Origin: an uncultured Methanosarcinales archaeon
Lineage (GTDB): Archaea > Nanobdellota > Nanobdellia > Woesearchaeales > JABIAG01
Assembly (NCBI GenBank): GCA_964544335.1
Contig: CAZJAJ010000001.1
Span: 29,199-93,198 of the forward strand
Direction of reading: 5' to 3'
DNA length: 64,000 nt
Part shown: positions 1-64,000 of the stretch, piece by piece
Numbering within the stretch: position 1 is the first letter of the stretch
How the letters are laid out: each line of letters begins with the position of its first letter
Notes under the pieces: model-generated
What the model saw: only the letters and a program-made list of their open reading frames with translations
Told to the model about the DNA's origin: nothing
Database searches by the model: none
Program-made: the position numbers and the translations under genes

Positions 1-3
1 CTA

Positions 4-219
4 GTGCGAAAAGTTGATTCTTTAGAAAGGCTCAAAAATTATATCACGCGATTTAATGAAATAGAAGGTATTGAACGAAAAATAGGAATTACGTCTCTCT
101 TTGTACTCAAGAAAGTACTCAAAGCATACTATACAGTAACTAATGCATTTGACTATAACCCTGTTTGGGAAGAAACACAGTCTACCAAAGGCCAGATCAT
201 AGATGCAAAAACACACTAG
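4..219 (+). CDS. hypothetical protein (possibly truncated at the window edge)
   Basis: ORF only, no recognisable motif. Confidence 0.3.
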   Translation: MRKVDSLERLKNYITRFNEIEGIERKIGITSLFVLKKVLKAYYTVTNAFDYNPVWEETQSTKGQIIDAKTH

Positions 220-257
220 AAGACAACATTTATAGACAGGAGTGACTATTATGTCTC

Positions 258-911
258 ATGCGCCGTAAACTTGAAGAAGTTGTTGAAGAAAAAATCGAGC
301 CACTACTTGATGAGGCAATGAAAAAGTTTCTTGGCGTAAGAATTTCAGAAATTAAGGGTGACATATCAGATAAAATAATGCGATCTCCTCTTCTGGGACT
401 TCCCATTGCATATCATTTACCTTACAAAGAAGCAAAAGCACAATTTAAACAGGCGTTTCTTAGGCAACTACTCAAAACACACCATGGAAATATTTCTGAA
501 GTTGCTCGAATATCTGGAACGAATAGACGGCATGTGCACAGACTGGTAAATGTTGATGAAGCAAAGAAGATTAGAAAAGAACTTCCAAAGCCGTACTATC
601 TTAAGCAGCAAGAAGTTGAACATATTATTGATGAAGTACTTGATGATTACAAAAACACCATCCATGAAGAAAAAGTAGAACAGATGTATGAAGGCATGCA
701 TGCCATATCAAAAGATATTGTAGATACCTTACCAGAAGAAGAGATGTCTCTTAAAGATGCAGAAAAAGAATTTGATGAGAAATACTTACTGCACGCATTA
801 CAGAAACATCATTTCAATACCAAGGAAACAGCAAAAGCAATTGGTCTTCGATACGAAACATTACTAAGAAAAATGAAAAAATTAGAACTTTCTAGAGAGA
901 TTAGTGAATAA
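258..911 (+). CDS. DNA-binding protein with two tandem Fis-type (HTH_8) helix-turn-helix domains
   Basis: Two copies of an NtrC/Fis-like C-terminal HTH pattern: ...FLRQLLKTHHGNISEVARISGTNRRHVHRLV and ...YLLHALQKHHFNTKETAKAIGLRYETLLRKMKKL. Confidence 0.5.
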   Translation: MRRKLEEVVEEKIEPLLDEAMKKFLGVRISEIKGDISDKIMRSPLLGLPIAYHLPYKEAKAQFKQAFLRQLLKTHHGNISEVARISGTNRRHVHRLVNVDEAKKIRKELPKPYYLKQQEVEHIIDEVLDDYKNTIHEEKVEQMYEGMHAISKDIVDTLPEEEMSLKDAEKEFDEKYLLHALQKHHFNTKETAKAIGLRYETLLRKMKKLELSREISE

Positions 912-1126
912 AATCCTCAAATGCCCATTCCCATTCAAGATCGTCTTCCCACGTTTCCGATTCTTCCATACCTGCCCGTTCGTGCATCCCATATTAAAAG
1001 ACTTAGTATATAGAGCATTTGACCTTCATCTTCTCAAATGACAAAAATGTCTCAATTCTAGCTACCACAGTCTACAACCATATATAAACTCTGCAACCAG
1101 TATAGACGAGAAAGGACATATTTAAC

Positions 1127-1939
1127 ATGTATATGAATCAACCACAAACCTATGCAGGAAGCACGCAAATGCACTACAGCGTAGCTGTGCAACCAAGCAT
1201 GCACACACCTCACTATCATTTCTCCACCATGCCTGCCCAGGAAACATATCATTTAGAAGGACAAATGCACTTCTCAAGCACACAAGCATATACAAAGCAA
1301 CATGCACTATCTAATCAATACGATCTCTATATCGCTCAACCTACAGCAGTCTTTTCTCCTGAAACATTTATAACGCAACCAACGAGGTTTATTGGATCTG
1401 CTGCAGAAATTGAAGAATATGTCAAAGAAGCATTCCTACACACTACAGGAAAAGCACTTCCAGATAACATTGAAATTACGCTGTGCACTAAAGAAGAGCT
1501 CAAAGAAGCAAATGCACGTTGGGGTGGCACATGGAGCGAGGGTATTCAAGGGTTTTGTATTAACAAACACGGGAAAGGCATTTCACATGTCTTTGTTAAA
1601 ACAGGTGAGCTTGCAAATGTGATGCTTACCGTAGGTCACGAGCTAGGTCACGTGCAATCGCCTGCTCTTAAAAATCATGCTGATGAGGAAGCAAAAGCAT
1701 TTGCATTTAGTATGGCGTTTATGAACGCTATTCGAAAAAAGGATATTGCAGGATTAAAAGAGGTGTTTGTAGAGCATCTTCCTGCACACAATGGCATCCA
1801 TGATGTGGGGTATGTGTATGTAGCAAATAAAGTACGATTTGGAGAAGATCCGTTTGATGTATTTAGAACATTAGTAGAGCAAAGTTTAAATACACAGCAA
1901 ATAGGAAGTCTCTATGGTCTACTACAACGCTATGGATAA
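1127..1939 (+). CDS. putative zinc metalloprotease-like protein (HExxH) with a Q/H/Y/T-rich low-complexity N-terminus
   Basis: VGHELGHV motif; N-terminal low-complexity region. Confidence 0.45.
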   Translation: MYMNQPQTYAGSTQMHYSVAVQPSMHTPHYHFSTMPAQETYHLEGQMHFSSTQAYTKQHALSNQYDLYIAQPTAVFSPETFITQPTRFIGSAAEIEEYVKEAFLHTTGKALPDNIEITLCTKEELKEANARWGGTWSEGIQGFCINKHGKGISHVFVKTGELANVMLTVGHELGHVQSPALKNHADEEAKAFAFSMAFMNAIRKKDIAGLKEVFVEHLPAHNGIHDVGYVYVANKVRFGEDPFDVFRTLVEQSLNTQQIGSLYGLLQRYG

Positions 1940-3680
1940 AGAAGAACATGGCATAGGCCTTGATGCACAAGACATCGGGGTAACCACAAATCCGTTTGCA
2001 GACCAACTGCAAGAGCTTCAGGCAAAAATTCGAGGCGGATTTTCTAAGTTAGAATTAGGGTTTGGTGGCGCAGGAAAGGGAAGTGGACAAAATCTTACAC
2101 CAGGTTCATATGGTACTAAACAACGATCTGCCATTAGAGAACTTGCAAAAGTCAATGATATTGAACTGACCACACACGCAAGTTTTAGTATTCCAGGCGT
2201 TTCTGGACTTACACAACAAGGGTATAACGATAGAGCGCAAAAAGCTGCAGTTGATGAAATTAAACGAGCAATTGATTTTGCAGCAGATACTGCTGGAGGT
2301 GGTGCTGTTGTGTTTCACCTTGGGGAACATGCAAGACCAGTTATGGAAGCAGGCATGAGCGAGGAAGAAATCATTAAGCAACGTCTTGAAATACAAAAGA
2401 AAGGGGATGAATACAAACCACAATTCCTTGATTCGAGCCAACAAAGAAATCGAGGACATTTTGGTGTTGTCGATACGCGAACAAATAAAGTAGTAGAAGG
2501 ACCTATTGATACCACACAAGTGTTCTATGAACCTGTTCTTGAAGATGGTGCTGTAAAAACCTACAATGGCGGTGAAACAAAACCAGATGGTTCTATTGCA
2601 GAGCGAGGTGATCCAGTTACTCGAGCATATACATGGGATACGATTGTTGCTGAAACTGAAGAACATAATAGACGAATTAAACAACAAGGCGCAGACAGAG
2701 ATGAACGGTTTCTAAATACAAAATATAAAGATAAACAAATTACTCCAAGTGAGTATTTTAGACTCAAACAAATCAATGATCAAATTTTCCAACTCCGAGG
2801 TCAGGAAGCATACTACAGACAATTCTCAAGACAAGGAGGAAGTGCAAGGGATAAGCAATACTATCTACAAGGCATTGCTCAGGTAGAGGGTCAAATTGCA
2901 GAAGCAAAAGCAGCCCGTGATAGTTTAATGAGCATTAGGGAATTTGCAAATAAAGAAGCGGCAAAATCTATTGCAGAACTTGGCATGCACGCAATAAAAG
3001 AACAACAACGTGCAGAAAGAGAACAAGGACACAAATTCAAGAAAGACTTGTATGTAGCACCAGAAAATGTATTTCCTGAACAATATGGTGGGCATCCTGA
3101 AGAGATGAAACAGATAATCAAAGAGGGAAGGGAAGAACTTGCTCGCCGATTAAAAGCAGAAAAAGATATGTCCTGGGAAGATGCAAAAAAAGAAGCAAAT
3201 AATAGAATCAAGGGAACATTTGATATTGCACACTTTAATTTATTCAAAAAATATCACACCGGAACAAAAGAAGAATATGATAAATGGTATTGGGAGCAAA
3301 TTAAAAACGTAAAACAAGAAGAGACGCTTGGACACATTCACATTTCTGATAACCTTGGGTATAATGATGAACACTTAACACCTGGAGAAGGTTCGCTTCC
3401 CGTAAAAGAACTGGTTGAAGAATTCAAGAAAGGAGACGTTGACTTTGTTGTAGAAACAGGACGTCAAGGTGAAGAATCTTACATTGGTGCATTTAGAGAA
3501 TTTGGAACACCCGTTCATGGACTTTCCAGACCAAATAAAGCCGATCCTTGGAACGTTATTGAACACTCATATTTTGGAAGAACTGCATCACCATACTTTG
3601 TTGTAGGCGAGTATGCGTCGCGACTGGGCATGGGATCGCAAGAGTCATTTAGAACATGGCACGGCGGACCTATGGAATAG
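1914..3680 (+). CDS. xylose-isomerase-like TIM-barrel (AP endonuclease family 2 / sugar-phosphate isomerase fold) protein with a ~300-aa charged helical insertion
   Basis: N-terminal half ...AVVFHLGEH...; C-terminal half HIHISDNLGYNDEHLTPGEG...VVETG, typical of the C-terminal metal-binding strands of this fold. The likely true start is the internal MDKEEHG at about 1932. Confidence 0.5.
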   Translation: MVYYNAMDKEEHGIGLDAQDIGVTTNPFADQLQELQAKIRGGFSKLELGFGGAGKGSGQNLTPGSYGTKQRSAIRELAKVNDIELTTHASFSIPGVSGLTQQGYNDRAQKAAVDEIKRAIDFAADTAGGGAVVFHLGEHARPVMEAGMSEEEIIKQRLEIQKKGDEYKPQFLDSSQQRNRGHFGVVDTRTNKVVEGPIDTTQVFYEPVLEDGAVKTYNGGETKPDGSIAERGDPVTRAYTWDTIVAETEEHNRRIKQQGADRDERFLNTKYKDKQITPSEYFRLKQINDQIFQLRGQEAYYRQFSRQGGSARDKQYYLQGIAQVEGQIAEAKAARDSLMSIREFANKEAAKSIAELGMHAIKEQQRAEREQGHKFKKDLYVAPENVFPEQYGGHPEEMKQIIKEGREELARRLKAEKDMSWEDAKKEANNRIKGTFDIAHFNLFKKYHTGTKEEYDKWYWEQIKNVKQEETLGHIHISDNLGYNDEHLTPGEGSLPVKELVEEFKKGDVDFVVETGRQGEESYIGAFREFGTPVHGLSRPNKADPWNVIEHSYFGRTASPYFVVGEYASRLGMGSQESFRTWHGGPME

Positions 3681-3681
3681 G

Positions 3682-4194
3682 TTATATATGATACTCTCTT
3701 CCGGGAACATCATTGTGTTCTTCAAAACCAAATCGATTCTTTTTCTTCTCTTCTTTATGATGTACGTCTGAGTGGTACGGTCTGTTTTCAGGTTGTTGTT
3801 GATACGAATCTTGTGAGGACGAATCAGATGTTTGGTATGCTCTGGTTTCAGGTGCGTTTTGACTACTACCATACAATTGTTGATGCGTTGAACTTTGATA
3901 GAATTCATCAACAGCAGTTGAATCAGAAGGACGATCAAGCTCAATATCTGAAACAATCTCTTCTATACTTTCTGTTGATGCCTCTTCCACAGTTGCATCC
4001 TCCGTGGTTTCTTTTTTTGTAGGTTTTTCTTCTTTAAGTCTGTGAGATATATCCTCTAATTCTTTTTGCTCTAGTTCTTTTTCAGCAGATGCGATATGAA
4101 TAAGTAATTCAGGATCTTCTTCTTGTTCATAGAGCTCGCGAAGTTTTTTTAATCGCTCCTTAAGAGGAAGTTTAAGTATCTTTTTTAGATCCAT
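3682..4194 (-). CDS. hypothetical acidic low-complexity protein
   Basis: ORF; E/D/S/Q-rich. Confidence 0.35.
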   Translation of the reverse strand: MDLKKILKLPLKERLKKLRELYEQEEDPELLIHIASAEKELEQKELEDISHRLKEEKPTKKETTEDATVEEASTESIEEIVSDIELDRPSDSTAVDEFYQSSTHQQLYGSSQNAPETRAYQTSDSSSQDSYQQQPENRPYHSDVHHKEEKKKNRFGFEEHNDVPGREYHI

Positions 4195-4233
4195 AAGAGA
4201 AGATACACTATTTTACTTTTAAAATAAACGTAT

Positions 4234-5856
4234 TTACCAAGAAATATGCCCATGAGATTTTTTATAGAATCGCGAGAGCAAATAACATTTTTGCATGGAG
4301 TGTTTCTTTGCTTTTGCAAAATCTCCTTTATTTGGCCCTCTTGTCTTAGGTGTAGAAGCAACACGAAATTTAAATGGTTCAACAAAGAGACCAAATCCTT
4401 TTACCACTTCTGTAAATGGACTAAGCACAGAATCATTACTTACTTTTTTTTGCATATCTTGTTGCTTGATCTTCACCACTTTCCCTGTTCGCTTATCTAT
4501 TTTGTATTTTGGTCCAGTGTAGCCAGGAACAACTGGATCAGGTTCATCTTCTTTTTCATCAAGATAGTGCATAATGTCAGCTTTCATAGAATCCATAGCC
4601 TCATGTATACCCATATCAATATCCTTGAGTAATTCCATGTCCTCTTCTTCTTTCATTTTAACATAGTTTTCAATTTGTTCTTTTGTCCATGCATACGACT
4701 TAAGATTCATTTCAAGTTTTCCCATCATTACGGATCGTCGCTCTTGCGAATTTGGAACGTACTCCATGTGCGGAAATGTTCTAAAACTAAAATTAACCAG
4801 CACCACAGAGTTTGCTGTGCCAATAGGACGTACTCCAAGATATTCTATTTCAATAAGTTGATTTTCAAATGCAGAAACAAGTTCTGGGCTTTTTGAAAGA
4901 CTGCTGTTTGGCGTGAGTGTTTTGATATTTTTCAAATAAGGTTTTACCCACTGCATATAGAGTTTAATATTATTGTAATGTTGTTTAAGATAGCTTTTAT
5001 ACAGCTTTCTATACGTCTTTAGTTGGTCATATGTTCTAAATTTCCAACTGTAATACTCAGATAATTTTCGCTCCAAGACATCTTTGAATGTTTTGTTTCC
5101 AAATTTTTGCTTTTGCATAAATGGATGAATGTTCTTTTTTACTTCCTCAAGCGTTTTACCAGGTACTCGTGTTTGAAAAAAGAGTGATGGTAGTGTAACA
5201 AAGTTAAAATTCTGCGCCATACCAAAAATACTTGCCGGATTTTTTGGTCCTCCTTCAACAAGATCTGCATATTGTCCTTTAAGTACAATTTCTCCATCTT
5301 GGGCAGTGTTTGGATCATCGCCAAAAGTTTGTTTATAATATCCTAATTTTTCATCAACAATGTTAAGATCACGAATAAGTTGGAACATAGTTTTAGTCAT
5401 CTCAGCAATAAAACGAAGATATTGTGCTGCTCGATCCTGTTGAATTGATAGACGTTGTGCAGAAACACCCCAGTACGTACTTAATTCAGATGCTGAAAAC
5501 ACATCAGATATCTTGATCATGTCTTTTGCGTTAAATCCATGATCGTGCATCATTTGGCCAAGGATCCAGTAATAACTCTCCTCAACACTGAGTTGATAAT
5601 TTTGATGCACTAAACGATAATTTCTGAGTGACTTAGGATACCCACTAAATTCTGGCTTATATCCTGCATTATTAAAATCAGATTGAAAATGCATGAACTC
5701 AGGATCACTAAAATCCTTTGCGTCAAAGACAAATGACTCGTCTTTTCGTAGCTTTTTTCTCTCTTGCACACTCATGTGACCAAATTTAGCCTTTCCTGCT
5801 GAGTTCAAGAAGCCATAATCAAAGAGGAGCTCGTGCGTAACCATGGGTATTTTCAA
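4234..5856 (-). CDS. large hypothetical protein (540 aa), no recognised domain
   Basis: Long uninterrupted ORF with coding-like composition. Confidence 0.4.
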   Translation of the reverse strand: MKIPMVTHELLFDYGFLNSAGKAKFGHMSVQERKKLRKDESFVFDAKDFSDPEFMHFQSDFNNAGYKPEFSGYPKSLRNYRLVHQNYQLSVEESYYWILGQMMHDHGFNAKDMIKISDVFSASELSTYWGVSAQRLSIQQDRAAQYLRFIAEMTKTMFQLIRDLNIVDEKLGYYKQTFGDDPNTAQDGEIVLKGQYADLVEGGPKNPASIFGMAQNFNFVTLPSLFFQTRVPGKTLEEVKKNIHPFMQKQKFGNKTFKDVLERKLSEYYSWKFRTYDQLKTYRKLYKSYLKQHYNNIKLYMQWVKPYLKNIKTLTPNSSLSKSPELVSAFENQLIEIEYLGVRPIGTANSVVLVNFSFRTFPHMEYVPNSQERRSVMMGKLEMNLKSYAWTKEQIENYVKMKEEEDMELLKDIDMGIHEAMDSMKADIMHYLDEKEDEPDPVVPGYTGPKYKIDKRTGKVVKIKQQDMQKKVSNDSVLSPFTEVVKGFGLFVEPFKFRVASTPKTRGPNKGDFAKAKKHSMQKCYLLSRFYKKSHGHISW

Positions 5857-5895
5857 AATGTTGTGCTATTTATATGTTGTGATAGAAAAAAGAGA

Positions 5896-6174
5896 CTATT
5901 TGCTCTTTTTTTCTTCATCTTCTTTTTTCTTATGAGCCAATTTACCTACCTGAATGGTTGCAATGACTGCAATAAGCGTTACAAGAATTGCATATACCCA
6001 AGGGCCAGTCTCAGAGAGTGAGCAGAGTGGTCCTGCATTCTCAACGCCGCATGGACCTTCAAAAAGTGATTTTATTGCATCATTCCACGCAAGTGCGGCC
6101 ACAAGACCAAATGCCGCAGTTATGAGTGCTGCTAATTTATCTTCAACTTCTGCTTTAACACGAGATACTTTCAT
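5896..6174 (-). CDS. small membrane protein
   Basis: Two hydrophobic helices; K/E-rich C-terminus. Confidence 0.35.
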   Translation of the reverse strand: MKVSRVKAEVEDKLAALITAAFGLVAALAWNDAIKSLFEGPCGVENAGPLCSLSETGPWVYAILVTLIAVIATIQVGKLAHKKKEDEEKKSK

Positions 6175-6254
6175 GCGTTTTTGTTAAAAAAAGAGGTATT
6201 TAAATCTTATGTCTGCACAGAAGATATATAAATCACAAAGAAACACACTACACC

Positions 6255-6599
6255 ATGAGTATGAAACAAACCATCATTATGCGAGCAGATCTTAAGCTTC
6301 CTAAAGGAAAAGCAGCAGCACAGGCAGCGCACGCTTCAGTTGAGGCAACCCTTCGAAGTGATAAAGCAGAGGTAAAAGAGTGGCGATCTGAAGGAATGGC
6401 TAAAATTGTCCTTAAAGTAGCAGATGAGAAGGAGCTGCTTAAATATAATCAACTCGCAAAAGACGCAGGTCTTGTTACTGCTGTCATTACCGATGCAGGA
6501 CACACCGTTGTTGCACCTGGCACGAGAACATGCATGGCAGTTGGTCCTGCAGATGAAGAGAAATTGGATGCATTATTTGGTGAGTTGAAACTGTTGTAA
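6255..6599 (+). CDS. pth2: peptidyl-tRNA hydrolase, archaeal/eukaryotic PTH2 type
   Basis: IIMRADLKLPKGKAAAQAAHASV matches the PTH2 signature (RtDL..gKGKiaAQc.HA). Confidence 0.85.
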   Translation: MSMKQTIIMRADLKLPKGKAAAQAAHASVEATLRSDKAEVKEWRSEGMAKIVLKVADEKELLKYNQLAKDAGLVTAVITDAGHTVVAPGTRTCMAVGPADEEKLDALFGELKLL

Positions 6600-6624
6600 A
6601 GAAAATTCTAAAAAAATAAATCTT

Positions 6625-6894
6625 TTATTCTGTGTGATTATTTTCCATGTGATCATCTTCCATATGGTTCTCTTCCATGTGTTCTTCATCATGGTCATCT
6701 TCCATAGCATGATCTTCATCTGAATGGTTGTCATCCATATGATCACCTTCCATGTGTTCATCATGATCTTCTGCTGCATGGTCACTTATACCATCACCGT
6801 CATGATCATGATTATCAACAAGATCAGTACTACATCCCACTACAAACAATAAAGAAAGTAGCATACCTAACAATAATAACATATATTTTTTCAT
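6625..6894 (-). CDS. His/Asp/Glu-rich secreted lipoprotein, putative metal-binding (zinc) protein
   Basis: Lipobox LLFVVGCST, then repeated H-D/E motifs (EDHDEHMEGDHMDDNHSDEDH...); directly adjacent to a ZIP transporter. Confidence 0.6.
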   Translation of the reverse strand: MKKYMLLLLGMLLSLLFVVGCSTDLVDNHDHDGDGISDHAAEDHDEHMEGDHMDDNHSDEDHAMEDDHDEEHMEENHMEDDHMENNHTE

Positions 6895-6903
6895 TTTTTC
6901 CCC

Positions 6904-7806
6904 CTAATGACTATGCCCAGGTGCATAGATGGTAAGTGCGATAATAATTCCAACACCAAGAAGTATTGCAAATACATGTAATACGGTATCTTTAACTCCA
7001 TGGTGTCTGTGCAGTTGTGGGACTAAACTAGATGCTGCGATATACAGAAAATTTCCAGCAGCAATTGCAAGTATTATTCCTGTTGCACCACTAATTTTTT
7101 CAATAAGCACATACCCCACAATTACCCCCAATATTGCAAAGAGTGCTGAAAAGAAATTGAAGATTAATGCCTTTGTTTTAGAAAGTCCTGCATAGAGTAA
7201 AATGCCAAAGTCTGCTACTTCCATTGGTATCTCGTGAAGTACAATTGAAATAGTGGCTCCAATACCAAGTGGGACGCTCACTGCATAACTTCCTGCAATA
7301 ACTAGTCCATCAATAAAATTATGAAACCCTTCACCTAGAAGATTAAGTGGTGCCAGGTGGTATGCGTGACCATGAACATGGCATTCAACATCATGATCGT
7401 GATCATGGTCGTGGTGATGAATTTCTTTGTCATGATGATGGTGATGCGAATGTACAAATTTTTCAACAATAAACATCAATAAGAATCCTCCAATGATGTA
7501 AAGCACGGTCCCAATAGTGTAAGAATGTGCAAGTAATTCAGGAACAAAATCTATAAAAACAATGGATAAGAGTACACCTACAGAAAGGCTCAGTAAGAAA
7601 AGAAGCAAACGTTCTGAAATTTTCTTTTTAAGAAGCAGTGGAACTATAGCAACCACTGATACTAATGATACAATAATTGCACTACTGATTGATAATATAA
7701 GTGTCATGCATTCATGAGATGGGATATCTTTATAAAGTTTAATGATTCTCATTCTCAATAAGAATGAAAACACGACAGACACGGCAAAAAGAGATACTTC
7801 AAGCAA
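6904..7806 (-). CDS. zupT: ZIP family metal (zinc) transporter, ZupT-like
   Basis: HNFIDGLVIA and HEIPMEVADFGILL motifs; His-rich loop HHHHHDKEIHHHDHDHDHD; multiple TM segments. The likely true start is the internal MTLILS at about 7707. Confidence 0.85.
   Translation of the reverse strand: MLEVSLFAVSVVFSFLLRMRIIKLYKDIPSHECMTLILSISSAIIVSLVSVVAIVPLLLKKKISERLLLFLLSLSVGVLLSIVFIDFVPELLAHSYTIGTVLYIIGGFLLMFIVEKFVHSHHHHHDKEIHHHDHDHDHDVECHVHGHAYHLAPLNLLGEGFHNFIDGLVIAGSYAVSVPLGIGATISIVLHEIPMEVADFGILLYAGLSKTKALIFNFFSALFAILGVIVGYVLIEKISGATGIILAIAAGNFLYIAASSLVPQLHRHHGVKDTVLHVFAILLGVGIIIALTIYAPGHSH
7749..7767. promoter_or_regulatory. candidate Zur/Fur operator (perfect 7-5-7 inverted repeat TCATTCT-CAATA-AGAATGA)
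   Basis: Perfect palindrome in the divergent region between the ZIP transporter and the Fur-family regulator; overlaps the regulator ATG. Embedded in AATGATTCTCATT, resembling the Fur box half-site GATAATGATAATCATTATC. Confidence 0.5.
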
Positions 7807-8120
7807 TCATTGACAAACAAACACACTTTTTTGGTGCAGAAGATATTTATGAGAAGGCAAAGAACGATCAAATAAGTCTTGCAACCATTTATCGTTTTCT
7901 CAAAGAGCAAGAAAAGAATAATGAGCTCTATATGTACCGATGCGAAGGAAGAAGCATTTATAGTAAGCACAAGAAGAGTCACTGCCATTTCATATGTGAA
8001 GAAACAGGCAAAGTAATACACTTTGATATAGATTCACTTGATTTTCTTAAAAATAAAATTCCTGGAGACATTAATAGTTTTCACATTGAAGTAAGAGGAA
8101 TATGTAAGAAGTGTAAATAA
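7764..8120 (+). CDS. zur: Fur family transcriptional regulator (probably Zur)
   Basis: N-terminal wHTH ...ISLATIYRFLKEQEKN...; C-terminal HCHFICEETGKVIHF and CKKCK metal sites. Confidence 0.8.
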   Translation: MKTRQTRQKEILQAIIDKQTHFFGAEDIYEKAKNDQISLATIYRFLKEQEKNNELYMYRCEGRSIYSKHKKSHCHFICEETGKVIHFDIDSLDFLKNKIPGDINSFHIEVRGICKKCK

Positions 8121-8131
8121 TGTATAAATAG

Positions 8132-8548
8132 CTACGCTTTCTTTTCTACACTTTTTTCAGAATATCTGGTTATTTTCTTTGCAATACCACATCGCGGACT
8201 ATCAAGTGCATATTTTACCGTGTTACCAATGAGTTTGCCAGATCTGCCAACAAGACCATTAAGCTCTTTAGTTGCAGTTTTTCTATCCATACTGCCTAAA
8301 AAAGACTTCAGAAATCGAACCGTTACGGGTTTTTTATCTTTCAGAAAATTTTTGATATCAAGTGCAATATTATCACTAATGCCTTGTTTTCCTATTTGAA
8401 CAATAACTGGCTTTTCCATGCATACTTGTAAATAGGCAGAGTATATAAAGGTGCCTTTTATAGCATCATTAACGATACGTACCAGTTGGAAGCAGACGAA
8501 TAATTTCATCGACATCTGCATCAAACTTTTTTGCAAGTTTTTTTGCAA
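8132..8548 (-). CDS. YhbY/CRS1 (CRM domain) RNA-binding protein
   Basis: VIVQIGKQGISDNIALDIKNFLKDKKPVTVRFL resembles the YhbY core; the likely start is the internal MEKPVIV. Confidence 0.6.
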   Translation of the reverse strand: MQKNLQKSLMQMSMKLFVCFQLVRIVNDAIKGTFIYSAYLQVCMEKPVIVQIGKQGISDNIALDIKNFLKDKKPVTVRFLKSFLGSMDRKTATKELNGLVGRSGKLIGNTVKYALDSPRCGIAKKITRYSEKSVEKKA

Positions 8549-9233
8549 TATCGCTTACTTTCTTATCCCCTTGTTTGAGTTCAATGGCATCTTTGTCATA
8601 TGCCTTTACACTAGCACATGGACCTGCCATCACCATGTCATCTTTTCTGCCCATACACACATTCACCTCATTGTCTACATACGTTGTCTTTCCACGAATC
8701 ATAAAAGATCCTTTTGATAAGTACTCACCAGAGTTTGCTTCCTTCGTTACTTGCTCTTTTGTGACATAGAATACTTTTTGTGAAGAAAGACCCATTTTCC
8801 ATGCACGAGAAAAGGTTGCGGTTGCATCAGCCACTTCACGAAGGGTTTGTTCATCTACGTCTTTTCCTTCCGTTTTAAGGACAAAAAAAGGACTTCCTGC
8901 CATATCGGTGTGGAAAATAAGATCATCTTTATCTACGTGTTTTTTAATGACAATTTCATTTGACGTAGCATCTCGCCCACCAATTACTAAGAAGCCGGTT
9001 GAAGTGTAGAACCATCTAAATTTTTCAAACCACTGCTGTTTTCGCTTTTCTTTTATTTCCTGTTTTTGTGGTTTTTTCTTTTCTAGTTTTGCAAGACGTT
9101 TTTTTGCATCCTCTACCGTTTCTGTTGCGCCAACTATTTTACGCTTAGACTTCTTTGCCTGTTCAAAATAGCGCGCAGCATTCTCTTCAAGGCTTTTGGT
9201 AAGGTCTAGAAGTATTTCCATATAGTTAATCAA
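8469..9233 (-). CDS. NFACT-R (DUF814) domain protein, Rqc2/FbpA-related
   Basis: FYTSTGFLVIGGRDATSNEIVIKKHVDKDDLIFHTDMAGSPFFVLK matches the DUF814 core; coiled-coil K/E-rich N-terminus. Confidence 0.55.
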   Translation of the reverse strand: MINYMEILLDLTKSLEENAARYFEQAKKSKRKIVGATETVEDAKKRLAKLEKKKPQKQEIKEKRKQQWFEKFRWFYTSTGFLVIGGRDATSNEIVIKKHVDKDDLIFHTDMAGSPFFVLKTEGKDVDEQTLREVADATATFSRAWKMGLSSQKVFYVTKEQVTKEANSGEYLSKGSFMIRGKTTYVDNEVNVCMGRKDDMVMAGPCASVKAYDKDAIELKQGDKKVSDIAKKLAKKFDADVDEIIRLLPTGTYR

Positions 9234-9320
9234 GTAGTGAAAGAATATAAAGGTTTTTACAGAGATACTTTATTTAGTCTAGTAATTTTTATATAAAATA
9301 ATTTGAAAAAGAATTATCCC

Positions 9321-9563
9321 CTATGTTAAAATTCCAAGACCTTGCCCTACAACCAAAACCCAATCTTTTTTAATGAAACCATGAATAGTCCATAGTGAAT
9401 ATCCAATTACTGCAATAACTATCATTATGGTAGATAAACCATCAGTTGATTTTCTTTTATGATTTTTTCTGATTTGATCAGGAAATCCAATTACCTTAGC
9501 AAGTATTCCAAATACAACAGTTAAAACTGCAATAGTGCTTGCAAATGTAATTTCATAAATCAT
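9321..9563 (-). CDS. SemiSWEET / PQ-loop family small membrane transporter
   Basis: 80 aa, 3 TM segments, PQ-loop-like motif FPDQIRKNHKRKSTDGLS. Confidence 0.55.
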   Translation of the reverse strand: MIYEITFASTIAVLTVVFGILAKVIGFPDQIRKNHKRKSTDGLSTIMIVIAVIGYSLWTIHGFIKKDWVLVVGQGLGILT

Positions 9564-9648
9564 AGTTTTTTTAATTCTTTTTAAGTTATAAATTTAACTC
9601 TTTCTAAAACACTTGAAAATAAGATAATTAATTTAATACAACTAACCC

Positions 9649-10146
9649 CTATTCTACGACAAAGCGTGGGTTTGTTTGCGTAATAGTTACAGAGGAATCT
9701 GAACACGTCAGTAATTCATTACCAGAAAGTTCAAGTGGAATAAGCGTTACTTCATACACCCGTTCTACTTCATCACTATTTACAATGGTTTTTACAATTC
9801 CTACATCAAATGGTGCAAGCTGTTGGCTTACTTGCTGTGTGTATCCTTGTGTGTAGTCGTTATTAAAGAATTTGAGTAAGAATCCATCTATTGCAACACC
9901 TTGATTATCTATGGTAACTAATACAGAATTATCTGCAGTCGTGTATTTTACGGTTTTCACACTATAGGAAAGTGCACTACAAGAGCTTTCAGGAAGTCCG
10001 CCTGCTTGCGTAACATAATCTTGACCAAGACTCATGACAATTGATCCAAGTGCTACAGCAACTGCGATAAGAAAAATGGTTGCAATGAGCGGTGATATTC
10101 CTCTATTATTCATGACGTAATCTCTCCTTTTCGTGAAACAATACAC
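9649..10146 (-). CDS. archaeal type IV pilin-like protein (class III signal peptide)
   Basis: MNNRGISPLIATIFLIAVAVALGSIV N-terminus typical of prepilin-peptidase substrates; the likely start is MNNRG. Confidence 0.6.
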   Translation of the reverse strand: MYCFTKRRDYVMNNRGISPLIATIFLIAVAVALGSIVMSLGQDYVTQAGGLPESSCSALSYSVKTVKYTTADNSVLVTIDNQGVAIDGFLLKFFNNDYTQGYTQQVSQQLAPFDVGIVKTIVNSDEVERVYEVTLIPLELSGNELLTCSDSSVTITQTNPRFVVE

Positions 10147-10309
10147 AACCCATTATTAAAGCTGATGCAAAGATGAATGAAAACACGGTTGTTCCCGTTC
10201 CCATAATTGTTCCCACATTAATGTAGGAGTGAAGAGCAAAAAGCCCTATGACAATAATAAAAAAAGAGAGAAGTGTATTATAGTAGTGCCCTCGAATGTG
10301 TCTACTCAT
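10106..10309 (-). CDS. small membrane protein
   Basis: Two hydrophobic segments. Confidence 0.25.
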   Translation of the reverse strand: MSRHIRGHYYNTLLSFFIIVIGLFALHSYINVGTIMGTGTTVFSFIFASALIMGCVLFHEKERLRHE

Positions 10310-10338
10310 TACTTCTCTCCATATTCTTCAACATATTT

Positions 10339-10713
10339 TTACCGTGTACTTGCAAGGTACCAAATGTGCTTTAGTGCAACAATAATCACTGCAGGTACCG
10401 TAAATACTAAAATTTTACCAAAGATACCAATAAGTAGATCACCAATACTTACACCGGCAACCATGCCAACTGATCGTAGTGCAACATCACTCATACCTAG
10501 TGCAGTTGCAATGATAAGTACTGTTGCGGTAAACAAAAAGTCTCTTGTTTCCTCACCCGTAATATTAACAATTCCTACTATAACGCCAAGAAGTACCAAA
10601 ACTGATGTAAGTACTGCTTGAACAGCTGAAGTAAATGCGCCTGCTGCAAGTCCAAGGACTAGAGCGATAACAACACCAACAGCAAAAGAATAATTTCCTA
10701 ATCGTTCATCCAT
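10339..10713 (-). CDS. membrane protein, hypothetical
   Basis: Four predicted TM helices. Confidence 0.35.
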   Translation of the reverse strand: MDERLGNYSFAVGVVIALVLGLAAGAFTSAVQAVLTSVLVLLGVIVGIVNITGEETRDFLFTATVLIIATALGMSDVALRSVGMVAGVSIGDLLIGIFGKILVFTVPAVIIVALKHIWYLASTR

Positions 10714-10817
10714 ATGAGATCACCTCTATTTTTTAGCACAAAGTATCGTATATAAGTATTTATCATCACTCTTGAATAGTTGCACATGTTTAAATAAGCC
10801 GTTTGTAGAGGACAGCC

Positions 10818-12179
10818 ATGGGAATTTTCGGCGCATACGATGTACGAGGTGTTTTTCCGGATCATATCAATCCACACCTTGCAGAAAAAATAGGATTAAC
10901 ATTTCCCGACATTGTCTCTGCTAAAAAAGTATTAGTGGGATACGATGCACGGAAAAGTTCACCAAAACTCTACAATGCACTTATCAGTGGCCTTAAAAAA
11001 AGAGGAGTACATGTATTTACTCTAGGTAAATGTTCAAAACCACAATTTTGTTTTTCAGCATTCTTTTATGAATTTGATGCAAGTATCTACATTACTGCGT
11101 CACACAATCCAAGTAAGTATAATGGGTTTAAGTTTCTTGGAAGAAATGGTGTACAAATTGGATACGACCAAGGTCTCAAAAAATTACAGCGCCTTATTCA
11201 TCAAGGTGTATGGCACGAATCACGACATGATGGTTTAGTAGTTAATTTTGATACAAGCATCGATTACGAAATGTTTCTTGAGCGATATCTTATTCCCAAT
11301 ACAGAAACAAAAGTAGTTATTGATGCACTTAATGGTGCGGGCGATAGGGCTTCAAAGCTCATTGCAAAATATACTACGGCAACACTGCTCAATCAAAAAG
11401 CAGATGGATCATTTCCACAAGGAAATCCAAATCCAACGGTTGCAAGTGTTCGAAAAAAACTAGAAGATACGGTCAAGAAAAAGAAAGCAGATATTGGTAT
11501 TGCCTTTGATGGTGATGCCGACCGTGTTGTGTTTGTAAATGAAAAAGGAAAAGTGATTCCACCTGACTTTATTCTCGCACTTCTCATAGACCATCTTGGT
11601 GAAAAGGGAGATAAAGTTGTTGTTGATGCACTGCTCAGTAAAGTAAATGATGAAGAGTGTAAGAACAATAAAATGAAACTCTACCGAAGTAAAGTTGGCA
11701 CATCATACATGATCCACAATATGAAAAAGAAACGAGCACGTTTTGGTGCTGAGTGGTCAGGACATTTTTACTTTGATGAAATAAATCATACCGATTCAGG
11801 AGTGCTTTGTGCAATTCACGTACTCAACATTATGAAGAACACAAAGAAAAAGATTTCTGAACTCATAAAACCATACGAACGCTACACCATTAGTGAAATG
11901 CACAACTATGAAGTTGCAGATAAAGAAAAAGTCATCAAGATGGTTAATGAAAATTTCAAGGGAAAGAAGAGTACACTTGATGGCCTGAGCGTTGAGACCG
12001 ACACATACAAATTTAATATTCGTCCGTCAAATACTGAACCACTACTCAGGTGCAGAATCGAAGGTAAAAATCAAAAAGAGATGGACAAAGTACTTCGAGA
12101 AATTGACATCATAATTGCAAATGTGGGAAAAGAGGTGAAACATGGCAACAAAAAAACGAGCAAAAGCAAAAAAAAGTAA
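10818..12179 (+). CDS. phosphoglucomutase/phosphomannomutase family (GlmM/ManB-like)
   Basis: Active-site TASHNPSKYNGFK; Mg site FDGDADR; Lys-rich C-terminal tail. Confidence 0.85.
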   Translation: MGIFGAYDVRGVFPDHINPHLAEKIGLTFPDIVSAKKVLVGYDARKSSPKLYNALISGLKKRGVHVFTLGKCSKPQFCFSAFFYEFDASIYITASHNPSKYNGFKFLGRNGVQIGYDQGLKKLQRLIHQGVWHESRHDGLVVNFDTSIDYEMFLERYLIPNTETKVVIDALNGAGDRASKLIAKYTTATLLNQKADGSFPQGNPNPTVASVRKKLEDTVKKKKADIGIAFDGDADRVVFVNEKGKVIPPDFILALLIDHLGEKGDKVVVDALLSKVNDEECKNNKMKLYRSKVGTSYMIHNMKKKRARFGAEWSGHFYFDEINHTDSGVLCAIHVLNIMKNTKKKISELIKPYERYTISEMHNYEVADKEKVIKMVNENFKGKKSTLDGLSVETDTYKFNIRPSNTEPLLRCRIEGKNQKEMDKVLREIDIIIANVGKEVKHGNKKTSKSKKK

Positions 12180-12477
12180 AAAGGCATTTAGCCTAGGTGA
12201 TATTTTCTTTAGAATCGTGCACGAAGGATTTGATGCACTATTTGAGAATGTACGAAGTAAATCATTTGAAGCATTTCCAGTGCTCATGAAAAGTATGGTA
12301 CACAAACTCCTTAAACGATACATCTACATGATGATCCTTGGGTTTGTTGGACTGCTTCTTGTAGGTATTGGTATTGCAGAATATTTAGTACTTAGTGAAG
12401 TGCCAAAATATCTTGCATACATTGCAGTAGGTTTCTTATTTGGACTTATTGGCGTGTGGCAATTTAAGAAAGAATAG
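12142..12477 (+). CDS. small membrane protein
   Basis: Basic N-terminus plus two TM helices. Confidence 0.3.
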   Translation: MATKKRAKAKKSKKAFSLGDIFFRIVHEGFDALFENVRSKSFEAFPVLMKSMVHKLLKRYIYMMILGFVGLLLVGIGIAEYLVLSEVPKYLAYIAVGFLFGLIGVWQFKKE

Positions 12478-12478
12478 A

Positions 12479-12703
12479 TCAGAGCAAATGTAAAAAATCT
12501 TCACGTGTCAATTTGACATCGTGTTTTATTATTTTATTCATAAGTCCACGATCAAGTTTTTCTCCTGGATGATTTGGTACCACTGTGGTTCTTCCATCAG
12601 GATGTGCAAAAAACATATGACTTCCTTTTTGTCGTTTACATACAAAACCTAATCTCATTAATATACTAGAAAATTCTTTTGCTGTAAGTTGAGGCAGTTT
12701 CAC
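12479..12703 (-). CDS. hicA: HicA family toxin (mRNA interferase)
   Basis: LPQLTAKEFSSILMRLGFVCKRQKGSHMFFAHPDGRTTVVPNHPGEKL matches HicA (YcfA-like). Confidence 0.8.
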   Translation of the reverse strand: MKLPQLTAKEFSSILMRLGFVCKRQKGSHMFFAHPDGRTTVVPNHPGEKLDRGLMNKIIKHDVKLTREDFLHLL

Positions 12704-12958
12704 CTATGCTTCAACGTTAATGTTTTTTATAGCAATAAGTGGACGTTTTGGAGTGTGTTCATGCAAACAAAGAGAAATAGCTTCCTTTGTTCTTGCCATG
12801 AGTTCTTTCATACTCTTTGCTTGAGTATGACATCCAGGTATTTCCACTACTTCAGAGAGCAAATAGCCATCTTCGCCCTTTTCTACAAGTACCGTATATC
12901 TTGCCACAGTGTTCATAACGCAGACCTCCTTAAATACATTTCGGAGATATGTCTTCAT
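12704..12958 (-). CDS. hicB: HicB family antitoxin (UPF0150)
   Basis: YTVLVEKGEDGYLLSEVVEIPGCHTQAKSMKELMARTKEAISL matches HicB; abuts hicA. Confidence 0.7.
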   Translation of the reverse strand: MKTYLRNVFKEVCVMNTVARYTVLVEKGEDGYLLSEVVEIPGCHTQAKSMKELMARTKEAISLCLHEHTPKRPLIAIKNINVEA

Positions 12959-13000
12959 AAGTGCTTTTGAGAAAAAATCGGAATATTTTCGAAAAAGTGC

Positions 13001-13396
13001 CTACTCTTTCTTTTTTAGGACTTCTGTTGTACCATCATATTCAATATACACTCGTTCTTGTTGAAGTGCATTGCCAAGACTAGATGCGTATGAACGAAGC
13101 GCTCTGTGAAAATCATCTTTTGGAATTTGAAGAATAGATCGTGGACTCCATGAGAAATTGCATCGATACACGTCTTCAACATATTCATCGTCTCCTGCTC
13201 TTCCAACCAGTGTTCCTTCTTGTACTATGCAAGGAATTACTAGTTCTTGTGCAGTTGATCGCACTTTATTGATCGTAGATAGTTGATAAACAATATCATT
13301 AAGATGATACGTGAAATCCGAATTATAACCTGGTTTTGAACCAAGCGTAACTATTCCAGAAAGTGTTTTACCCTTTGCTTCAGTTTCATAGATCAT
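13001..13396 (-). CDS. hypothetical protein
   Basis: ORF only. Confidence 0.3.
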   Translation of the reverse strand: MIYETEAKGKTLSGIVTLGSKPGYNSDFTYHLNDIVYQLSTINKVRSTAQELVIPCIVQEGTLVGRAGDDEYVEDVYRCNFSWSPRSILQIPKDDFHRALRSYASSLGNALQQERVYIEYDGTTEVLKKKE

Positions 13397-13427
13397 AAGA
13401 ATAAAAATAAAAAGTTAAGAAAAACAT

Positions 13428-13802
13428 CTACTGAACAATCAGCAGACCTTTATTTTCTTCAATACGATTACCGTATCCATACATGCCTGTTTCCACTGCA
13501 TCAACAGTAAATACTGCAGTTGCCGTTGCTGGAATTTCTTCTTCGTGTAGGCCTTCAACAATAAAGATCATGTCTTCATTACCAAGATTACTTACTTCGA
13601 ATTGTACGGTGTCGCCTTGTTGTACAGTGATTTGATCAAGTTCTGGTACGCTATCTTCCATTCTTAGGATGATATGGTGTACTTGACCTTCTGTTTCAAC
13701 ATCAACTACCTGAGCATGTACGCTAGTATCTGCTTCAGGAACGTATTGTGTACTGCAACCTACAGCAAACAATAGTAGTGCTAAAATTAGGAATTGTTTC
13801 AT
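13428..13802 (-). CDS. secreted lipoprotein, hypothetical (possibly cupredoxin-like beta fold)
   Basis: Lipobox LLLFAVGCST. Confidence 0.4.
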   Translation of the reverse strand: MKQFLILALLLFAVGCSTQYVPEADTSVHAQVVDVETEGQVHHIILRMEDSVPELDQITVQQGDTVQFEVSNLGNEDMIFIVEGLHEEEIPATATAVFTVDAVETGMYGYGNRIEENKGLLIVQ

Positions 13803-13916
13803 TAGTATACCCCCGAGTATACATTACAGGAGTGAAAGAACGTTTTTAAAGATTATCCACATGTTTATAGAAGTAAAAGAAATAAACTAGATGTAAAAAT
13901 AGAAAATGAAACGGAT

Positions 13917-14240
13917 CTATACCATTTCAACTTTCTTCAGACGCATACCACCTGCCTGTACTGCGATTCGACCGCACTTTGAACAGGTGTATCTAAAGTC
14001 AGTTTTCTTTGTAAGCTTCTTACCCGTCATCTTAAACTTGGTAATTGCTTTACGTGAGAATCTTCCTCTGTTGCCCATACCAATACCAACACCACGGTGT
14101 CTTAACTGTTGTCTTTTACGGCTACCACTGGTTTGATGGTGTGTTGCATTAAGACCTTTACGCTTTGCTTGAGCGACTTTATGCTCAGTGTGTGTTTTGC
14201 ACTTAAGGCAGTATCGTTTTTGCAATTTAGGAAATTTCAT
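13917..14240 (-). CDS. rpl44e: 50S ribosomal protein L44e
   Basis: KRYCLKCKTHTEHKV ... KKTDFRYTCSKCG zinc-ribbon pattern of L44e. Confidence 0.9.
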   Translation of the reverse strand: MKFPKLQKRYCLKCKTHTEHKVAQAKRKGLNATHHQTSGSRKRQQLRHRGVGIGMGNRGRFSRKAITKFKMTGKKLTKKTDFRYTCSKCGRIAVQAGGMRLKKVEMV

Positions 14241-14275
14241 AATACTATCACGAAAACAGGGTCTATTTATAAAGC

Positions 14276-14896
14276 TTATTCTTTGAGAATACTCACGCAG
14301 CCACGCTTAAGAAGCATATCTGCCATTTTAGAAGGAAAGGTCTCTGTAGCATCTTTTTCATAGGGACCATACATCTGCATATCCTCGCCAGCAAAGGCTT
14401 CTGTTTGTTCAAGGAATTTTACTTCAACTGCATCATCTTCCTCTTCTTGCTGTATCAACTCTTCCTTTGCAGGGGTAGTTAATGGCAACTTGCCAAGGAT
14501 TACGCGTTTTAGTACCTGCTCGCGAGACTTATCAAGGAACATGATACAATCATCATAAAACATTTTCTCTTCAGGAAGGATAAATTCCTCATCTCCAGGA
14601 GAGCGTCCTGTTTTTGAGCGCATAAGTGCCATGTCAACGAGTTTTTTCTCTCGTGTTTCATAGAGTTTGCGAATCAACTTCTTTATGTGGATGATCTGAT
14701 TTTGTGTCTGCTCACTATCGCCAAACATGTCATCATCAGACGCAGATGAGAGAAGCTCTTTCTTTTGCTCAAGGTACGCAATAGTATTTCGATAGAAGTC
14801 TTTGTCAAGCTGCTGTAGCTCACCGCGGCTTTTTTCTCGTCGTACTAACTCAAAGAGTGTTTCGTACGTAATAACTACAGTTCCCCCCTCGTCCAT
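14276..14896 (-). CDS. putative GINS subunit (Gins51/Sld5-like)
   Basis: N-terminal ITYETLFELVRREKSRGELQQLDKDFYRNTIAYLEQ resembles the GINS A-domain; weak. Confidence 0.4.
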   Translation of the reverse strand: MDEGGTVVITYETLFELVRREKSRGELQQLDKDFYRNTIAYLEQKKELLSSASDDDMFGDSEQTQNQIIHIKKLIRKLYETREKKLVDMALMRSKTGRSPGDEEFILPEEKMFYDDCIMFLDKSREQVLKRVILGKLPLTTPAKEELIQQEEEDDAVEVKFLEQTEAFAGEDMQMYGPYEKDATETFPSKMADMLLKRGCVSILKE

Positions 14897-14953
14897 AGCA
14901 TTAAGATAAGAGAGAGGCTATTTAAATTTTTGTGTAGAAATAGAAGAAGGATT

Positions 14954-15457
14954 CTAACTCACCAAAATGGTTCGCTGTAGTGTTCGTGACACTTCCATAA
15001 CAGATCCAGAAGGTAGCGTATAATCTTCAGAGTTTGACATTACAAGAGCACCCTCACGCGTATTCTGGGCACCACTTCCTGCTACCAGCAAAGACTGGTG
15101 ATCTTCAAACGTAAAAAGTTGAATAAGCGCTGTATTTGGCTTAATTGGATCATAGCATGGCAAAGGAAATGCCAGTAGTGCTGCTGCAACACTATTTGCA
15201 CACGGACCACCCACCACCACAAGATCTTGAGCAGTAACATCATTTATTTCAGATGCAAGGACTGCTTCAACAGAACGCGCTTCAAAACTCAAGTATGTTG
15301 CAATATCAACAGCACCAATCGTATCTGATGCAGCTGCTTGATCGCCCACTACAATCTTAATATCCTTACCTGCAAAGAAGTTGGGGTATTCTGAAAGTGT
15401 GCTTGCAAGTGCGCCTGGCACCAGTACAAGAATCAGTAAAGCAACTAACCATTTCAT
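14954..15457 (-). CDS. small S-layer-domain protein (S_layer_N plus S_layer_C, no central region)
   Basis: N-terminus LSEYPNFF..IVVGDQAAASDTIGAVDIATYL and C-terminus VVVGGPCANSVAAALL parallel the ends of the adjacent large S-layer protein. Confidence 0.55.
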   Translation of the reverse strand: MKWLVALLILVLVPGALASTLSEYPNFFAGKDIKIVVGDQAAASDTIGAVDIATYLSFEARSVEAVLASEINDVTAQDLVVVGGPCANSVAAALLAFPLPCYDPIKPNTALIQLFTFEDHQSLLVAGSGAQNTREGALVMSNSEDYTLPSGSVMEVSRTLQRTILVS

Positions 15458-15545
15458 GAAATAAATAGAAAAGAAGAGCTATATAAGTTTTTTGTGTCAG
15501 AAAAATTGTTTAGAAAAGAGAAAAAAAAAGAAAAAAGAATCAACC

Positions 15546-18059
15546 TTATACGGTTGATACTTGGATGTTGGTAAAGTCTGTACCAGTTACTACAACTTCT
15601 TCACCACTTAGGGTGTAGTCATCATAGTTAGCTAGAACACGTGCAGCTCTTCTGGTATCCATTGCGCCGTACCCGTTAACGAGTAGAGCAACATTTTCTC
15701 CATATTCCTTAAGGGAAACAACTGCTGTGTTTTCTTCTGGTGCACCTTCTAGACAGTTACTTGCTGTAACGCCAAGGAACTCTGCAGCTTTAGCGTTAGC
15801 ACAAGGACCACCTACAACAATGGTGTTTTGACTTTCGAAACTTCCAACTTCACTTGCAAGCTTAGCTGTACCAACTTCGATCTTCTGAACGTTTACACTT
15901 TCAGCTGATTGAGCAGTTACAACGTTAGCACCTACAGGACTAATGAATACATTAGCATATAGTTCGTCACCAGGGAAGGTGAGAACTAGACTTCTCTTGT
16001 CTTCATCATCGTGTACAACTTTTGTACCGTAGTCGGAGTAGTATAACTGATCATCGTCGTTAGAGTCTGAAAAGTCTACTGAACCGTAGGTTGCATCACT
16101 AAATACAGGTGTTCGAACATTCAGTTCTTCATCATCACTGATATCTCTAGTAATGTTAAAGCTGATAGTTCCTCGGGAATCATCTGCACCACTACCGTCG
16201 GTATCACCGTCGCTTTCATCGAAAACAAATTTGAAGGTTGAGTTTCCGTCAATGATGGTGTTGTTGTTAGCACCATTATTTGTACCGTTTCTCTCAATAC
16301 TTAATAGACCTTCATACATGGTTTCCATGTCGTCTCCAAGATTGATGATGTCATCACCAGAATCACTGTGTGTAAAGTTCAGGGACTCGTGACCAATGGT
16401 TAAGTATACATTTGCACCACCAGCAGGTAGGTCTAATGCATCTACAGCACCATCAGGTGTAAAGTCTTCAGTCTTTTCTCCACCGTATGTGATATCTTTC
16501 AAGGTTGTTTCGTTGTCGTTCACATCAATGTCAGAGATTTCAATAACGTGTACTTCATCTCCTTCATTTACAAGGAATCGAGCGCCTTCACAATCTTGTA
16601 CATCACTACTTGCAGGAGCACAACTGTCACCTTCAAAGTAGTATTGTTCATCATCATCTGAATCTGTACCGAAGTAGATGTTATCGTTTGTTGCATCACA
16701 GCTTCCGTCACAGAAGAATGGTAGAACAATTTCTTTACCATCTGAGTTCATGAAGGTTACTGTAAAGTCATCTCCACTTACATCAGCAGTAACTACGTCT
16801 TCTTTAGCAACAAGGCTAGCAAAGGTAATTTCCCAATTTCCAAGAACAGGGTCTGCCCATGTGTCGCCAGGACCTAAGTAGATTTCATCTTCAGGTTCGT
16901 ACCAGATACTGAATTCTTCAAGTGCACCAGCACTACCAATGAATTCAACTTCTGAACCGTCAACTTCTTTACCGTTGATTTCTACTTCGTCACCTTCTTT
17001 TAAGGTAATTTCAGTTGCACCAAGGTTAACTTCACAAACATCGGTATCTTGAGCTTCACTGTGTACAGAGATAGCTTCAGTTACACCAACTTCAACACCA
17101 TTGATAGTTTCAGAACTACCTGTGTCAAGCCATTCTAGTGAACCATCAATTAAGATACCACACTTGTCTTCGTTTTCGTTTACATCAACGAGTTCAACTT
17201 CGTGTTCTTCACCACCGATAATTCGGGTAATTGGGTTATCTTGTTCAAGCCATACGGTTGTGTCACCAGCTTGTAGTTTTAGTTCACTAATTACACTGCT
17301 TGATAATTTTACATTAACAATAGTGTAGGTATTACCTTGGATATCGATCTTTGCAGTTTCGAAATCGTCTTCAGCAGTACTATCACTGGTTGAGTCGTAG
17401 TCAACTTCGTTGTCAAACTCAAGTGTATAATTGTACATCATAGCACTGTTGTCAGTAAAGAGATATAGACCACCATCTGGAGCGTCACTATCATCCTGAT
17501 CTAGCTGAAGTGTACCTGCAGCAGAACCCCAAGTAATTTCTTGGTCGTACTGTTCATCGTTGTCATTTGAACCTTCACTTTCGTCGAATACACCATCACC
17601 GAGAACGGTTGGTAATTCTGAGTTGTCAACATCGCCTTCGATACTTGCGAATGCTTCACCAATATTTAGGTCGTTACCTGAACTTCCTAGGCTTGAACCA
17701 TCGGAAATAGTTACAACAGCACCTGAACCGCTTGAAGCAGTTGTGGAACTGAATTGTAGACCAGTTGCAATATCAATAGCACCAAGAGTATCGGAACTAA
17801 TAGCGTTGTCACCTAATACGATTACACCGTTAAATACACCATCTTGAATTACAAGAGGACTTGGGTAATCACTCAAATCTGCAGCCACTGCACCCATCAC
17901 AGTTGCACCAAGCATTGATGCACCAAGACCGATTGCAGCAACCTTTTTGATTGCCTTTCTTACTTTCATTGTTTTAAACACCTCCGTGTTATGCTTCATG
18001 AATTTTTCATGAAACAAGTTGCGTCCACCTCTGAACGCACATATGTACCAACAGCACAT
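15546..18059 (-). CDS. S-layer protein (archaeal S_layer_N/S_layer_C type), highly acidic
   Basis: Signal peptide MKVRKAIKKVAAIGLGASMLGATVMGAVAA; LSDYPSPLV..SSDTLGAIDIATGL N-domain; C-terminal IVVGGPCANAKAAEFLGV; D/E-rich. The likely start is the internal MKVRK at about 17969. Confidence 0.7.
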   Translation of the reverse strand: MCCWYICAFRGGRNLFHEKFMKHNTEVFKTMKVRKAIKKVAAIGLGASMLGATVMGAVAADLSDYPSPLVIQDGVFNGVIVLGDNAISSDTLGAIDIATGLQFSSTTASSGSGAVVTISDGSSLGSSGNDLNIGEAFASIEGDVDNSELPTVLGDGVFDESEGSNDNDEQYDQEITWGSAAGTLQLDQDDSDAPDGGLYLFTDNSAMMYNYTLEFDNEVDYDSTSDSTAEDDFETAKIDIQGNTYTIVNVKLSSSVISELKLQAGDTTVWLEQDNPITRIIGGEEHEVELVDVNENEDKCGILIDGSLEWLDTGSSETINGVEVGVTEAISVHSEAQDTDVCEVNLGATEITLKEGDEVEINGKEVDGSEVEFIGSAGALEEFSIWYEPEDEIYLGPGDTWADPVLGNWEITFASLVAKEDVVTADVSGDDFTVTFMNSDGKEIVLPFFCDGSCDATNDNIYFGTDSDDDEQYYFEGDSCAPASSDVQDCEGARFLVNEGDEVHVIEISDIDVNDNETTLKDITYGGEKTEDFTPDGAVDALDLPAGGANVYLTIGHESLNFTHSDSGDDIINLGDDMETMYEGLLSIERNGTNNGANNNTIIDGNSTFKFVFDESDGDTDGSGADDSRGTISFNITRDISDDEELNVRTPVFSDATYGSVDFSDSNDDDQLYYSDYGTKVVHDDEDKRSLVLTFPGDELYANVFISPVGANVVTAQSAESVNVQKIEVGTAKLASEVGSFESQNTIVVGGPCANAKAAEFLGVTASNCLEGAPEENTAVVSLKEYGENVALLVNGYGAMDTRRAARVLANYDDYTLSGEEVVVTGTDFTNIQVSTV

Positions 18060-18359
18060 TTAAAGACTGCATCGGTTTGAACCGAGTACAATTCTTCTGT
18101 GCTGTTAGCACAATAGTAGAACAATAACTCCAAGAGTGCTTTATAAACTTTTCGCAAACAATAGGGTCTAAAATAGGGCACAATGCAGGACAAAAGGTAT
18201 ATCTGCAAAATACCCAAAATATAGACGTTCATCACTATTGGATAGTACACTCAAAAGACCCACTTCTTAACAGAATCCTTTATAAACCACAACAATTAAG
18301 TTTATAAAGAGGGAGCAGTATCTGCACGATATTGATCAAATACGATCAAATACCTTTGC

Positions 18360-18443
18360 GCGGGGTTGCCGGAGTGGTCAAACGGGATAGGTTTAGGCCC
18401 TATTAGCTTAGTGCTTACGCAGGTTCGAATCCTGTGCCTCGCA
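18360..18443 (+). tRNA. tRNA-Leu (anticodon UAG), class II with long variable arm
   Basis: Hand-folded cloverleaf: acceptor GCGGGGT/GCCTCGC, 3-bp D stem, anticodon stem ATAGG/CCTAT with loop TTTAGGC, variable arm AGC-TTAGT-GCT, T loop TTCGAAT, discriminator A; no encoded CCA. Confidence 0.85.
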
Positions 18444-18454
18444 TTCTTTATTTT

Positions 18455-18620
18455 TATGAGCTTGAGCGTAGCGAAACTCATCTTGGTGTGCAACTGACAA
18501 TGCAGTGCTTCTGGATCCTGTGCCTCGCATATTTCTTTTTTATTCGTACTACCGAGCATTTAGCGAAGGTGTACAAGGTGTGAAGTGACTTAGCACTTCT
18601 GCCTAGCATTCTTTATCTTT
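18455..18620 (+). repeat. two degenerate tandem copies (~85 bp each) of the tRNA-Leu 3' region
   Basis: 16-nt exact repeat atcctgtgcctcgcat at 18429-18444 and 18515-18530; 17/17 with one mismatch tgcct(c/a)gcattctttat at 18434-18450 and 18599-18615; shared internal tagcgaa...ggtgtg blocks. Confidence 0.6.
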
Positions 18621-18624
18621 AACA

Positions 18625-19329
18625 TCATATGCTCTTTCTCAATAATAATCTAAGAAGTCTTCTCATCTCATGCACAATATACCATGCCACATCACAAAAA
18701 AAATGCATACTACTCATTGGACGTACTTTATTTTTTACTCTGCCTTGCTTTATCGACGAGATGACTGCACCAATAGCAAGATCTGCATCAATAACACAAT
18801 ACTGCCTACCAAAGTTACGCAAGATATGCAAATCTGTTGTTGCAACCAAGGGTTTTCTGAGCACATGTGATGATGCAACCGCATGTTTGTTTGGATTATA
18901 CCACCGCGTGTGAAGTGAACAATACTCAATAGCATCAAAGAGATCCTCATGCTCGATAAATACATCCCGTAAACAAGTAGAACCAGGGTAGAATACATGT
19001 GGTGCAATAACTAAATGATGATCTTGTTTTAGCTTTCTTAAATCTGAAAATGAATTGATGTTTCTTAATTCCTCATCGAAAAAATTATACAGAAGCACAT
19101 GTTTTCCTTCAATGGTCTTTTCAATACCTGGAATGAGTAAAATACCCCTCTTTTTTGCATAAGATTGTAGGGTCAAAGGGTAAAACAATTGATCATGAAA
19201 CGTAAAAGAAAGAACCCGATATCCCCTTTTTGCTGCACGATCAATAACATCTTTTGCACGATACGATACAAGATCAACGACATCTTCTTTTGCATGCACA
19301 TGCAAATCAGCTTTCAATGCTCTTGACAT
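18625..19329 (-). CDS. PHP domain metal-dependent phosphoesterase
   Basis: N-terminal DLHVHAKED... and further His/Asp positions typical of the PHP family. Confidence 0.7.
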   Translation of the reverse strand: MSRALKADLHVHAKEDVVDLVSYRAKDVIDRAAKRGYRVLSFTFHDQLFYPLTLQSYAKKRGILLIPGIEKTIEGKHVLLYNFFDEELRNINSFSDLRKLKQDHHLVIAPHVFYPGSTCLRDVFIEHEDLFDAIEYCSLHTRWYNPNKHAVASSHVLRKPLVATTDLHILRNFGRQYCVIDADLAIGAVISSIKQGRVKNKVRPMSSMHFFCDVAWYIVHEMRRLLRLLLRKSI

Positions 19330-19381
19330 TACCGACGTGAATTACATAATACTTAAATAGGTAATGAACGAGTAATCAATT

Positions 19382-19699
19382 ATGTCAATTCCACACTTTA
19401 AAGACTACATACAACGCATGGTTGACCTTGAAGAAAGAAAAGGGCACGACTATGCATCAGTTGAAGATCCGTTCAAAAATTTTCTTGAGTGCGAAAACCT
19501 AGAAATTTGTTCTGCAGAAAAGGGCATCCTTGTGCGAATGGCAGATAAAATTACTCGAGTCTCAAACCTCATCGATAAACAAGAAGCAGCACATGTTGCT
19601 GATGAGAAACTCGACGACACCCTTATTGATCTTGCAAACTATGCAATTATTTTAGCGTGTTATTTGAAAGTAAAAAGCATGAAAGAAAAGAGTGAATAA
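19382..19699 (+). CDS. small all-alpha protein, possibly MazG-like NTP-pyrophosphohydrolase fold (DUF1599-like)
   Basis: RKGHDYASVEDPFKNF...VRMADKITRVSNL pattern; weak. Confidence 0.3.
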   Translation: MSIPHFKDYIQRMVDLEERKGHDYASVEDPFKNFLECENLEICSAEKGILVRMADKITRVSNLIDKQEAAHVADEKLDDTLIDLANYAIILACYLKVKSMKEKSE

Positions 19700-19721
19700 A
19701 AAACAAAATTATTCTTTAGAA

Positions 19722-19883
19722 TTATTTCTTTTGCCAGCTGTATGAACGTAGCTTAGCAGTTTTACCATAGCCACATGAACTGCAGGTTTTCTTACTGGTG
19801 TGGTAACACATCTTACCGCATCGCCGACACTTTATGGTGTTGGTCTTTCCAGATTTTTTACCAAAACTTGCTGTTCCTTTCAT
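19722..19883 (-). CDS. rpl37e: 50S ribosomal protein L37e (53 aa, below the ORF-track cutoff)
   Basis: Manual translation [53 protein letters not shown] (C4 zinc ribbon). Its ATG overlaps the upstream Sm gene stop (ATGA). Confidence 0.85.
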
Positions 19884-20113
19884 TGTGGTGAAATAAAGAT
19901 GATGGTATCTCCTCGAATGAAGATTTTACCAAGACTTCGCTTGGTCTCACCATCTACCCGTTCCTCAGTATTATCTAGGACGGTATTAATGTGAATATCA
20001 AATGAGACTAAGTTACCAACGAACTGTTTTCCGTTTTTGAGTTCAACTATTACACGCTTGTTTCTTGCAGCGTTTAATGCATCAAGTGGTCTTGAGTTTT
20101 CCATACACGTCAT
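19880..20113 (-). CDS. archaeal Sm-like protein (SmAP)
   Basis: [38 protein letters not shown]....[11 protein letters not shown] gives Sm1/Sm2 motifs. Confidence 0.85.
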
Positions 20114-20146
20114 GAAACAGGGTCGCTTTTTAAAGGTTACTAATTA

Positions 20147-20938
20147 TTACTCACTAGAATCACTTGGATCTGCAGAATCAACTGATGCATTTTCCTTTGC
20201 TTTTTCTAATGCTTCTGCTTCTGCAATTATTTGAGGAAGCTCAAAGGTTCTTCGACAAAACTGCATATTTTCAAACGCACTCATTCGCTTACATGCAGAC
20301 GTATCACCATTCATGGCAACCACCCAAAGACAGTTATCCTTACCTGAAGAAAGTTCATCACACGTTGTTTTATTGACGATATTTCCCTCAGAAGGAGGAG
20401 ATGGTGTGAATCGAAGTTCATCAAATGCATTACGATAGCAAAACTCCTTGCCTGTTACTTGATAAGTGTGATTTGCATCCTCTCTAAAGTTATACACAAA
20501 TTCGGTAGCATTATCACAATAGATAATGGACTCGTCAGTAACATTCTTATCAATGAGATGAATGAGGCACGCATCCCTGAGTATCATGATAGATTCATTT
20601 TCTGCATGATCGATGAAATCACCAAGGCGTGTTGCATTAAATGCATCTTGCTCACTATACGATAAGCAAGATTCAGGAGTGGTAAGTGATGAGAAAAAGA
20701 GATCAAGTGCATCAGGTTCTTTTACTGGTTCTGATGCAGAACATCCTACGAGCAATAGTGCACATATAGCGACGATAACAAGCAGTGTGTGTTTCATGCA
20801 AAAACCTGAATATTTCTCCTTAATAAATATTACGACGATAGGAATAAAAGAATAAGATTTATAAAAGGATCTGGGTTTCAGGAAGACATGATCACACGAA
20901 AACGATCCAATAGAAAAGCTACAACCGGTAGATACCAC
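20147..20938 (-). CDS. Cys-rich secreted lipoprotein, hypothetical
   Basis: Internal start MKHTLLVIVAICALLLVGCSAS (lipobox); many Cys; acidic C-terminus. Confidence 0.45.
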   Translation of the reverse strand: MVSTGCSFSIGSFSCDHVFLKPRSFYKSYSFIPIVVIFIKEKYSGFCMKHTLLVIVAICALLLVGCSASEPVKEPDALDLFFSSLTTPESCLSYSEQDAFNATRLGDFIDHAENESIMILRDACLIHLIDKNVTDESIIYCDNATEFVYNFREDANHTYQVTGKEFCYRNAFDELRFTPSPPSEGNIVNKTTCDELSSGKDNCLWVVAMNGDTSACKRMSAFENMQFCRRTFELPQIIAEAEALEKAKENASVDSADPSDSSE

Positions 20939-21259
20939 AATGGTCGTAAAAAACGACAGTCAGAACTTGGTAGACTTCCTACAATGACTAAAGTAGGAGA
21001 AACCAGAGCTAAGACTGAACGAGTACGTGGTGGAAACGAAAAACAGCGTGTTCTACAATCAAATACAGTGAACTTATTCGACGGTAAAAAATACGTTAAA
21101 GCAACTATTAAACGTGTAGTTGAAAATCTTGCAAACCGAAACTTTATTCGGCGAAACATTATCACCAAAGGTGCCATTGTTGAAACCGACAAAGGAAATG
21201 CAAAGATTACCTCACGACCTGGTCAATCAGGTAGCCTTAACGCAGTTCTTGTAAAATAA
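20888..21259 (+). CDS. rps8e: 30S ribosomal protein S8e
   Basis: RKATTGRYHNGRKKRQSELGR ... NLANRNFIRRNIITKGAIVETDKGNAKITSRPGQSGSLNAVLV. Confidence 0.9.
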   Translation: MITRKRSNRKATTGRYHNGRKKRQSELGRLPTMTKVGETRAKTERVRGGNEKQRVLQSNTVNLFDGKKYVKATIKRVVENLANRNFIRRNIITKGAIVETDKGNAKITSRPGQSGSLNAVLVK

Positions 21260-21304
21260 ACCTCGAAGTAACATTTATATACTTCTTTTTTTAGTTGAAT
21301 TCTT

Positions 21305-21760
21305 ATGTGGAATCCTTTTAAGAAAAAATCCGACTCATTTGATGACGATGGATTAGATAGTCCTTTCTCAGGAGAGGGCAAATACCCACCAGGCGCAGAT
21401 CCAATGCAATCACCATTTCCTTCTAGTAACGATATGGGAAGTTCAGATCCATTCTCAAGACCTGATCCACTTGGAACGCCATCATTTCCACCAAGCATGG
21501 GACAACAAGAACAAATGCCTTCTTTTCCATCTCAAGAACCTATGAGACCTACACCAAATGGGTTTGGAAATCCACGGCCTATTTTATCTGAAGAACGACC
21601 ACTACCATCAGTACCACCTGTGCAACAATCAAATACCGGTGATAAAATGGAAGTAGTTATTGCAAAACTTGATAGTCTTAGATCCATGATGGATGTTATG
21701 AACCAGCGTATTGCGAATCTTGAAAATAAACTGGGTAATAACAACAATAGACAATGGTAA
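21305..21760 (+). CDS. Pro-rich low-complexity protein with C-terminal coiled coil, hypothetical
   Basis: ORF; P/S/F repeats then a heptad-like C-terminus. Confidence 0.35.
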   Translation: MWNPFKKKSDSFDDDGLDSPFSGEGKYPPGADPMQSPFPSSNDMGSSDPFSRPDPLGTPSFPPSMGQQEQMPSFPSQEPMRPTPNGFGNPRPILSEERPLPSVPPVQQSNTGDKMEVVIAKLDSLRSMMDVMNQRIANLENKLGNNNNRQW

Positions 21761-22185
21761 AGAATTTCTGGCACATCATCGTGAGCATAGTTGCACTTGA
21801 TCAAATCACTAAAGCACTTGTTGCAACATATACTCCAAATATTTCACTGCTTCCTTTCTTTTCATTAGTTACCGTAAAAAATTATGGTGCGGGATTTGGC
21901 ATTCTACAAGGACAACAATACATTCTTATTGCCATTTCACTTCTGGTACTTGCAGGTATTGTGTACTTTAGAAAAAGTATTGCAAAAGAAGATCATCTTG
22001 CGTTTGCATTAATCACTGGCGGACTTATTGGAAATCTTATTGATAGAATTTTTCGCAGATATGTGATTGATTTCTTTGATTTTTTTATTGGAACCTATCA
22101 CTGGCCTGCGTTTAATGTTGCAGATATTGCACTTGTTGTTGGTGTTGCATTGTTGATTATTAACGAAATAAGAAAGAAGAAATAG
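21754..22185 (+). CDS. lspA: lipoprotein signal peptidase (signal peptidase II)
   Basis: ALDQITK, NYGAGFG, GGLIGNLIDR, VIDFFDF and FNVADIAL match all conserved LspA blocks. Confidence 0.85.
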   Translation: MVKNFWHIIVSIVALDQITKALVATYTPNISLLPFFSLVTVKNYGAGFGILQGQQYILIAISLLVLAGIVYFRKSIAKEDHLAFALITGGLIGNLIDRIFRRYVIDFFDFFIGTYHWPAFNVADIALVVGVALLIINEIRKKK

Positions 22186-22190
22186 ATCTG

Positions 22191-23057
22191 TTAGTCAATT
22201 AACTTTTCTTCAAGAAATTTTCCCGACTGTTTTTTTAGAAAAGGAAAGTATAACATGGATTGGTAATGGCCACAGGGAAGATATGATGTTTCTGGTTGGT
22301 GAAGAGCTTTTCTAAAAAGTTCGGATTGCCTTGTTGGGACGGTTGTATCTTTTTCTGCAATTATCAAATATACAGATGTAGGGTCAATGTATGGTGCAAA
22401 ATCAATTGGATCAGGCGCAGTGAGTGTGTCAAGATCAATCTTTTTTCTTAGACGGCGCAATATTCCTTCCTCAGATGTTTCAAATATTTTTGGTATATCT
22501 CCACCCGTTAACATAAACACGTGTGCTGAACTCTCAACTCGTCCTGCAATGGTTGAACCAACAATACCACCAAGGCTAAAACCTACAATACCCAGCTTCC
22601 CTTTTTCATATGTTCTTAGCCAAGATGCGACATCACATCCTTCTTGATGAATAGTTGCTGCCCACTGTTCAAGTTCTGATTGCGTAAATGATTCTTCTAT
22701 TTCATCTGACTTTAATACGCATCCATTCATGCCATTTCTTGCATAGTGTTTTGCAAGAAGGTGCGCTAAGATATCGGGTCCTTTGAGCTGCGGGATTACA
22801 AGTACAGAGTTATTTTCCCCGTGTGCATTATACATCGTTATCTTTGAATTACCCAGTGTATATTTTTCAACAATATATGATGATTTTTTTGTAGTTGATA
22901 CGTGTGTTGGCTTTCGCATTGGAATATAGACTTCTTTTTGTAGTGGTTGTGGTTGATGTGTTGCTGCAGGAATAGTTGAAGGTGTTCTACAGCTTGTTGT
23001 AAGTAGCAGTGAAAGGCTAATGCAAGAGAGTAGTTTTTGGCTGCGCATGAAATCCAA
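22191..23057 (-). CDS. alpha/beta hydrolase, secreted or lipoprotein
   Basis: GFSLGG nucleophile elbow; N-terminal signal with Cys (LLLTTSC). Confidence 0.6.
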   Translation of the reverse strand: MDFMRSQKLLSCISLSLLLTTSCRTPSTIPAATHQPQPLQKEVYIPMRKPTHVSTTKKSSYIVEKYTLGNSKITMYNAHGENNSVLVIPQLKGPDILAHLLAKHYARNGMNGCVLKSDEIEESFTQSELEQWAATIHQEGCDVASWLRTYEKGKLGIVGFSLGGIVGSTIAGRVESSAHVFMLTGGDIPKIFETSEEGILRRLRKKIDLDTLTAPDPIDFAPYIDPTSVYLIIAEKDTTVPTRQSELFRKALHQPETSYLPCGHYQSMLYFPFLKKQSGKFLEEKLID

Positions 23058-24510
23058 GCTCCTTTACTTTTTTCTTTACACCCTTTGCAAGAAAATGCAT
23101 CGAGTCACCTTCATTAAGAACCGTACTATGTAGTGTAACTGATTCTGGACTAAGAGCACCTGCATCAATTTTTTTTCTAAGCCACTTAAGAAAATCAAGT
23201 CCATCATTTTTTGCCGTAAATCCACCACCCATAATACTTAAATCCATGTCTGTTAGAATTACTTCTGCTTGTGGTGCAAGGGACTTTGCTTGCGCAAGTG
23301 TTCCTGCTTGCAATACATGATATCCTTGCTGTTCATAGATTTTCACGAGTCTATCTCTGGTGTGTTTTTTATCTTCAACAATTAATGCAACGGGCTTTGT
23401 TGGTTGTTCTTGTTGTTGTTTTTCAGATAATTGTGCAAGATAATACGGAAGAAGGAAATCTATGCCAAAGTACTGTGCTTCACCAGAATTACCCAGATTT
23501 TCTCGTGCGTGAAAGGGATTTTTTTTCCATACATTATAGTGTGTCCCTCTTGCATACACGGGAAGTGGTTCTTTTACTTGATGCTTCCAACCATTCTTCA
23601 CCCACACCATCCGTTGTGTTCTGTGAAGTATTTCTCTGTTCGTATTAAGAAGAGGATATTCGTTGAGTATCTCTAAAGGATCTTGTGAAGGAATACCGTT
23701 GAGTTGTGCTATTGCTTCAAAAAGTGCATTATCTTCATCTGATTGTGTCACATAGTGACGTTCAAGTGCAATTTTGTATTCAGGAGAGGGATTAAAGTTC
23801 ATAAGTGCTCCAAGACGTATCATGAATAACCAATCACTGCTATGTGTTGGTACTTTAACAATGCCTGCATCAATTTCAAGGTTTCTTATTTTTTTAAGAT
23901 AATTTGCCCGAATGCATTCTTGAAGTAGAGCATCTGCTTCTTTAGAGGGTGCCATTTTTTTCAACCCTTCTGCAAGTACCAATGTATCAAGTACCCTACT
24001 ACGAGAGAGTTTCATTTTTGAAACACGAAGGTCGCTATGTGTTCCTGGAAGTTCAAGATCGTTCTCAAAAAGCATTGCACTAATTTCTGATGCATGTGCT
24101 TGTACATCTTCTCTTTCTTGCATAAAACTGTAGGCAAAAAGTAATTGAGAGAGTTTATTTGCAGAAAGAGCTTCAGCAGTAAGTGAACTAAATGTCTGCA
24201 CCATTTCAGCTATGCGTCGACTATCCTTTTCATTTGGATCAGTATGCTGTTTTACTGCAAGTGCTGCAAGATATTGCATGGTTGAGTCAATGTGTGCTTC
24301 ACCACGAGAGTTTTGTGGAACCATCCCTGCATCAAGTGGAACACGTTCTGAGAAATACTGTTCTTTGAAAGATAGATCATACGCTGCCTGTTCTTTTCTT
24401 AGAGCAATGTGCTCAAGAGAACTATCGTATCTATGTTGTTCAATAGAGCTACACCCTGCAACTAATAAGGATGCTACAGATGCGGCTATTGGTTTTACAA
24501 ATCTATTCAT
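23017..24510 (-). CDS. predicted lipoprotein with C-terminal response-regulator receiver (REC)-like domain
   Basis: Lipobox LLVAGCSS; C-terminal VALIVEDKK...ILTDMDL...HST...FLAKG has the REC DD/D/T/K spacing. Confidence 0.45.
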   Translation of the reverse strand: MNRFVKPIAASVASLLVAGCSSIEQHRYDSSLEHIALRKEQAAYDLSFKEQYFSERVPLDAGMVPQNSRGEAHIDSTMQYLAALAVKQHTDPNEKDSRRIAEMVQTFSSLTAEALSANKLSQLLFAYSFMQEREDVQAHASEISAMLFENDLELPGTHSDLRVSKMKLSRSRVLDTLVLAEGLKKMAPSKEADALLQECIRANYLKKIRNLEIDAGIVKVPTHSSDWLFMIRLGALMNFNPSPEYKIALERHYVTQSDEDNALFEAIAQLNGIPSQDPLEILNEYPLLNTNREILHRTQRMVWVKNGWKHQVKEPLPVYARGTHYNVWKKNPFHARENLGNSGEAQYFGIDFLLPYYLAQLSEKQQQEQPTKPVALIVEDKKHTRDRLVKIYEQQGYHVLQAGTLAQAKSLAPQAEVILTDMDLSIMGGGFTAKNDGLDFLKWLRKKIDAGALSPESVTLHSTVLNEGDSMHFLAKGVKKKVKELGFHAQPKTTLLH

Positions 24511-25245
24511 CTACTTTTTCTTTTTAGTTACCTTCTTTTTAGTTGTTTTCTTTTTGGTAGCTTTTTTAGTAGACTTTTTGGATGATTTTTTAGTGGTTTT
24601 TTTTGCAACTTTTTTCTTTGCAGGAGTTTTCTTAGTGGCTTTTTTCTTCGTTACTTTCTTCGTTACTTTTTTTGTTGATGTTTTAGATTTCTTAGCTGCT
24701 TTTTTTGTCACTTTGGTAGGTGCTACTTGTTCTTTCTCAAGTGCAACTGCTGCCTGAGCAGATCCATCCATGACAATAGTACCTTCAAGATCAGTATTCT
24801 CTCTGTTTTTTGCAGCAACATCAAATGCTGCCCGTAGTTTATCAAATGCTGCTTCTGTTGAAATTTTTTCTTCTTGTAGTGTTTTCATTTCTGGTTCGTA
24901 TTCAGCAGTAAATTCATAGGAACTTACACGCTTTACTGTACCTGCAAAAACACATACTATGAAGGAAATTACTTGGAGTACAATAAGCACGAATCGAGTA
25001 ATGGTTGCGCTTTGTACAAACAAGAAGAGCATGTAACTAATAGTAAAGGCAAAGATGATCATGGAAAGAATGTACCCTTCTTTTCTATCGTTGCCCACCA
25101 TGATGAGTGAGACCATTGCAAGAATGGAAAAGAGTGCAAAGATTACAAGGTCACTTGATGTGATCGCCTGTTCTAGTGTAGTGATCAACATATACACAAA
25201 TGAGAGTGCATAGGTAATAAATATAGTTAGGTATGCTCGATTCAT
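24511..25245 (-). CDS. membrane protein with Lys-rich histone-H1-like C-terminal tail
   Basis: Four TM helices then KKxTKK repeats over ~70 aa. Confidence 0.45.
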   Translation of the reverse strand: MNRAYLTIFITYALSFVYMLITTLEQAITSSDLVIFALFSILAMVSLIMVGNDRKEGYILSMIIFAFTISYMLFLFVQSATITRFVLIVLQVISFIVCVFAGTVKRVSSYEFTAEYEPEMKTLQEEKISTEAAFDKLRAAFDVAAKNRENTDLEGTIVMDGSAQAAVALEKEQVAPTKVTKKAAKKSKTSTKKVTKKVTKKKATKKTPAKKKVAKKTTKKSSKKSTKKATKKKTTKKKVTKKKK

Positions 25246-25277
25246 AGAAGAAAAAAGAAAAAAGAGGTTTTTAAATA

Positions 25278-26240
25278 TTATGAGGCTCGAATATCATGCT
25301 TCCCATATGCTCCTGAATACTCAGGAATAGGCATATCTTTGATGTGTCGTTGTTGTAGTTGCGTAATGCAGTACCCGAGCTTTTCGCCAAAGTCAATTTT
25401 GGTTGTTGCTTGTGATGCCTGATGTAAGAGTTGCTGGCTGGTACACAAGGATTGATAGGTGAGTGGAACAAGTTTTGATATTCGTTCAAGATCATCTATC
25501 ACATACGTACCTACTTGATTAAGACGTTCAAGGCATTGTTTGTCAAGTTCTAATTGTATTAGGTCGTTTTGTGCACGGTTGTAGGACATTTTATGTCTTC
25601 CAACAGAGCATTGCAAACTTTCTCTTCTTGGGTGTTGACCTTCGTGCTGTATACGAAGGTCAGATAACTCAAGAAGTATTGCAAGAAACTGAGGCGATGT
25701 TTCATCTACGGCTACAAGTTGTTTTTCAATTTCTGCAATATGTGATTCAAGGTCAGGACTGTCTTGTTCTATTCGCCGTAATGAATCAAGTGCTTTTTGA
25801 TAGGATACTACTTCTTCTTTGAATGTGCGTTGCATGTCACTTGCACATCGATCGGTTCGTTGTATTTGATGACTTATGGTAGATAAATCTTGTTTAAGTA
25901 ATCCAATTTGATCTCGTATTACGGGTTCTACATTTGCAAGAACATCGTGAATACTTTTTGGAGAGGTATCTACATATGTTGCAAGACCAATTGATGCGAG
26001 TCCTTCATAACACATCTTTGAAAACCAATGCATACGTGGTTCTTTTATCGTGAATGTTTTGAGTAATTCTTTGTGCGGAATGTGTTGCCTTAGTGCATCA
26101 ACAACTCGTTGTGATCGATCTGCCATTGTTGATGAATAGATGGCAAGTGAGTTGGCACTACTGCTTCTTAATGCCAAACCACCATCTAGGCCTTTTGCAC
26201 CATACTGTTGTGATAAAAAATAATCAGATGTTTTTTTCAT
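25278..26240 (-). CDS. hypothetical coiled-coil protein
   Basis: ORF; 4-nt ATGA overlap with the upstream gene. Confidence 0.35.
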   Translation of the reverse strand: MKKTSDYFLSQQYGAKGLDGGLALRSSSANSLAIYSSTMADRSQRVVDALRQHIPHKELLKTFTIKEPRMHWFSKMCYEGLASIGLATYVDTSPKSIHDVLANVEPVIRDQIGLLKQDLSTISHQIQRTDRCASDMQRTFKEEVVSYQKALDSLRRIEQDSPDLESHIAEIEKQLVAVDETSPQFLAILLELSDLRIQHEGQHPRRESLQCSVGRHKMSYNRAQNDLIQLELDKQCLERLNQVGTYVIDDLERISKLVPLTYQSLCTSQQLLHQASQATTKIDFGEKLGYCITQLQQRHIKDMPIPEYSGAYGKHDIRAS

Positions 26241-26479
26241 GGTCGCACCTCCGTGTAATCCAATGCATCTTCGAGCGTGCTAGTGTCTAACTGACGGATA
26301 TAACGCATGACATTTACCGGGTCTGCATGCAAGTAGATTTGTCCATTTGTTGAACGTAGTGCATCACAACCCTGATAGTGCAAGTACTCTGGTTCTCGTG
26401 GAAGTGTGTGATAGAGATAATTTCCTGCTGCCACTAGTAATCCAAATGCTCCTGCTCCTGCAATAATTCTCCTCATCAT
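26237..26479 (-). CDS. small membrane-anchored protein
   Basis: N-terminal TM; ATGA overlaps on both sides. Confidence 0.3.
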   Translation of the reverse strand: MMRRIIAGAGAFGLLVAAGNYLYHTLPREPEYLHYQGCDALRSTNGQIYLHADPVNVMRYIRQLDTSTLEDALDYTEVRP

Positions 26480-26970
26480 CGTAATCGTTCCTCCAAGAGT
26501 TGCTGATTGTGTTGTTGCTGTGTTGCTGATGCTGCTTTAGGATCATCTTTTGGTGTAATCAAATATTCTATTGCACTTTCTGCTCGTTTAAATGCAGACT
26601 TTCCTCGTGCAAGTGCTGCTTCTTCAAAGTACTTGTTCAAAAATGCATTACGATCTTTTTCTGAAAGTTCACTTACACCTTGTTGAAGGATGTAATACTT
26701 TTCTTTTTCTGAAAAGAGATTCCATTTTGCTCCAAGACTCATCTCATCTGTAAGGTAAGAACGAAGTTCGTGTACTTGAGATCCTGTTAGGTTACGGGTC
26801 AGAGATTCAGGACTGGTGTAGGTAGTGTGTTCAACTATGCTTCGAGAAATTTCTCGCGGTGATGGCAGCTCTGCAATGTGTTGCGGACGTAAATAACTTC
26901 CAAGAACAAAAGCCCCCACCACTGTTGCTCCTGCCAATGCACATGCTTTTTTCTTAATGATGTATGCCAT
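26476..26970 (-). CDS. membrane-anchored hypothetical protein
   Basis: N-terminal TM; first gene of a three-gene translationally coupled unit. Confidence 0.35.
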   Translation of the reverse strand: MAYIIKKKACALAGATVVGAFVLGSYLRPQHIAELPSPREISRSIVEHTTYTSPESLTRNLTGSQVHELRSYLTDEMSLGAKWNLFSEKEKYYILQQGVSELSEKDRNAFLNKYFEEAALARGKSAFKRAESAIEYLITPKDDPKAASATQQQHNQQLLEERLR

Positions 26971-27099
26971 ACCATATTCTTAATTAGAATCTGTATATGT
27001 TGCTCGATGGAATTGTTGAAATATTTTCGGAAAGGATCAGAATATTTTCAAAAACGTGAATAAGAATTGTAAATTTTTCAGAAAATTAATTTTTAACGT

Positions 27100-27765
27100 C
27101 TATTTACCAAAGTTTCGTGTTCGTTCTTTAAATTGTGCTACAATGTCTGCAATATGTTCATTGGTGAGTGCTGGCCAAAATGTTTCTGGAAAGAACCATT
27201 CTGAGTATGCAGACTGCCAGAGTAAAAAGTTTGAAATTCTTTTTGCACCACCGGTTCGAACAACAATATCGGGATTATCGTTCATGTCAAGTAATTCTGC
27301 AAAAGTTTCTTCGGTTACCTCTTGTCCATTGTTGATTGCTTTGTTACATGCACGAACTATTTCATCTCGCCCACCATATCCAAAACAAAAATTAAGTTTG
27401 AGTGGACCGTGTGATCCTTGTTCTAAATCTGCAATCATCGTTTGCATATCTTTTGGAAATAGTGCAGGATTTCCAAGAAAGGAAATAGTGTATTTTTCTT
27501 TTGTTTCTGGCGTGTTAAATTTTTTGAAATATTCTCTAAAGAGATCAAAGATCACTTTTTTTTCTATTGCTGTTCGATTAAAATTTTCAGTTGAAAAGAG
27601 ATAAAATGTTAATGCTCTTGCTCCTTGTTCTTTGCAATACTCTATGACACGCTCAAGTGTTTTTGCACCTTCAAGATGTCCTTCTAGTTTGGATTTACCA
27701 ACTGAAACAGCCCATCGCCGATTGCCATCGCAAATAAATGCAAGGTGTAGATCTTTACATAACAT
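27100..27765 (-). CDS. uppS: undecaprenyl diphosphate synthase (cis-prenyltransferase)
   Basis: FICDGNRRWA, YLFSTENFNR and RTGGAKRISNFLLWQSAYSEWFF match UPPS. Confidence 0.85.
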   Translation of the reverse strand: MLCKDLHLAFICDGNRRWAVSVGKSKLEGHLEGAKTLERVIEYCKEQGARALTFYLFSTENFNRTAIEKKVIFDLFREYFKKFNTPETKEKYTISFLGNPALFPKDMQTMIADLEQGSHGPLKLNFCFGYGGRDEIVRACNKAINNGQEVTEETFAELLDMNDNPDIVVRTGGAKRISNFLLWQSAYSEWFFPETFWPALTNEHIADIVAQFKERTRNFGK

Positions 27766-27816
27766 AAGAGATAATAGACGATAAGAAGTTTATAAAGGTA
27801 ATGAACTATTGGTCAG

Positions 27817-28848
27817 CTATTGATCAATGTCCTGTACATATCGTACTGTTCCATCTTGCATGAGCATTTTTGAAAAACGCATAAAGACGACATCATTAAC
27901 GCGAAGGGAAAGTGCATCTTTTGCAAAATCAACACGAGAAGTAATTGAGATAGGAAGATTTTTCACCAGATGATATTGTTCTAGAATATGACGTTTGATT
28001 TTATCCATCTCCTCTTCTTGTTCATTAAATGGGAGGCATACAAGATCAACGCCACATGCTTGAAGGTGATGAAATATTCTTTTTGGTCTTGATTTGAGTG
28101 CGCGAAAAGGTTTTCGTCTAAATAACTGTTGTTCATGTGCCATAAGCACATATGTAAATGAAGCAGAGGGGAATAACGTTTGCATGGGTTCAAAAAGTTC
28201 TGTTTGCAAGGAAGGGATGTGCATATCTATTACTCCACATTTACTTTCCATGATAAGAATGTGGTGATTACCGCCATCATGATAATCAAACATACCATCA
28301 ATTTCTTTGATTTTACGATAGGAGAATTGTTCTTTTTCATCTTTTTTAAGAAGTACAAGGTTAGGATACCGTTCTATTTTAAGAATCAAATCATTAGTAT
28401 TTGTTAATACATATCCTTCCCTTTTTTCAGGGTCAAATCCTCTATCAAATATCCCTTTTCTTTTTCCACTATGGAATTGAGTTCTAAGCCAACGCTTGGT
28501 TATTCTTCGTGCAACTTCTTCGGCGCATGCGCCCACTATGTTTCGCATGTGTCCTTCTAGCGACCCATCTTCAGGAGTACACTCAAGTGCAAGTAAGTCA
28601 TCTACACCCACAAGGTCGTAAGAATTACCATTAATTGCATAGGAAAGAACTGCTCTTTCAAGATCTGATTTTTTTGCATTATATGCATCAAATGGCGTAT
28701 GATAGATATACCTTCCAGAAATTGCGTGGGTTGAAGAAACCACAAGATGTTCACTTCCTTGTGCATATGGTCTTGGGGTATAGAGATGAAAAGGTGAGAG
28801 AGAAGAAGGTGCCATGAATGATCCTACGAAAAGGAAGTATAAGAACAC
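27817..28848 (-). CDS. hypothetical protein
   Basis: ORF only. Confidence 0.35.
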   Translation of the reverse strand: MFLYFLFVGSFMAPSSLSPFHLYTPRPYAQGSEHLVVSSTHAISGRYIYHTPFDAYNAKKSDLERAVLSYAINGNSYDLVGVDDLLALECTPEDGSLEGHMRNIVGACAEEVARRITKRWLRTQFHSGKRKGIFDRGFDPEKREGYVLTNTNDLILKIERYPNLVLLKKDEKEQFSYRKIKEIDGMFDYHDGGNHHILIMESKCGVIDMHIPSLQTELFEPMQTLFPSASFTYVLMAHEQQLFRRKPFRALKSRPKRIFHHLQACGVDLVCLPFNEQEEEMDKIKRHILEQYHLVKNLPISITSRVDFAKDALSLRVNDVVFMRFSKMLMQDGTVRYVQDIDQ

Positions 28849-28899
28849 TTCTATCCTCTAGACAAGAAGATTTATAAAATATCAACCCTTCAAGAGTGT

Positions 28900-30159
28900 A
28901 TGGTAAAACCTGGAGATCTTGTTCGTGTAAAGACTGAAAATGATGTCTTTGAGGGGATATATATTGAAAAGCCAACTCTTCTTGGGAGCGACACCATTGT
29001 ACTTAAACTAGAACACGGATATAATATTGGGATTGATAAAAATAAGATCAAAGATATTAAGCTCCTTAAGGAAGGGACAAAGAAAAACGTAAAACACAGT
29101 CCACTTCCGGTTGATGAAAAACTTCCTACAGTACTTATTCTTTCTACGGGAGGGACTATTTCTTCTAAAGTAGATTATACTACGGGCGGTGTTCTTGCAG
29201 AGTATGATGCACGAGACTTTGTTGAGATGTGTCCTGAACTTACATCTATTGCAAACATTCAAGCAGAACGAGTCATGCAAATTATGTCAGAAGATATCAG
29301 CACTGCTGATTGGAGCGCAATTGCTGAGGTGATTGCTGATAAAATCCAGAAAGTGGATGGTATTGTGATGACTATGGGAACAGATACACTTGCATATACT
29401 GCAGCTGCCATGTCATTTGCACTTACACTTGGAAAACCTGTTGTGATTACTGGAGCTCAGCGAAGTATTGATCGTGGTTCTTCTGATGCGTTTTTCAATC
29501 TTATTTGTGCTGTAAAAGCTGCTGCAGAATGGGATGGTGCAGAAGTAGTTACGTGTATGCACGGGACATCTGCTGATGATCACTGTTTACTACTTAGAGG
29601 AACAAAGGTAAGGAAAATGCATGCTTCACGAAGAGATGCATTTAGACCTATTAATACACGACCTCTTGCCAAGGTAACACCTACAAGTATTACTCCTGGA
29701 AATATTCCATATCATAAACGAAGTAAACAAAAATGTAGTGCTTCAAGTGTATTTTCTGCAGATGTAGCACTGGTGTATGCACATCCGGGAATGAAACCAG
29801 ACGTACTTGATACCTACAGATCATACAAAGGGATTATTATTGCAGGTACAGGTTTTGGACATGTACCTATTCAATTATATGATAGAATTAAAGAGCTTGT
29901 TGATACGGGCGTGTTTGTTGGACTCACTACGCAGTGTTTGTATGGTGCAACCTCTGCAACAGTATACAGTCCACTACGACGACTTTCTCTTGAAATAGGT
30001 GTTACGTATCTTGGAGATATGCTTCCTGAAACAGCATTTGCTAAGCTCTCTTGGGCTGCAGGAAAATCAACTACAGACGAAGAAATTAAAAAGATCATGA
30101 CTGATACTATGAGACATGAGTCAAATGATCGCCAAGATTTCAATGACTTTTTGAACTAA
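28900..30159 (+). CDS. gatD: Glu-tRNA(Gln) amidotransferase subunit D
   Basis: N-terminal GDLVRV domain then asparaginase-like ILSTGGTISS and TMGTDTLAYTAAA. Confidence 0.85.
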   Translation: MVKPGDLVRVKTENDVFEGIYIEKPTLLGSDTIVLKLEHGYNIGIDKNKIKDIKLLKEGTKKNVKHSPLPVDEKLPTVLILSTGGTISSKVDYTTGGVLAEYDARDFVEMCPELTSIANIQAERVMQIMSEDISTADWSAIAEVIADKIQKVDGIVMTMGTDTLAYTAAAMSFALTLGKPVVITGAQRSIDRGSSDAFFNLICAVKAAAEWDGAEVVTCMHGTSADDHCLLLRGTKVRKMHASRRDAFRPINTRPLAKVTPTSITPGNIPYHKRSKQKCSASSVFSADVALVYAHPGMKPDVLDTYRSYKGIIIAGTGFGHVPIQLYDRIKELVDTGVFVGLTTQCLYGATSATVYSPLRRLSLEIGVTYLGDMLPETAFAKLSWAAGKSTTDEEIKKIMTDTMRHESNDRQDFNDFLN

Positions 30160-30160
30160 A

Positions 30161-31258
30161 ATGAAAGCTCAATGGTTTATTCGCGTATTTTTAGTAGGAT
30201 ATCATGTACTACTTTTTACATTACTACCTACCTACATCATTCTTTTTGGAGTACCCAGTATTAGTATTGTACTGTGGACCGTTTTCTTGTTTGCAGCATG
30301 TAATTTATCCATTACTACAGGATATCACAGGTTGTATGCACATAGAAGTTATAATGCATCAAAAATCGTTGAGGTTCCACTCTTATTTTTCTCCACATTA
30401 AGTCTGCAGGGAAGCGCTATTGCATGGAGTGCTGACCACAGAACGCACCACAGGCATGTTGATACAGATAAAGACCCATATAATATTGAGCGTGGGTTTT
30501 GGTATGCACACATGGGATGGTTATTTGAAGACCGTGTTGTTGATATTACCAATGTAAAGGATTTACAACAGCAAAAAATGCTCATGATACAGCACAAGTA
30601 CTACATTCTTCTTGCAACACTTGCAAATGTAGTAGTTACAGTTGGGCTTGGAATGATTTTAGGAGAAGTATTTGCCGCTATTGTCTTTATCTTCTTGCTG
30701 CGCCTATTTTTAACGCATCACACCACGTTTTTCATTAATTCACTTGCGCACACATGGGGCTCTAGGCCATATTCAAGAGAGCATAGTGCAGTCAATAACT
30801 TTGTTATTTCTTTGCTTACATTTGGAGAAGGGTATCATAACTATCATCACACCTTTGCAGGAGATTATAGAAATGGCGTTAGATGGTATCAATATGACCC
30901 TACTAAGCTGCTTATTTGGACCATGAGTAAATGTGGTCTTGCACAAGATCTTAAACGAAGCAATAGATATTCTGCAACACTACGATTAATCAACGAAGAC
31001 AGAAAAGAGATGCTCAATGAAATGAGGTTGAAAGGGATTGCTCGCTATAAGGCAATTGAGTCTGACATACAGCATAAATATAAGATGCTCATAGAAGATC
31101 TTCAGGGTTTGCATCGTCAAGTACAGGCGTATAAAGATGCTGCTCAACTAAAAAAGGATGAGAAACGATTGCTTAAAGCACAAATCAGAAGTCAACGTCT
31201 TCGTGTGAAAAAAAGTTTCAAAGCGTGGTCACTTTTGTGCAAACATGTGTTTGGATAA
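30161..31258 (+). CDS. acyl-CoA (stearoyl-CoA type, delta-9) fatty acid desaturase, membrane
   Basis: Three His boxes HRLYAHR, HRTHHRH and HNYHHTF with TM helices; coiled-coil C-terminal extension. Confidence 0.8.
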   Translation: MKAQWFIRVFLVGYHVLLFTLLPTYIILFGVPSISIVLWTVFLFAACNLSITTGYHRLYAHRSYNASKIVEVPLLFFSTLSLQGSAIAWSADHRTHHRHVDTDKDPYNIERGFWYAHMGWLFEDRVVDITNVKDLQQQKMLMIQHKYYILLATLANVVVTVGLGMILGEVFAAIVFIFLLRLFLTHHTTFFINSLAHTWGSRPYSREHSAVNNFVISLLTFGEGYHNYHHTFAGDYRNGVRWYQYDPTKLLIWTMSKCGLAQDLKRSNRYSATLRLINEDRKEMLNEMRLKGIARYKAIESDIQHKYKMLIEDLQGLHRQVQAYKDAAQLKKDEKRLLKAQIRSQRLRVKKSFKAWSLLCKHVFG

Positions 31259-31960
31259 TTAGAACGTAATTTCTCCAAAGTCAAAGAGTTCTTTGTTTTG
31301 TGTAATAGTAATGTGTGCTTTTTTGATGTCTTGTAAAAATGGACTTAGAAATGTATGTTCCTGTATGTCAGTTCCAATGGTGAGTTGCGAGAATGATGGA
31401 AGGACATAGAGTATTTTCTTTTGATAAGTAGTTTTCATAAAGCATTTGTAGAGTTCTCGTTTGTTATCTTCTTCTAATGCAAATGCAGGGTGTTCATGAC
31501 CTATGATTATAGTGGTTGCTTTGGTGAAGTCTTCGTTTTCTTGTAGTGTGTCACCATGACAAATGTAGATGTCATTGAGTAGGAAGTGATCTGTAACTTG
31601 GGTGTGTGTTTTTTCTGCGATGATTTCTGTGACTTTGTCATGATTACCTTTGATCAGTGTGAGTTGTGCATGTTCTTGAATGAGCCTGATGACTTTTTTT
31701 ACTTCTCGCCATTCTTGATCGGAGATGGTTCCAAAGTCATGTTTGAGATCACCATTAATGATGACGTGCTTTGGTTTATGTGTAGTGAGAAGTGATTTGA
31801 TGTCTTTGAGGAGTTGATCTATTTGATGATTGGGAACAAGCGTTCCTTTTTTCCGCATAGATGCTTCCATACCCAGATGAAGATCTGATATGATGAGTGT
31901 GTTATGTACTAAAATTCCTCTATCTACATATTGCAGTTTCATGTGAGTTAGAGTATTCAT
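31259..31960 (-). CDS. calcineurin-like metallophosphoesterase
   Basis: SDLHLG, INGDLKHDF, GNHD and GHEHP motifs. Confidence 0.7.
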   Translation of the reverse strand: MNTLTHMKLQYVDRGILVHNTLIISDLHLGMEASMRKKGTLVPNHQIDQLLKDIKSLLTTHKPKHVIINGDLKHDFGTISDQEWREVKKVIRLIQEHAQLTLIKGNHDKVTEIIAEKTHTQVTDHFLLNDIYICHGDTLQENEDFTKATTIIIGHEHPAFALEEDNKRELYKCFMKTTYQKKILYVLPSFSQLTIGTDIQEHTFLSPFLQDIKKAHITITQNKELFDFGEITF

Positions 31961-31982
31961 GTGTATAAAAAAGTACCTGGAA

Positions 31983-33785
31983 TTATAAGATTTTTTTACG
32001 TTGCGCCCAATCTAATTTTTTCCTTTTTGTTGACCACTCACTCAAAAGAATTGCAGTATTGATGATTGCAATGTGTGTGTATGCTTGTGGAAAATTACCA
32101 AGAAGATGTTTTCCTTTCATGGTGAGATCTTCTGAAAATAATCCTGAATTATTGGCATAGGTTAACATTTGTTCAAAGTATTTTTTTGCTTCCTTGTGTT
32201 TGCCTATATAATGCAATGCATCAATAAGCCAAAATGAACAGATGGTAAATGCACTCGTTGATTTCCCAAAGTCATCTTTGGCATTGTAACGGTGTACCAA
32301 TGGTCCGTTTGCAAGTGTTTTTTTAATTTGCTTAACGGTGCTGATGAGACGTGGATCATCTGGCGGTAAGAATTCATGATAACACATCAAAAGTACTGCT
32401 GCGTCAAGTTCTTCTCCACCGTAATACATCGTGAATGCCTTTGCTTCATCTGACCAGGCGTTGGTGAGAATATCATGGCGAATCTCATCTCGAAGTTTAC
32501 ACCACGCATGTGATTTTGATGTGAGATTACAATAGTCTGCAATTCTAATTGCACGATCGATGCCCACATAACACATGAGTTTTGAGTAGGTAAAGTGTTC
32601 TTTACTTCCACGAAATTCCCAGATGCCGTTGTCTTTTGTTTTCCAGTGTTTTTTTATTTCTCTAACTAATTTTGATAAGTAATTGATGTATCGTTTACTG
32701 AGTTTTTTTTCTACTTGTTGAAATACAAAGTAGATATACATAATATCAATGATATTTCCATAAATGTCATGCTGTTGTTGATCATATGCTGCATTCCCAA
32801 TACGAACGGGAGCAGAGTTTTTGTATCCAGAAAGATGAGGTAAAATTTCTTCGGTAAGCTCAGTTTCACCATGAAGACCATACATGATTTGAAGGTGTAA
32901 TTTTTTCTCGATGCTATGTTCAAAGATAAATTCCATGAGTCGTTTTGCTTCAAAAGAACGCCCTATTTTATTGAGTGCGTCTACAGTGTATGCAGCATCA
33001 CGTACCCAGCAAAATCGATAGTCCCAATTTCTTTCATGCCCTATTTGTTCAGGAAGTGATGTGGTTGCTGCTGCCATGATTGCTCCTGTTTCTGACATGG
33101 TCAAGAGTTTTAGTGTGATTGCAGACCTGATTATTTCTTTTTTGTATCTTTCTGGTGTGTCTAGTGATGCAACCCACTTCTTCCAATAGCGTTTTGTTGC
33201 GGTGAGTAAGTTGAGTGCTCTACGTACTGTGTAATCGCCATCACCATCACCAAAGACAAAATAGGATCGATGTGTTATTTCGATGCATTGTTTTTTGAGT
33301 ATTTGTTTTGGATCAATGTTTGTTTTACAATAGAGTTCTTGTGATGCTTCTTTTGCAAAAAGTCCATCTTCTACTGCAGTGGAAATGGTAATGTTTTTTG
33401 CATAGTTAAGTTTGGGATCAAAGTGAATTTTTACTTTTGGTATTCCTCTGATGGGTTCAAGGATTCGAATCAGTTTATTGATACGATAGACTTTTTGCTT
33501 TTTTTTTGGAAGGATTTTATTGTAGCGTCGAAAAAAATCTAGTACACGAAAAGCATATGCCTTGCAAGTGTACGTTGTTTCTACAATTGCGGTGTCTTCA
33601 ATATACTGTTGCGTTACTGTGCATGCTTGATCTGGTTGTATATGAAATGATCCACCATTCTTTTTATCGAGCAAACGTGCAAAGACACTAGGAGAATCAC
33701 TTTCTGGGTAACAAAACCAATCGATGCTACCCGATGAGTGAACAAGCGCACAGGATTTACAATTTCCTATGATGCCATAATCCAT
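31983..33785 (-). CDS. glycoside hydrolase family 15 (glucoamylase/trehalase-like)
   Basis: N-terminal GIIGNCKSCALV..SIDWFCYPESDSPSVFARLLD is typical of archaeal GH15. Confidence 0.8.
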   Translation of the reverse strand: MDYGIIGNCKSCALVHSSGSIDWFCYPESDSPSVFARLLDKKNGGSFHIQPDQACTVTQQYIEDTAIVETTYTCKAYAFRVLDFFRRYNKILPKKKQKVYRINKLIRILEPIRGIPKVKIHFDPKLNYAKNITISTAVEDGLFAKEASQELYCKTNIDPKQILKKQCIEITHRSYFVFGDGDGDYTVRRALNLLTATKRYWKKWVASLDTPERYKKEIIRSAITLKLLTMSETGAIMAAATTSLPEQIGHERNWDYRFCWVRDAAYTVDALNKIGRSFEAKRLMEFIFEHSIEKKLHLQIMYGLHGETELTEEILPHLSGYKNSAPVRIGNAAYDQQQHDIYGNIIDIMYIYFVFQQVEKKLSKRYINYLSKLVREIKKHWKTKDNGIWEFRGSKEHFTYSKLMCYVGIDRAIRIADYCNLTSKSHAWCKLRDEIRHDILTNAWSDEAKAFTMYYGGEELDAAVLLMCYHEFLPPDDPRLISTVKQIKKTLANGPLVHRYNAKDDFGKSTSAFTICSFWLIDALHYIGKHKEAKKYFEQMLTYANNSGLFSEDLTMKGKHLLGNFPQAYTHIAIINTAILLSEWSTKRKKLDWAQRKKIL

Positions 33786-33828
33786 GTATTTTTTGTAAAA
33801 AAGTAATGATATAAAAAAATTACGATTA

Positions 33829-34341
33829 TTAGAGAATAAATTCTGATTTAAGTTGCTTAAAACTAACTAGTGATTTTGTTTTTCCAATGCCTGGTTTGCT
33901 CAGCACTCGTTTGACAAAATCATAGTAGGTGTGCTGATCTTTTGTTCGAATTTTCATGATGATTTCCCAATCACCGGTGCAAATGTCAACACTTTCTACT
34001 TCTGGTTGTTTTGCAAGCATGGTTGCTATTTTTTCAGGAACACCATATTGATCGGGCGATAGACTAAGAAGTACATACGTACAAAATCCCATGTCAATTT
34101 TACTATAATCAAAGACTGCTTTGTAGGTTTTGATGACCTTTTCAGATTCTAATTTTTTGATATTATAGTGCAGTGTTGCAGAGGGTGCTTTTGTTGCTTT
34201 TGCAAGTTTACTTATCTGCGGCGTGCAGTACCCCTGCATGAATAATTGAATGAGTTTGTTTTTAATGTCTCTCATAATTTGAATAATATTCAATAATTTA
34301 AATATTTTTTGATAAAAAATTGAATAATCTTCAGTCATCAA
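33829..34341 (-). CDS. Lrp/AsnC family transcriptional regulator
   Basis: HTH (CTPQISKLAKATKAPSATLHYNIKKLE) plus RAM domain; the likely start is the internal MRDIK. Confidence 0.75.
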   Translation of the reverse strand: MMTEDYSIFYQKIFKLLNIIQIMRDIKNKLIQLFMQGYCTPQISKLAKATKAPSATLHYNIKKLESEKVIKTYKAVFDYSKIDMGFCTYVLLSLSPDQYGVPEKIATMLAKQPEVESVDICTGDWEIIMKIRTKDQHTYYDFVKRVLSKPGIGKTKSLVSFKQLKSEFIL

Positions 34342-34368
34342 TTAATACATCATTCACCATGTGTACGT

Positions 34369-34776
34369 ATGAAACAAATCAAACCACTGACATTGCTTTT
34401 GAGCAGTAGTGCGTGGGACGGGAGTATTGCAATTATGGCATCACAACACATTATCCAGAAAGAATTGATTTTGACCATTGCGCTGATCTTTATGGCAGGG
34501 CCTGTTGTGCTCATTAGTGCAAGCATGGTTGAAGGGAGCTTGGGCGAGAGGTTGTTTATTGCAGCAGTTGCTGGATGCATTGCAACCTTTGCTGTGATGA
34601 TGGCTGCAGGTTTTGGTCCTGTGTTTTTAGAGTGGTTTCATGCAGGCGTGTTGAAATGGACTGCAGCATTTGCTGTTGTTGCTATTGCATGTATAATCAT
34701 AGAACTACCTATCCCCAGTAGCATGCCAGTGTGGATCATGATTGTTGGTATTGTCATAGGAGGACTCATGAGATGA
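34369..34776 (+). CDS. membrane protein, hypothetical
   Basis: Four TM helices. Confidence 0.35.
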   Translation: MKQIKPLTLLLSSSAWDGSIAIMASQHIIQKELILTIALIFMAGPVVLISASMVEGSLGERLFIAAVAGCIATFAVMMAAGFGPVFLEWFHAGVLKWTAAFAVVAIACIIIELPIPSSMPVWIMIVGIVIGGLMR

Positions 34777-35057
34777 ACCACAGAAATTTAACAGAAGAAC
34801 AAAAATATTGGATTGGTGAAATACAACGAGGTGTACAAGGAAATAATGATGTTGCATACACAGTAGACCCAGAAGGGAATGTGTATGAGCTATTATTTAG
34901 AGGAGGAGATATTCAGGACGAGTTTTTCAAAGTGGGTTCGATTCCAAGAAAAGCAATCCCCTATAAAGAATCACTTGAACAATTGGTAGAAAATAAGGTG
35001 CTTGAAGCATTCCCACTTATTTTACCACAGCACTGGAAATATTTTACCATACTCTAA
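34731..35057 (+). CDS. hypothetical protein
   Basis: ORF. Confidence 0.3.
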   Translation: MDHDCWYCHRRTHEMNHRNLTEEQKYWIGEIQRGVQGNNDVAYTVDPEGNVYELLFRGGDIQDEFFKVGSIPRKAIPYKESLEQLVENKVLEAFPLILPQHWKYFTIL

Positions 35058-35068
35058 TTTTTTTATTA

Positions 35069-35539
35069 TTATATTCCCATCCAATCATCAATCTCTTTTG
35101 CCATATGCATGAGATTTTTCATATTGTCTTCAAGGTCTTTTTTGAGTTCTTCAACAACAGCAGAAAGGTTGTCCTCACGAAGATAATATCTGCCCCGTGA
35201 TCGCACAGCAATTCCTGCATCCATGAGCTTATTTAGATGGTGCACCACAGTTCCTCTGGTGAGGTCAAGTCTAAATGCAAGTTCATCCGAGGTCAGGCCT
35301 GCTTTCATTTTTGCTGCCTTAAGCAATTCCACAAATACCCGATAACAACTTCGATCTTTATCTCGTAGACCAAAGAGTCCAAGAGAGGTACCAAAGTACT
35401 GTAGGTCGTGGTTAACGTCATCCACTTTTGGCGGAGTGATGTTAATGATGGTTATTTTACGGCTGTAGCGCATGGTTGATGTAACGTCAACACCTATATA
35501 TAGCTTTTGGAGAGAAAACTTATATATTCGTTTTTTCAC
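35069..35539 (-). CDS. winged-helix transcriptional regulator, hypothetical
   Basis: LTSDELAFRLDLTRGTVVHHLNKLMDAGIAVRSRGRYY looks like a wHTH. Confidence 0.4.
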   Translation of the reverse strand: MKKRIYKFSLQKLYIGVDVTSTMRYSRKITIINITPPKVDDVNHDLQYFGTSLGLFGLRDKDRSCYRVFVELLKAAKMKAGLTSDELAFRLDLTRGTVVHHLNKLMDAGIAVRSRGRYYLREDNLSAVVEELKKDLEDNMKNLMHMAKEIDDWMGI

Positions 35540-35550
35540 ATGTACTGTTT

Positions 35551-36021
35551 ATGGGTCGCAAGTTAAGAGGAAAAGCAAAGAAACTTGCACGAACACTTGA
35601 TCACATGAATGATTTAGTTACTGCACTCTACGGATGGGTACTTTTCCTTGTCTACGAAGTGGTGGTGAGAACATATGATTTGTATGCACCCATTCCGACA
35701 GTAGATATAGGCGGGCATTTTCTTGCAGGTGTTGCGCTTGGTGCAACATTCTTTTGGATTGGAAAAAAGAAGAAAGTGTACTGGCGTAACTGGTTTGTAA
35801 TTCTTGGTTCTTTTGTAATGAGCATGCTCTGGGAAGGAGTTGAAATTGTGCAAGAGTGGTTTATTCCAAACCCACCACACCTTGTTGATGTGTTCTTTTG
35901 GGACGGCGTAGTAGATGTTATTGTTGCGCTTCTTGGTACGACATTGTATTTACTCATCAAGCACTTTAATAAAGAAGACAAGGTTGAAGAGTTTAATGAA
36001 ACTCCTAAAAACAGCAGATAA
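35551..36021 (+). CDS. membrane protein, hypothetical
   Basis: Three to four TM helices. Confidence 0.35.
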   Translation: MGRKLRGKAKKLARTLDHMNDLVTALYGWVLFLVYEVVVRTYDLYAPIPTVDIGGHFLAGVALGATFFWIGKKKKVYWRNWFVILGSFVMSMLWEGVEIVQEWFIPNPPHLVDVFFWDGVVDVIVALLGTTLYLLIKHFNKEDKVEEFNETPKNSR

Positions 36022-36625
36022 TTCTTATACCTGCCACAATGCTGATTTTGATGAACACTACCATACCAAATCAGGCGCTATTGAAGAGGCATTTGAAAAG
36101 CATGTGCGTCCTCTTGGTGTTCGTGATGGCATGAAAATACTTGATTTTTGTTTTGGCCTTGGATACAATGGAATTGCTGCGTGTCATAGGCATAAGAATA
36201 TGCATGTGATTGCACTTGAGATTGATCCTAAAATTATTACGATGATGAAAGAGATTGAGCCACCAAAAGAAATAGAAAAAGAGTTTATGTTCTTTAGAAA
36301 CATTGGTGATGAGAAAAAAATGTGTGATGAGAACGGCAATTGTATTGAGCTCATCATGGGTGATGCGATGCAAACCATCAAGGAGTTACCCGCAGAGATA
36401 TTTGATGTGTGTTTCTTTGATCCCTTTTCTCCCCAAAAGCATCCTGAAATGTGGGAAGTAAATGTGTTAGCTCAAGTGTTTCGCGTATTAAAGAAAGGTG
36501 GGAAGCTGAGCACATATTCTTGTGCGCGCCGTGTTCGAGATAATTTACGTGAAGCAGGGTTTGTAGTAACTGATGGTCCTGTTGTGGGTAGACGATCCCC
36601 GAGCACTATTGCTGTGAAAGAATAA
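35915..36625 (+). CDS. SAM-dependent methyltransferase, MnmC-like (DUF752) family
   Basis: ILDFCFGLGYNG SAM-binding motif; FDPFSPQKHPEMWEVNV...GGKLSTYSCARRVRDNLREAGFVV resembles the MnmC methyltransferase domain. The likely start is the internal MKLLK at about 35996. Confidence 0.55.
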   Translation: MLLLRFLVRHCIYSSSTLIKKTRLKSLMKLLKTADNSYTCHNADFDEHYHTKSGAIEEAFEKHVRPLGVRDGMKILDFCFGLGYNGIAACHRHKNMHVIALEIDPKIITMMKEIEPPKEIEKEFMFFRNIGDEKKMCDENGNCIELIMGDAMQTIKELPAEIFDVCFFDPFSPQKHPEMWEVNVLAQVFRVLKKGGKLSTYSCARRVRDNLREAGFVVTDGPVVGRRSPSTIAVKE

Positions 36626-37034
36626 TTGTTCTCATGTGCTCTAGAATGTGAGCAATGGTATTTTGCCGTGATGGAACAACGCTTTGGGTAAGGCCGGTTT
36701 CTTGTGCAAAATGAGAAATATGTGCGAGTCCTTTTTCTACGTCTTCTACAGGAAGGTCATTCATGGCGTTGAGGACAATGGCAACATACCCTTTGATGAT
36801 AACTGACGTTGAGGTTCCTTCAAAGTGCATACGGTTGTTGATTATTTTTCCTGTGATGTATACACCAGAGATGCACCCTTGGACTTTATGTTCTTCTTTG
36901 ATAATGGATTGATCTACTTTGAGATGTTTTCCGTAGTCCACAAGCCACTCAAGTTGCTTTCTTTTGTCCGTAAAGGACGCAAGTGCTTGCTGCATCTTAT
37001 GTAGATAGATTTCTAATTCTTCTATAGATTGCAT
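36606..37034 (-). CDS. sufE: SufE-like sulfur acceptor protein
   Basis: EHKVQGCISGVY...IIKGYVAIVLNAMNDLPVEDV...LTQSVVPSRQNTIAHIL matches SufE. Confidence 0.8.
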   Translation of the reverse strand: MQSIEELEIYLHKMQQALASFTDKRKQLEWLVDYGKHLKVDQSIIKEEHKVQGCISGVYITGKIINNRMHFEGTSTSVIIKGYVAIVLNAMNDLPVEDVEKGLAHISHFAQETGLTQSVVPSRQNTIAHILEHMRTIILSQQ

Positions 37035-37105
37035 GTATTTGTGTATGTGAAGGAGTTTAAGAATGTTTAGTGGTTTTTGTTGTTACTTAATAGTGGTTAA
37101 ATATG

Positions 37106-37324
37106 GAAAGATTTATAATGGCTAATTATAGCTACCACTACGTTAAAACGGATAATTTCACCTTTTTAACCAAAAAGCGATTTGGCGTCGTAATGACGCT
37201 TTCCTCGAATCCGTCATAAGCAGATGAATTTTCTGAAAAAAACAGAAAAAAGCGAGCGGAAACTTCAGATGACAGCGGAAAAGTCATTCTCAGGTTATGC
37301 TGTCAAAAGAAAGTGAATTAAGAA
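37106..37324. repeat. R1 copy a, 219-bp non-coding repeat module
   Basis: 100% identical to 39747-39965; begins with the GAAAGATTTATA core (TATA-like); contains hairpins gcgtc-gtaat-gacgc and gacagc...gctgtc with T-runs on the minus strand. Confidence 0.9.
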
Positions 37325-37689
37325 TTTGATGTGAAAGGGGCAATAAATCCTACTAAAATTCCGATAATGAGCATAAAAACTCCAAACCCTGAACTGATAA
37401 ATATGCCTCCGATAAACGCCAGACCTACAGCAATTAATCCAAGCCAACCTCCTAAAAAATAAGAACCAGCAAGAGATCCTAGAGTTGCAATAATTGGAAT
37501 GAGCCAAAAAGCAAAAGAGTAGATTGGGTCTGGAGATAATTCTTGAATTATAGATGCAAATGCTTTGATAATTTCTGATTCTGGATTAACTCCAACATGA
37601 ATCCATAAACCGCTTAGAAAACCAAATCCTAAAACGAATTCTTGAACAAATGATTTTCCTATATCTTCAGCACCCATTTTATACTCCAA
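37318..37689 (-). CDS. membrane protein, hypothetical (cassette 1)
   Basis: Four TM helices; its 3' end runs 7 bp into R1. Confidence 0.35.
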   Translation of the reverse strand: MEYKMGAEDIGKSFVQEFVLGFGFLSGLWIHVGVNPESEIIKAFASIIQELSPDPIYSFAFWLIPIIATLGSLAGSYFLGGWLGLIAVGLAFIGGIFISSGFGVFMLIIGILVGFIAPFTSNS

Positions 37690-38371
37690 AAAATGATTTA
37701 ATTTTATCCCAAATTGAAGATTTCATCTTTTCGTCTGGATTATAAGAACCATCAAAATATCTTTTCAACAAACCAATTGTTCTATTGTATGCTTTTCTAT
37801 TTTTTGCTAATCTCCTATCAAACATTTTTCTCTGTAAGAAATCATATTCTCTTAGAATTTTACCGCCTTTTAGAAGTGTTGCTCTTACAACAATATGTTT
37901 AAAGTTAGGGTGTGGTTTATTTTTAATGTAGTTTTTAACATGACGAAACTTATCTGGGCTTAATTTCATAGCTACAGTGGAATGAAAGTAATATTTTCTT
38001 TCATAGTCAATTGGTTGAAGTGTACAATAAGGTTGTAGTTTTTTTGACAGGTGCCATCTGAATTCATCTAAATTAGAACTTGGATGTATATCAACATATA
38101 CAACTCTATTTTTCTCAAAAGTGTCGAATCCTTTGACGGTGAATTTCATTAAAGATTGCTTTGAACATATAGAATAAAAATCACTGATTAATTTTCTCTC
38201 ATTATTTGTTTGAAACGGTGCAACCAGAGTAATATGTGGGACTGGTCTTTTCTTCTTAGCATTACCTATTCTGCATCTTTTATCAACTTCCCATATCAGC
38301 TTTTTTAATTCAGATTTTGCTTTTCCTTGAAATCTGAATTCAATTAGATAATGAACCATTTTTCCACGCAT
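37679..38371 (-). CDS. 2H phosphoesterase superfamily protein (LigT/2'-5' RNA ligase-like cyclic phosphodiesterase)
   Basis: Two H-x-T/S-x motifs (PHITLVAPF and YFHSTVAMK) with appropriate spacing. Confidence 0.7.
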   Translation of the reverse strand: MRGKMVHYLIEFRFQGKAKSELKKLIWEVDKRCRIGNAKKKRPVPHITLVAPFQTNNERKLISDFYSICSKQSLMKFTVKGFDTFEKNRVVYVDIHPSSNLDEFRWHLSKKLQPYCTLQPIDYERKYYFHSTVAMKLSPDKFRHVKNYIKNKPHPNFKHIVVRATLLKGGKILREYDFLQRKMFDRRLAKNRKAYNRTIGLLKRYFDGSYNPDEKMKSSIWDKIKSFFGV

Positions 38372-38711
38372 AATATTTTTTTATTATATCTTTAGTGCCT
38401 GTTGAAAGCTTAATTGATTTTTCAGGTAAGTAATAATCTATTCGTTTAACTTCGTGTTTTGGTTTTGGAGTGCCTTTAGCTTTTATCAAAACAACTGTGT
38501 GTTCATGGCTGTGACTTTCATGTCTAAATATTATTTTAGCTTCATTTGCCATTAATCCAGTTTCTTCTTCAAGTTCACGAATTGCTGCTCTAAATCTACT
38601 TTCTCCTTTATCTGCTCCACCACCTGGCAAAAGATAAGTTCCACCCATTGAAGTTAAGAGAATGCCTTTGGATGTTTCAACAATAGCAGTTCCTCTTCTT
38701 CTTTTTGACAT
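38340..38711 (-). CDS. NUDIX hydrolase
   Basis: Nudix box GGGADKGESRFRAAIRELEEETGL. Confidence 0.8.
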   Translation of the reverse strand: MSKRRRGTAIVETSKGILLTSMGGTYLLPGGGADKGESRFRAAIRELEEETGLMANEAKIIFRHESHSHEHTVVLIKAKGTPKPKHEVKRIDYYLPEKSIKLSTGTKDIIKKYYAWKNGSLSN

Positions 38712-38713
38712 TT

Positions 38714-39319
38714 CTAATCCTCAAATAATTTTTTTGAGTCGTATTTTTCTTGGTCTCCTTGATTTATCTGATTTCCAAGACTAAGATATTCTAACTCTTT
38801 GAATCTATGAACCCATGCGACAATATTTCTTGGAAAGATATTTACTCTTTCATTGTATTTTTGAACAACTCTGTTGTATGCTAATCTAAAGTTTCTTAAT
38901 TTTGATTCCATTCTTGAGATGCTTCCACGTCCCATAATACTTTTATGCAACGCATCTGCTTTTAATTTGGGATATCTCTCAAAAACTGCTTGGATTTTAA
39001 GGAATGCATTATCTACTTCTTTGAATGTTTGAGCTTTTTCATTTAATGAAGCGTCTTTTGTCCATCGGCTTCTCGCCTCAATAACATCTTTCAATGCTTT
39101 GTATTCATGAATGTCATATTTTTTGATAACTTGTGCAAGTGCAGGCAACATATCTATTCTTTGTTGCATTAAAACATCAATATCTGCAAATTTCCTCTTC
39201 GCTCTATTTATCCAATATTGAAATTTGTTATAAATTACTATCCATCCTTTTATTAGCCAAATACTTGCTAATATCGCAATGATTCCAATTGCCCATTTGA
39301 TTATTGTTGTTTGATCCAT
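38714..39319 (-). CDS. lemA: LemA family protein
   Basis: N-terminal TM then ...RYPKLKADALHKSIMG...AYNRVVQKYNERVNIFPRNIVA matches LemA. Confidence 0.75.
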   Translation of the reverse strand: MDQTTIIKWAIGIIAILASIWLIKGWIVIYNKFQYWINRAKRKFADIDVLMQQRIDMLPALAQVIKKYDIHEYKALKDVIEARSRWTKDASLNEKAQTFKEVDNAFLKIQAVFERYPKLKADALHKSIMGRGSISRMESKLRNFRLAYNRVVQKYNERVNIFPRNIVAWVHRFKELEYLSLGNQINQGDQEKYDSKKLFED

Positions 39320-39330
39320 GTTAAGTCCTC

Positions 39331-39531
39331 CTAAACAGAGAAATAATCTTTCTCATTGATGTTTTTTGGTTTGACTTCTGCCTTGAAGTAGGTAATCATC
39401 TGTTTAATGGCTTCTTGTTTAGTTTTCAAATTATTGACTAATTTGTATATCTCAACAATTCTATCCTCTTCCGATGATAAATCAATTTGAATTTTAACCA
39501 TTATATATCGCCACGATATATGGAAATACAT
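39331..39531 (-). CDS. small hypothetical protein (66 aa)
   Basis: ORF; first gene of cassette 1. Confidence 0.3.
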   Translation of the reverse strand: MYFHISWRYIMVKIQIDLSSEEDRIVEIYKLVNNLKTKQEAIKQMITYFKAEVKPKNINEKDYFSV

Positions 39532-39556
39532 TGAAATATATAAATCTTTCTGATAA

Positions 39557-39758
39557 AAAAAGAAAAAAAGCGATCGTTACTTCGCTCCTTTTTGCCTACC
39601 ACACCCAAAGTATTCGCCTAAGGATGCTAGGTCTCGTTTCTGCTTAAAACGTCTAAAAGTCCAAAATTCCTTAATTTCAGACTTTTTACTCTTTGGTGGT
39701 TTAGTGACGCTTTTTTGAAAATCCGCCATAACTACTACACAATGACGAAAGATTTATA
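39557..39758. repeat. R2 copy a, ~202-bp non-coding repeat module
   Basis: ~96% identical to 41212-41414 (six substitutions, one 1-nt indel); ends in the GAAAGATTTATA core shared with the R1 start. Confidence 0.85.
39569..39594. terminator. hairpin plus T-run (agcga-tcgttactt-tcgct-cc-ttttt), bidirectional terminator-like element inside R2
   Basis: Perfect 5-bp stem; poly-T on the plus strand and poly-A upstream (T-run on the minus strand). Confidence 0.35.
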
Positions 39759-39965
39759 ATGGCTAATTATAGCTACCACTACGTTAAAACGGATAATTTC
39801 ACCTTTTTAACCAAAAAGCGATTTGGCGTCGTAATGACGCTTTCCTCGAATCCGTCATAAGCAGATGAATTTTCTGAAAAAAACAGAAAAAAGCGAGCGG
39901 AAACTTCAGATGACAGCGGAAAAGTCATTCTCAGGTTATGCTGTCAAAAGAAAGTGAATTAAGAA
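39747..39965. repeat. R1 copy b, 219-bp repeat module
   Basis: Identical to 37106-37324. Confidence 0.9.
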
Positions 39966-40004
39966 AATCTATTAATCGTTGAGAATTCAATTAATAATTT
40001 ACCT

Positions 40005-41174
40005 TCAATAAAAGAATCTTCCGTTAGGAGTAGCATTTGGAGTTGGCTCCTTGATTTTGTGAGCATATGCTTTTACAACATCTTCAAATTCTTTAAAATC
40101 AGTAGTTCTAAAATGTTGTAATGCTTCTTCTAAATCTCCTGTAATTACATAAGGTTCTCCTGTGAAAATAGAATTTTTACAATCTTGTTTTCTTCCCATA
40201 GATGTAAAGATAAAAGGAGCTTCTTCAAAGCCTGGAGCAGATGAAGTCCTATATTCGGCTACATTAACAGAACCACTTCCTCTGAACATTGGTTTTTGCA
40301 TATCAAATTTACTCATGTGCCCTAAAAAATTATTTGAAAAGTATAACATTGGCTTTGTAGATGTTGTGTATGTTCCTTGCATATACAATGAACCATCATC
40401 ATCATCTTTAGCAACACCTAATAGATAAACTTCCTCTTTTGATCCAACATAAACAAAATCTCCATGTTCTAAATCTTTAGTTGCTCTTGTCAACCAATCA
40501 TGTGCAACCCACATATTAAAACTACCATATGAAGGTTTTCTTGAATCACCGTTGCTTTTAAATCTATTAATCAATCCAGTGATCATGTTTCCTTTAGTAA
40601 CCCATTTAGGCATTTCTAAATCAGTACCTCTATTCTCAAGAAATGGAACTACATTTCTTTCGAAATATCCAGGTCTAGTAATCTCTTTTAATTTATCAAC
40701 CAATAAACTTTCATCAGCAATAACAGTTACACCATCAACTGTTTTTTCAACACGACCATCTCCAAATTTGTTTGCTAGAGTTAAATATAGGTCGGTGTGA
40801 CTTTCAGCAGAAGGCAGATACAAACCAAATTCCTGATCAAAATCAAAGTCAAGTCTGTGAGTTCCAAGAATTTCTATTCTTGCTTTAGCAGTAATTCTTT
40901 TTGAGGGATCTTTATGAGTATATGGATCGCCTTCTTGTGGCATCAATATATTCCCTATACACATTATGCTTGTATGTCTATTGGCTCGAACTCTCAATGG
41001 ATCGCTAGAACCAATTTCAGCACCTTCATATTTTAACAGAGAAACAGAATCTCCAAACTGAATCAATATATTTTGTCCTTTTTCTAGAGGTTCAACTACT
41101 TGTTTTACTGGAAGTAGCATATTATCTAAAGATTCAACTTCATTACTATTTGTAGTAGCTAATTGTTCCCCCAT
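40005..41174 (-). CDS. hypothetical protein (389 aa), sole gene of cassette 2
   Basis: Long ORF, no recognised motif. Confidence 0.4.
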   Translation of the reverse strand: MGEQLATTNSNEVESLDNMLLPVKQVVEPLEKGQNILIQFGDSVSLLKYEGAEIGSSDPLRVRANRHTSIMCIGNILMPQEGDPYTHKDPSKRITAKARIEILGTHRLDFDFDQEFGLYLPSAESHTDLYLTLANKFGDGRVEKTVDGVTVIADESLLVDKLKEITRPGYFERNVVPFLENRGTDLEMPKWVTKGNMITGLINRFKSNGDSRKPSYGSFNMWVAHDWLTRATKDLEHGDFVYVGSKEEVYLLGVAKDDDDGSLYMQGTYTTSTKPMLYFSNNFLGHMSKFDMQKPMFRGSGSVNVAEYRTSSAPGFEEAPFIFTSMGRKQDCKNSIFTGEPYVITGDLEEALQHFRTTDFKEFEDVVKAYAHKIKEPTPNATPNGRFFY

Positions 41175-41211
41175 AACTACTTGAAAATAGTATTTATATA
41201 TAAATTTAATT

Positions 41212-41414
41212 AAAAAGAAAAAAAGCGATCGTTACTTCGCTCCTTTTTGCCTGCAACACCCAAAGTATTCGCCTAAGGATGCTTAGGTCTCGTTTCTGCT
41301 TACAACGTCTAAAAGTCCAAAATTCCTTGATTTCAGACTTTTTACTCTTTGGTGGTTTAGTGACGCTTTTTTGAAAATCCGTCATAACTACTACACAATG
41401 ACGAAACATTTATA
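41212..41414. repeat. R2 copy b, ~203-bp repeat module
   Basis: See R2 copy a; ends with the core variant GAAACATTTATA. Confidence 0.85.
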
Positions 41415-42438
41415 TACTCACCCAGCTACACAGGCCATAATGACCGAAAAAAAAGAGTCAAAAATAGTAACATTTCTAGGAGCAGCAGCTCTTGCTACAT
41501 ACATTACAGGAGCACTGTATCACGCCATCAGATCAGAGCCAGATACAAAGCCTAGCAGAATTGAACATATTGTAGAAGAACCTAAAGAAAAAAAGGTAGA
41601 GAATATAGAGGTCTCAGTACCAAAAGCATACGAAGCAGTAAAACATCGTGTAGTTAATGGAAAGATTCCAGTTACAGTAAAGTATGGATATAACAAAGTT
41701 GACCTCCAAATCCCACTTGAAGAATATCTTCAATCAGTTGCTATTTCAACTGCCGAAGGTCCAATGAATGAACACTATGAACAAGTTATTCAGCACGTGT
41801 TTGCTAGTAACTACGATAGTCTTGATCCCCTAGTAAAAGAAATTAAGGGAAGATACTATAGGCGAGACGGATTCGAAGATGCCTCACGCATGTTCTTTAA
41901 TGGCAATAATATTAGATATGTGCTTGACCAAGACAATAGATACAATCAAGACGGTAAAAGAGTACTACGAATGGAACTTCCAAAAACACCTATTCAAACA
42001 CTTGTTGATGGTACTGGAGATTGTGAAGATTTCTCACTTGCACTAGGATATACTCTACACAGAACAGGAAAAGACGTATGTATTGCAACCATGTATAGAA
42101 CAGATGAGAATGGTGAAGTAAAGGGACATACAATCATGGGTCTTGAAGAAGATGCACTAGGTATTGAATACGATGAACTACTTGATCAACTCAATGCCAT
42201 TGGAAGCAATCGAGCAAGAACAAAGAGATATGTTAATTCACACGTTACTGCGCAAACAAGCGATGGACCAATTACCTACAGACTTATTGAACCACAGAGA
42301 GAAAATAAGAAGTGGGAAAGTGATACCATTGGCGACTATGTACTGCAAAGTATCTACATTCCAAAACGAAATGAATGGATAAGGGCAGACCACCTTACTC
42401 GAAAAGACGTTGTGAGTGAACACCGTAAAAACTATTAG
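41371..42438 (+). CDS. transglutaminase-like cysteine protease superfamily protein, membrane-anchored
   Basis: GTGDCEDFSLALGYTLHRTGKDVCIATMY matches the transglutaminase-like core (G.C..F......R..GIpaR); TM helix near the N-terminus. The likely start is the internal MTEKKES at about 41443, outside R2. Confidence 0.6.
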   Translation: MKIRHNYYTMTKHLYTHPATQAIMTEKKESKIVTFLGAAALATYITGALYHAIRSEPDTKPSRIEHIVEEPKEKKVENIEVSVPKAYEAVKHRVVNGKIPVTVKYGYNKVDLQIPLEEYLQSVAISTAEGPMNEHYEQVIQHVFASNYDSLDPLVKEIKGRYYRRDGFEDASRMFFNGNNIRYVLDQDNRYNQDGKRVLRMELPKTPIQTLVDGTGDCEDFSLALGYTLHRTGKDVCIATMYRTDENGEVKGHTIMGLEEDALGIEYDELLDQLNAIGSNRARTKRYVNSHVTAQTSDGPITYRLIEPQRENKKWESDTIGDYVLQSIYIPKRNEWIRADHLTRKDVVSEHRKNY

Positions 42439-42630
42439 ATTTTCTTTCATTTTCTCGTCGATAAAAAGACAGCATATAGAAAAGTATTTAAGCAAGTTCA
42501 TACACATTGCATACACCTGTTTAGCAGACGAAAAAGTCTGCAAGTGGTAAGACGAACAACTCGATCAACGTTTGCTAGGTAGGTAGATTATTCTCTTATG
42601 TTTAGAGCTCCATCATATATGTAGTAGACG

Positions 42631-42861
42631 TTGGTCTTGTACGGAGGCCTTAAATTGGCAGCAAAAAAAACAAGTAAAAAAGCGGTAAAGAAATCAACTA
42701 AAAAAGCAGTGAAGAAAGTTGCTAAAAAAGCAACCAAGAAAGCTGCAAAGAGCGTAGCTAAAAAACCTGCTAAAAAAGCAGTAAAGAAAACAGCAAAGGC
42801 AGCAGCACCTAAAAAGGCTGCTAAGAAAGCTGTAAAAAAGGCGAGCAAAAAGAAACGATGA
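42631..42861 (+). CDS. Lys/Ala-rich basic protein (histone H1 / AlgP-like KKAAKK repeats)
   Basis: 76 aa, about 45% Lys; repeats of KKAVKK/AKKAAK. Confidence 0.5.
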   Translation: MVLYGGLKLAAKKTSKKAVKKSTKKAVKKVAKKATKKAAKSVAKKPAKKAVKKTAKAAAPKKAAKKAVKKASKKKR

Positions 42862-42971
42862 GTGAAGCACTTTACTTTGAAGAAAAAATGATCGGCTTTG
42901 GAACATCCTATGACGACAGCGACGATGATGACGACTGGGATGATGACGATGACGACGACGATTACAATTAA
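42858..42971 (+). CDS. poly-Asp acidic micro-protein (37 aa), translationally coupled
   Basis: Manual translation MSEALYFEEKMIGFGTSYDDSDDDDDWDDDDDDDDYN; its ATG overlaps the stop of the basic protein (ATGA). Confidence 0.35.
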   Translation: MSEALYFEEKMIGFGTSYDDSDDDDDWDDDDDDDDYN

Positions 42972-43026
42972 GAAATAAGGAAGTAAACTAACGTACCTCC
43001 TTGGATCATTTTTTTATTTTTTTTCT

Positions 43027-43767
43027 TTATTGTCTTGGAATAATATATGCAACTTCTTTTCCAAGCACAGTACCTGGCACACGTACTTCATCTGGCACAT
43101 AACCATATTGTTCTAGTTGATCAAACATAGATCTTGCTGCAAACTCAGGATCTATTTCTGAGTACAGGTGTGCAAGTTTTCGAGCAGATTCAACTACTCT
43201 TCTTCTAGTAACATTACAGCAAGGATTAAAAATAAGGTTATCTAATTCGGATTGAATAACATCGCGTTTACCAACCACTTCAATTCCATCTTTTTCTATA
43301 CTTTGAATACCATATTTAGGATGATTAAAATTACATACATAGTCAACATATTGTTTCAGGTTTCCTTGTAGAGTAACTGGCCATCGTTCCCTTGAAGGTC
43401 CTTTCCAATCAAGATATCCTGCACACTTCATTTGCGGAATATATGAGGATAGTTGACTAAAATCTTCATTTACAACATACACTTTTGGAAAAATATCTTC
43501 TAGCTCCTGTAAATCAGGGTGTCGCCACACGCCTTCCCCAGTATGACAGAGAGTAACTCTATCCGTAATAAAACGAGTGAAATGATCAAGTGTAATACGA
43601 GCTCTCACATCATCGGTTTTTTCTTCTTCGCGATCGATATACACTCGAGCAAAATCTCCACGCATATTATTTTCAGGATCATGTAACTCGCTTTCACAAA
43701 TATAACTCATTTGAGTTTTTTTTCCAATACGACAATGATGTAAAAGTACAGTAAATGAAGGGAACAT
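43027..43767 (-). CDS. hypothetical protein, paralog A of a tandem pair
   Basis: Shares the FPKVYVVNEDF...KGPS block with 43813-44505. Confidence 0.35.
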   Translation of the reverse strand: MFPSFTVLLHHCRIGKKTQMSYICESELHDPENNMRGDFARVYIDREEEKTDDVRARITLDHFTRFITDRVTLCHTGEGVWRHPDLQELEDIFPKVYVVNEDFSQLSSYIPQMKCAGYLDWKGPSRERWPVTLQGNLKQYVDYVCNFNHPKYGIQSIEKDGIEVVGKRDVIQSELDNLIFNPCCNVTRRRVVESARKLAHLYSEIDPEFAARSMFDQLEQYGYVPDEVRVPGTVLGKEVAYIIPRQ

Positions 43768-43812
43768 AGCGTGCTGAAAACAAGATGGTATTTAAAAAAT
43801 TAATGGAGAAGA

Positions 43813-44505
43813 TTATTCCATCCAATACGCAAGTTCTTTTTCAATACCAATGGTGCCTTTTTTAGGAACTTCTTTGAGGGTAAATCCCATGTGTTCGAGT
43901 TTTGATTGTACTTGGTGTTCAATACCATCAAGGCATTGCCCTGCACCTTTTTTTATTGACTCATCAGCAATAAGTTCAGGAGTAATATTACTTGTTAAAT
44001 TTGATGTTACTGACTTATACACATGCTCTGCAACAATGTCTGAAAAGACTTCATCAGGAAGGAACATCCCCATATACTGCTCATACTTTTCTACTGAAAG
44101 CCAGTGAGTAAACTCACCTATAAAACACTCAGTCCCGGTTACAGGGCTTGGGCCAGACCAAGTATTTTTCCCATAGGCATTTATTTTTGAAGGTGCATTA
44201 AAAAGATACACATTATTATCAACATTAGAAACAAATACTTTAGGAAAGAGGCGTAATAGATCATTATCATCAGCAGAGCGATACTGAACCGCATCTGCAG
44301 AAAATGCACGTGGAACCATAGCACACTGTTTTGCAAAATAGGTAAAACGACCCATGATAAATCCTAATGGATTGTCATAAAAGAACTTTTCAGGAACACG
44401 ATTTCTAAAGATAAGTAATGGAGTTTTCCTGGCATCATATGCCATTACCGATACCACATCATCTAGCACATGACAATCCAATAATACGCCGTTTTCTTCA
44501 TCCAT
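43813..44505 (-). CDS. hypothetical protein, paralog B of a tandem pair
   Basis: LFPKVFVSNVDN...WSGPSPVTG is similar to the neighbouring gene. Confidence 0.35.
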   Translation of the reverse strand: MDEENGVLLDCHVLDDVVSVMAYDARKTPLLIFRNRVPEKFFYDNPLGFIMGRFTYFAKQCAMVPRAFSADAVQYRSADDNDLLRLFPKVFVSNVDNNVYLFNAPSKINAYGKNTWSGPSPVTGTECFIGEFTHWLSVEKYEQYMGMFLPDEVFSDIVAEHVYKSVTSNLTSNITPELIADESIKKGAGQCLDGIEHQVQSKLEHMGFTLKEVPKKGTIGIEKELAYWME

Positions 44506-44854
44506 GAGGTGATGTGTAAGGGTCGTATTTTATATAGATTTGTGATTAAGAAGTGATTCCATACAAGTAGTAAGAACTACGTATTTTAAAACACCAGAGG
44601 AAATAGAAAAATCGCGGGATAAAAAAATTGCTTATTTGCTTGCACTTCTTGGATTAATATTTTTCACAGTACCAAAAGCAATGCTAGAACTAAGAACGCC
44701 TTGGAATGAATAAAAGATTACTTTGTATTATTAGAAAATCAATTTAACACCGATCGATTTAGGCCTTTTCTCCGAAACCTTTATAAAGAAGTGCATCCCA
44801 ACTCATCTTAGTTGATCTTAAGTCAACCAAAAACAATCAAAAAGGTGTACAAAA

Positions 44855-45376
44855 ATGGTCGATAAAAACGAACAATTACAAGAAGAACAAAAGAATGACG
44901 TGCTAGAAGAAGCACTTGATAACGCAAAAAGACAAGCAGAACACAACACCGATGACAAAGTCAAAGAACTCACCTCTACTATACAACACCTCCAAGCTGA
45001 CTTTGAGAACTATCGGAAACGAACAGAAAAAGAGCGAGTAGAACTCAAAAGTCTCTTCAAAAAAGACTTTCTCAAAAATATGCTCCCTACGTTAGATATG
45101 TTTGATCTTGCACTACAGCATAAAAGCAACCATGAAGAATTCCTTAAGGGAGTTGAAATGATTTACGCTCAATTTCTAGGAACACTAGAAAGCGAAGGCG
45201 TTGAAGAAATTAAAGACACAGAAAACTTCAACCCAAGCAAACACGAAGCTGTACTTACCGATGATGGTGAGGATGGCAAGATCCTAGAAGTATTACAAAA
45301 AGGCTACACGCTCAATGGTGAAGTTATCCGATGCACCAGAGTTAAAGTAGGTAAACAACCAAAGGAGACGCAATAA
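44855..45376 (+). CDS. grpE: nucleotide exchange factor GrpE
   Basis: [15 protein letters not shown]... core GrpE motifs; upstream of dnaK. Confidence 0.9.
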
Positions 45377-45377
45377 A

Positions 45378-47207
45378 ATGGCAGAACAAGGAAAAGCAAT
45401 TGGAATTGATTTAGGTACAACGTTTTCTGCAGTTGCAGTAATCGAAGGTGGTAAACCAACCATTATACCTAATGCAGAAGGAGATAGAACAACACCATCA
45501 GTAGTACTTATCAAAGACGGAGAGAGAACCGTTGGTAAGCACGCACGAAATCAGGCAGTAATGAATCCTGAACATACCATTAGATCCATTAAACGATTGA
45601 TGGGTACTGATGAAAAAGTAAACATTGATGGAAAAGACTACTCACCACAAGAAGTATCAGCAACTATTCTACAAAAACTCAAAGCAGATGCTGAAAGCTA
45701 CCTTGGAAGAAAAGTTACTGATGCAGTCATTACCGTTCCAGCATACTTTAATGATGCTGAACGTCAAGCAACAAAAGATGCTGGGAAAATTGCAGGTCTA
45801 AATGTACTTAGAATTGTAAACGAACCAACCGCAGCATCTTTAGCATACGGGCTTGACAAATCACAAGACCACACCGCACTTGTATTTGATTTTGGTGGAG
45901 GTACGTTTGATGTATCTGTACTAGAACTTGGCGATGGCGTCTTTGAAGTAAAATCTACTGCAGGAGATAATAGACTTGGTGGAGATGATGTTGACCAAGT
46001 AATTATTGACAAACTCGCAGAAGACTTCAAGAAAGAACAAAATATTGATCTTAGATCTGATAAGCAAGCACTACAGCGACTTAAAGAAGCTGCAGAAAAA
46101 GCAAAAATTGAACTGAGTTCAAAACCAACAACTGATGTAAACCTTCCGTTCATCACCTCCGATGCAAACGGTCCAAAACACCTTACTCGAACCATTAAAC
46201 GAGCTGAGTTTGATCAATGGATTCAAACAATCCTTGACAAGCTCAAAGGACCAACACAGCAAGCAATCAAAGATGCTGGCGATGTAAAAATTGACAAAGT
46301 AATCCTGGTAGGTGGTTCAACACGAATCCCTGCAGTACAAGACATTGTTAAGAAGATTACTGGCATTGACCCTGACAAATCCGTTAACCCTGATGAGGCA
46401 GTAGCACTTGGTGCTGCAGTACAAGCAGGTATTCTTGGCGGAGAAGTAAAGGATGTATTGCTTCTTGATGTTACACCTCTAAGCCTTGGTATTGAAACAC
46501 TCGGTGGTGTTTTTACCAAATTAATTGAGCGAAACACCACCATTCCTACCAAGAAGTCTCAGATCTTCTCTACTGCAGCAGACAATCAACCTGCAGTAAC
46601 AGTTCGAGTCTTCCAAGGGGAACGATCCATGGCAGCAGACAATAAACTGCTTGGTCAATTTGATCTTGAAGGTATTCCACCAGCACCACGAGGTGTTCCA
46701 CAAATTGAGGTGACATTTGATATCGATGCAAATGGTATCGTAAATGTTAAAGCAGTGGACAAAGGAACCAATAAAGAGCAAAAGATCACCGTGACCGGTT
46801 CTAGTAACCTAAGCGATGATGAGATCAAGAAGATGCAGGAAGCTGCAGAACAACACGCTGAAGAGGATAAGAAAAAAGCAGAAGAAGTAATCCTCTACAA
46901 TGAAGTGGATAACTTGATCTATCAGTCTGAGAAGATGAAAGATGAGTACAAGGATAAACTTGATAAAGCTCAGCTTGAAGAACTCGATAAAGAACTTGAG
47001 GAAATCAAGAAACTTCGTGACGAAAAGAATACAGACGCACTTAAAGCAAAGATGGACGAATTAAACAAAAAGGTCCAAGAGATGGGCGCGGCTATGTATA
47101 AACAGCAAGCAGAAGCTGCTGCTCAAAATCCTGATGAAAAGAAGGATGATGGCGTTGTTGATGCTGAAGTGGTTAACGAAGAGAAGACTGACGATAAAAA
47201 AGAATGA
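45378..47207 (+). CDS. dnaK: molecular chaperone DnaK (Hsp70)
   Basis: [34 protein letters not shown] and EEVD-like acidic tail. Confidence 0.97.
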
Positions 47208-47360
47208 ATGAAGCAATAACTATTGCTGCTCTTCTTCTTATTTTTCTTTTTGTAAGAAGAGTTGTTAAGAATTCGATGATCTCTGCAAAAAAAACGCGAA
47301 TCATCAAAGATGAATTACTTGACATAGTGAACAATCCAAAGTACAAAGTGAGGGGCAAGT

Positions 47361-48431
47361 ATGAGTAAGGACTATTACAAGATTCTTGGTGTTGAAAAAA
47401 ACGCATCTAAAGAAGAGATTAAGAAAGCATACAAGAAACTTGCAAAAAAATACCACCCTGATTTAAACAAAGACGACCCAGAAGCCGAAGCAAAGTTCAA
47501 GGAAGCATCAGAGGCTGCTGCAGTACTTGGCGATGAGCAAAAGAGGCAACATTACGATCAATTTGGCACCGCAGATAATCCTTTTGGCGGTGGACAAGGC
47601 GGTCAAGGGTTTTCTGGATTTGAAGATATCTTCGGAGACATTTTCTCTGGTTTTGGCGGATTTGGTGGAAGAGGTAATCGACGGCCAACACGAGGAAACG
47701 ATCTACAGTACGAATTATCAATTACGCTCGAAGAAGCATACAAGGGCGTTGAAAAACAAATTAAAATTCCTAAATACGATACTTGCAAAGCATGTTCTGG
47801 TTCTGGTGCAAAGTCACCTGATGCAGTAGATACCTGTGGTACATGTCATGGACAAGGTGTGGTGAATAGACAAACACGAACACCGTTTGGTGTGTTTAAT
47901 ATGCAATCCACCTGTCCTTCCTGTAAGGGAGATGGAAAAACAATTACTGATCCGTGTATGGAGTGTCATGCAAGCGGTAGAGTTGAAGTAACCAAAAATA
48001 TCAAAGTTAAAATTCCAGCAGGTGTGCACACCCGTTCACAACTACGTGTTGCAGGCGAAGGAGAGGCAGGAGAACATGGCGTACCACCTGGCGATTTGTA
48101 TGTATTTATCCACGTAGAACAACACGATGTATTTACACGAAAGAATGATGACATCATAATCAAACATCAAATTCCATTTTCCATGGCAGCACTTGGCGGA
48201 GAAATTGATGTGCCAACACTTGATGGCAAAGCAACACTCAAAGTACCTGCAGGGACCACTGCTGGAACTATTCTAAGAATGAAAGGACGAGGTATCCCAC
48301 ACCTTGGCAGGTCATCATCTGGTGATTTACATGTGGTGATTGACATCCAAGTACCTAAGAAAGTGTCCAAAAAAGCACGAAAGCTCCTTGAAGATCTTGA
48401 CAAAGAGATTGAGAAGAAGGGCTGGTTCTAA
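47361..48431 (+). CDS. dnaJ: molecular chaperone DnaJ (Hsp40)
   Basis: J domain with HPD (KKYHPDLNK), G/F-rich region, four CxxCxGxG repeats. Confidence 0.95.
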
Positions 48432-48477
48432 ATACACTCAAAGATACATTTTTATAGTATTATTCTAATATAACACC

Positions 48478-49056
48478 ATGAAGATCTATTCATGGCTTGT
48501 TGCACTGAGTTTATTACTGCTTATTGCAAACTTCACATTTGATAACACGCAAGTGCAAGATTTTCTCATAACCCATCACTCTAACTCTGATAATGCCATT
48601 GAAGAAAATAGAGCAATATTGAATTTTTTACAAACAGGCGAACTTACTGTAACTCTTACGGTTGAAGAATATGAACATATGCAAGATGTACGAAATGTGA
48701 AAAAGACATTTGCAATGATATCCATAGCCATTATTGTATGCACGCTCCTACTATACTGGTTTAAACGACCAGAGATTAATTTTACACCCGTGGTAAACGC
48801 TACTGCAATTATTATTGCGCTCATTGCAGTACTTCCGGGTAAAATATTTGAACTATTCCATGAAGTAGTATTTCATCAAGGTAACTACACCTTTGCAACA
48901 GATTCATTTCTAATAACGCTTTATCCAGGAGAATATTTCTTTGCACTTACCGCATGGATTTTAGGTGTAACATTATTACTCTTAATCAGCGTAGAATGTG
49001 CACGAAAGCATTACTGGCGACGTAATTTTCTAGTAAGACTATTTATCAAAGAATGA
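48478..49056 (+). CDS. membrane protein, hypothetical
   Basis: Four TM helices. Confidence 0.35.
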   Translation: MKIYSWLVALSLLLLIANFTFDNTQVQDFLITHHSNSDNAIEENRAILNFLQTGELTVTLTVEEYEHMQDVRNVKKTFAMISIAIIVCTLLLYWFKRPEINFTPVVNATAIIIALIAVLPGKIFELFHEVVFHQGNYTFATDSFLITLYPGEYFFALTAWILGVTLLLLISVECARKHYWRRNFLVRLFIKE

Positions 49057-49706
49057 GGCAAATCACTTTCTGAAACAAGCTTTGCTGCAGTATTACTTGC
49101 TTCTTCATCTTGCATACGCACAACGGCATTTACAAAAAGTTCAAATTGTGTGGTGATGTGCTTTTGAATGTGTGCTTCTGCATGTGCCAAATCAAGAAAA
49201 TAGTTTTTCTTTAGTTTTTTGAAGATACTTTCTTGTGCTTTCATATCTTTGACAATTCGATGAAATTCAGTTAAAGATAACACACGCTGTTCTTGTCTAT
49301 CCACTTCTTCCATCTTTTCATCAAGCTCTGCAAGTGTTTTAAGCGCAGTTGTTAATTGTTGTACATAGCGCTTAATTTCTTTTGCTTGCTTAATACGATC
49401 TTTTTGAGACATACCTGTTATTCCACGAACAGTTAATTTCTCTCCCCAGTTTAGTTTTGCATCTTCATGAAGGGTTTGATCAACTTGGCCAGGTATCTTT
49501 TCAAGAAGATATAACACCTGTTGAACTTCTTTTGGATCGTCTGCCTGAAATGTAGTCACGATTTGTCCTAGCTCTTTGGTTGTTCGAGTAAGATCTTTAT
49601 CTGCAGCGCTCAGTTCAGAGATGCCGCCATGGGCAGAAAATTGTGTTAAAGCAGCTGCAAGAAGAGATACTATTTTCTTCAAACGTCTTTTTCTAAATAA
49701 ACCCAT
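49011..49706 (-). CDS. hypothetical coiled-coil protein
   Basis: ORF. Confidence 0.3.
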   Translation of the reverse strand: MGLFRKRRLKKIVSLLAAALTQFSAHGGISELSAADKDLTRTTKELGQIVTTFQADDPKEVQQVLYLLEKIPGQVDQTLHEDAKLNWGEKLTVRGITGMSQKDRIKQAKEIKRYVQQLTTALKTLAELDEKMEEVDRQEQRVLSLTEFHRIVKDMKAQESIFKKLKKNYFLDLAHAEAHIQKHITTQFELFVNAVVRMQDEEASNTAAKLVSESDLPHSLINSLTRKLRRQ

Positions 49707-49783
49707 GGGTCATTACAAGAAATAATGCATTTAAATGTTTCGAATGAGAAGGCTTTTTATACTCTCTTTCATCAAAGAAATAC

Positions 49784-51823
49784 ATGTGCGGCATTATTGG
49801 CATTTTCAATAGTAAGAACGTTAGGAAGCAATTAGCTACTGCTCTTGAGGTGATGCAAGCACGAGGACAAGATGCATCCAAGGTTTACACAAAGGGATCA
49901 TGTGGTATTGGACATAACTTACATGCCATTGTCAATTACACACCACAGCCGCTTGATAATAGACTTGTTACGAATTGTGAAATATACAATTGGGAAGCAC
50001 TCAATAAGAAACACAACCTTAATGCAAAAAATGATGCAGATGCACTACTCAAGATCCTTGAAAAGAAAGGAACAAAAGGACTTGATGAAGCCGATGGAGT
50101 GTATGCACTCTGCTTATGGGATAAGGATACTGTAATTCTTGCACGAGATGTTCTTGGAGTAAAGCCATTATGGTATACACATAGCGATGTGTTTGCGTGT
50201 GCATCTGAAAAGAAGGCACTTGAAGCAGCAGGCTTTCTTGACATTCATGAATTAAACCCAAGAATGATTTTGACCTACAACGTCAAAACAAATGAGATCA
50301 CACTCAAAGAACGATCCTTCTTTACACTTGAAAAGACACACAAAGATAAAAAGAAAACAAAAGAGCTTCTTGAAGCTGCGATCAAAAAGAGAATTCCAAA
50401 AGGACAAAAAATTGGACTCTTATTTTCAGGCGGTGTTGATTCTACGTACATTGCAACGATTCTAAAAAATATGAACATTCCATTTACCTGCTACACGGCA
50501 GGAATCAAAGAAGAAGGGATGAAAGAAGCAGATGATGTGGTGTATGCAAAAAAAGCTGCAGAATTACTTGATCTTCATCTCAAAATTTCATCAATCCCCA
50601 TTAGCAAAGTGCCAACGTATCTAAAAACCATTGTTCCACTCATTGAAGATTCTAATGTGGTAAAGGTTGGTGTTGCACTGCCGTTTTATGTGGCATGTGA
50701 AGAGGCAAAAAAAGATGGTGTGCGGGTGATGTTTTCCGGCCTTGGCTCTGAAGAAATATTTGCGGGGTATGAGCGGCACATCAAATCATCAGACATTAAT
50801 GAAGAGTGTTTATTTGGATTAAAACAAATGTATCAACGAGATCTGTATCGGGACGATGTGCTTACGATGCACCACTCTATTGAACTACGATTGCCATTTC
50901 TTGACAAGGCACTCGTGCAAACTGCACTTAATCTTGATCCAAAATTAAAAATCACCAAAGAAAATAATAAAGCAATTCTTAGAACCATTGCACAAGAAGC
51001 AGGAACTCCAGAGATTATTGCACAACGAAAAAAGAAAGCGGCGCAGTATGGGTCTAAGTTTGATAAGGCGCTTGCAAAGCTGGCAAAGAAAAAAGGACTC
51101 ACCAAATCTGCGTATCTGCGAACCTTCTACCCAAAAGCAAATTTGCGTGTGGGTGCACTGTTTTCATCAGGAAAGGATTCAACGTATGCACTCTATATTA
51201 TGCAGAAGATGAATTATGAAGTTTCATGTTTAATTACACTTGAGTCTAAGAACTCATCTAGTTACATGTTCCACACACCAAATATTGAACTTACCAAATT
51301 ACAATCACAAGCACTTGGCATTCCACGCATGGTGCAAACAACAGAAGGAAAAAAGGAAGAAGAGCTTGCAGATCTTGAAGCTGCTATTAGAGAAGCAAAA
51401 AAGAAGTATAAGCTGGATGCTATTGTGACGGGTGCTATTTTTTCAACATACCAGAGAAATAGGATTGAAACTATTTGTGACAAGTTAGGATTAAGTGTCT
51501 TTGCACCGTTGTGGCATAAAAACCAGGAAGAGGAAATGCGAGAACTTATTTCTGCTGGGTTTGAAGTGATGCTCTCATCCATTGCTGCATATGGACTTAC
51601 AAAAGAGTGGCTTGGAAAGGTACTTACACTCAACGATGTGGACAAACTTGCACAACTTGAGAAAAAATACAAGATCAATGTTGCAGGCGAGGGAGGAGAA
51701 TTTGAATCCCTGGTCATCAACGGACCTAATTTTTCAAAGAAAATAGACATTACCAAATCAAAGGTAGTGATGGAAGATGAAAATACAGGAAATTTCATCA
51801 TAGAGGAGGCACAGTTAGTATGA
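49784..51823 (+). CDS. asnB: asparagine synthetase (glutamine-hydrolysing) fused to a C-terminal DUF71/MJ0570 (Dph6-like) PP-loop ATPase domain
   Basis: N-terminal MCGIIGIF (Ntn amidotransferase); SGGVDS PP-loop; second PP-loop domain ALFSSGKDSTYALYIM...AIVTGAIFSTYQRNRIE resembling diphthine-ammonia ligase/MJ0570. Confidence 0.75.
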   Translation: MCGIIGIFNSKNVRKQLATALEVMQARGQDASKVYTKGSCGIGHNLHAIVNYTPQPLDNRLVTNCEIYNWEALNKKHNLNAKNDADALLKILEKKGTKGLDEADGVYALCLWDKDTVILARDVLGVKPLWYTHSDVFACASEKKALEAAGFLDIHELNPRMILTYNVKTNEITLKERSFFTLEKTHKDKKKTKELLEAAIKKRIPKGQKIGLLFSGGVDSTYIATILKNMNIPFTCYTAGIKEEGMKEADDVVYAKKAAELLDLHLKISSIPISKVPTYLKTIVPLIEDSNVVKVGVALPFYVACEEAKKDGVRVMFSGLGSEEIFAGYERHIKSSDINEECLFGLKQMYQRDLYRDDVLTMHHSIELRLPFLDKALVQTALNLDPKLKITKENNKAILRTIAQEAGTPEIIAQRKKKAAQYGSKFDKALAKLAKKKGLTKSAYLRTFYPKANLRVGALFSSGKDSTYALYIMQKMNYEVSCLITLESKNSSSYMFHTPNIELTKLQSQALGIPRMVQTTEGKKEEELADLEAAIREAKKKYKLDAIVTGAIFSTYQRNRIETICDKLGLSVFAPLWHKNQEEEMRELISAGFEVMLSSIAAYGLTKEWLGKVLTLNDVDKLAQLEKKYKINVAGEGGEFESLVINGPNFSKKIDITKSKVVMEDENTGNFIIEEAQLV

Positions 51824-52005
51824 ATGATCACTTTGAACACCTTCTGGCACGTAAGGATCAGCAGATTGCAGAGCTTGAAGAGAAAAACGACACCCTTCTT
51901 GGTACAATATTTAAAAAAGAACAAGAAAACGCTGAATTAAAGCGTAAATTAGAGGATTTACAGCGGGCTTTTCTGAGATCTGAAGACCACATAGAGCGCC
52001 AATAG
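51820..52005 (+). CDS. small coiled-coil protein
   Basis: ORF; ATGA overlap with asnB. Confidence 0.25.
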   Translation: MNDHFEHLLARKDQQIAELEEKNDTLLGTIFKKEQENAELKRKLEDLQRAFLRSEDHIERQ

Positions 52006-52043
52006 GATAAATCGTTATAAATAGAATTTTACTTCCTTTATCA

Positions 52044-52532
52044 ATGCGAAGGCTCAATTTATATCAAACAATAGATATTCTTTCACGAAATGGTTTTGAC
52101 CATAGTGATGTAGGACAAATATATGTAGCTGGTGTAGATGCTGCACACGATAGTTTTCTTTCAAAAAAATGTCCACACGGATTTGAATCAGGCGATTCAC
52201 TACTTCGAAGAACAGCACGAGAATTTCAAAGAAATGTGAGAGGGTACTTTTACGAGGTTAGAACTCAATGTGTTATTAAGAAAAAAGAACGAGCAGAAAT
52301 CATACTATCTATTCCAGAAATATTCCCCTTCATTACTGAATCAGATGATGAAGTGTTTATTGAAGGTACACTAAGAGATTTGCTTTCTGAAAATAATCCT
52401 GAAGTTATGGAATGTATTGGTTGTCGGATTACTGAGGGTGCAAAAGAATATGCTGATGTAACAAGAAGAACGGATCACTATATTAGAGAATATGAAGCTA
52501 TTCATAATGCATTACGGAAGGAACAACAATGA
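52044..52532 (+). CDS. hypothetical protein
   Basis: ORF; ATGA overlap with the downstream PhoH2 gene. Confidence 0.3.
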   Translation: MRRLNLYQTIDILSRNGFDHSDVGQIYVAGVDAAHDSFLSKKCPHGFESGDSLLRRTAREFQRNVRGYFYEVRTQCVIKKKERAEIILSIPEIFPFITESDDEVFIEGTLRDLLSENNPEVMECIGCRITEGAKEYADVTRRTDHYIREYEAIHNALRKEQQ

Positions 52533-53968
52533 CCACTTTTGAGAAGGAGCAATATTTTGTTCCAGATACAAATATTTTTCTTTCAGACCCTACTGCAATA
52601 GATCAATTTAAACCACAGGATAAGAATATAAGAAATACAGTTGTACTTCCGATGCAAGTTATTGCAGAAATTGATGAGAAGAAAAATGAAAGCCACAGTG
52701 ATCGAGGATTTGCTGCACGAGAAACATTAAGACTTCTTAAAGAAAGAATAAGAGAATCGGGATCTAATTTACTTCAAGGAGTTGATTTAGAACCAAATTA
52801 CAGAATAATTGCTTCTACAAACCTTTCACAAGGAACAGATGTAATAGATGCACACGATAACACGCCAGATAGTAGAATCATACAAGTCGTCAGTGATTTG
52901 CAAAGAGCGGGACATAAAACAACTTTTGTAACCAATGATACTGGTGCATATGTTATTGCAAATGCACTAGGTCTTCACACTGAATCATGGAGAGAAAAAG
53001 AAGTAGAAGCTACTGTAGAACCCTACAAAGGTTGGAGAGCATTAGAAATTGATCCTAATTTATTCTTTGATAAAGTACACCACAATCGTGGAGAAGTTGA
53101 AGTAAAACATCTTCCTATGGACGGATTAGAAGGACTACTTCCTAATGAGTTCGTTATTTTCACAGGAAATAGAGTTGAAACAACAGCACTACGGCACATA
53201 GATGGAAGACTTCACCGACTTTATCACTATGAAGGGAGACAATCTAAAGTAAAAGCAAAAAATGTACTTCAACAATGTTACATGGATGTGCTAAGAGATG
53301 AAGATATTGATGTGGTATTTTGTATGGGTGAGGCAGGAACAGCTAAAACATACCTTGCTACAGATGCTGCAATTGAACTCTGTTTTACTGATGAAGTTGC
53401 ACGAAATGCAGGTAAAAGACCAATTGCACACCATACCGGAGATGAATTAAGAGAATTTGCTAAACTACTTATCACAAGACCTGCTGTAAATGAAAATAAT
53501 AGAGATGTAGTAGATCTTGGTGCAATTCCTGGTGACCTCACAGATAAAATGATGCCGTGGGTTGCACCCATTTATGATCAAATTGAACAACTTGCGGAAA
53601 CATATAAGATTGATGCTGATATGATTGAGGATTTAAAAAAAGAAGGGCTACTTGAAATTCTTGTTACTACTCATATGCGTGGTAGAAGTCTTACAAATGC
53701 ATATTGGGTCTTAGACGAAGGACAAAATACATCTTTTTTCCAGCTAAGAACTGCAATGACACGTGTTGGTGAAGGGACAAAAATGGTTCTTACTGGAGAT
53801 CCAAAACAATGTGATCTTAAAGGAATTGCTGATCGCAAAAATAATAGTCTTGTTATTGCAAACGAACGATGGAAATCATACAAAGGTGCAGCAACCATAT
53901 ACTTCCAAGGAAGTGAGTATGTTGTACGTTCAAGACTTGCACAAGAAGCAGTTAATCGTATGCAATAA
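52529..53968 (+). CDS. PhoH2: PIN-domain plus PhoH-like ATPase
   Basis: N-terminal PIN (FVPDTNIFL...VVLPMQVIAEID) and Walker A FCMGEAGTAKTYLA. Confidence 0.8.
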   Translation: MTTFEKEQYFVPDTNIFLSDPTAIDQFKPQDKNIRNTVVLPMQVIAEIDEKKNESHSDRGFAARETLRLLKERIRESGSNLLQGVDLEPNYRIIASTNLSQGTDVIDAHDNTPDSRIIQVVSDLQRAGHKTTFVTNDTGAYVIANALGLHTESWREKEVEATVEPYKGWRALEIDPNLFFDKVHHNRGEVEVKHLPMDGLEGLLPNEFVIFTGNRVETTALRHIDGRLHRLYHYEGRQSKVKAKNVLQQCYMDVLRDEDIDVVFCMGEAGTAKTYLATDAAIELCFTDEVARNAGKRPIAHHTGDELREFAKLLITRPAVNENNRDVVDLGAIPGDLTDKMMPWVAPIYDQIEQLAETYKIDADMIEDLKKEGLLEILVTTHMRGRSLTNAYWVLDEGQNTSFFQLRTAMTRVGEGTKMVLTGDPKQCDLKGIADRKNNSLVIANERWKSYKGAATIYFQGSEYVVRSRLAQEAVNRMQ

Positions 53969-54017
53969 TTCTTTTTTTTTACAAATATTTTTTAGAAATA
54001 AAAGAAGTAATCTAACT

Positions 54018-54539
54018 CTACTTACTTTTTACTTTAGCCTTCACGGCTTTTTCAGAAATGATTGCGCTGTTACCCGTTGGGTCTTCGATGATCAGTTTTG
54101 CTTTTTCTTGACCCCACATGATTTTTTGCAGTTTTTTGAGCATGTTTTTAATTTTCTTTTTCTTATCGTTATCTTCTTCACTCTCTCTTGCGTTTTCAAG
54201 CGTGTCTTTGAAACGATTAAGGATACCTTCAACATTGGTCACATATCCATTTGATGCAGGACCTGGATCAAGAGTAATCATGTGTGGTATTTTAACGGTT
54301 GCTTCAGAACTTCGAACAACACGAACAGTTAAATCTTCTTCTGATTCAATTTCAAGTGTGTACTTAGCACCTTCTTTTTCTTCTAGTGCTTCTACATCAG
54401 ATTTCTTAAATCCGCAGTCGGTGCAGTGCATGCCAAATACTGCAACATGTCCAAAATAGGGGATTTCCTGTTCTCCTTCAGAGAGGGTACAGGTGTTTTT
54501 TCCGCAAATAGGGCATGGTTGATTTTCAAGTGTATCCAT
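54018..54539 (-). CDS. ZPR1-type zinc finger protein
   Basis: CPICGKN...IPYFG...CTDCGFKKSDV then the beta-domain ...TVKIPHMITLDPG...GYVTNVEGIL. Confidence 0.7.
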   Translation of the reverse strand: MDTLENQPCPICGKNTCTLSEGEQEIPYFGHVAVFGMHCTDCGFKKSDVEALEEKEGAKYTLEIESEEDLTVRVVRSSEATVKIPHMITLDPGPASNGYVTNVEGILNRFKDTLENARESEEDNDKKKKIKNMLKKLQKIMWGQEKAKLIIEDPTGNSAIISEKAVKAKVKSK

Positions 54540-54594
54540 ATCTTACTTGAACATAAATTTGTTTAAAAAGATTTCTAAATGTATTCCAGAAAGG

Positions 54595-54972
54595 CTATTT
54601 TCTCGTCGATTTAGTTGTCGATTTCTTTGCTGCCTTCTTCTTTCTATACCGATCATCTACGTGATTGAGCTGAGTAAAGAGCATGTAAATTATAAGGATG
54701 ATCATCATGAGTTCAAAGACTGCGTTAAACCATCGCGGAACCATTTGTTCGGTAATGATATTAAAGAATTTCATGGCAGTAATAAGAGACTCAAGTAAGA
54801 ATATTCCAATAACAGCACAAAGATAATACCATGGGTCTAGATAGATGCTTTTGTGCACATCCTTCATTCTAACCAGTTTAATGATAAGATAGAATGCTAC
54901 AAGAACAAGTGCAATGTTATAGATTGGAGCAATTTGTCCAACGCATGTTGTTGCGCTACATGCTAAGACCAT
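54595..54972 (-). CDS. membrane protein, hypothetical
   Basis: Four TM helices. Confidence 0.3.
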   Translation of the reverse strand: MVLACSATTCVGQIAPIYNIALVLVAFYLIIKLVRMKDVHKSIYLDPWYYLCAVIGIFLLESLITAMKFFNIITEQMVPRWFNAVFELMMIILIIYMLFTQLNHVDDRYRKKKAAKKSTTKSTRK

Positions 54973-55271
54973 TGTTTCTCCTTGACCACTTCAATTTGAC
55001 GCAAGATTGCACCAATCAAAAAGGCCATAATAAAACTTGGAATAATATGACGGAGATAGTTAATACTTCGCATGATGTTAAACGCATCAAGCACACCCAC
55101 TATTTCAACTACTGCAAATAGGATGAGTGCGATGATCATCAGTTTCCATGCACGAAGTTCTTTATTTCTGTGGCTTACTTTGTAGAGCGATGATGCAATG
55201 ATTCCTGCTGCAATTGAAAGAAAGACTACTGTGAGTTGTAGTACACCAATGTAGAACAGCGTATCTGCCAT
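54963..55271 (-). CDS. membrane protein, hypothetical
   Basis: Three TM helices. Confidence 0.3.
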   Translation of the reverse strand: MADTLFYIGVLQLTVVFLSIAAGIIASSLYKVSHRNKELRAWKLMIIALILFAVVEIVGVLDAFNIMRSINYLRHIIPSFIMAFLIGAILRQIEVVKEKQWS

Positions 55272-55346
55272 GCATAAATTACACGAAAACTCCTATTTAA
55301 ATGCTTCGTTCGAAGGTTTTATAACACCTACCACAACAACACTCAC

Positions 55347-55805
55347 ATGGAATATGAAGATGCAGATCTCTACAACACATTAAGAACTGAGGAACAACTG
55401 GCAAAAACACGAATCCTCAGAAGAGAGCTTGGTGATCACAAGACCCTTGATGTAGGGTGTGGCACAGGTATTAGTTCTTCACTCTTCTCAGATGTGGTGG
55501 GTATTGACCCAAAGCAAACGCTGCTTGATGCAAATCCATATCCTCATGTGCGTGCAAGTGCTGAAGAGATTCCATTTGGAGATAACGAATTTGAAGTAGT
55601 TATTGCTGTAACATCCATTCATAATTTTAGTGATATCAAAAAAGGACTTGATGAAATGAAACGAGTAGGGAAGAGATTTGGTTTCTCGCTACTTAATGCA
55701 AGTAAAAGAACAAAAGAATGCATTTCCATGATACAAGAACGCTTTATTGTTGATAAAATCATTGATGAGCAGACTGATACTATCATTATCTGCCATAAAG
55801 AATAG
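55347..55805 (+). CDS. class I SAM-dependent methyltransferase
   Basis: LDVGCGTGI motif I; acidic motif II. Confidence 0.65.
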   Translation: MEYEDADLYNTLRTEEQLAKTRILRRELGDHKTLDVGCGTGISSSLFSDVVGIDPKQTLLDANPYPHVRASAEEIPFGDNEFEVVIAVTSIHNFSDIKKGLDEMKRVGKRFGFSLLNASKRTKECISMIQERFIVDKIIDEQTDTIIICHKE

Positions 55806-55806
55806 T

Positions 55807-57717
55807 CTAGTGCACACTACTGCCATCTGGCACATCAAGTGTGATTGGTTTTCCTTTAATGAGTACAAGATTGCCATCTGCATGCAGTTGTTTACCAGTA
55901 ATTTCTAACTTTACTTTCATGAAGTCATCAAAGAGTATGCGTGATGTTTTTGGTTTTAAGCCTTCAGGAACTGCGTGATCTCCAGGTTTTGCATCAGGTG
56001 CTTCTACAACTACTATGTCCTCACCATGATCTGCTGCAAGAAGCATCCCAAAGCTCTCAACACCGCGAAGTTTTGCTTTTTTAAGATTGCACACGACAAG
56101 CACGTGTTTTCCAATAAGTTCTTCTGGTGTGTAGTATGGCGCAATTCCTGAAACAATTTGACGTTGTTCTGTGCCAAGGTCCACTTGTTCTTTGTAGAGT
56201 TTATCTGCACCTTCAATTTTTTCAACTGCAGTTATTTTTCCTACACGCAAATCAAGAGTGAACTCTTCTTCAATAGTTTCTTCAATTCGCGGGAAAAGAA
56301 TTGGTGACTTTTCAAGTTCATAGAACTCTTCTCCATATTTCCACTCATCAACGGGTGTAATGCGAACGCCAAGGGCAGCTGCAATCTTTTTTGTTGCATC
56401 AGGAATGCAGGGATGGAGTAAAATGATGAGTAATCGAATGTGTTCTAGTACATTATAGAGCACCGTATCTCGTCCTTGTTCGTTTTTCCAAGGTTCTTTT
56501 TCATTCAAGTATGCATTAATTCTATTGGAATATTTGCTGAGCTCTTCTAGCACACGATGATAGGCATATTGATCATAGAGTGATTTAATATGTTCTACAT
56601 CTATACTGATCTCTGATTCACCTGATGGATTTACAACACCACCATAGTATTTTGTGGAAAGTACGGTGATTCGATTCACTAAATTTCCAATATCATTTGC
56701 AAGATCTGCATTATACATCGCAATAAGATCTGATTCGTTAAATTTACCATCATCTCCATGTGTTACACTTTTGAGCAAATAGTACCGTAGAGCATCAACA
56801 CCATATTTTTCTAGCAGTTCTATAGGATCAACACCATTCCCTTTGCTTTTACTCATTTTTTGCCCGTTTTTATCATTGATAAATCCGTGTACAAAGAGTT
56901 TTTTGGGAAGATCATACCCTGCTGAAAGAAGCATTGCGGGCCAGATCACTGCATGAAACCACTGGATGTCTTTACCAACTACGTGAAGATCACAGGGCCA
57001 AAAACCATCTTTTCCTGCTGTGAGATAATTATTCAGTGCATCAAACCACACATAGAGAATGTGTTTGTTATCGCCAACAAATTCAATACCCCAAGGTAAG
57101 CGTTCACGAAGACGAGTAATACTTAAATCATGAAGTGGCTCTTTGAGTCTTGAAAGTAATTCATTTCTTCGTGATTCTGGGATGACATACCCATTTTTGA
57201 TAAACTCAATAATTTGCTCTTGATATTTGGATTGTTTAAAGAAATACGATTCTTCTATGCGTAGTTGTACTTCACGATGACATTCTGGACACATTTCATT
57301 GTCAAGTTCTTTTTCTGTCCAGAATCGTTCACAAGGAACACAATACCATCCCGTGTATTCTCCTTTATAGATATCTCCCCTATCAAGAACCACTTGTGTA
57401 AATTGTTTTACGTGGTCAATGTGATCTTTGACCGTAGTTCGAACAAATCGATCATAGGAGATGGATAGTTTTTTTGCAAATTCGATAAAGATATGTGCTT
57501 GCTCATTCACAAAGTCTTGTGGAGATTTGCCCTCATCACATGCTTTGTCATAAATTTTCTGACCATGTTCATCAAGGCCGGTTGTAAAGAGTACTTCTTT
57601 ACCCAGTAGTCGTTCCCAACGCGCTCTCACATCTGCTAGAATCTTTTCATATGCATGACCAATGTGTGGTTTTGCATTGGGATAGTCAATTGCCGTGGTA
57701 ACAAAGTAAGTTTTCAT
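55807..57717 (-). CDS. metG: methionyl-tRNA synthetase with C-terminal tRNA-binding domain
   Basis: HIGHAYEKI, CPECH zinc knuckle, KMSKS, C-terminal EMAP-like domain (LDLRVGKI...). Confidence 0.95.
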   Translation of the reverse strand: MKTYFVTTAIDYPNAKPHIGHAYEKILADVRARWERLLGKEVLFTTGLDEHGQKIYDKACDEGKSPQDFVNEQAHIFIEFAKKLSISYDRFVRTTVKDHIDHVKQFTQVVLDRGDIYKGEYTGWYCVPCERFWTEKELDNEMCPECHREVQLRIEESYFFKQSKYQEQIIEFIKNGYVIPESRRNELLSRLKEPLHDLSITRLRERLPWGIEFVGDNKHILYVWFDALNNYLTAGKDGFWPCDLHVVGKDIQWFHAVIWPAMLLSAGYDLPKKLFVHGFINDKNGQKMSKSKGNGVDPIELLEKYGVDALRYYLLKSVTHGDDGKFNESDLIAMYNADLANDIGNLVNRITVLSTKYYGGVVNPSGESEISIDVEHIKSLYDQYAYHRVLEELSKYSNRINAYLNEKEPWKNEQGRDTVLYNVLEHIRLLIILLHPCIPDATKKIAAALGVRITPVDEWKYGEEFYELEKSPILFPRIEETIEEEFTLDLRVGKITAVEKIEGADKLYKEQVDLGTEQRQIVSGIAPYYTPEELIGKHVLVVCNLKKAKLRGVESFGMLLAADHGEDIVVVEAPDAKPGDHAVPEGLKPKTSRILFDDFMKVKLEITGKQLHADGNLVLIKGKPITLDVPDGSSVH

Positions 57718-57752
57718 AGGATCAAAAAAAGAGAAATAGTTTATAAAGGTTC

Positions 57753-58184
57753 TTAGGTGTTTAAGGAAAGTACTTGACCTGCGATCAGAATTTCACAAAT
57801 GCCATCTTCTCCATCTGCATGTAATAGGTCTGCTTCAAAAACATGAATACGAATATTTTGGACAACATCATTTGATCCTTCTTTAATCCATGCCGTTTCA
57901 CCATTTACTTTAATGCCACAGGTGTCTGCTTCTCTATTTACACCCACAAGAGAAATGGTAGTTATGCCGCCTTTTTTAGGTTCTGCTGCTTCTTCTGCTT
58001 GTTCTTGTTGCTTTAATTCTTCTACTTCTGCCTTTTCAGCAGAGGATGGGAAGAGTGGTTTTGCGGTAAGATCTGATGCAGAAGGTGGTTCATAATCAAT
58101 TAAACCAGACTGACCAGTAAAACTACAACCGGCACAGATAAACACTGCGTAGATACACACGATGAGAATGGAGAGTCTACCCAT
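57753..58184 (-). CDS. secreted lipoprotein, hypothetical
   Basis: Lipobox FICAGCSF. Confidence 0.4.
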   Translation of the reverse strand: MGRLSILIVCIYAVFICAGCSFTGQSGLIDYEPPSASDLTAKPLFPSSAEKAEVEELKQQEQAEEAAEPKKGGITTISLVGVNREADTCGIKVNGETAWIKEGSNDVVQNIRIHVFEADLLHADGEDGICEILIAGQVLSLNT

Positions 58185-58244
58185 ACATGAATAAAAAGAA
58201 AAGTCAAAGATAAATGTTTCGTTTATGTAGCAGTAAAATCACCA

Positions 58245-58661
58245 TTATTTCATCTTTTTGGTGATAGCAAGCTTTTCATTACAGGATTCACAGTGAAAAA
58301 CCACTGCTTTTGCTGCTTTCTTCTTTTGTTCTTCTTCATCAAAGATTTGAACTGATTTTCGCTTAAAAGGAACAGCAACTTCACCTTCGTGAGCACATTT
58401 TGGACAAACGTATTGAATTTCACACTCAAGGGTGTCTTCATATGCCTCTTTTTCAACATTGTGTTTACATTCAGGACATTCGTATTCTTTTGAACGAATT
58501 TTTGGCTTGCCAGTTTTTTCATCAAGCGGTTTGCCCATCTTTGCCTTGCCACATTCGGGACAAGGTTGTTTGTATACCCAGGCAATAATTTTGCCTTTTT
58601 CGCCTACTGCTCGTCTTGTCATGTATACAAGATCATCCATTGATTCAGGAAAAGTAACCAT
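58245..58661 (-). CDS. multi-CxxC zinc-ribbon protein
   Basis: Four CxxC pairs (CPECG, CPECK, CPKCA, CESCN). Confidence 0.4.
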   Translation of the reverse strand: MVTFPESMDDLVYMTRRAVGEKGKIIAWVYKQPCPECGKAKMGKPLDEKTGKPKIRSKEYECPECKHNVEKEAYEDTLECEIQYVCPKCAHEGEVAVPFKRKSVQIFDEEEQKKKAAKAVVFHCESCNEKLAITKKMK

Positions 58662-58746
58662 ACCCTATCGTTTAGAAGAATTCTTTAAAAAAGTTTTCAT
58701 GGACATTAAAAAGGAATAGAAGAAGAAGAAGAAAAATCAAAAAAAT

Positions 58747-58968
58747 CTATTCAGAGGTACTATTCTCTTCGCTTGCAGGAAGCCAGTCTAATGCAATGGC
58801 ATGACCAACTAACGCCTTCCCATTACCAAACAGGTTTCCTACCCATGATGAGAATTTAAATAAAAATGTACTTTGATCTGATTTATTGTCTAGATCAAGA
58901 TCATTTGTTTTTACGATTAAAAAACTTCCAATGACAAGGAAGATTAGGATTATTACCCACAGTTTCAT
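58747..58968 (-). CDS. small membrane protein
   Basis: N-terminal TM. Confidence 0.25.
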   Translation of the reverse strand: MKLWVIILIFLVIGSFLIVKTNDLDLDNKSDQSTFLFKFSSWVGNLFGNGKALVGHAIALDWLPASEENSTSE

Positions 58969-59603
58969 TGTACTCCTCCTGAGTTCATGATTTCACGAAC
59001 GTTTCTAAATGATGTTTTTGCAAATTTACGAAAATCTTTACCTGCATCTCGCATACTAATGAGCGTGTCAAAGACATGTGTGCTTCCAAGGGGCAGTTTT
59101 TGCCCTGCAATAATTGAGAGTTCTTGCATTTGTTCAAGTGCAAGTGCACGCGCTATAACTGATGCTGCTGCAACTTCAATGTACTTATCTTCTGCTTTGG
59201 TAACCAGTGTTGCACCAGGAACATCAGCACCCGGATATTGATCTACAATAACCTCTTCATCGGTAAATTCAAGTGATTTAATACATTTATGATGGAGTTT
59301 ATTCAAAACAGCCGTAAGACCAAACTTGTCTACTTCTGTGTTGTACTCTTCCGGGTACATGTTCACAAAGTACACTTTTGCAACATCTTTTACTTTCTTT
59401 GCAAGAATTTTGATTTTTTGATCTGAAAGTTTCTTTGAATCACGAATTCCTAGGTCTTCAAGAGCTTTTCTTTCCGTGTCATCTGCTTTTACTGCTGCAA
59501 CAACTATGCCTCCAAAGGTATCTCCTTTAAGAGATTCGTCCGAACCAATACGCGTTGCCATGAAAATAGTGTGTTTTGTAGGTATATAAGCATTTCGAAT
59601 CAT
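58965..59603 (-). CDS. divergent RNase HII paralog
   Basis: RIGSDESLKGDTFGGIVVAAV...LGIRDSKKLSD...VAAASVIARA collinear with the canonical RNase HII at 60015-60668, but the GRGP loop is replaced by LKGD. Confidence 0.6.
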   Translation of the reverse strand: MIRNAYIPTKHTIFMATRIGSDESLKGDTFGGIVVAAVKADDTERKALEDLGIRDSKKLSDQKIKILAKKVKDVAKVYFVNMYPEEYNTEVDKFGLTAVLNKLHHKCIKSLEFTDEEVIVDQYPGADVPGATLVTKAEDKYIEVAAASVIARALALEQMQELSIIAGQKLPLGSTHVFDTLISMRDAGKDFRKFAKTSFRNVREIMNSGGVQ

Positions 59604-59661
59604 CTATTCAAGAAAGAGTAAATAGAAACATTAATTAAGGAGTTTTGAGGATAAAAGAGAT

Positions 59662-60018
59662 ATGATGCTGAGTAATTGGATTAGTTTGTTTAGTAAGACA
59701 CATGACCAAGAGCACGTTTTAGAAGTTTCTAACAATCAAATTAAAGATAGGCTTATTGCAAATGGTGCAATGCAAAAAGGATGGTTTGCAAGTAAAAGGC
59801 TAAGAATGAAATCAACAGATGAAGTAATTAGAGTACTTGATGCTTGTGGTGTAAATATACGAACAGAACACATTATTTTATACGATGGTCACCTTGATAT
59901 TACAAACCACAAAAGCAAAGAGAATGCACTAGATGTAAAGCTAGTACATGATATTCATAATGTGGGACGACTGCACCTTACCGGTGTACAAGATACGCAA
60001 AAACTCTTTAAATTCTAA
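59662..60018 (+). CDS. hypothetical protein
   Basis: ORF between the two RNase HII genes. Confidence 0.3.
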   Translation: MMLSNWISLFSKTHDQEHVLEVSNNQIKDRLIANGAMQKGWFASKRLRMKSTDEVIRVLDACGVNIRTEHIILYDGHLDITNHKSKENALDVKLVHDIHNVGRLHLTGVQDTQKLFKF

Positions 60019-60668
60019 AACGAGTCTAAACTGGTCTGACTCTTCTTTTCTTTCACATTCTTAAACGTAGCCCAAGATTTTCTAATAATATGAGAAACAT
60101 TTGGGTTATCCCAGTGCTCATCTATAAATTTACGGGTGTTGGGGTCTGATGCATACCCTGAACCAAATGCAAGTTTGTGGATTTTGGCAAGTTCTTGCAT
60201 TTTTCTGTCACGAATCACTTTTGCAATAATAGATGCTGCTGCAACAACAGCGTGTTCTTCTGCTTTGTGCTGCACGATGAGTTCTGCTTCGTGGTTGAGA
60301 CGTTTAAAGAGATATTCCTTGTACCCATCAAGATTTCTATCCGGACAATCAATGATCACCTTGCCTGGTGTAAGTGCTTCAATTATTTCAATGGTTTTAT
60401 TGGCTTCAAGTTTATTGAGATTAAGTGTGGAGGATGCAAGTGCATCATCTATTTCTGCAGGATCAATGATCACTACATGATAGTCTTTTACCACTTTAAT
60501 GATACGATCAAAGAGTGCTTCTCTTACTTTTGGTGTGAGATCTTTGCTGTCTTTTACACCAAGTACTTCAAGTTTTGGAAGAAGGGCATCATCTATTACA
60601 ACGCCGCACATGACCAAACTACCAAGCACAGGGCCTCTTCCTGCTTCATCTATACCTGCAAGTAACAT
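60015..60668 (-). CDS. rnhB: ribonuclease HII
   Basis: LAGIDEAGRGPVLGSLVMCGV...GVKDSKDLTPKVRE...AAASIIAKV. Confidence 0.9.
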   Translation of the reverse strand: MLLAGIDEAGRGPVLGSLVMCGVVIDDALLPKLEVLGVKDSKDLTPKVREALFDRIIKVVKDYHVVIIDPAEIDDALASSTLNLNKLEANKTIEIIEALTPGKVIIDCPDRNLDGYKEYLFKRLNHEAELIVQHKAEEHAVVAAASIIAKVIRDRKMQELAKIHKLAFGSGYASDPNTRKFIDEHWDNPNVSHIIRKSWATFKNVKEKKSQTSLDSF

Positions 60669-60822
60669 GTAAAAAAGAAGCGTGAGGTCCTATATAAGTT
60701 TTTACAGACCCTTCTATAGACCTACAATAAAGCTTCCAATAAGGCCACCAATAAGCCATCCAAAGCCCACAAAGACAAGACTACCTACAATAAAATCAAT
60801 ACTCCACAATTGTCCTTTTCTA

Positions 60823-61395
60823 TTATTCATTGAGTGTGATAGTCCCATTTGTTTTTCGTATGGTGTTTGTTCCTTTTAGAGGCTGCCCCTCTGTTTGAAA
60901 GATTATTTTAGAGGATTCAAAACGGCTTGTGCTTGCTATAATGACTGATTCGTTGATAATACTTACCGTATACTCTTTTCCACTAATTTTTTCAGGAAGA
61001 GTAAAATTTCGAGCATACCCTTCACTTACTTGCGTTGCAAGAAGTACTTCATCAAAGAGTGTATCTACCACAGAGCGAAGACCTTCTTGTTCAATTTGGG
61101 TTGTTCGAGAATTCGTATTCACTATAATCACGGAAGTTATTGCAACCATAAGACCAAGTGCTGCAACAAAGTAAATTAACAACTCAATTGTTGCTTGGGC
61201 TTTATGAGACTTCAACATACGTCCCTTTGTTTTCGATCTGTAACACATACGTTCCCCCTTTTGAAGGCAAAGTACCAGTGATATTAATAGATGTTGGTAT
61301 GATGACTTCCGTGTTGGTATTACATACCATGAGCGATATTTCTCTATTAGCAAGAGTTCCTGCATCCATTGATGATGGAAGACGAATGCGCACAT
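60823..61395 (-). CDS. archaeal pilin-like protein (class III signal)
   Basis: Internal start ...KAQATIELLIYFVAALGLMVAIT. Confidence 0.5.
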   Translation of the reverse strand: MCAFVFHHQWMQELLLIEKYRSWYVIPTRKSSYQHLLISLVLCLQKGERMCYRSKTKGRMLKSHKAQATIELLIYFVAALGLMVAITSVIIVNTNSRTTQIEQEGLRSVVDTLFDEVLLATQVSEGYARNFTLPEKISGKEYTVSIINESVIIASTSRFESSKIIFQTEGQPLKGTNTIRKTNGTITLNE

Positions 61396-61597
61396 CAGCT
61401 TTTGATGGGTACCCTAAATAGAAAACGGTTTCTGCGGTGTCTGCAATACGCTGACCTGCAATATATGCATGCTCTTGATCAACACGACAAATAAAATCCG
61501 TGCTTTGTTGAGTATAAATAAGAAATAAAGGAATAAGGACGGCGATCGCAACCCCGATGACAAGCATGTACTCGAGTGCTATCTGTCCCTTATTCAT
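61202..61597 (-). CDS. archaeal pilin-like protein (class III signal)
   Basis: MNKGQIALEYMLVIGVAIAVLIPLFLI. Confidence 0.55.
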   Translation of the reverse strand: MNKGQIALEYMLVIGVAIAVLIPLFLIYTQQSTDFICRVDQEHAYIAGQRIADTAETVFYLGYPSKADVRIRLPSSMDAGTLANREISLMVCNTNTEVIIPTSINITGTLPSKGGTYVLQIENKGTYVEVS

Positions 61598-61601
61598 AAA
61601 A

Positions 61602-62042
61602 TTATTGAACTGTTTTTACAATTCGTCCTTTTGCTGTGTGTGCAAGACCTGAGTCGCTGTTCACATATGAAATGTTCACATCTTCTTGGAATCTTGATCC
61701 AGCTGTTAATGCAGGACTACATGTCACGACAAAAGTATCTTGTTCGCCGTTAACAATTGTTGTGTTTGATACGTTTGTACCACAATCGTTAATTGCAACA
61801 GTTACGTTTTCCATGTCAAACCCTAGTCCATTTAACATAACTATTGTTACTCCTGAAGCAGCTGTTGCTTGTGCGTCTACACAGTTGATACCACTTTGCA
61901 TTGTACATGTCTCAGGTAGGAATCTTTCTGGAGAAAGAACACCAAAGAATGCCAGTGCTGCGATAGAGGCAAGTACTACTAATATTGCCCAACCGTATGT
62001 CATCAAGAACTCAAGTGCTGCTTGACCTCTATTATTTACCAT
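61602..62042 (-). CDS. archaeal pilin-like protein (class III signal)
   Basis: MVNNRGQAALEFLMTYGWAILVVLASIAALAFF. Confidence 0.6.
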   Translation of the reverse strand: MVNNRGQAALEFLMTYGWAILVVLASIAALAFFGVLSPERFLPETCTMQSGINCVDAQATAASGVTIVMLNGLGFDMENVTVAINDCGTNVSNTTIVNGEQDTFVVTCSPALTAGSRFQEDVNISYVNSDSGLAHTAKGRIVKTVQ

Positions 62043-62206
62043 ACATTACACCTCCGTAGCATGATTAGTTAAAAATTGTAATTCTCATATTTAAATGTTG
62101 GCATTTAATATCGAGTATAATAGAGGATATAGGTTGATAAGAAACATATTTTTTCATAAAAGACCAATAAAAAAGATTTTTATATCACCATTTTAATAAA
62201 ACATGC

Positions 62207-62548
62207 ATGGTTGCACTACCACCTTCAAAACAACGCGGAGCTAAAGGAACAGAACATCTTACCATTTACAAAGCACCCGAAGATGATGATGCAAAAGAGC
62301 ATGGGATGCGCGTTGTTGTTCTACAGAGAAAACATGTGCTTACGAGCTATCATGAAAAAGGATACATGCTGCAAAAAGATCACAAAAAATTATTTCAACA
62401 TGCAGATAAAGTAAAAGCAGAAGTAGGTCCTACAGGAAATAAAAAACGTTCATGGCGAGAATGCACCATTCACTACAAAAGCCACAAGTATTCTGTATTT
62501 GTTGAAGAACGACATCTGCCACGACTATTTACATTTATTAAAGAATAG
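62207..62548 (+). CDS. hypothetical basic protein
   Basis: ORF. Confidence 0.3.
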   Translation: MVALPPSKQRGAKGTEHLTIYKAPEDDDAKEHGMRVVVLQRKHVLTSYHEKGYMLQKDHKKLFQHADKVKAEVGPTGNKKRSWRECTIHYKSHKYSVFVEERHLPRLFTFIKE

Positions 62549-62552
62549 AATA

Positions 62553-63452
62553 TTACTCAGTAGTTAGAATCTCGCACCCATCTTTGGTTACAATAACCGT
62601 ATGTTCTGCTTGACTCACAAGCCCTTTACCTGAATCAATCAGTGGCGGGTGTGCATGTAGACAATCTAAACGAAGTAAATTCTTTAGCGCCATCTTTACT
62701 TTAAATACAGGCATTTCTTCAGTAAGATAACGTGTGGTAAATGGCATTCCTTCAAACAACCCAATAGTTTCAAGCACCTTACGATCACCAGGTGTTCGCA
62801 TAGGCTTGATATCAATTTGTGAGAAGATCGTTGGTTCTCCTGCTTCAATGACTTTTCCAGAACCAGATGAGGCAAATGGTTCTATGGCAAAGACCATACC
62901 TTCTTCAATCACTACATCGCTTCCGTTGTTATAGTTAGGAATAGTTGGACGCGTGTGAATCGTGTTATAGTCAAGTCCATGACCTGATAAGTTTACTACT
63001 GGCGTAAATCCTTTTGCAACAATGGCATCTTCAATTGCTTTTCCAATTTGCGTTGTGGTAATGCCTGGTTTAATTATGGCAATTGCTGCGGCAAGTGCAT
63101 CACGTGATGCTTGTACAAGATCTGCATGCTCACCACTAAGATCAACTGTAACTGCATTATCACCAATTGCACCATGTACTTGTGCACCACAATCAAGACT
63201 TACCACATCCTTCTCGAGAACAGTGTTATCTCCTGCTTCAGGACAGAAGTGTGCTGCAATACTATTTCGTGCTATTTGTGTTGGAAATGCTGGCTCTGCG
63301 CCAAGCTCTTGGATTTTTGCGTCAACAGCATCACAGATTTCAAGAACACTTGCACCTTCTTTGATAAGTGATTTACCATACGCAAGTGCTTGTGCTGCTA
63401 TTTTTCCTGCTGCTTTCCAATCGTCAATGTGTTTTGTGTAATGATCATTCAT
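62553..63452 (-). CDS. map: methionine aminopeptidase, type 2 (archaeal)
   Basis: ...CDAVDAKIQELGAEPAFPTQIARNSIAAHFCP...DCGAQVHGAIGDNAVTV... metal ligands in MetAP2 order. Confidence 0.85.
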   Translation of the reverse strand: MNDHYTKHIDDWKAAGKIAAQALAYGKSLIKEGASVLEICDAVDAKIQELGAEPAFPTQIARNSIAAHFCPEAGDNTVLEKDVVSLDCGAQVHGAIGDNAVTVDLSGEHADLVQASRDALAAAIAIIKPGITTTQIGKAIEDAIVAKGFTPVVNLSGHGLDYNTIHTRPTIPNYNNGSDVVIEEGMVFAIEPFASSGSGKVIEAGEPTIFSQIDIKPMRTPGDRKVLETIGLFEGMPFTTRYLTEEMPVFKVKMALKNLLRLDCLHAHPPLIDSGKGLVSQAEHTVIVTKDGCEILTTE

Positions 63453-63924
63453 GTGCTACGTATCCTTTGAGAAGGAGTTTTCCCATCGTGCTAAGAGTAA
63501 TGGATATTTTTCCTTCATGTTCATGGGTTTCTACAACACCCAGGTCTTTTAATCCTTCTGATTTTCTATTCCCATTTACGTGGTAAGAAATAAGTGGAAG
63601 ACTCATTTTTGCTTTTTTTGAAAGTTCATCAAGTGAACTGCAGCAGCTCTCATCTTCGAGTGCTTTAAGTAGGTCCATTTTTTTATCTGTAAGCATTTTG
63701 TAATATGAAAATTTGAGGATAGGAAGCACCATTACGTTTGGTCCATCAACTGCAATTGCTTTAACGCCATTCACAAATGAGGCAGATGTTGCCGCGCATT
63801 GTGTTGTGGAATCACCAGATGAGGTGTTTACAATAAATTGGTGCGGGTTTTGGTCTGCCGTTACTTCTGCAATGGTTTCAAAGAGTTTTTCCCAGATATT
63901 ACCTTCGATGGTAACTACAGACAC
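63445..63924 (-). CDS. hypothetical protein with C-terminal wHTH-like region
   Basis: ORF; ...SLPLISYHVNGNRKSEGLKDLGVV... Confidence 0.3.
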   Translation of the reverse strand: MSVVTIEGNIWEKLFETIAEVTADQNPHQFIVNTSSGDSTTQCAATSASFVNGVKAIAVDGPNVMVLPILKFSYYKMLTDKKMDLLKALEDESCCSSLDELSKKAKMSLPLISYHVNGNRKSEGLKDLGVVETHEHEGKISITLSTMGKLLLKGYVAHE

Positions 63925-64000
63925 CTTCGTATTCTTTTCTTCAAGTTGTTGTTTTATTTCCTCTGCTTTTGCTTTACGTGATACTGGCGTAATGAGAATA

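Follow-up and report, generated by a model that had tools for sequence, protein, structure and literature searches.

Proteins in which a class-II glutaminase (GAT-II), an Asn_Synthase PP-loop domain and a DUF71/Dph6 domain follow one another in a single chain have been described as AsnB-DUF71 fusions from Methanohalophilus mahii, Methanosalsum zhilinae and 'Ca. Nanosalinarum sp. J07AB56', with the proposal that the fused glutaminase gives Dph6 glutamine-derived NH3 (de Crécy-Lagard et al. 2012, Biol Direct 7:32; PMC3541065). Supply of ammonia was likewise the role suggested for the RidA domains of eukaryotic Dph6, as in yeast YLR143W, where two RidA/YjgF domains lie C-terminal to the Dph6 domain (PMC3541065). 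The function of yeast Dph6 is established by experiment (PMC3585130), whereas the role of the archaeal fusion is predicted, as is the diphthine--ammonia ligase activity of archaeal Dph6 for every archaeal member (PMC8305020). Korarchaeota, most Asgard archaea and parabasalids have no dph genes (bioRxiv 10.1101/262600). The structurally described archaeal proteins PF0828 (3RJZ, 3RK0, 3RK1) and PH1257 (2D13) are stand-alone and about 220-237 amino acids long, and nine residues of PF0828 (S44, Y45, E78, Y103, Q104, A149, E183, E186 and E188) separate Dph6 from the B12-salvage DUF71 subfamily (PMC3541065).

Two further groups of proteins are relevant to the N-terminal part of such fusions. The asparagine synthetases, represented by E. 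coli AsnB (1CT9) and human ASNS (6GQ3), combine an Ntn-glutaminase with a PP-loop synthetase fold; in the human enzyme, Arg-48 (AsnB Arg49) takes part in glutamine substrate binding, the T336I mutant is nearly inactive, and E364A and E364Q (Glu-364 corresponds to AsnB Glu348) are inactive (PMC6748925). The ASNSD1/YML096W proteins of eukaryotes are stand-alone, carry long insertions and measure 525-643 amino acids, and yeast YML096W fails to rescue asn1 asn2 lethality (PMC3023687).

Here we describe a fusion of identical domain order to that reported in 2012, encoded by a DPANN archaeon within a 64-kb window, the whole stretch of DNA that was analysed. The original prediction for this gene was a complete AsnB followed by a C-terminal domain of ~250 amino acids with its own PP-loop, the two modules possibly channelling ammonia to a second substrate. 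The fusion itself has been known since 2012, and the interesting, testable part is its connection to ASNSD1.

Results

One open reading frame encodes three domains

The gene is a single open reading frame with an ATG start, and its 679-residue product begins M-C-G-I-I-G and carries, in order, a class-II glutaminase, an AsnB-fold PP-loop domain (SGGVDS) and an archaeal Dph6 (SSGKDS) (Table 1). Pfam places GATase_6/7 at residues 30-147, Asn_synthase at residues 192-332 plus a second stretch, and Diphthami_syn_2 (PF01902) at residues 455-676 (E 9.7e-66). Both PP-loops are intact (S215-G-G-V-D-S220 and S461-S-G-K-D-S466), and with Asn_synthase and Diphthami_syn_2 both found by Pfam, and NCBIfam in agreement, the predicted joining of a glutaminase to two PP-loop domains is borne out. 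Searches of PDB sequences and folds matched residues 1-445 to AsnB/ASNS (TM 0.79 on 1ct9), and the PDB fold search as a whole returned two separate parent structures and no fused structure.

Table 1. Features of the fusion gene, with positions in the 64-kb window and residues of the 679-aa product.
Feature	Residues	Positions	Strand	Remarks
Whole gene, three domains (GATase-II, ASNSD1-like PP-loop domain, Dph6)	679 aa	49784..51823	+	includes stop codon
Class-II (Ntn) glutamine amidotransferase domain	1-185	49784..50338	+	Pfam GATase_6/7
'H.LH' clade motif	H44-N-L46-H47	49913..49924	+	AsnB 'HERL'; Arg49 -> Leu
AsnB-fold PP-loop ATP-pyrophosphatase domain, ASNSD1/YML096W clade	186-436	50339..51091	+	Pfam Asn_synthase
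First PP-loop	S215-G-G-V-D-S220	50426..50443	+	SGGxDS invariant
Counterpart of AsnB 'DVTTIRA'	N291-V-V-K-V-G-V297	50654..50674	+	Lys294 invariant; beta-aspartyl-AMP Thr and Arg gone
Counterpart of AsnB 'SGEGSDE'	S318-G-L320-G-S-E-E324	50735..50755	+	catalytic Glu348 -> Leu
Clade signature 'AAQYGS' and preceding lysines	R415-K-K417-K-A-A-Q-Y-G-S424	51026..51055	+	K417 = AsnB Lys449; AsnB 'EQFSDG'
Linker, fixed length, 'K.AYLR.F...N'	437-454	51092..51145	+	stand-alone relatives stop here
Archaeal Dph6 (diphthine--ammonia ligase, DUF71/PF01902)	455-679	51146..51820	+	TIGR03679, 3rjz, 2d13
Second PP-loop	S461-S-G-K-D-S466	51164..51181	+	S, G, K, D invariant
'EGGEFE' Dph6-subfamily motif	E636-G-G-E639-F-E641	51689..51706	+	= PF0828 E183, E186, E188

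The spacing from S424 to S461 is 34-38 residues in 120 of 120 relatives, and stand-alone relatives of the N-terminal module terminate at 'K..YL..L'. An AF2 model of the whole chain reached a pTM of 0.89 and a pLDDT of 92, with a linker pLDDT of about 90. Because of these model scores and the fixed-length linker, the domains are predicted to be tightly coupled, and the modelled protein is one rigid, compact three-domain unit.

The N-terminal module lacks the AsnB catalytic site

In the glutaminase domain, Cys2 would become the N-terminal nucleophile once Met is removed, and Cys2, Arg27 (AsnB Arg30), Asn64 (Asn74, of the oxyanion hole), Glu66 and Asp84 (Asp98) are invariant in 120 relatives, so that AsnB Cys1, Arg30, Asn74, Glu76 and Asp98 are all kept. 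AsnB Arg49 and Gly75, by comparison, are replaced, the former by Leu46 in 119 of the 120 relatives. The Arg49 position, to our knowledge, binds the glutamine alpha-carboxylate in every characterised class-II amidotransferase, and as it is Leu here, the donor may be something other than free glutamine.

The middle domain is the most highly conserved of the three, with 39% of columns at least 90% conserved, and it keeps SGGxDS and the equivalents of Ser346/Gly347, Lys449 (K417), Asp384 and Arg387, all of them invariant. Set against this, the position of the catalytic Glu348 is Leu320 in 118 of 120 relatives (Glu in 17 of 17 genuine AsnB sequences), TTxR (Thr322/Arg325) has become VKxG and Lys376 has become Gly (Gly345 in the query) across 120 family members, Asp351 is Glu, and a C-terminal part of roughly 100 residues of AsnB is missing from the module. 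In addition, an alternative site comprising Lys294, Leu320, E323-E324, RDLYRDD and AAQYGS is strongly conserved. The NCBIfam model TIGR01536 (asn_synth_AEB) scored 269.2 bits against a cutoff of 267.1, and NF006949 (AsnB) scored 237.1 against 499.

Given Leu at Glu348, the lost TTxR and Gly at Lys376, and given that human ASNS is inactive when mutated at the equivalent positions, the first 445 residues are predicted not to be an asparagine synthetase. Of the "complete AsnB" first proposed, the Ntn Cys, Asn74, Asp98, the PP-loop and Lys449 stand, but Glu348, Arg49, TTxR, Lys376 and the C-terminal ~100 residues do not.

The module groups with ASNSD1 and YML096W

A residue-state table of 40 archaeal, 17 AsnB, 20 yeast-family and 16 mammalian sequences revealed that the change of Arg49 to Leu, the loss of the TTxR Arg and the loss of Lys376 are common to the archaeal module and YML096W/ASNSD1. 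Position 348 is hydrophobic across the clade (Leu in yeast, Ile in mammals), the motifs R(D/N)LxRDD and KxA(A/I/M)Q(Y/F)G(S/A) are likewise held in common, and 'H.LH' also occurs in mammalian ASNSD1 (H-V-L-H). Position 75 is Gly in ASNSD1/YML096W, in contrast to Cys in the archaeal module.

Profile scores point the same way, the YML096W family reaching 166 bits on the archaeal-clade profile versus 72 on the AsnB profile and mammalian ASNSD1 143 versus 38; in the reverse direction the clade and AsnB values were 130 versus 103 for the YML096W family and 64 versus 23 for ASNSD1. In a neighbour-joining tree, a distance method applied here to long eukaryotic branches, the archaeal clade together with ASNSD1/YML096W split from true AsnB/ASNS in 100 of 100 bootstraps, with human ASNS on the AsnB side. 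NCBIfam holds no clade-specific model, and the stand-alone relatives match the generic TIGR01536 only. On this sequence evidence the archaeal module is placed with the ASNSD1/YML096W clade, as an orthologue or as a shared ancient paralogue. No Dph6 fusion was found for the eukaryotic ASNSD1/YML096W proteins among the 240 relatives listed, no link of ASNSD1 to DPH6 or diphthamide was found in the searchable literature, and the literature naming YML096W includes no diphthamide study.

The C-terminal domain carries the Dph6 signatures

Residues 458-676 score 280.9 bits on the NCBIfam equivalog model TIGR03679 (Dph6_archaeal; cutoff 197.3), and the PDB sequence search with the C-terminal domain returned 3rjz (E 1e-57) and 2d13 (E 4e-55). 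Residues 455-679 are 40-45% identical to PF0828 and PH1257 and fold like them (TM 0.93-0.96, rmsd 1.1-1.4 Å). The PP-loop and all nine PF0828 signature residues are shared, the latter as S493, Y494, E527, Y556, Q557, A602, E636, E639 and E641; seven of these are invariant in 120 relatives, Y494 is Y/F/W, and A602 is Ala in 92%. All of the same 120 relatives keep the S, G, K and D of the second PP-loop; its position 2, a Ser in the query, varies among Gly, Ser and Thr in the relatives.

The domain is thus assigned as a genuine archaeal Dph6 of the MJ0570/PF0828 family, in keeping with the original prediction, although its length is about 225 rather than ~250 residues. Unlike the stand-alone PF0828 and PH1257, this Dph6 forms the last third of a 679-residue chain. 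Like YLR143W, it is joined to a proposed ammonia-supplying module, but the partner is unrelated and lies N-terminal, as a glutaminase and a PP-loop domain. No other Dph6-like or AsnB copy was found within the 64-kb window.

Distribution, variants and gene neighbourhood

Homologues fell into 2,124 clusters, mostly from DPANN archaea, and the best 120 of the 2,124 were all full-length (654-740 amino acids) with the same Pfam set. The fusion is conserved in four DPANN phyla-level groups and in Methanosarcinales, and it is the common form in Woesearchaeota/Nanoarchaeota and Iainarchaeota. The 2012 paper took the N-terminal part as AsnB and recorded the fusion in 'a few Archaea', whereas more than 2,000 clusters are found here, the nanohaloarchaeal representatives among them (loci L006 and L007); what is added to that account is an N-terminal part without the AsnB catalytic site and forms that have no glutaminase. 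Public names for the family alternate between "diphthine--ammonia ligase", which is the NCBI name for the fusion proteins, and "asparagine synthase (glutamine-hydrolysing)".

Two loci (L016 and L027) encode an intact protein of middle domain plus Dph6, and there neither the gene itself nor the DNA within 8 kb of it encodes a glutaminase; in a third (L040) the N-terminal domain is degenerate. The fused glutaminase is therefore not required by Dph6, what is conserved is the pairing of the two PP-loop domains, and channelling from glutaminase to Dph6 can explain the fusion at most in part. Stand-alone proteins of glutaminase plus middle domain, or of the middle domain only, occur in many archaea and eukaryotes, and stand-alone forms of the module also occur in loci without a nearby Dph6.

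Upstream of the gene in the window lie DnaK/DnaJ, and downstream of it come a PIN-PhoH protein, ZPR1 and MetRS. Neither in the window nor in the neighbourhoods compared did a dph2, dph5 or EF-2 gene turn up. The only recurrent neighbour was a DRG-type ribosome-associated GTPase, present at 7 DPANN loci among 33 archaeal loci, and this adjacency may be plain synteny. Methanobacterial relatives adjoin an ACT-domain protein and a homoserine dehydrogenase.

Discussion

Starting from the domain identities, residue states, compact model, fusion distribution and clade membership described above, our leading reading, to which we give about an even chance, is that the gene product is the glutamine-dependent diphthamide synthetase of a DPANN archaeon. 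The Dph6 domain, by its family membership, would adenylate the diphthine carboxylate on elongation factor 2 and amidate it to diphthamide, and the N-terminal module would tie this amidation to glutamine or to a different amide donor. Cys2 would free ammonia, which would travel via the remodelled middle domain, where Leu replaces the catalytic Glu, as far as the Dph6 site, and the two halves may be gated or coupled by the binding of ATP to the middle domain. Channelling of ammonia to a second substrate, as the original prediction had it, is plausible and was proposed already in 2012 (PMC3541065). Counting against the diphthamide-synthetase reading are the change of Arg49 to Leu, the glutaminase-less proteins of L016 and L027 and the degenerate N-terminal domain of L040, the wide occurrence of the module as a stand-alone protein, including in eukaryotes, and the literature searches that found neither a diphthamide study naming YML096W nor a link of ASNSD1 to DPH6 or diphthamide.

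The status of the middle domain as the most conserved of the three, with a complete PP-loop and Lys449, Asp384 and Arg387 in place, suggests that it catalyses a reaction itself, beyond serving as a tunnel, and likewise counts against that reading. The main rival builds on this: the middle domain would be an independent amidotransferase or synthetase for a second carboxylate, the glutaminase would serve the middle domain and not Dph6, and the fusion would reflect co-localisation or a shared macromolecular substrate. Its substrate could be a small molecule or a further group on EF-2 or on the translation machinery. Consistent with this, the ATP-site equivalents are invariant, the AsnB site has been swapped for a distinct conserved site and has not decayed, and the module exists with and without glutaminase in archaea and eukaryotes as well as joined to Dph6 without glutaminase. 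Peptide carboxylates are also among the known substrates of AsnB-fold enzymes, models of lasso-peptide cyclases match weakly, and the GTPase adjoining the gene at 7 DPANN loci is ribosome-associated. However, diphthamide contains one amide only, the recurrent pairing with Dph6 is most simply a shared reaction, and the neighbourhoods, in which dph2, dph5 and EF-2 genes were absent, offered no candidate substrate. We regard a second amidation as possible, if somewhat unlikely.

Loss of the catalytic Glu, the compact and confident model, the fixed linker length and the persistence of the PP-loop pair where the glutaminase is lost or degenerate (L016, L027, L040) would also fit a middle domain that is a non-catalytic partner of Dph6 in a pseudo-heterodimer of PP-loop folds, binding EF-2 or stabilising Dph6, with nucleotide serving folding or regulation and the glutaminase as an optional accessory. 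This we consider improbable, as all ATP-binding residues are invariant, the conserved pocket (residues 294, 320-324, 353-358 and 417-424) exceeds what a scaffold needs, and stand-alone forms occur in loci without a nearby Dph6.

Very improbable is a bifunctional protein in which a working glutamine-dependent asparagine synthetase and Dph6 share one glutaminase. Such a protein would agree with the TIGR01536 cutoff just being reached, the AsnB fold, the retained Cys1, Asn74, Asp98, PP-loop, Asp384, Arg387 and Lys449, and the aspartate-family context of the methanobacterial neighbours, but it conflicts with the loss of Glu348, Thr322/Arg325, Lys376 and Arg49 (the matching human mutants being inactive), with the NF006949 score, and with the grouping of the module with ASNSD1/YML096W, as YML096W is no substitute for ASN1/ASN2 in yeast. 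Finally, an assembly, sequencing or frameshift error joining two adjacent genes, in favour of which we found no point, was ruled out because an identical protein is encoded on an independent Logan contig, full-length homologues exist, the fusion is one open reading frame in 8 species-representative genomes, and the linker is of fixed length.

A more novel reading takes in eukaryotes. With the AsnB-like half as the archaeal counterpart of ASNSD1/YML096W and its recurrent fusion to Dph6 as a Rosetta stone, ASNSD1-family proteins would work with Dph6 on EF-2, as an amide-derived ammonia donor for diphthamide formation or in a second, undescribed ATP-dependent step; we advance this tentatively and think it unlikely.

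As the catalytic residues for asparagine formation are absent, the name "asparagine synthase" would suggest, wrongly, that genome-reduced DPANN archaea make their own asparagine. One soluble polypeptide that combines every candidate part is a convenient system in which to study the ammonia source in archaeal diphthamide synthesis. Through the clade assignment, ASNSD1/YML096W, whose conservation extends from archaea to humans, is tied to a specific pathway that can be tested. If the partnership of ASNSD1 with Dph6 were true, a conserved protein of humans and yeast would gain its first function, and the diphthamide pathway would gain a component that is now missing.

Architecture and spread of the fusion

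The fusion gene was located exactly where the original prediction had placed it, and its product was matched by both the Asn_synthase and Diphthami_syn_2 families of Pfam, as well as by TIGR03679, the NCBIfam equivalog for archaeal Dph6 (280.9 bits; cutoff 197.3). The protein contains two PP-loops, S215-GGVDS and S461-SGKDS. In sequence and fold comparisons with solved structures, residues 1-445 resembled E. coli AsnB and human ASNS (TM 0.79 on 1ct9) and residues 455-679 resembled PF0828/PH1257 (TM 0.93-0.96, rmsd 1.1-1.4 Å), and no single chain spanning both parts was found among these structures. The Dph6 (diphthine--ammonia ligase) identity of the C-terminal domain, as predicted, is secure, and from knowledge of the family this domain is expected to adenylate and amidate diphthine on EF-2. 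An AlphaFold2 model built with 120 relatives as input had a mean pLDDT of 92.4 and a pTM of 0.89, predicting one compact body rather than beads on a string.

The fusion is real. An artefact was excluded by an identical protein on an independent contig and by the same architecture in relatives: the top 120 of 2,124 homologous clusters have lengths of 654-740 aa and the same domain set throughout (52-81% identity), and those with names are Woesearchaeota or Nanoarchaeota. Single-ORF fusions were also present in eight genomes of the species-representative scan (Nanoarchaeota, Woesearchaeota, Iainarchaeota, Nanohaloarchaeota ('Ca. Nanosalina') and two archaeal MAGs without finer classification). 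Between the last middle-domain motif and the Dph6 PP-loop there are always 34-38 residues. Columns at least 90% conserved make up 29% of the glutaminase, 39% of the middle domain and 29% of Dph6. All three are under purifying selection, and the middle domain, being the best conserved of them, is no decaying remnant.

The fusion itself is not new, but a further member of an architecture known since 2012, when de Crécy-Lagard et al. (PMC3541065) described COG0367/AsnB (GAT-II plus Asn_Synthase PP-loop) N-terminal to DUF71 in Methanohalophilus mahii, Methanosalsum zhilinae and 'Ca. Nanosalinarum'. Those authors suggested that NH3 passes from the glutaminase to both PP-loop domains, and a reviewer asked which PP-loop actually consumes it (PMC3541065). 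Archaeal Dph6 activity was still putative as of PMC8305020. Many family members are named "diphthine--ammonia ligase" by NCBI and some "asparagine synthase" by JGI. Added here are the DPANN spread of the fusion, the finding that its "AsnB" half has no asparagine-synthetase site, and the placing of this half in the ASNSD1/YML096W clade.

Features of the fusion gene, its relatives and their surroundings (window positions unless a locus, L, is named)
Feature	Location	Strand	Description
Fusion gene	49784..51823	+	679 aa, N-terminus M-C-G-I-I-G
GATase_6/7	residues 30-147		Pfam
Asn_synthase	from residue 192		Pfam
Diphthami_syn_2	residues 455-676		Pfam, E 9.7e-66
Degenerate fusion	L040 7806-9641		611 aa
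Stand-alone middle-domain proteins	L015 2988-3830; L017 7911-8774; L018, L019, L022, L024, L025, L059		280-315 aa; PP-loop, SGLGSEE, AAQYGS
DRG-type GTPase	L001 1361-2458; L017 8766-9857; also L006, L007, L015, L018, L022		MMR_HSR1 + MMR_HSR1_Xtn + TGS
Methanobacterial relative (SGQGADE), then ACT-domain protein	L009 8182-8679; L011 3087-4613		homoserine dehydrogenase also in L011
61-aa ORF	51820-52005	+	no Pfam family matched
Same ORF, independent contig	L081 2490-2675		called as gene
162-aa ORF and PIN_4-PhoH gene	52044-53968	+	4-nt overlap; 162-aa ORF without family match
PIN_4 + PhoH-like ATPase	52529-53968	+	479 aa
GatD and desaturase-family protein	28900-31258	+	GatD_N + asparaginase domains; 365-aa membrane protein one base later
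Lit-family membrane protein	48478-49056	+	Pfam Lit, E 5e-10
ORF	4234-5844	-	536 aa, no Pfam match at E <= 0.001
ORF	40005-41174	-	389 aa, no Pfam match at E <= 0.001
ORF	41398-42438	+	346 aa, no Pfam match at E <= 0.001
S-layer-like protein	15546-18059		837 aa, weak S-layer match alone

Active-site residues of the N-terminal half

The query was aligned to E. coli AsnB, whose numbering is used here, and residue states were tabulated over 120 relatives. The Ntn Cys, Arg30, Asn74, Glu76, Asp98, the PP-loop, Ser346/Gly347, Asp384, Arg387 and Lys449 were invariant. While the query thus keeps the AsnB nucleophile, oxyanion residues, PP-loop and Lys449, it differs at Arg49 (Leu in 119/120, with H.LH replacing HERL), Gly75 (Cys in 116/120), DVTTIRA (NVVKVGV, including an invariant Lys294 in query numbering), the catalytic Glu348 (Leu in 118/120, with SGLGSEE replacing SGEGSDE) and Lys376 (Gly in the fusion family). 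The middle domain ends in RKKxAAQYGS versus RQKEQFSDGV of AsnB, and the final ~100 AsnB residues are absent. In 17 genuine AsnB sequences (E. coli AsnB and 16 bacterial ones that the genome scan had also retrieved), canonical residues were found in 17/17, barring single-sequence conservative changes (Thr322 to Ser, Lys376 to Arg). Human ASNS loses its activity with E364A, E364Q (equivalent to Glu348) or D367A and keeps hardly any with T336I, and its Arg-48 is positioned for glutamine contact (Zhu et al. 2019, PMC6748925). The original prediction is thus partly supported, but its "complete AsnB" did not hold up: with Glu348, Arg49, DVTTIRA and Lys376 all lost, the N-terminal half, judged by these residues, is not AsnB, and its middle domain combines a complete nucleotide-binding framework with a strongly conserved pocket that differs from that of AsnB.

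Modular forms and possible mechanisms

An exhaustive phmmer search with query residues 1-445 recovered 697 representatives at E <= 1e-30. Apart from fusions, these included glutaminase plus middle-domain proteins (~440-500 aa) whose C-termini coincide with the linker motif at which the fusion goes on into Dph6, middle-domain-only proteins (~260-310 aa) and middle-Dph6 proteins. Intact middle-Dph6 ORFs, each closed off upstream by a nearby in-frame stop, occur in a Methanosarcinales (L016) and a Woesearchaeota (L027) genome, and neither has a glutaminase within 8 kb, so it is the other PP-loop domain, rather than the glutaminase, that is the constant partner of Dph6. The L040 fusion, with Cys nucleophile and most glutaminase motifs gone from its degenerate N-domain and middle and Dph6 domains intact, looks like an intermediate in glutaminase loss. 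Eight loci in Woesearchaeota, Methanosarcinales and Thermoplasmatota MAGs carry the middle domain alone, with neither glutaminase nor Dph6 found within 8 kb. More distant stand-alone relatives from Methanobacteria, Nitrososphaera, ANME-1 and Bathyarchaeia have Gln at position 348.

In the reading that we favor, at about even odds, the N-terminal module serves as an amide-derived ammonia donor for Dph6. The Dph6 domain would adenylate and amidate diphthine on EF-2 with ammonia delivered from an amide donor through this module, the former AsnB active site having been turned into a passage. This role is favored by the invariant glutaminase nucleophile and oxyanion residues, the rigid packing of the three domains in the model, and the replacement of the catalytic Glu by Leu, which would fit such a passage. 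It is weakened by the missing glutamine-binding Arg, to our knowledge present in all characterised class-II amidotransferases, by the glutaminase-less fusions, and by the retention of every ATP-binding residue in the middle domain. These last two observations would suit the main alternative, which is less probable and in which the middle domain runs its own ATP-dependent amidation of another carboxylate and is joined to Dph6 by a common macromolecular target. Less likely again are a middle domain acting as a scaffold, which we consider improbable beside its full set of ATP-binding residues, and true bifunctional asparagine synthesis, which would draw on the retained nucleophile and PP-loop with the synthetase residues lost and is the most improbable of these readings.

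Gene neighborhood

Neither dph2, dph5 nor EF-2 genes were found near the fusion gene or its relatives, and gene context does not discriminate between the ammonia-donor, own-amidation, scaffold and bifunctional readings. A DRG-type ribosome-associated GTPase lies within a few kb of a fusion or middle-only gene at seven DPANN loci, which may reflect either a tie to translation or mere synteny. The aspartate-family context of the distant methanobacterial relatives indicates that this sub-clade may have a different, metabolic role.

The window has the look of DPANN archaeal DNA, with a GC content of ~38% and genes for GatD, ZPR1, an S-layer protein, MetRS and DnaK/DnaJ. The 61-aa ORF, which looks charged-residue-rich and coiled-coil-like, begins within the fusion-gene stop codon (ATGA overlap). 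The 162-aa ORF and PIN_4-PhoH gene may form a two-gene unit. GatD is an archaeal Glu-tRNA(Gln) amidotransferase subunit, for which a fatty-acid desaturase, an unusual family in archaea, is an odd partner; at L002, a gene ~0.8 kb downstream of the fusion gene has a product whose first residues look GatD-like by eye. The Lit (lipoprotein intramolecular transacylase) family is known from Firmicutes, and the host here is apparently a DPANN archaeon.

Relationship to ASNSD1 and YML096W

A link to eukaryotic "asparagine synthetase domain-containing" proteins was suspected at the outset; yeast and human sequences served as bait only, and analysis was restricted to database sequences. The yeast bait retrieved genuine S. 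cerevisiae YML096W (P0271) together with its family, and the human bait retrieved mammalian proteins named ASNSD1 by their sources (e.g. P0392, P0488). The archaeal clade to which the fusion belongs, YML096W and ASNSD1 all lack the TTxR Arg and Lys376 and have in common Leu/Ile at 348, Leu at 49 and the motifs R(D/N)LxRDD and KxA(A/I/M)Q(Y/F)G(S/A); H-V-L-H also occurs in mammalian ASNSD1. The YML096W family scored 166 bits against the archaeal-clade profile versus 72 against the AsnB profile, ASNSD1 scored 143 versus 38, and reverse profile searches likewise favored the archaeal clade (130 versus 103 and 64 versus 23, respectively). A neighbour-joining tree was built on 223 middle-domain columns; it is distance-based and has long eukaryotic branches. 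In it the archaeal clade, YML096W and ASNSD1 were split from bacterial AsnB, E. coli AsnB and human ASNS in 100/100 bootstraps. Together, profiles and tree place the AsnB-like half in the ASNSD1/YML096W clade, either as an orthologue or through an older paralogy.

Unless asparagine is supplied, yeast asn1 asn2 mutants do not survive despite YML096W, which modellers have taken out of the asparagine-synthesis reaction (PMC3023687), providing independent support that clade members make no asparagine. PMC9140057 lists ASNSD1 only as "predicted by similarity", and our literature search found no paper tying ASNSD1 or YML096W to diphthamide or DPH6. That ASNSD1-family proteins might act with Dph6 on EF-2 is a speculative extension that we consider doubtful. 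Through the clade assignment, the fusion offers a testable idea of what this conserved but uncharacterised protein does.
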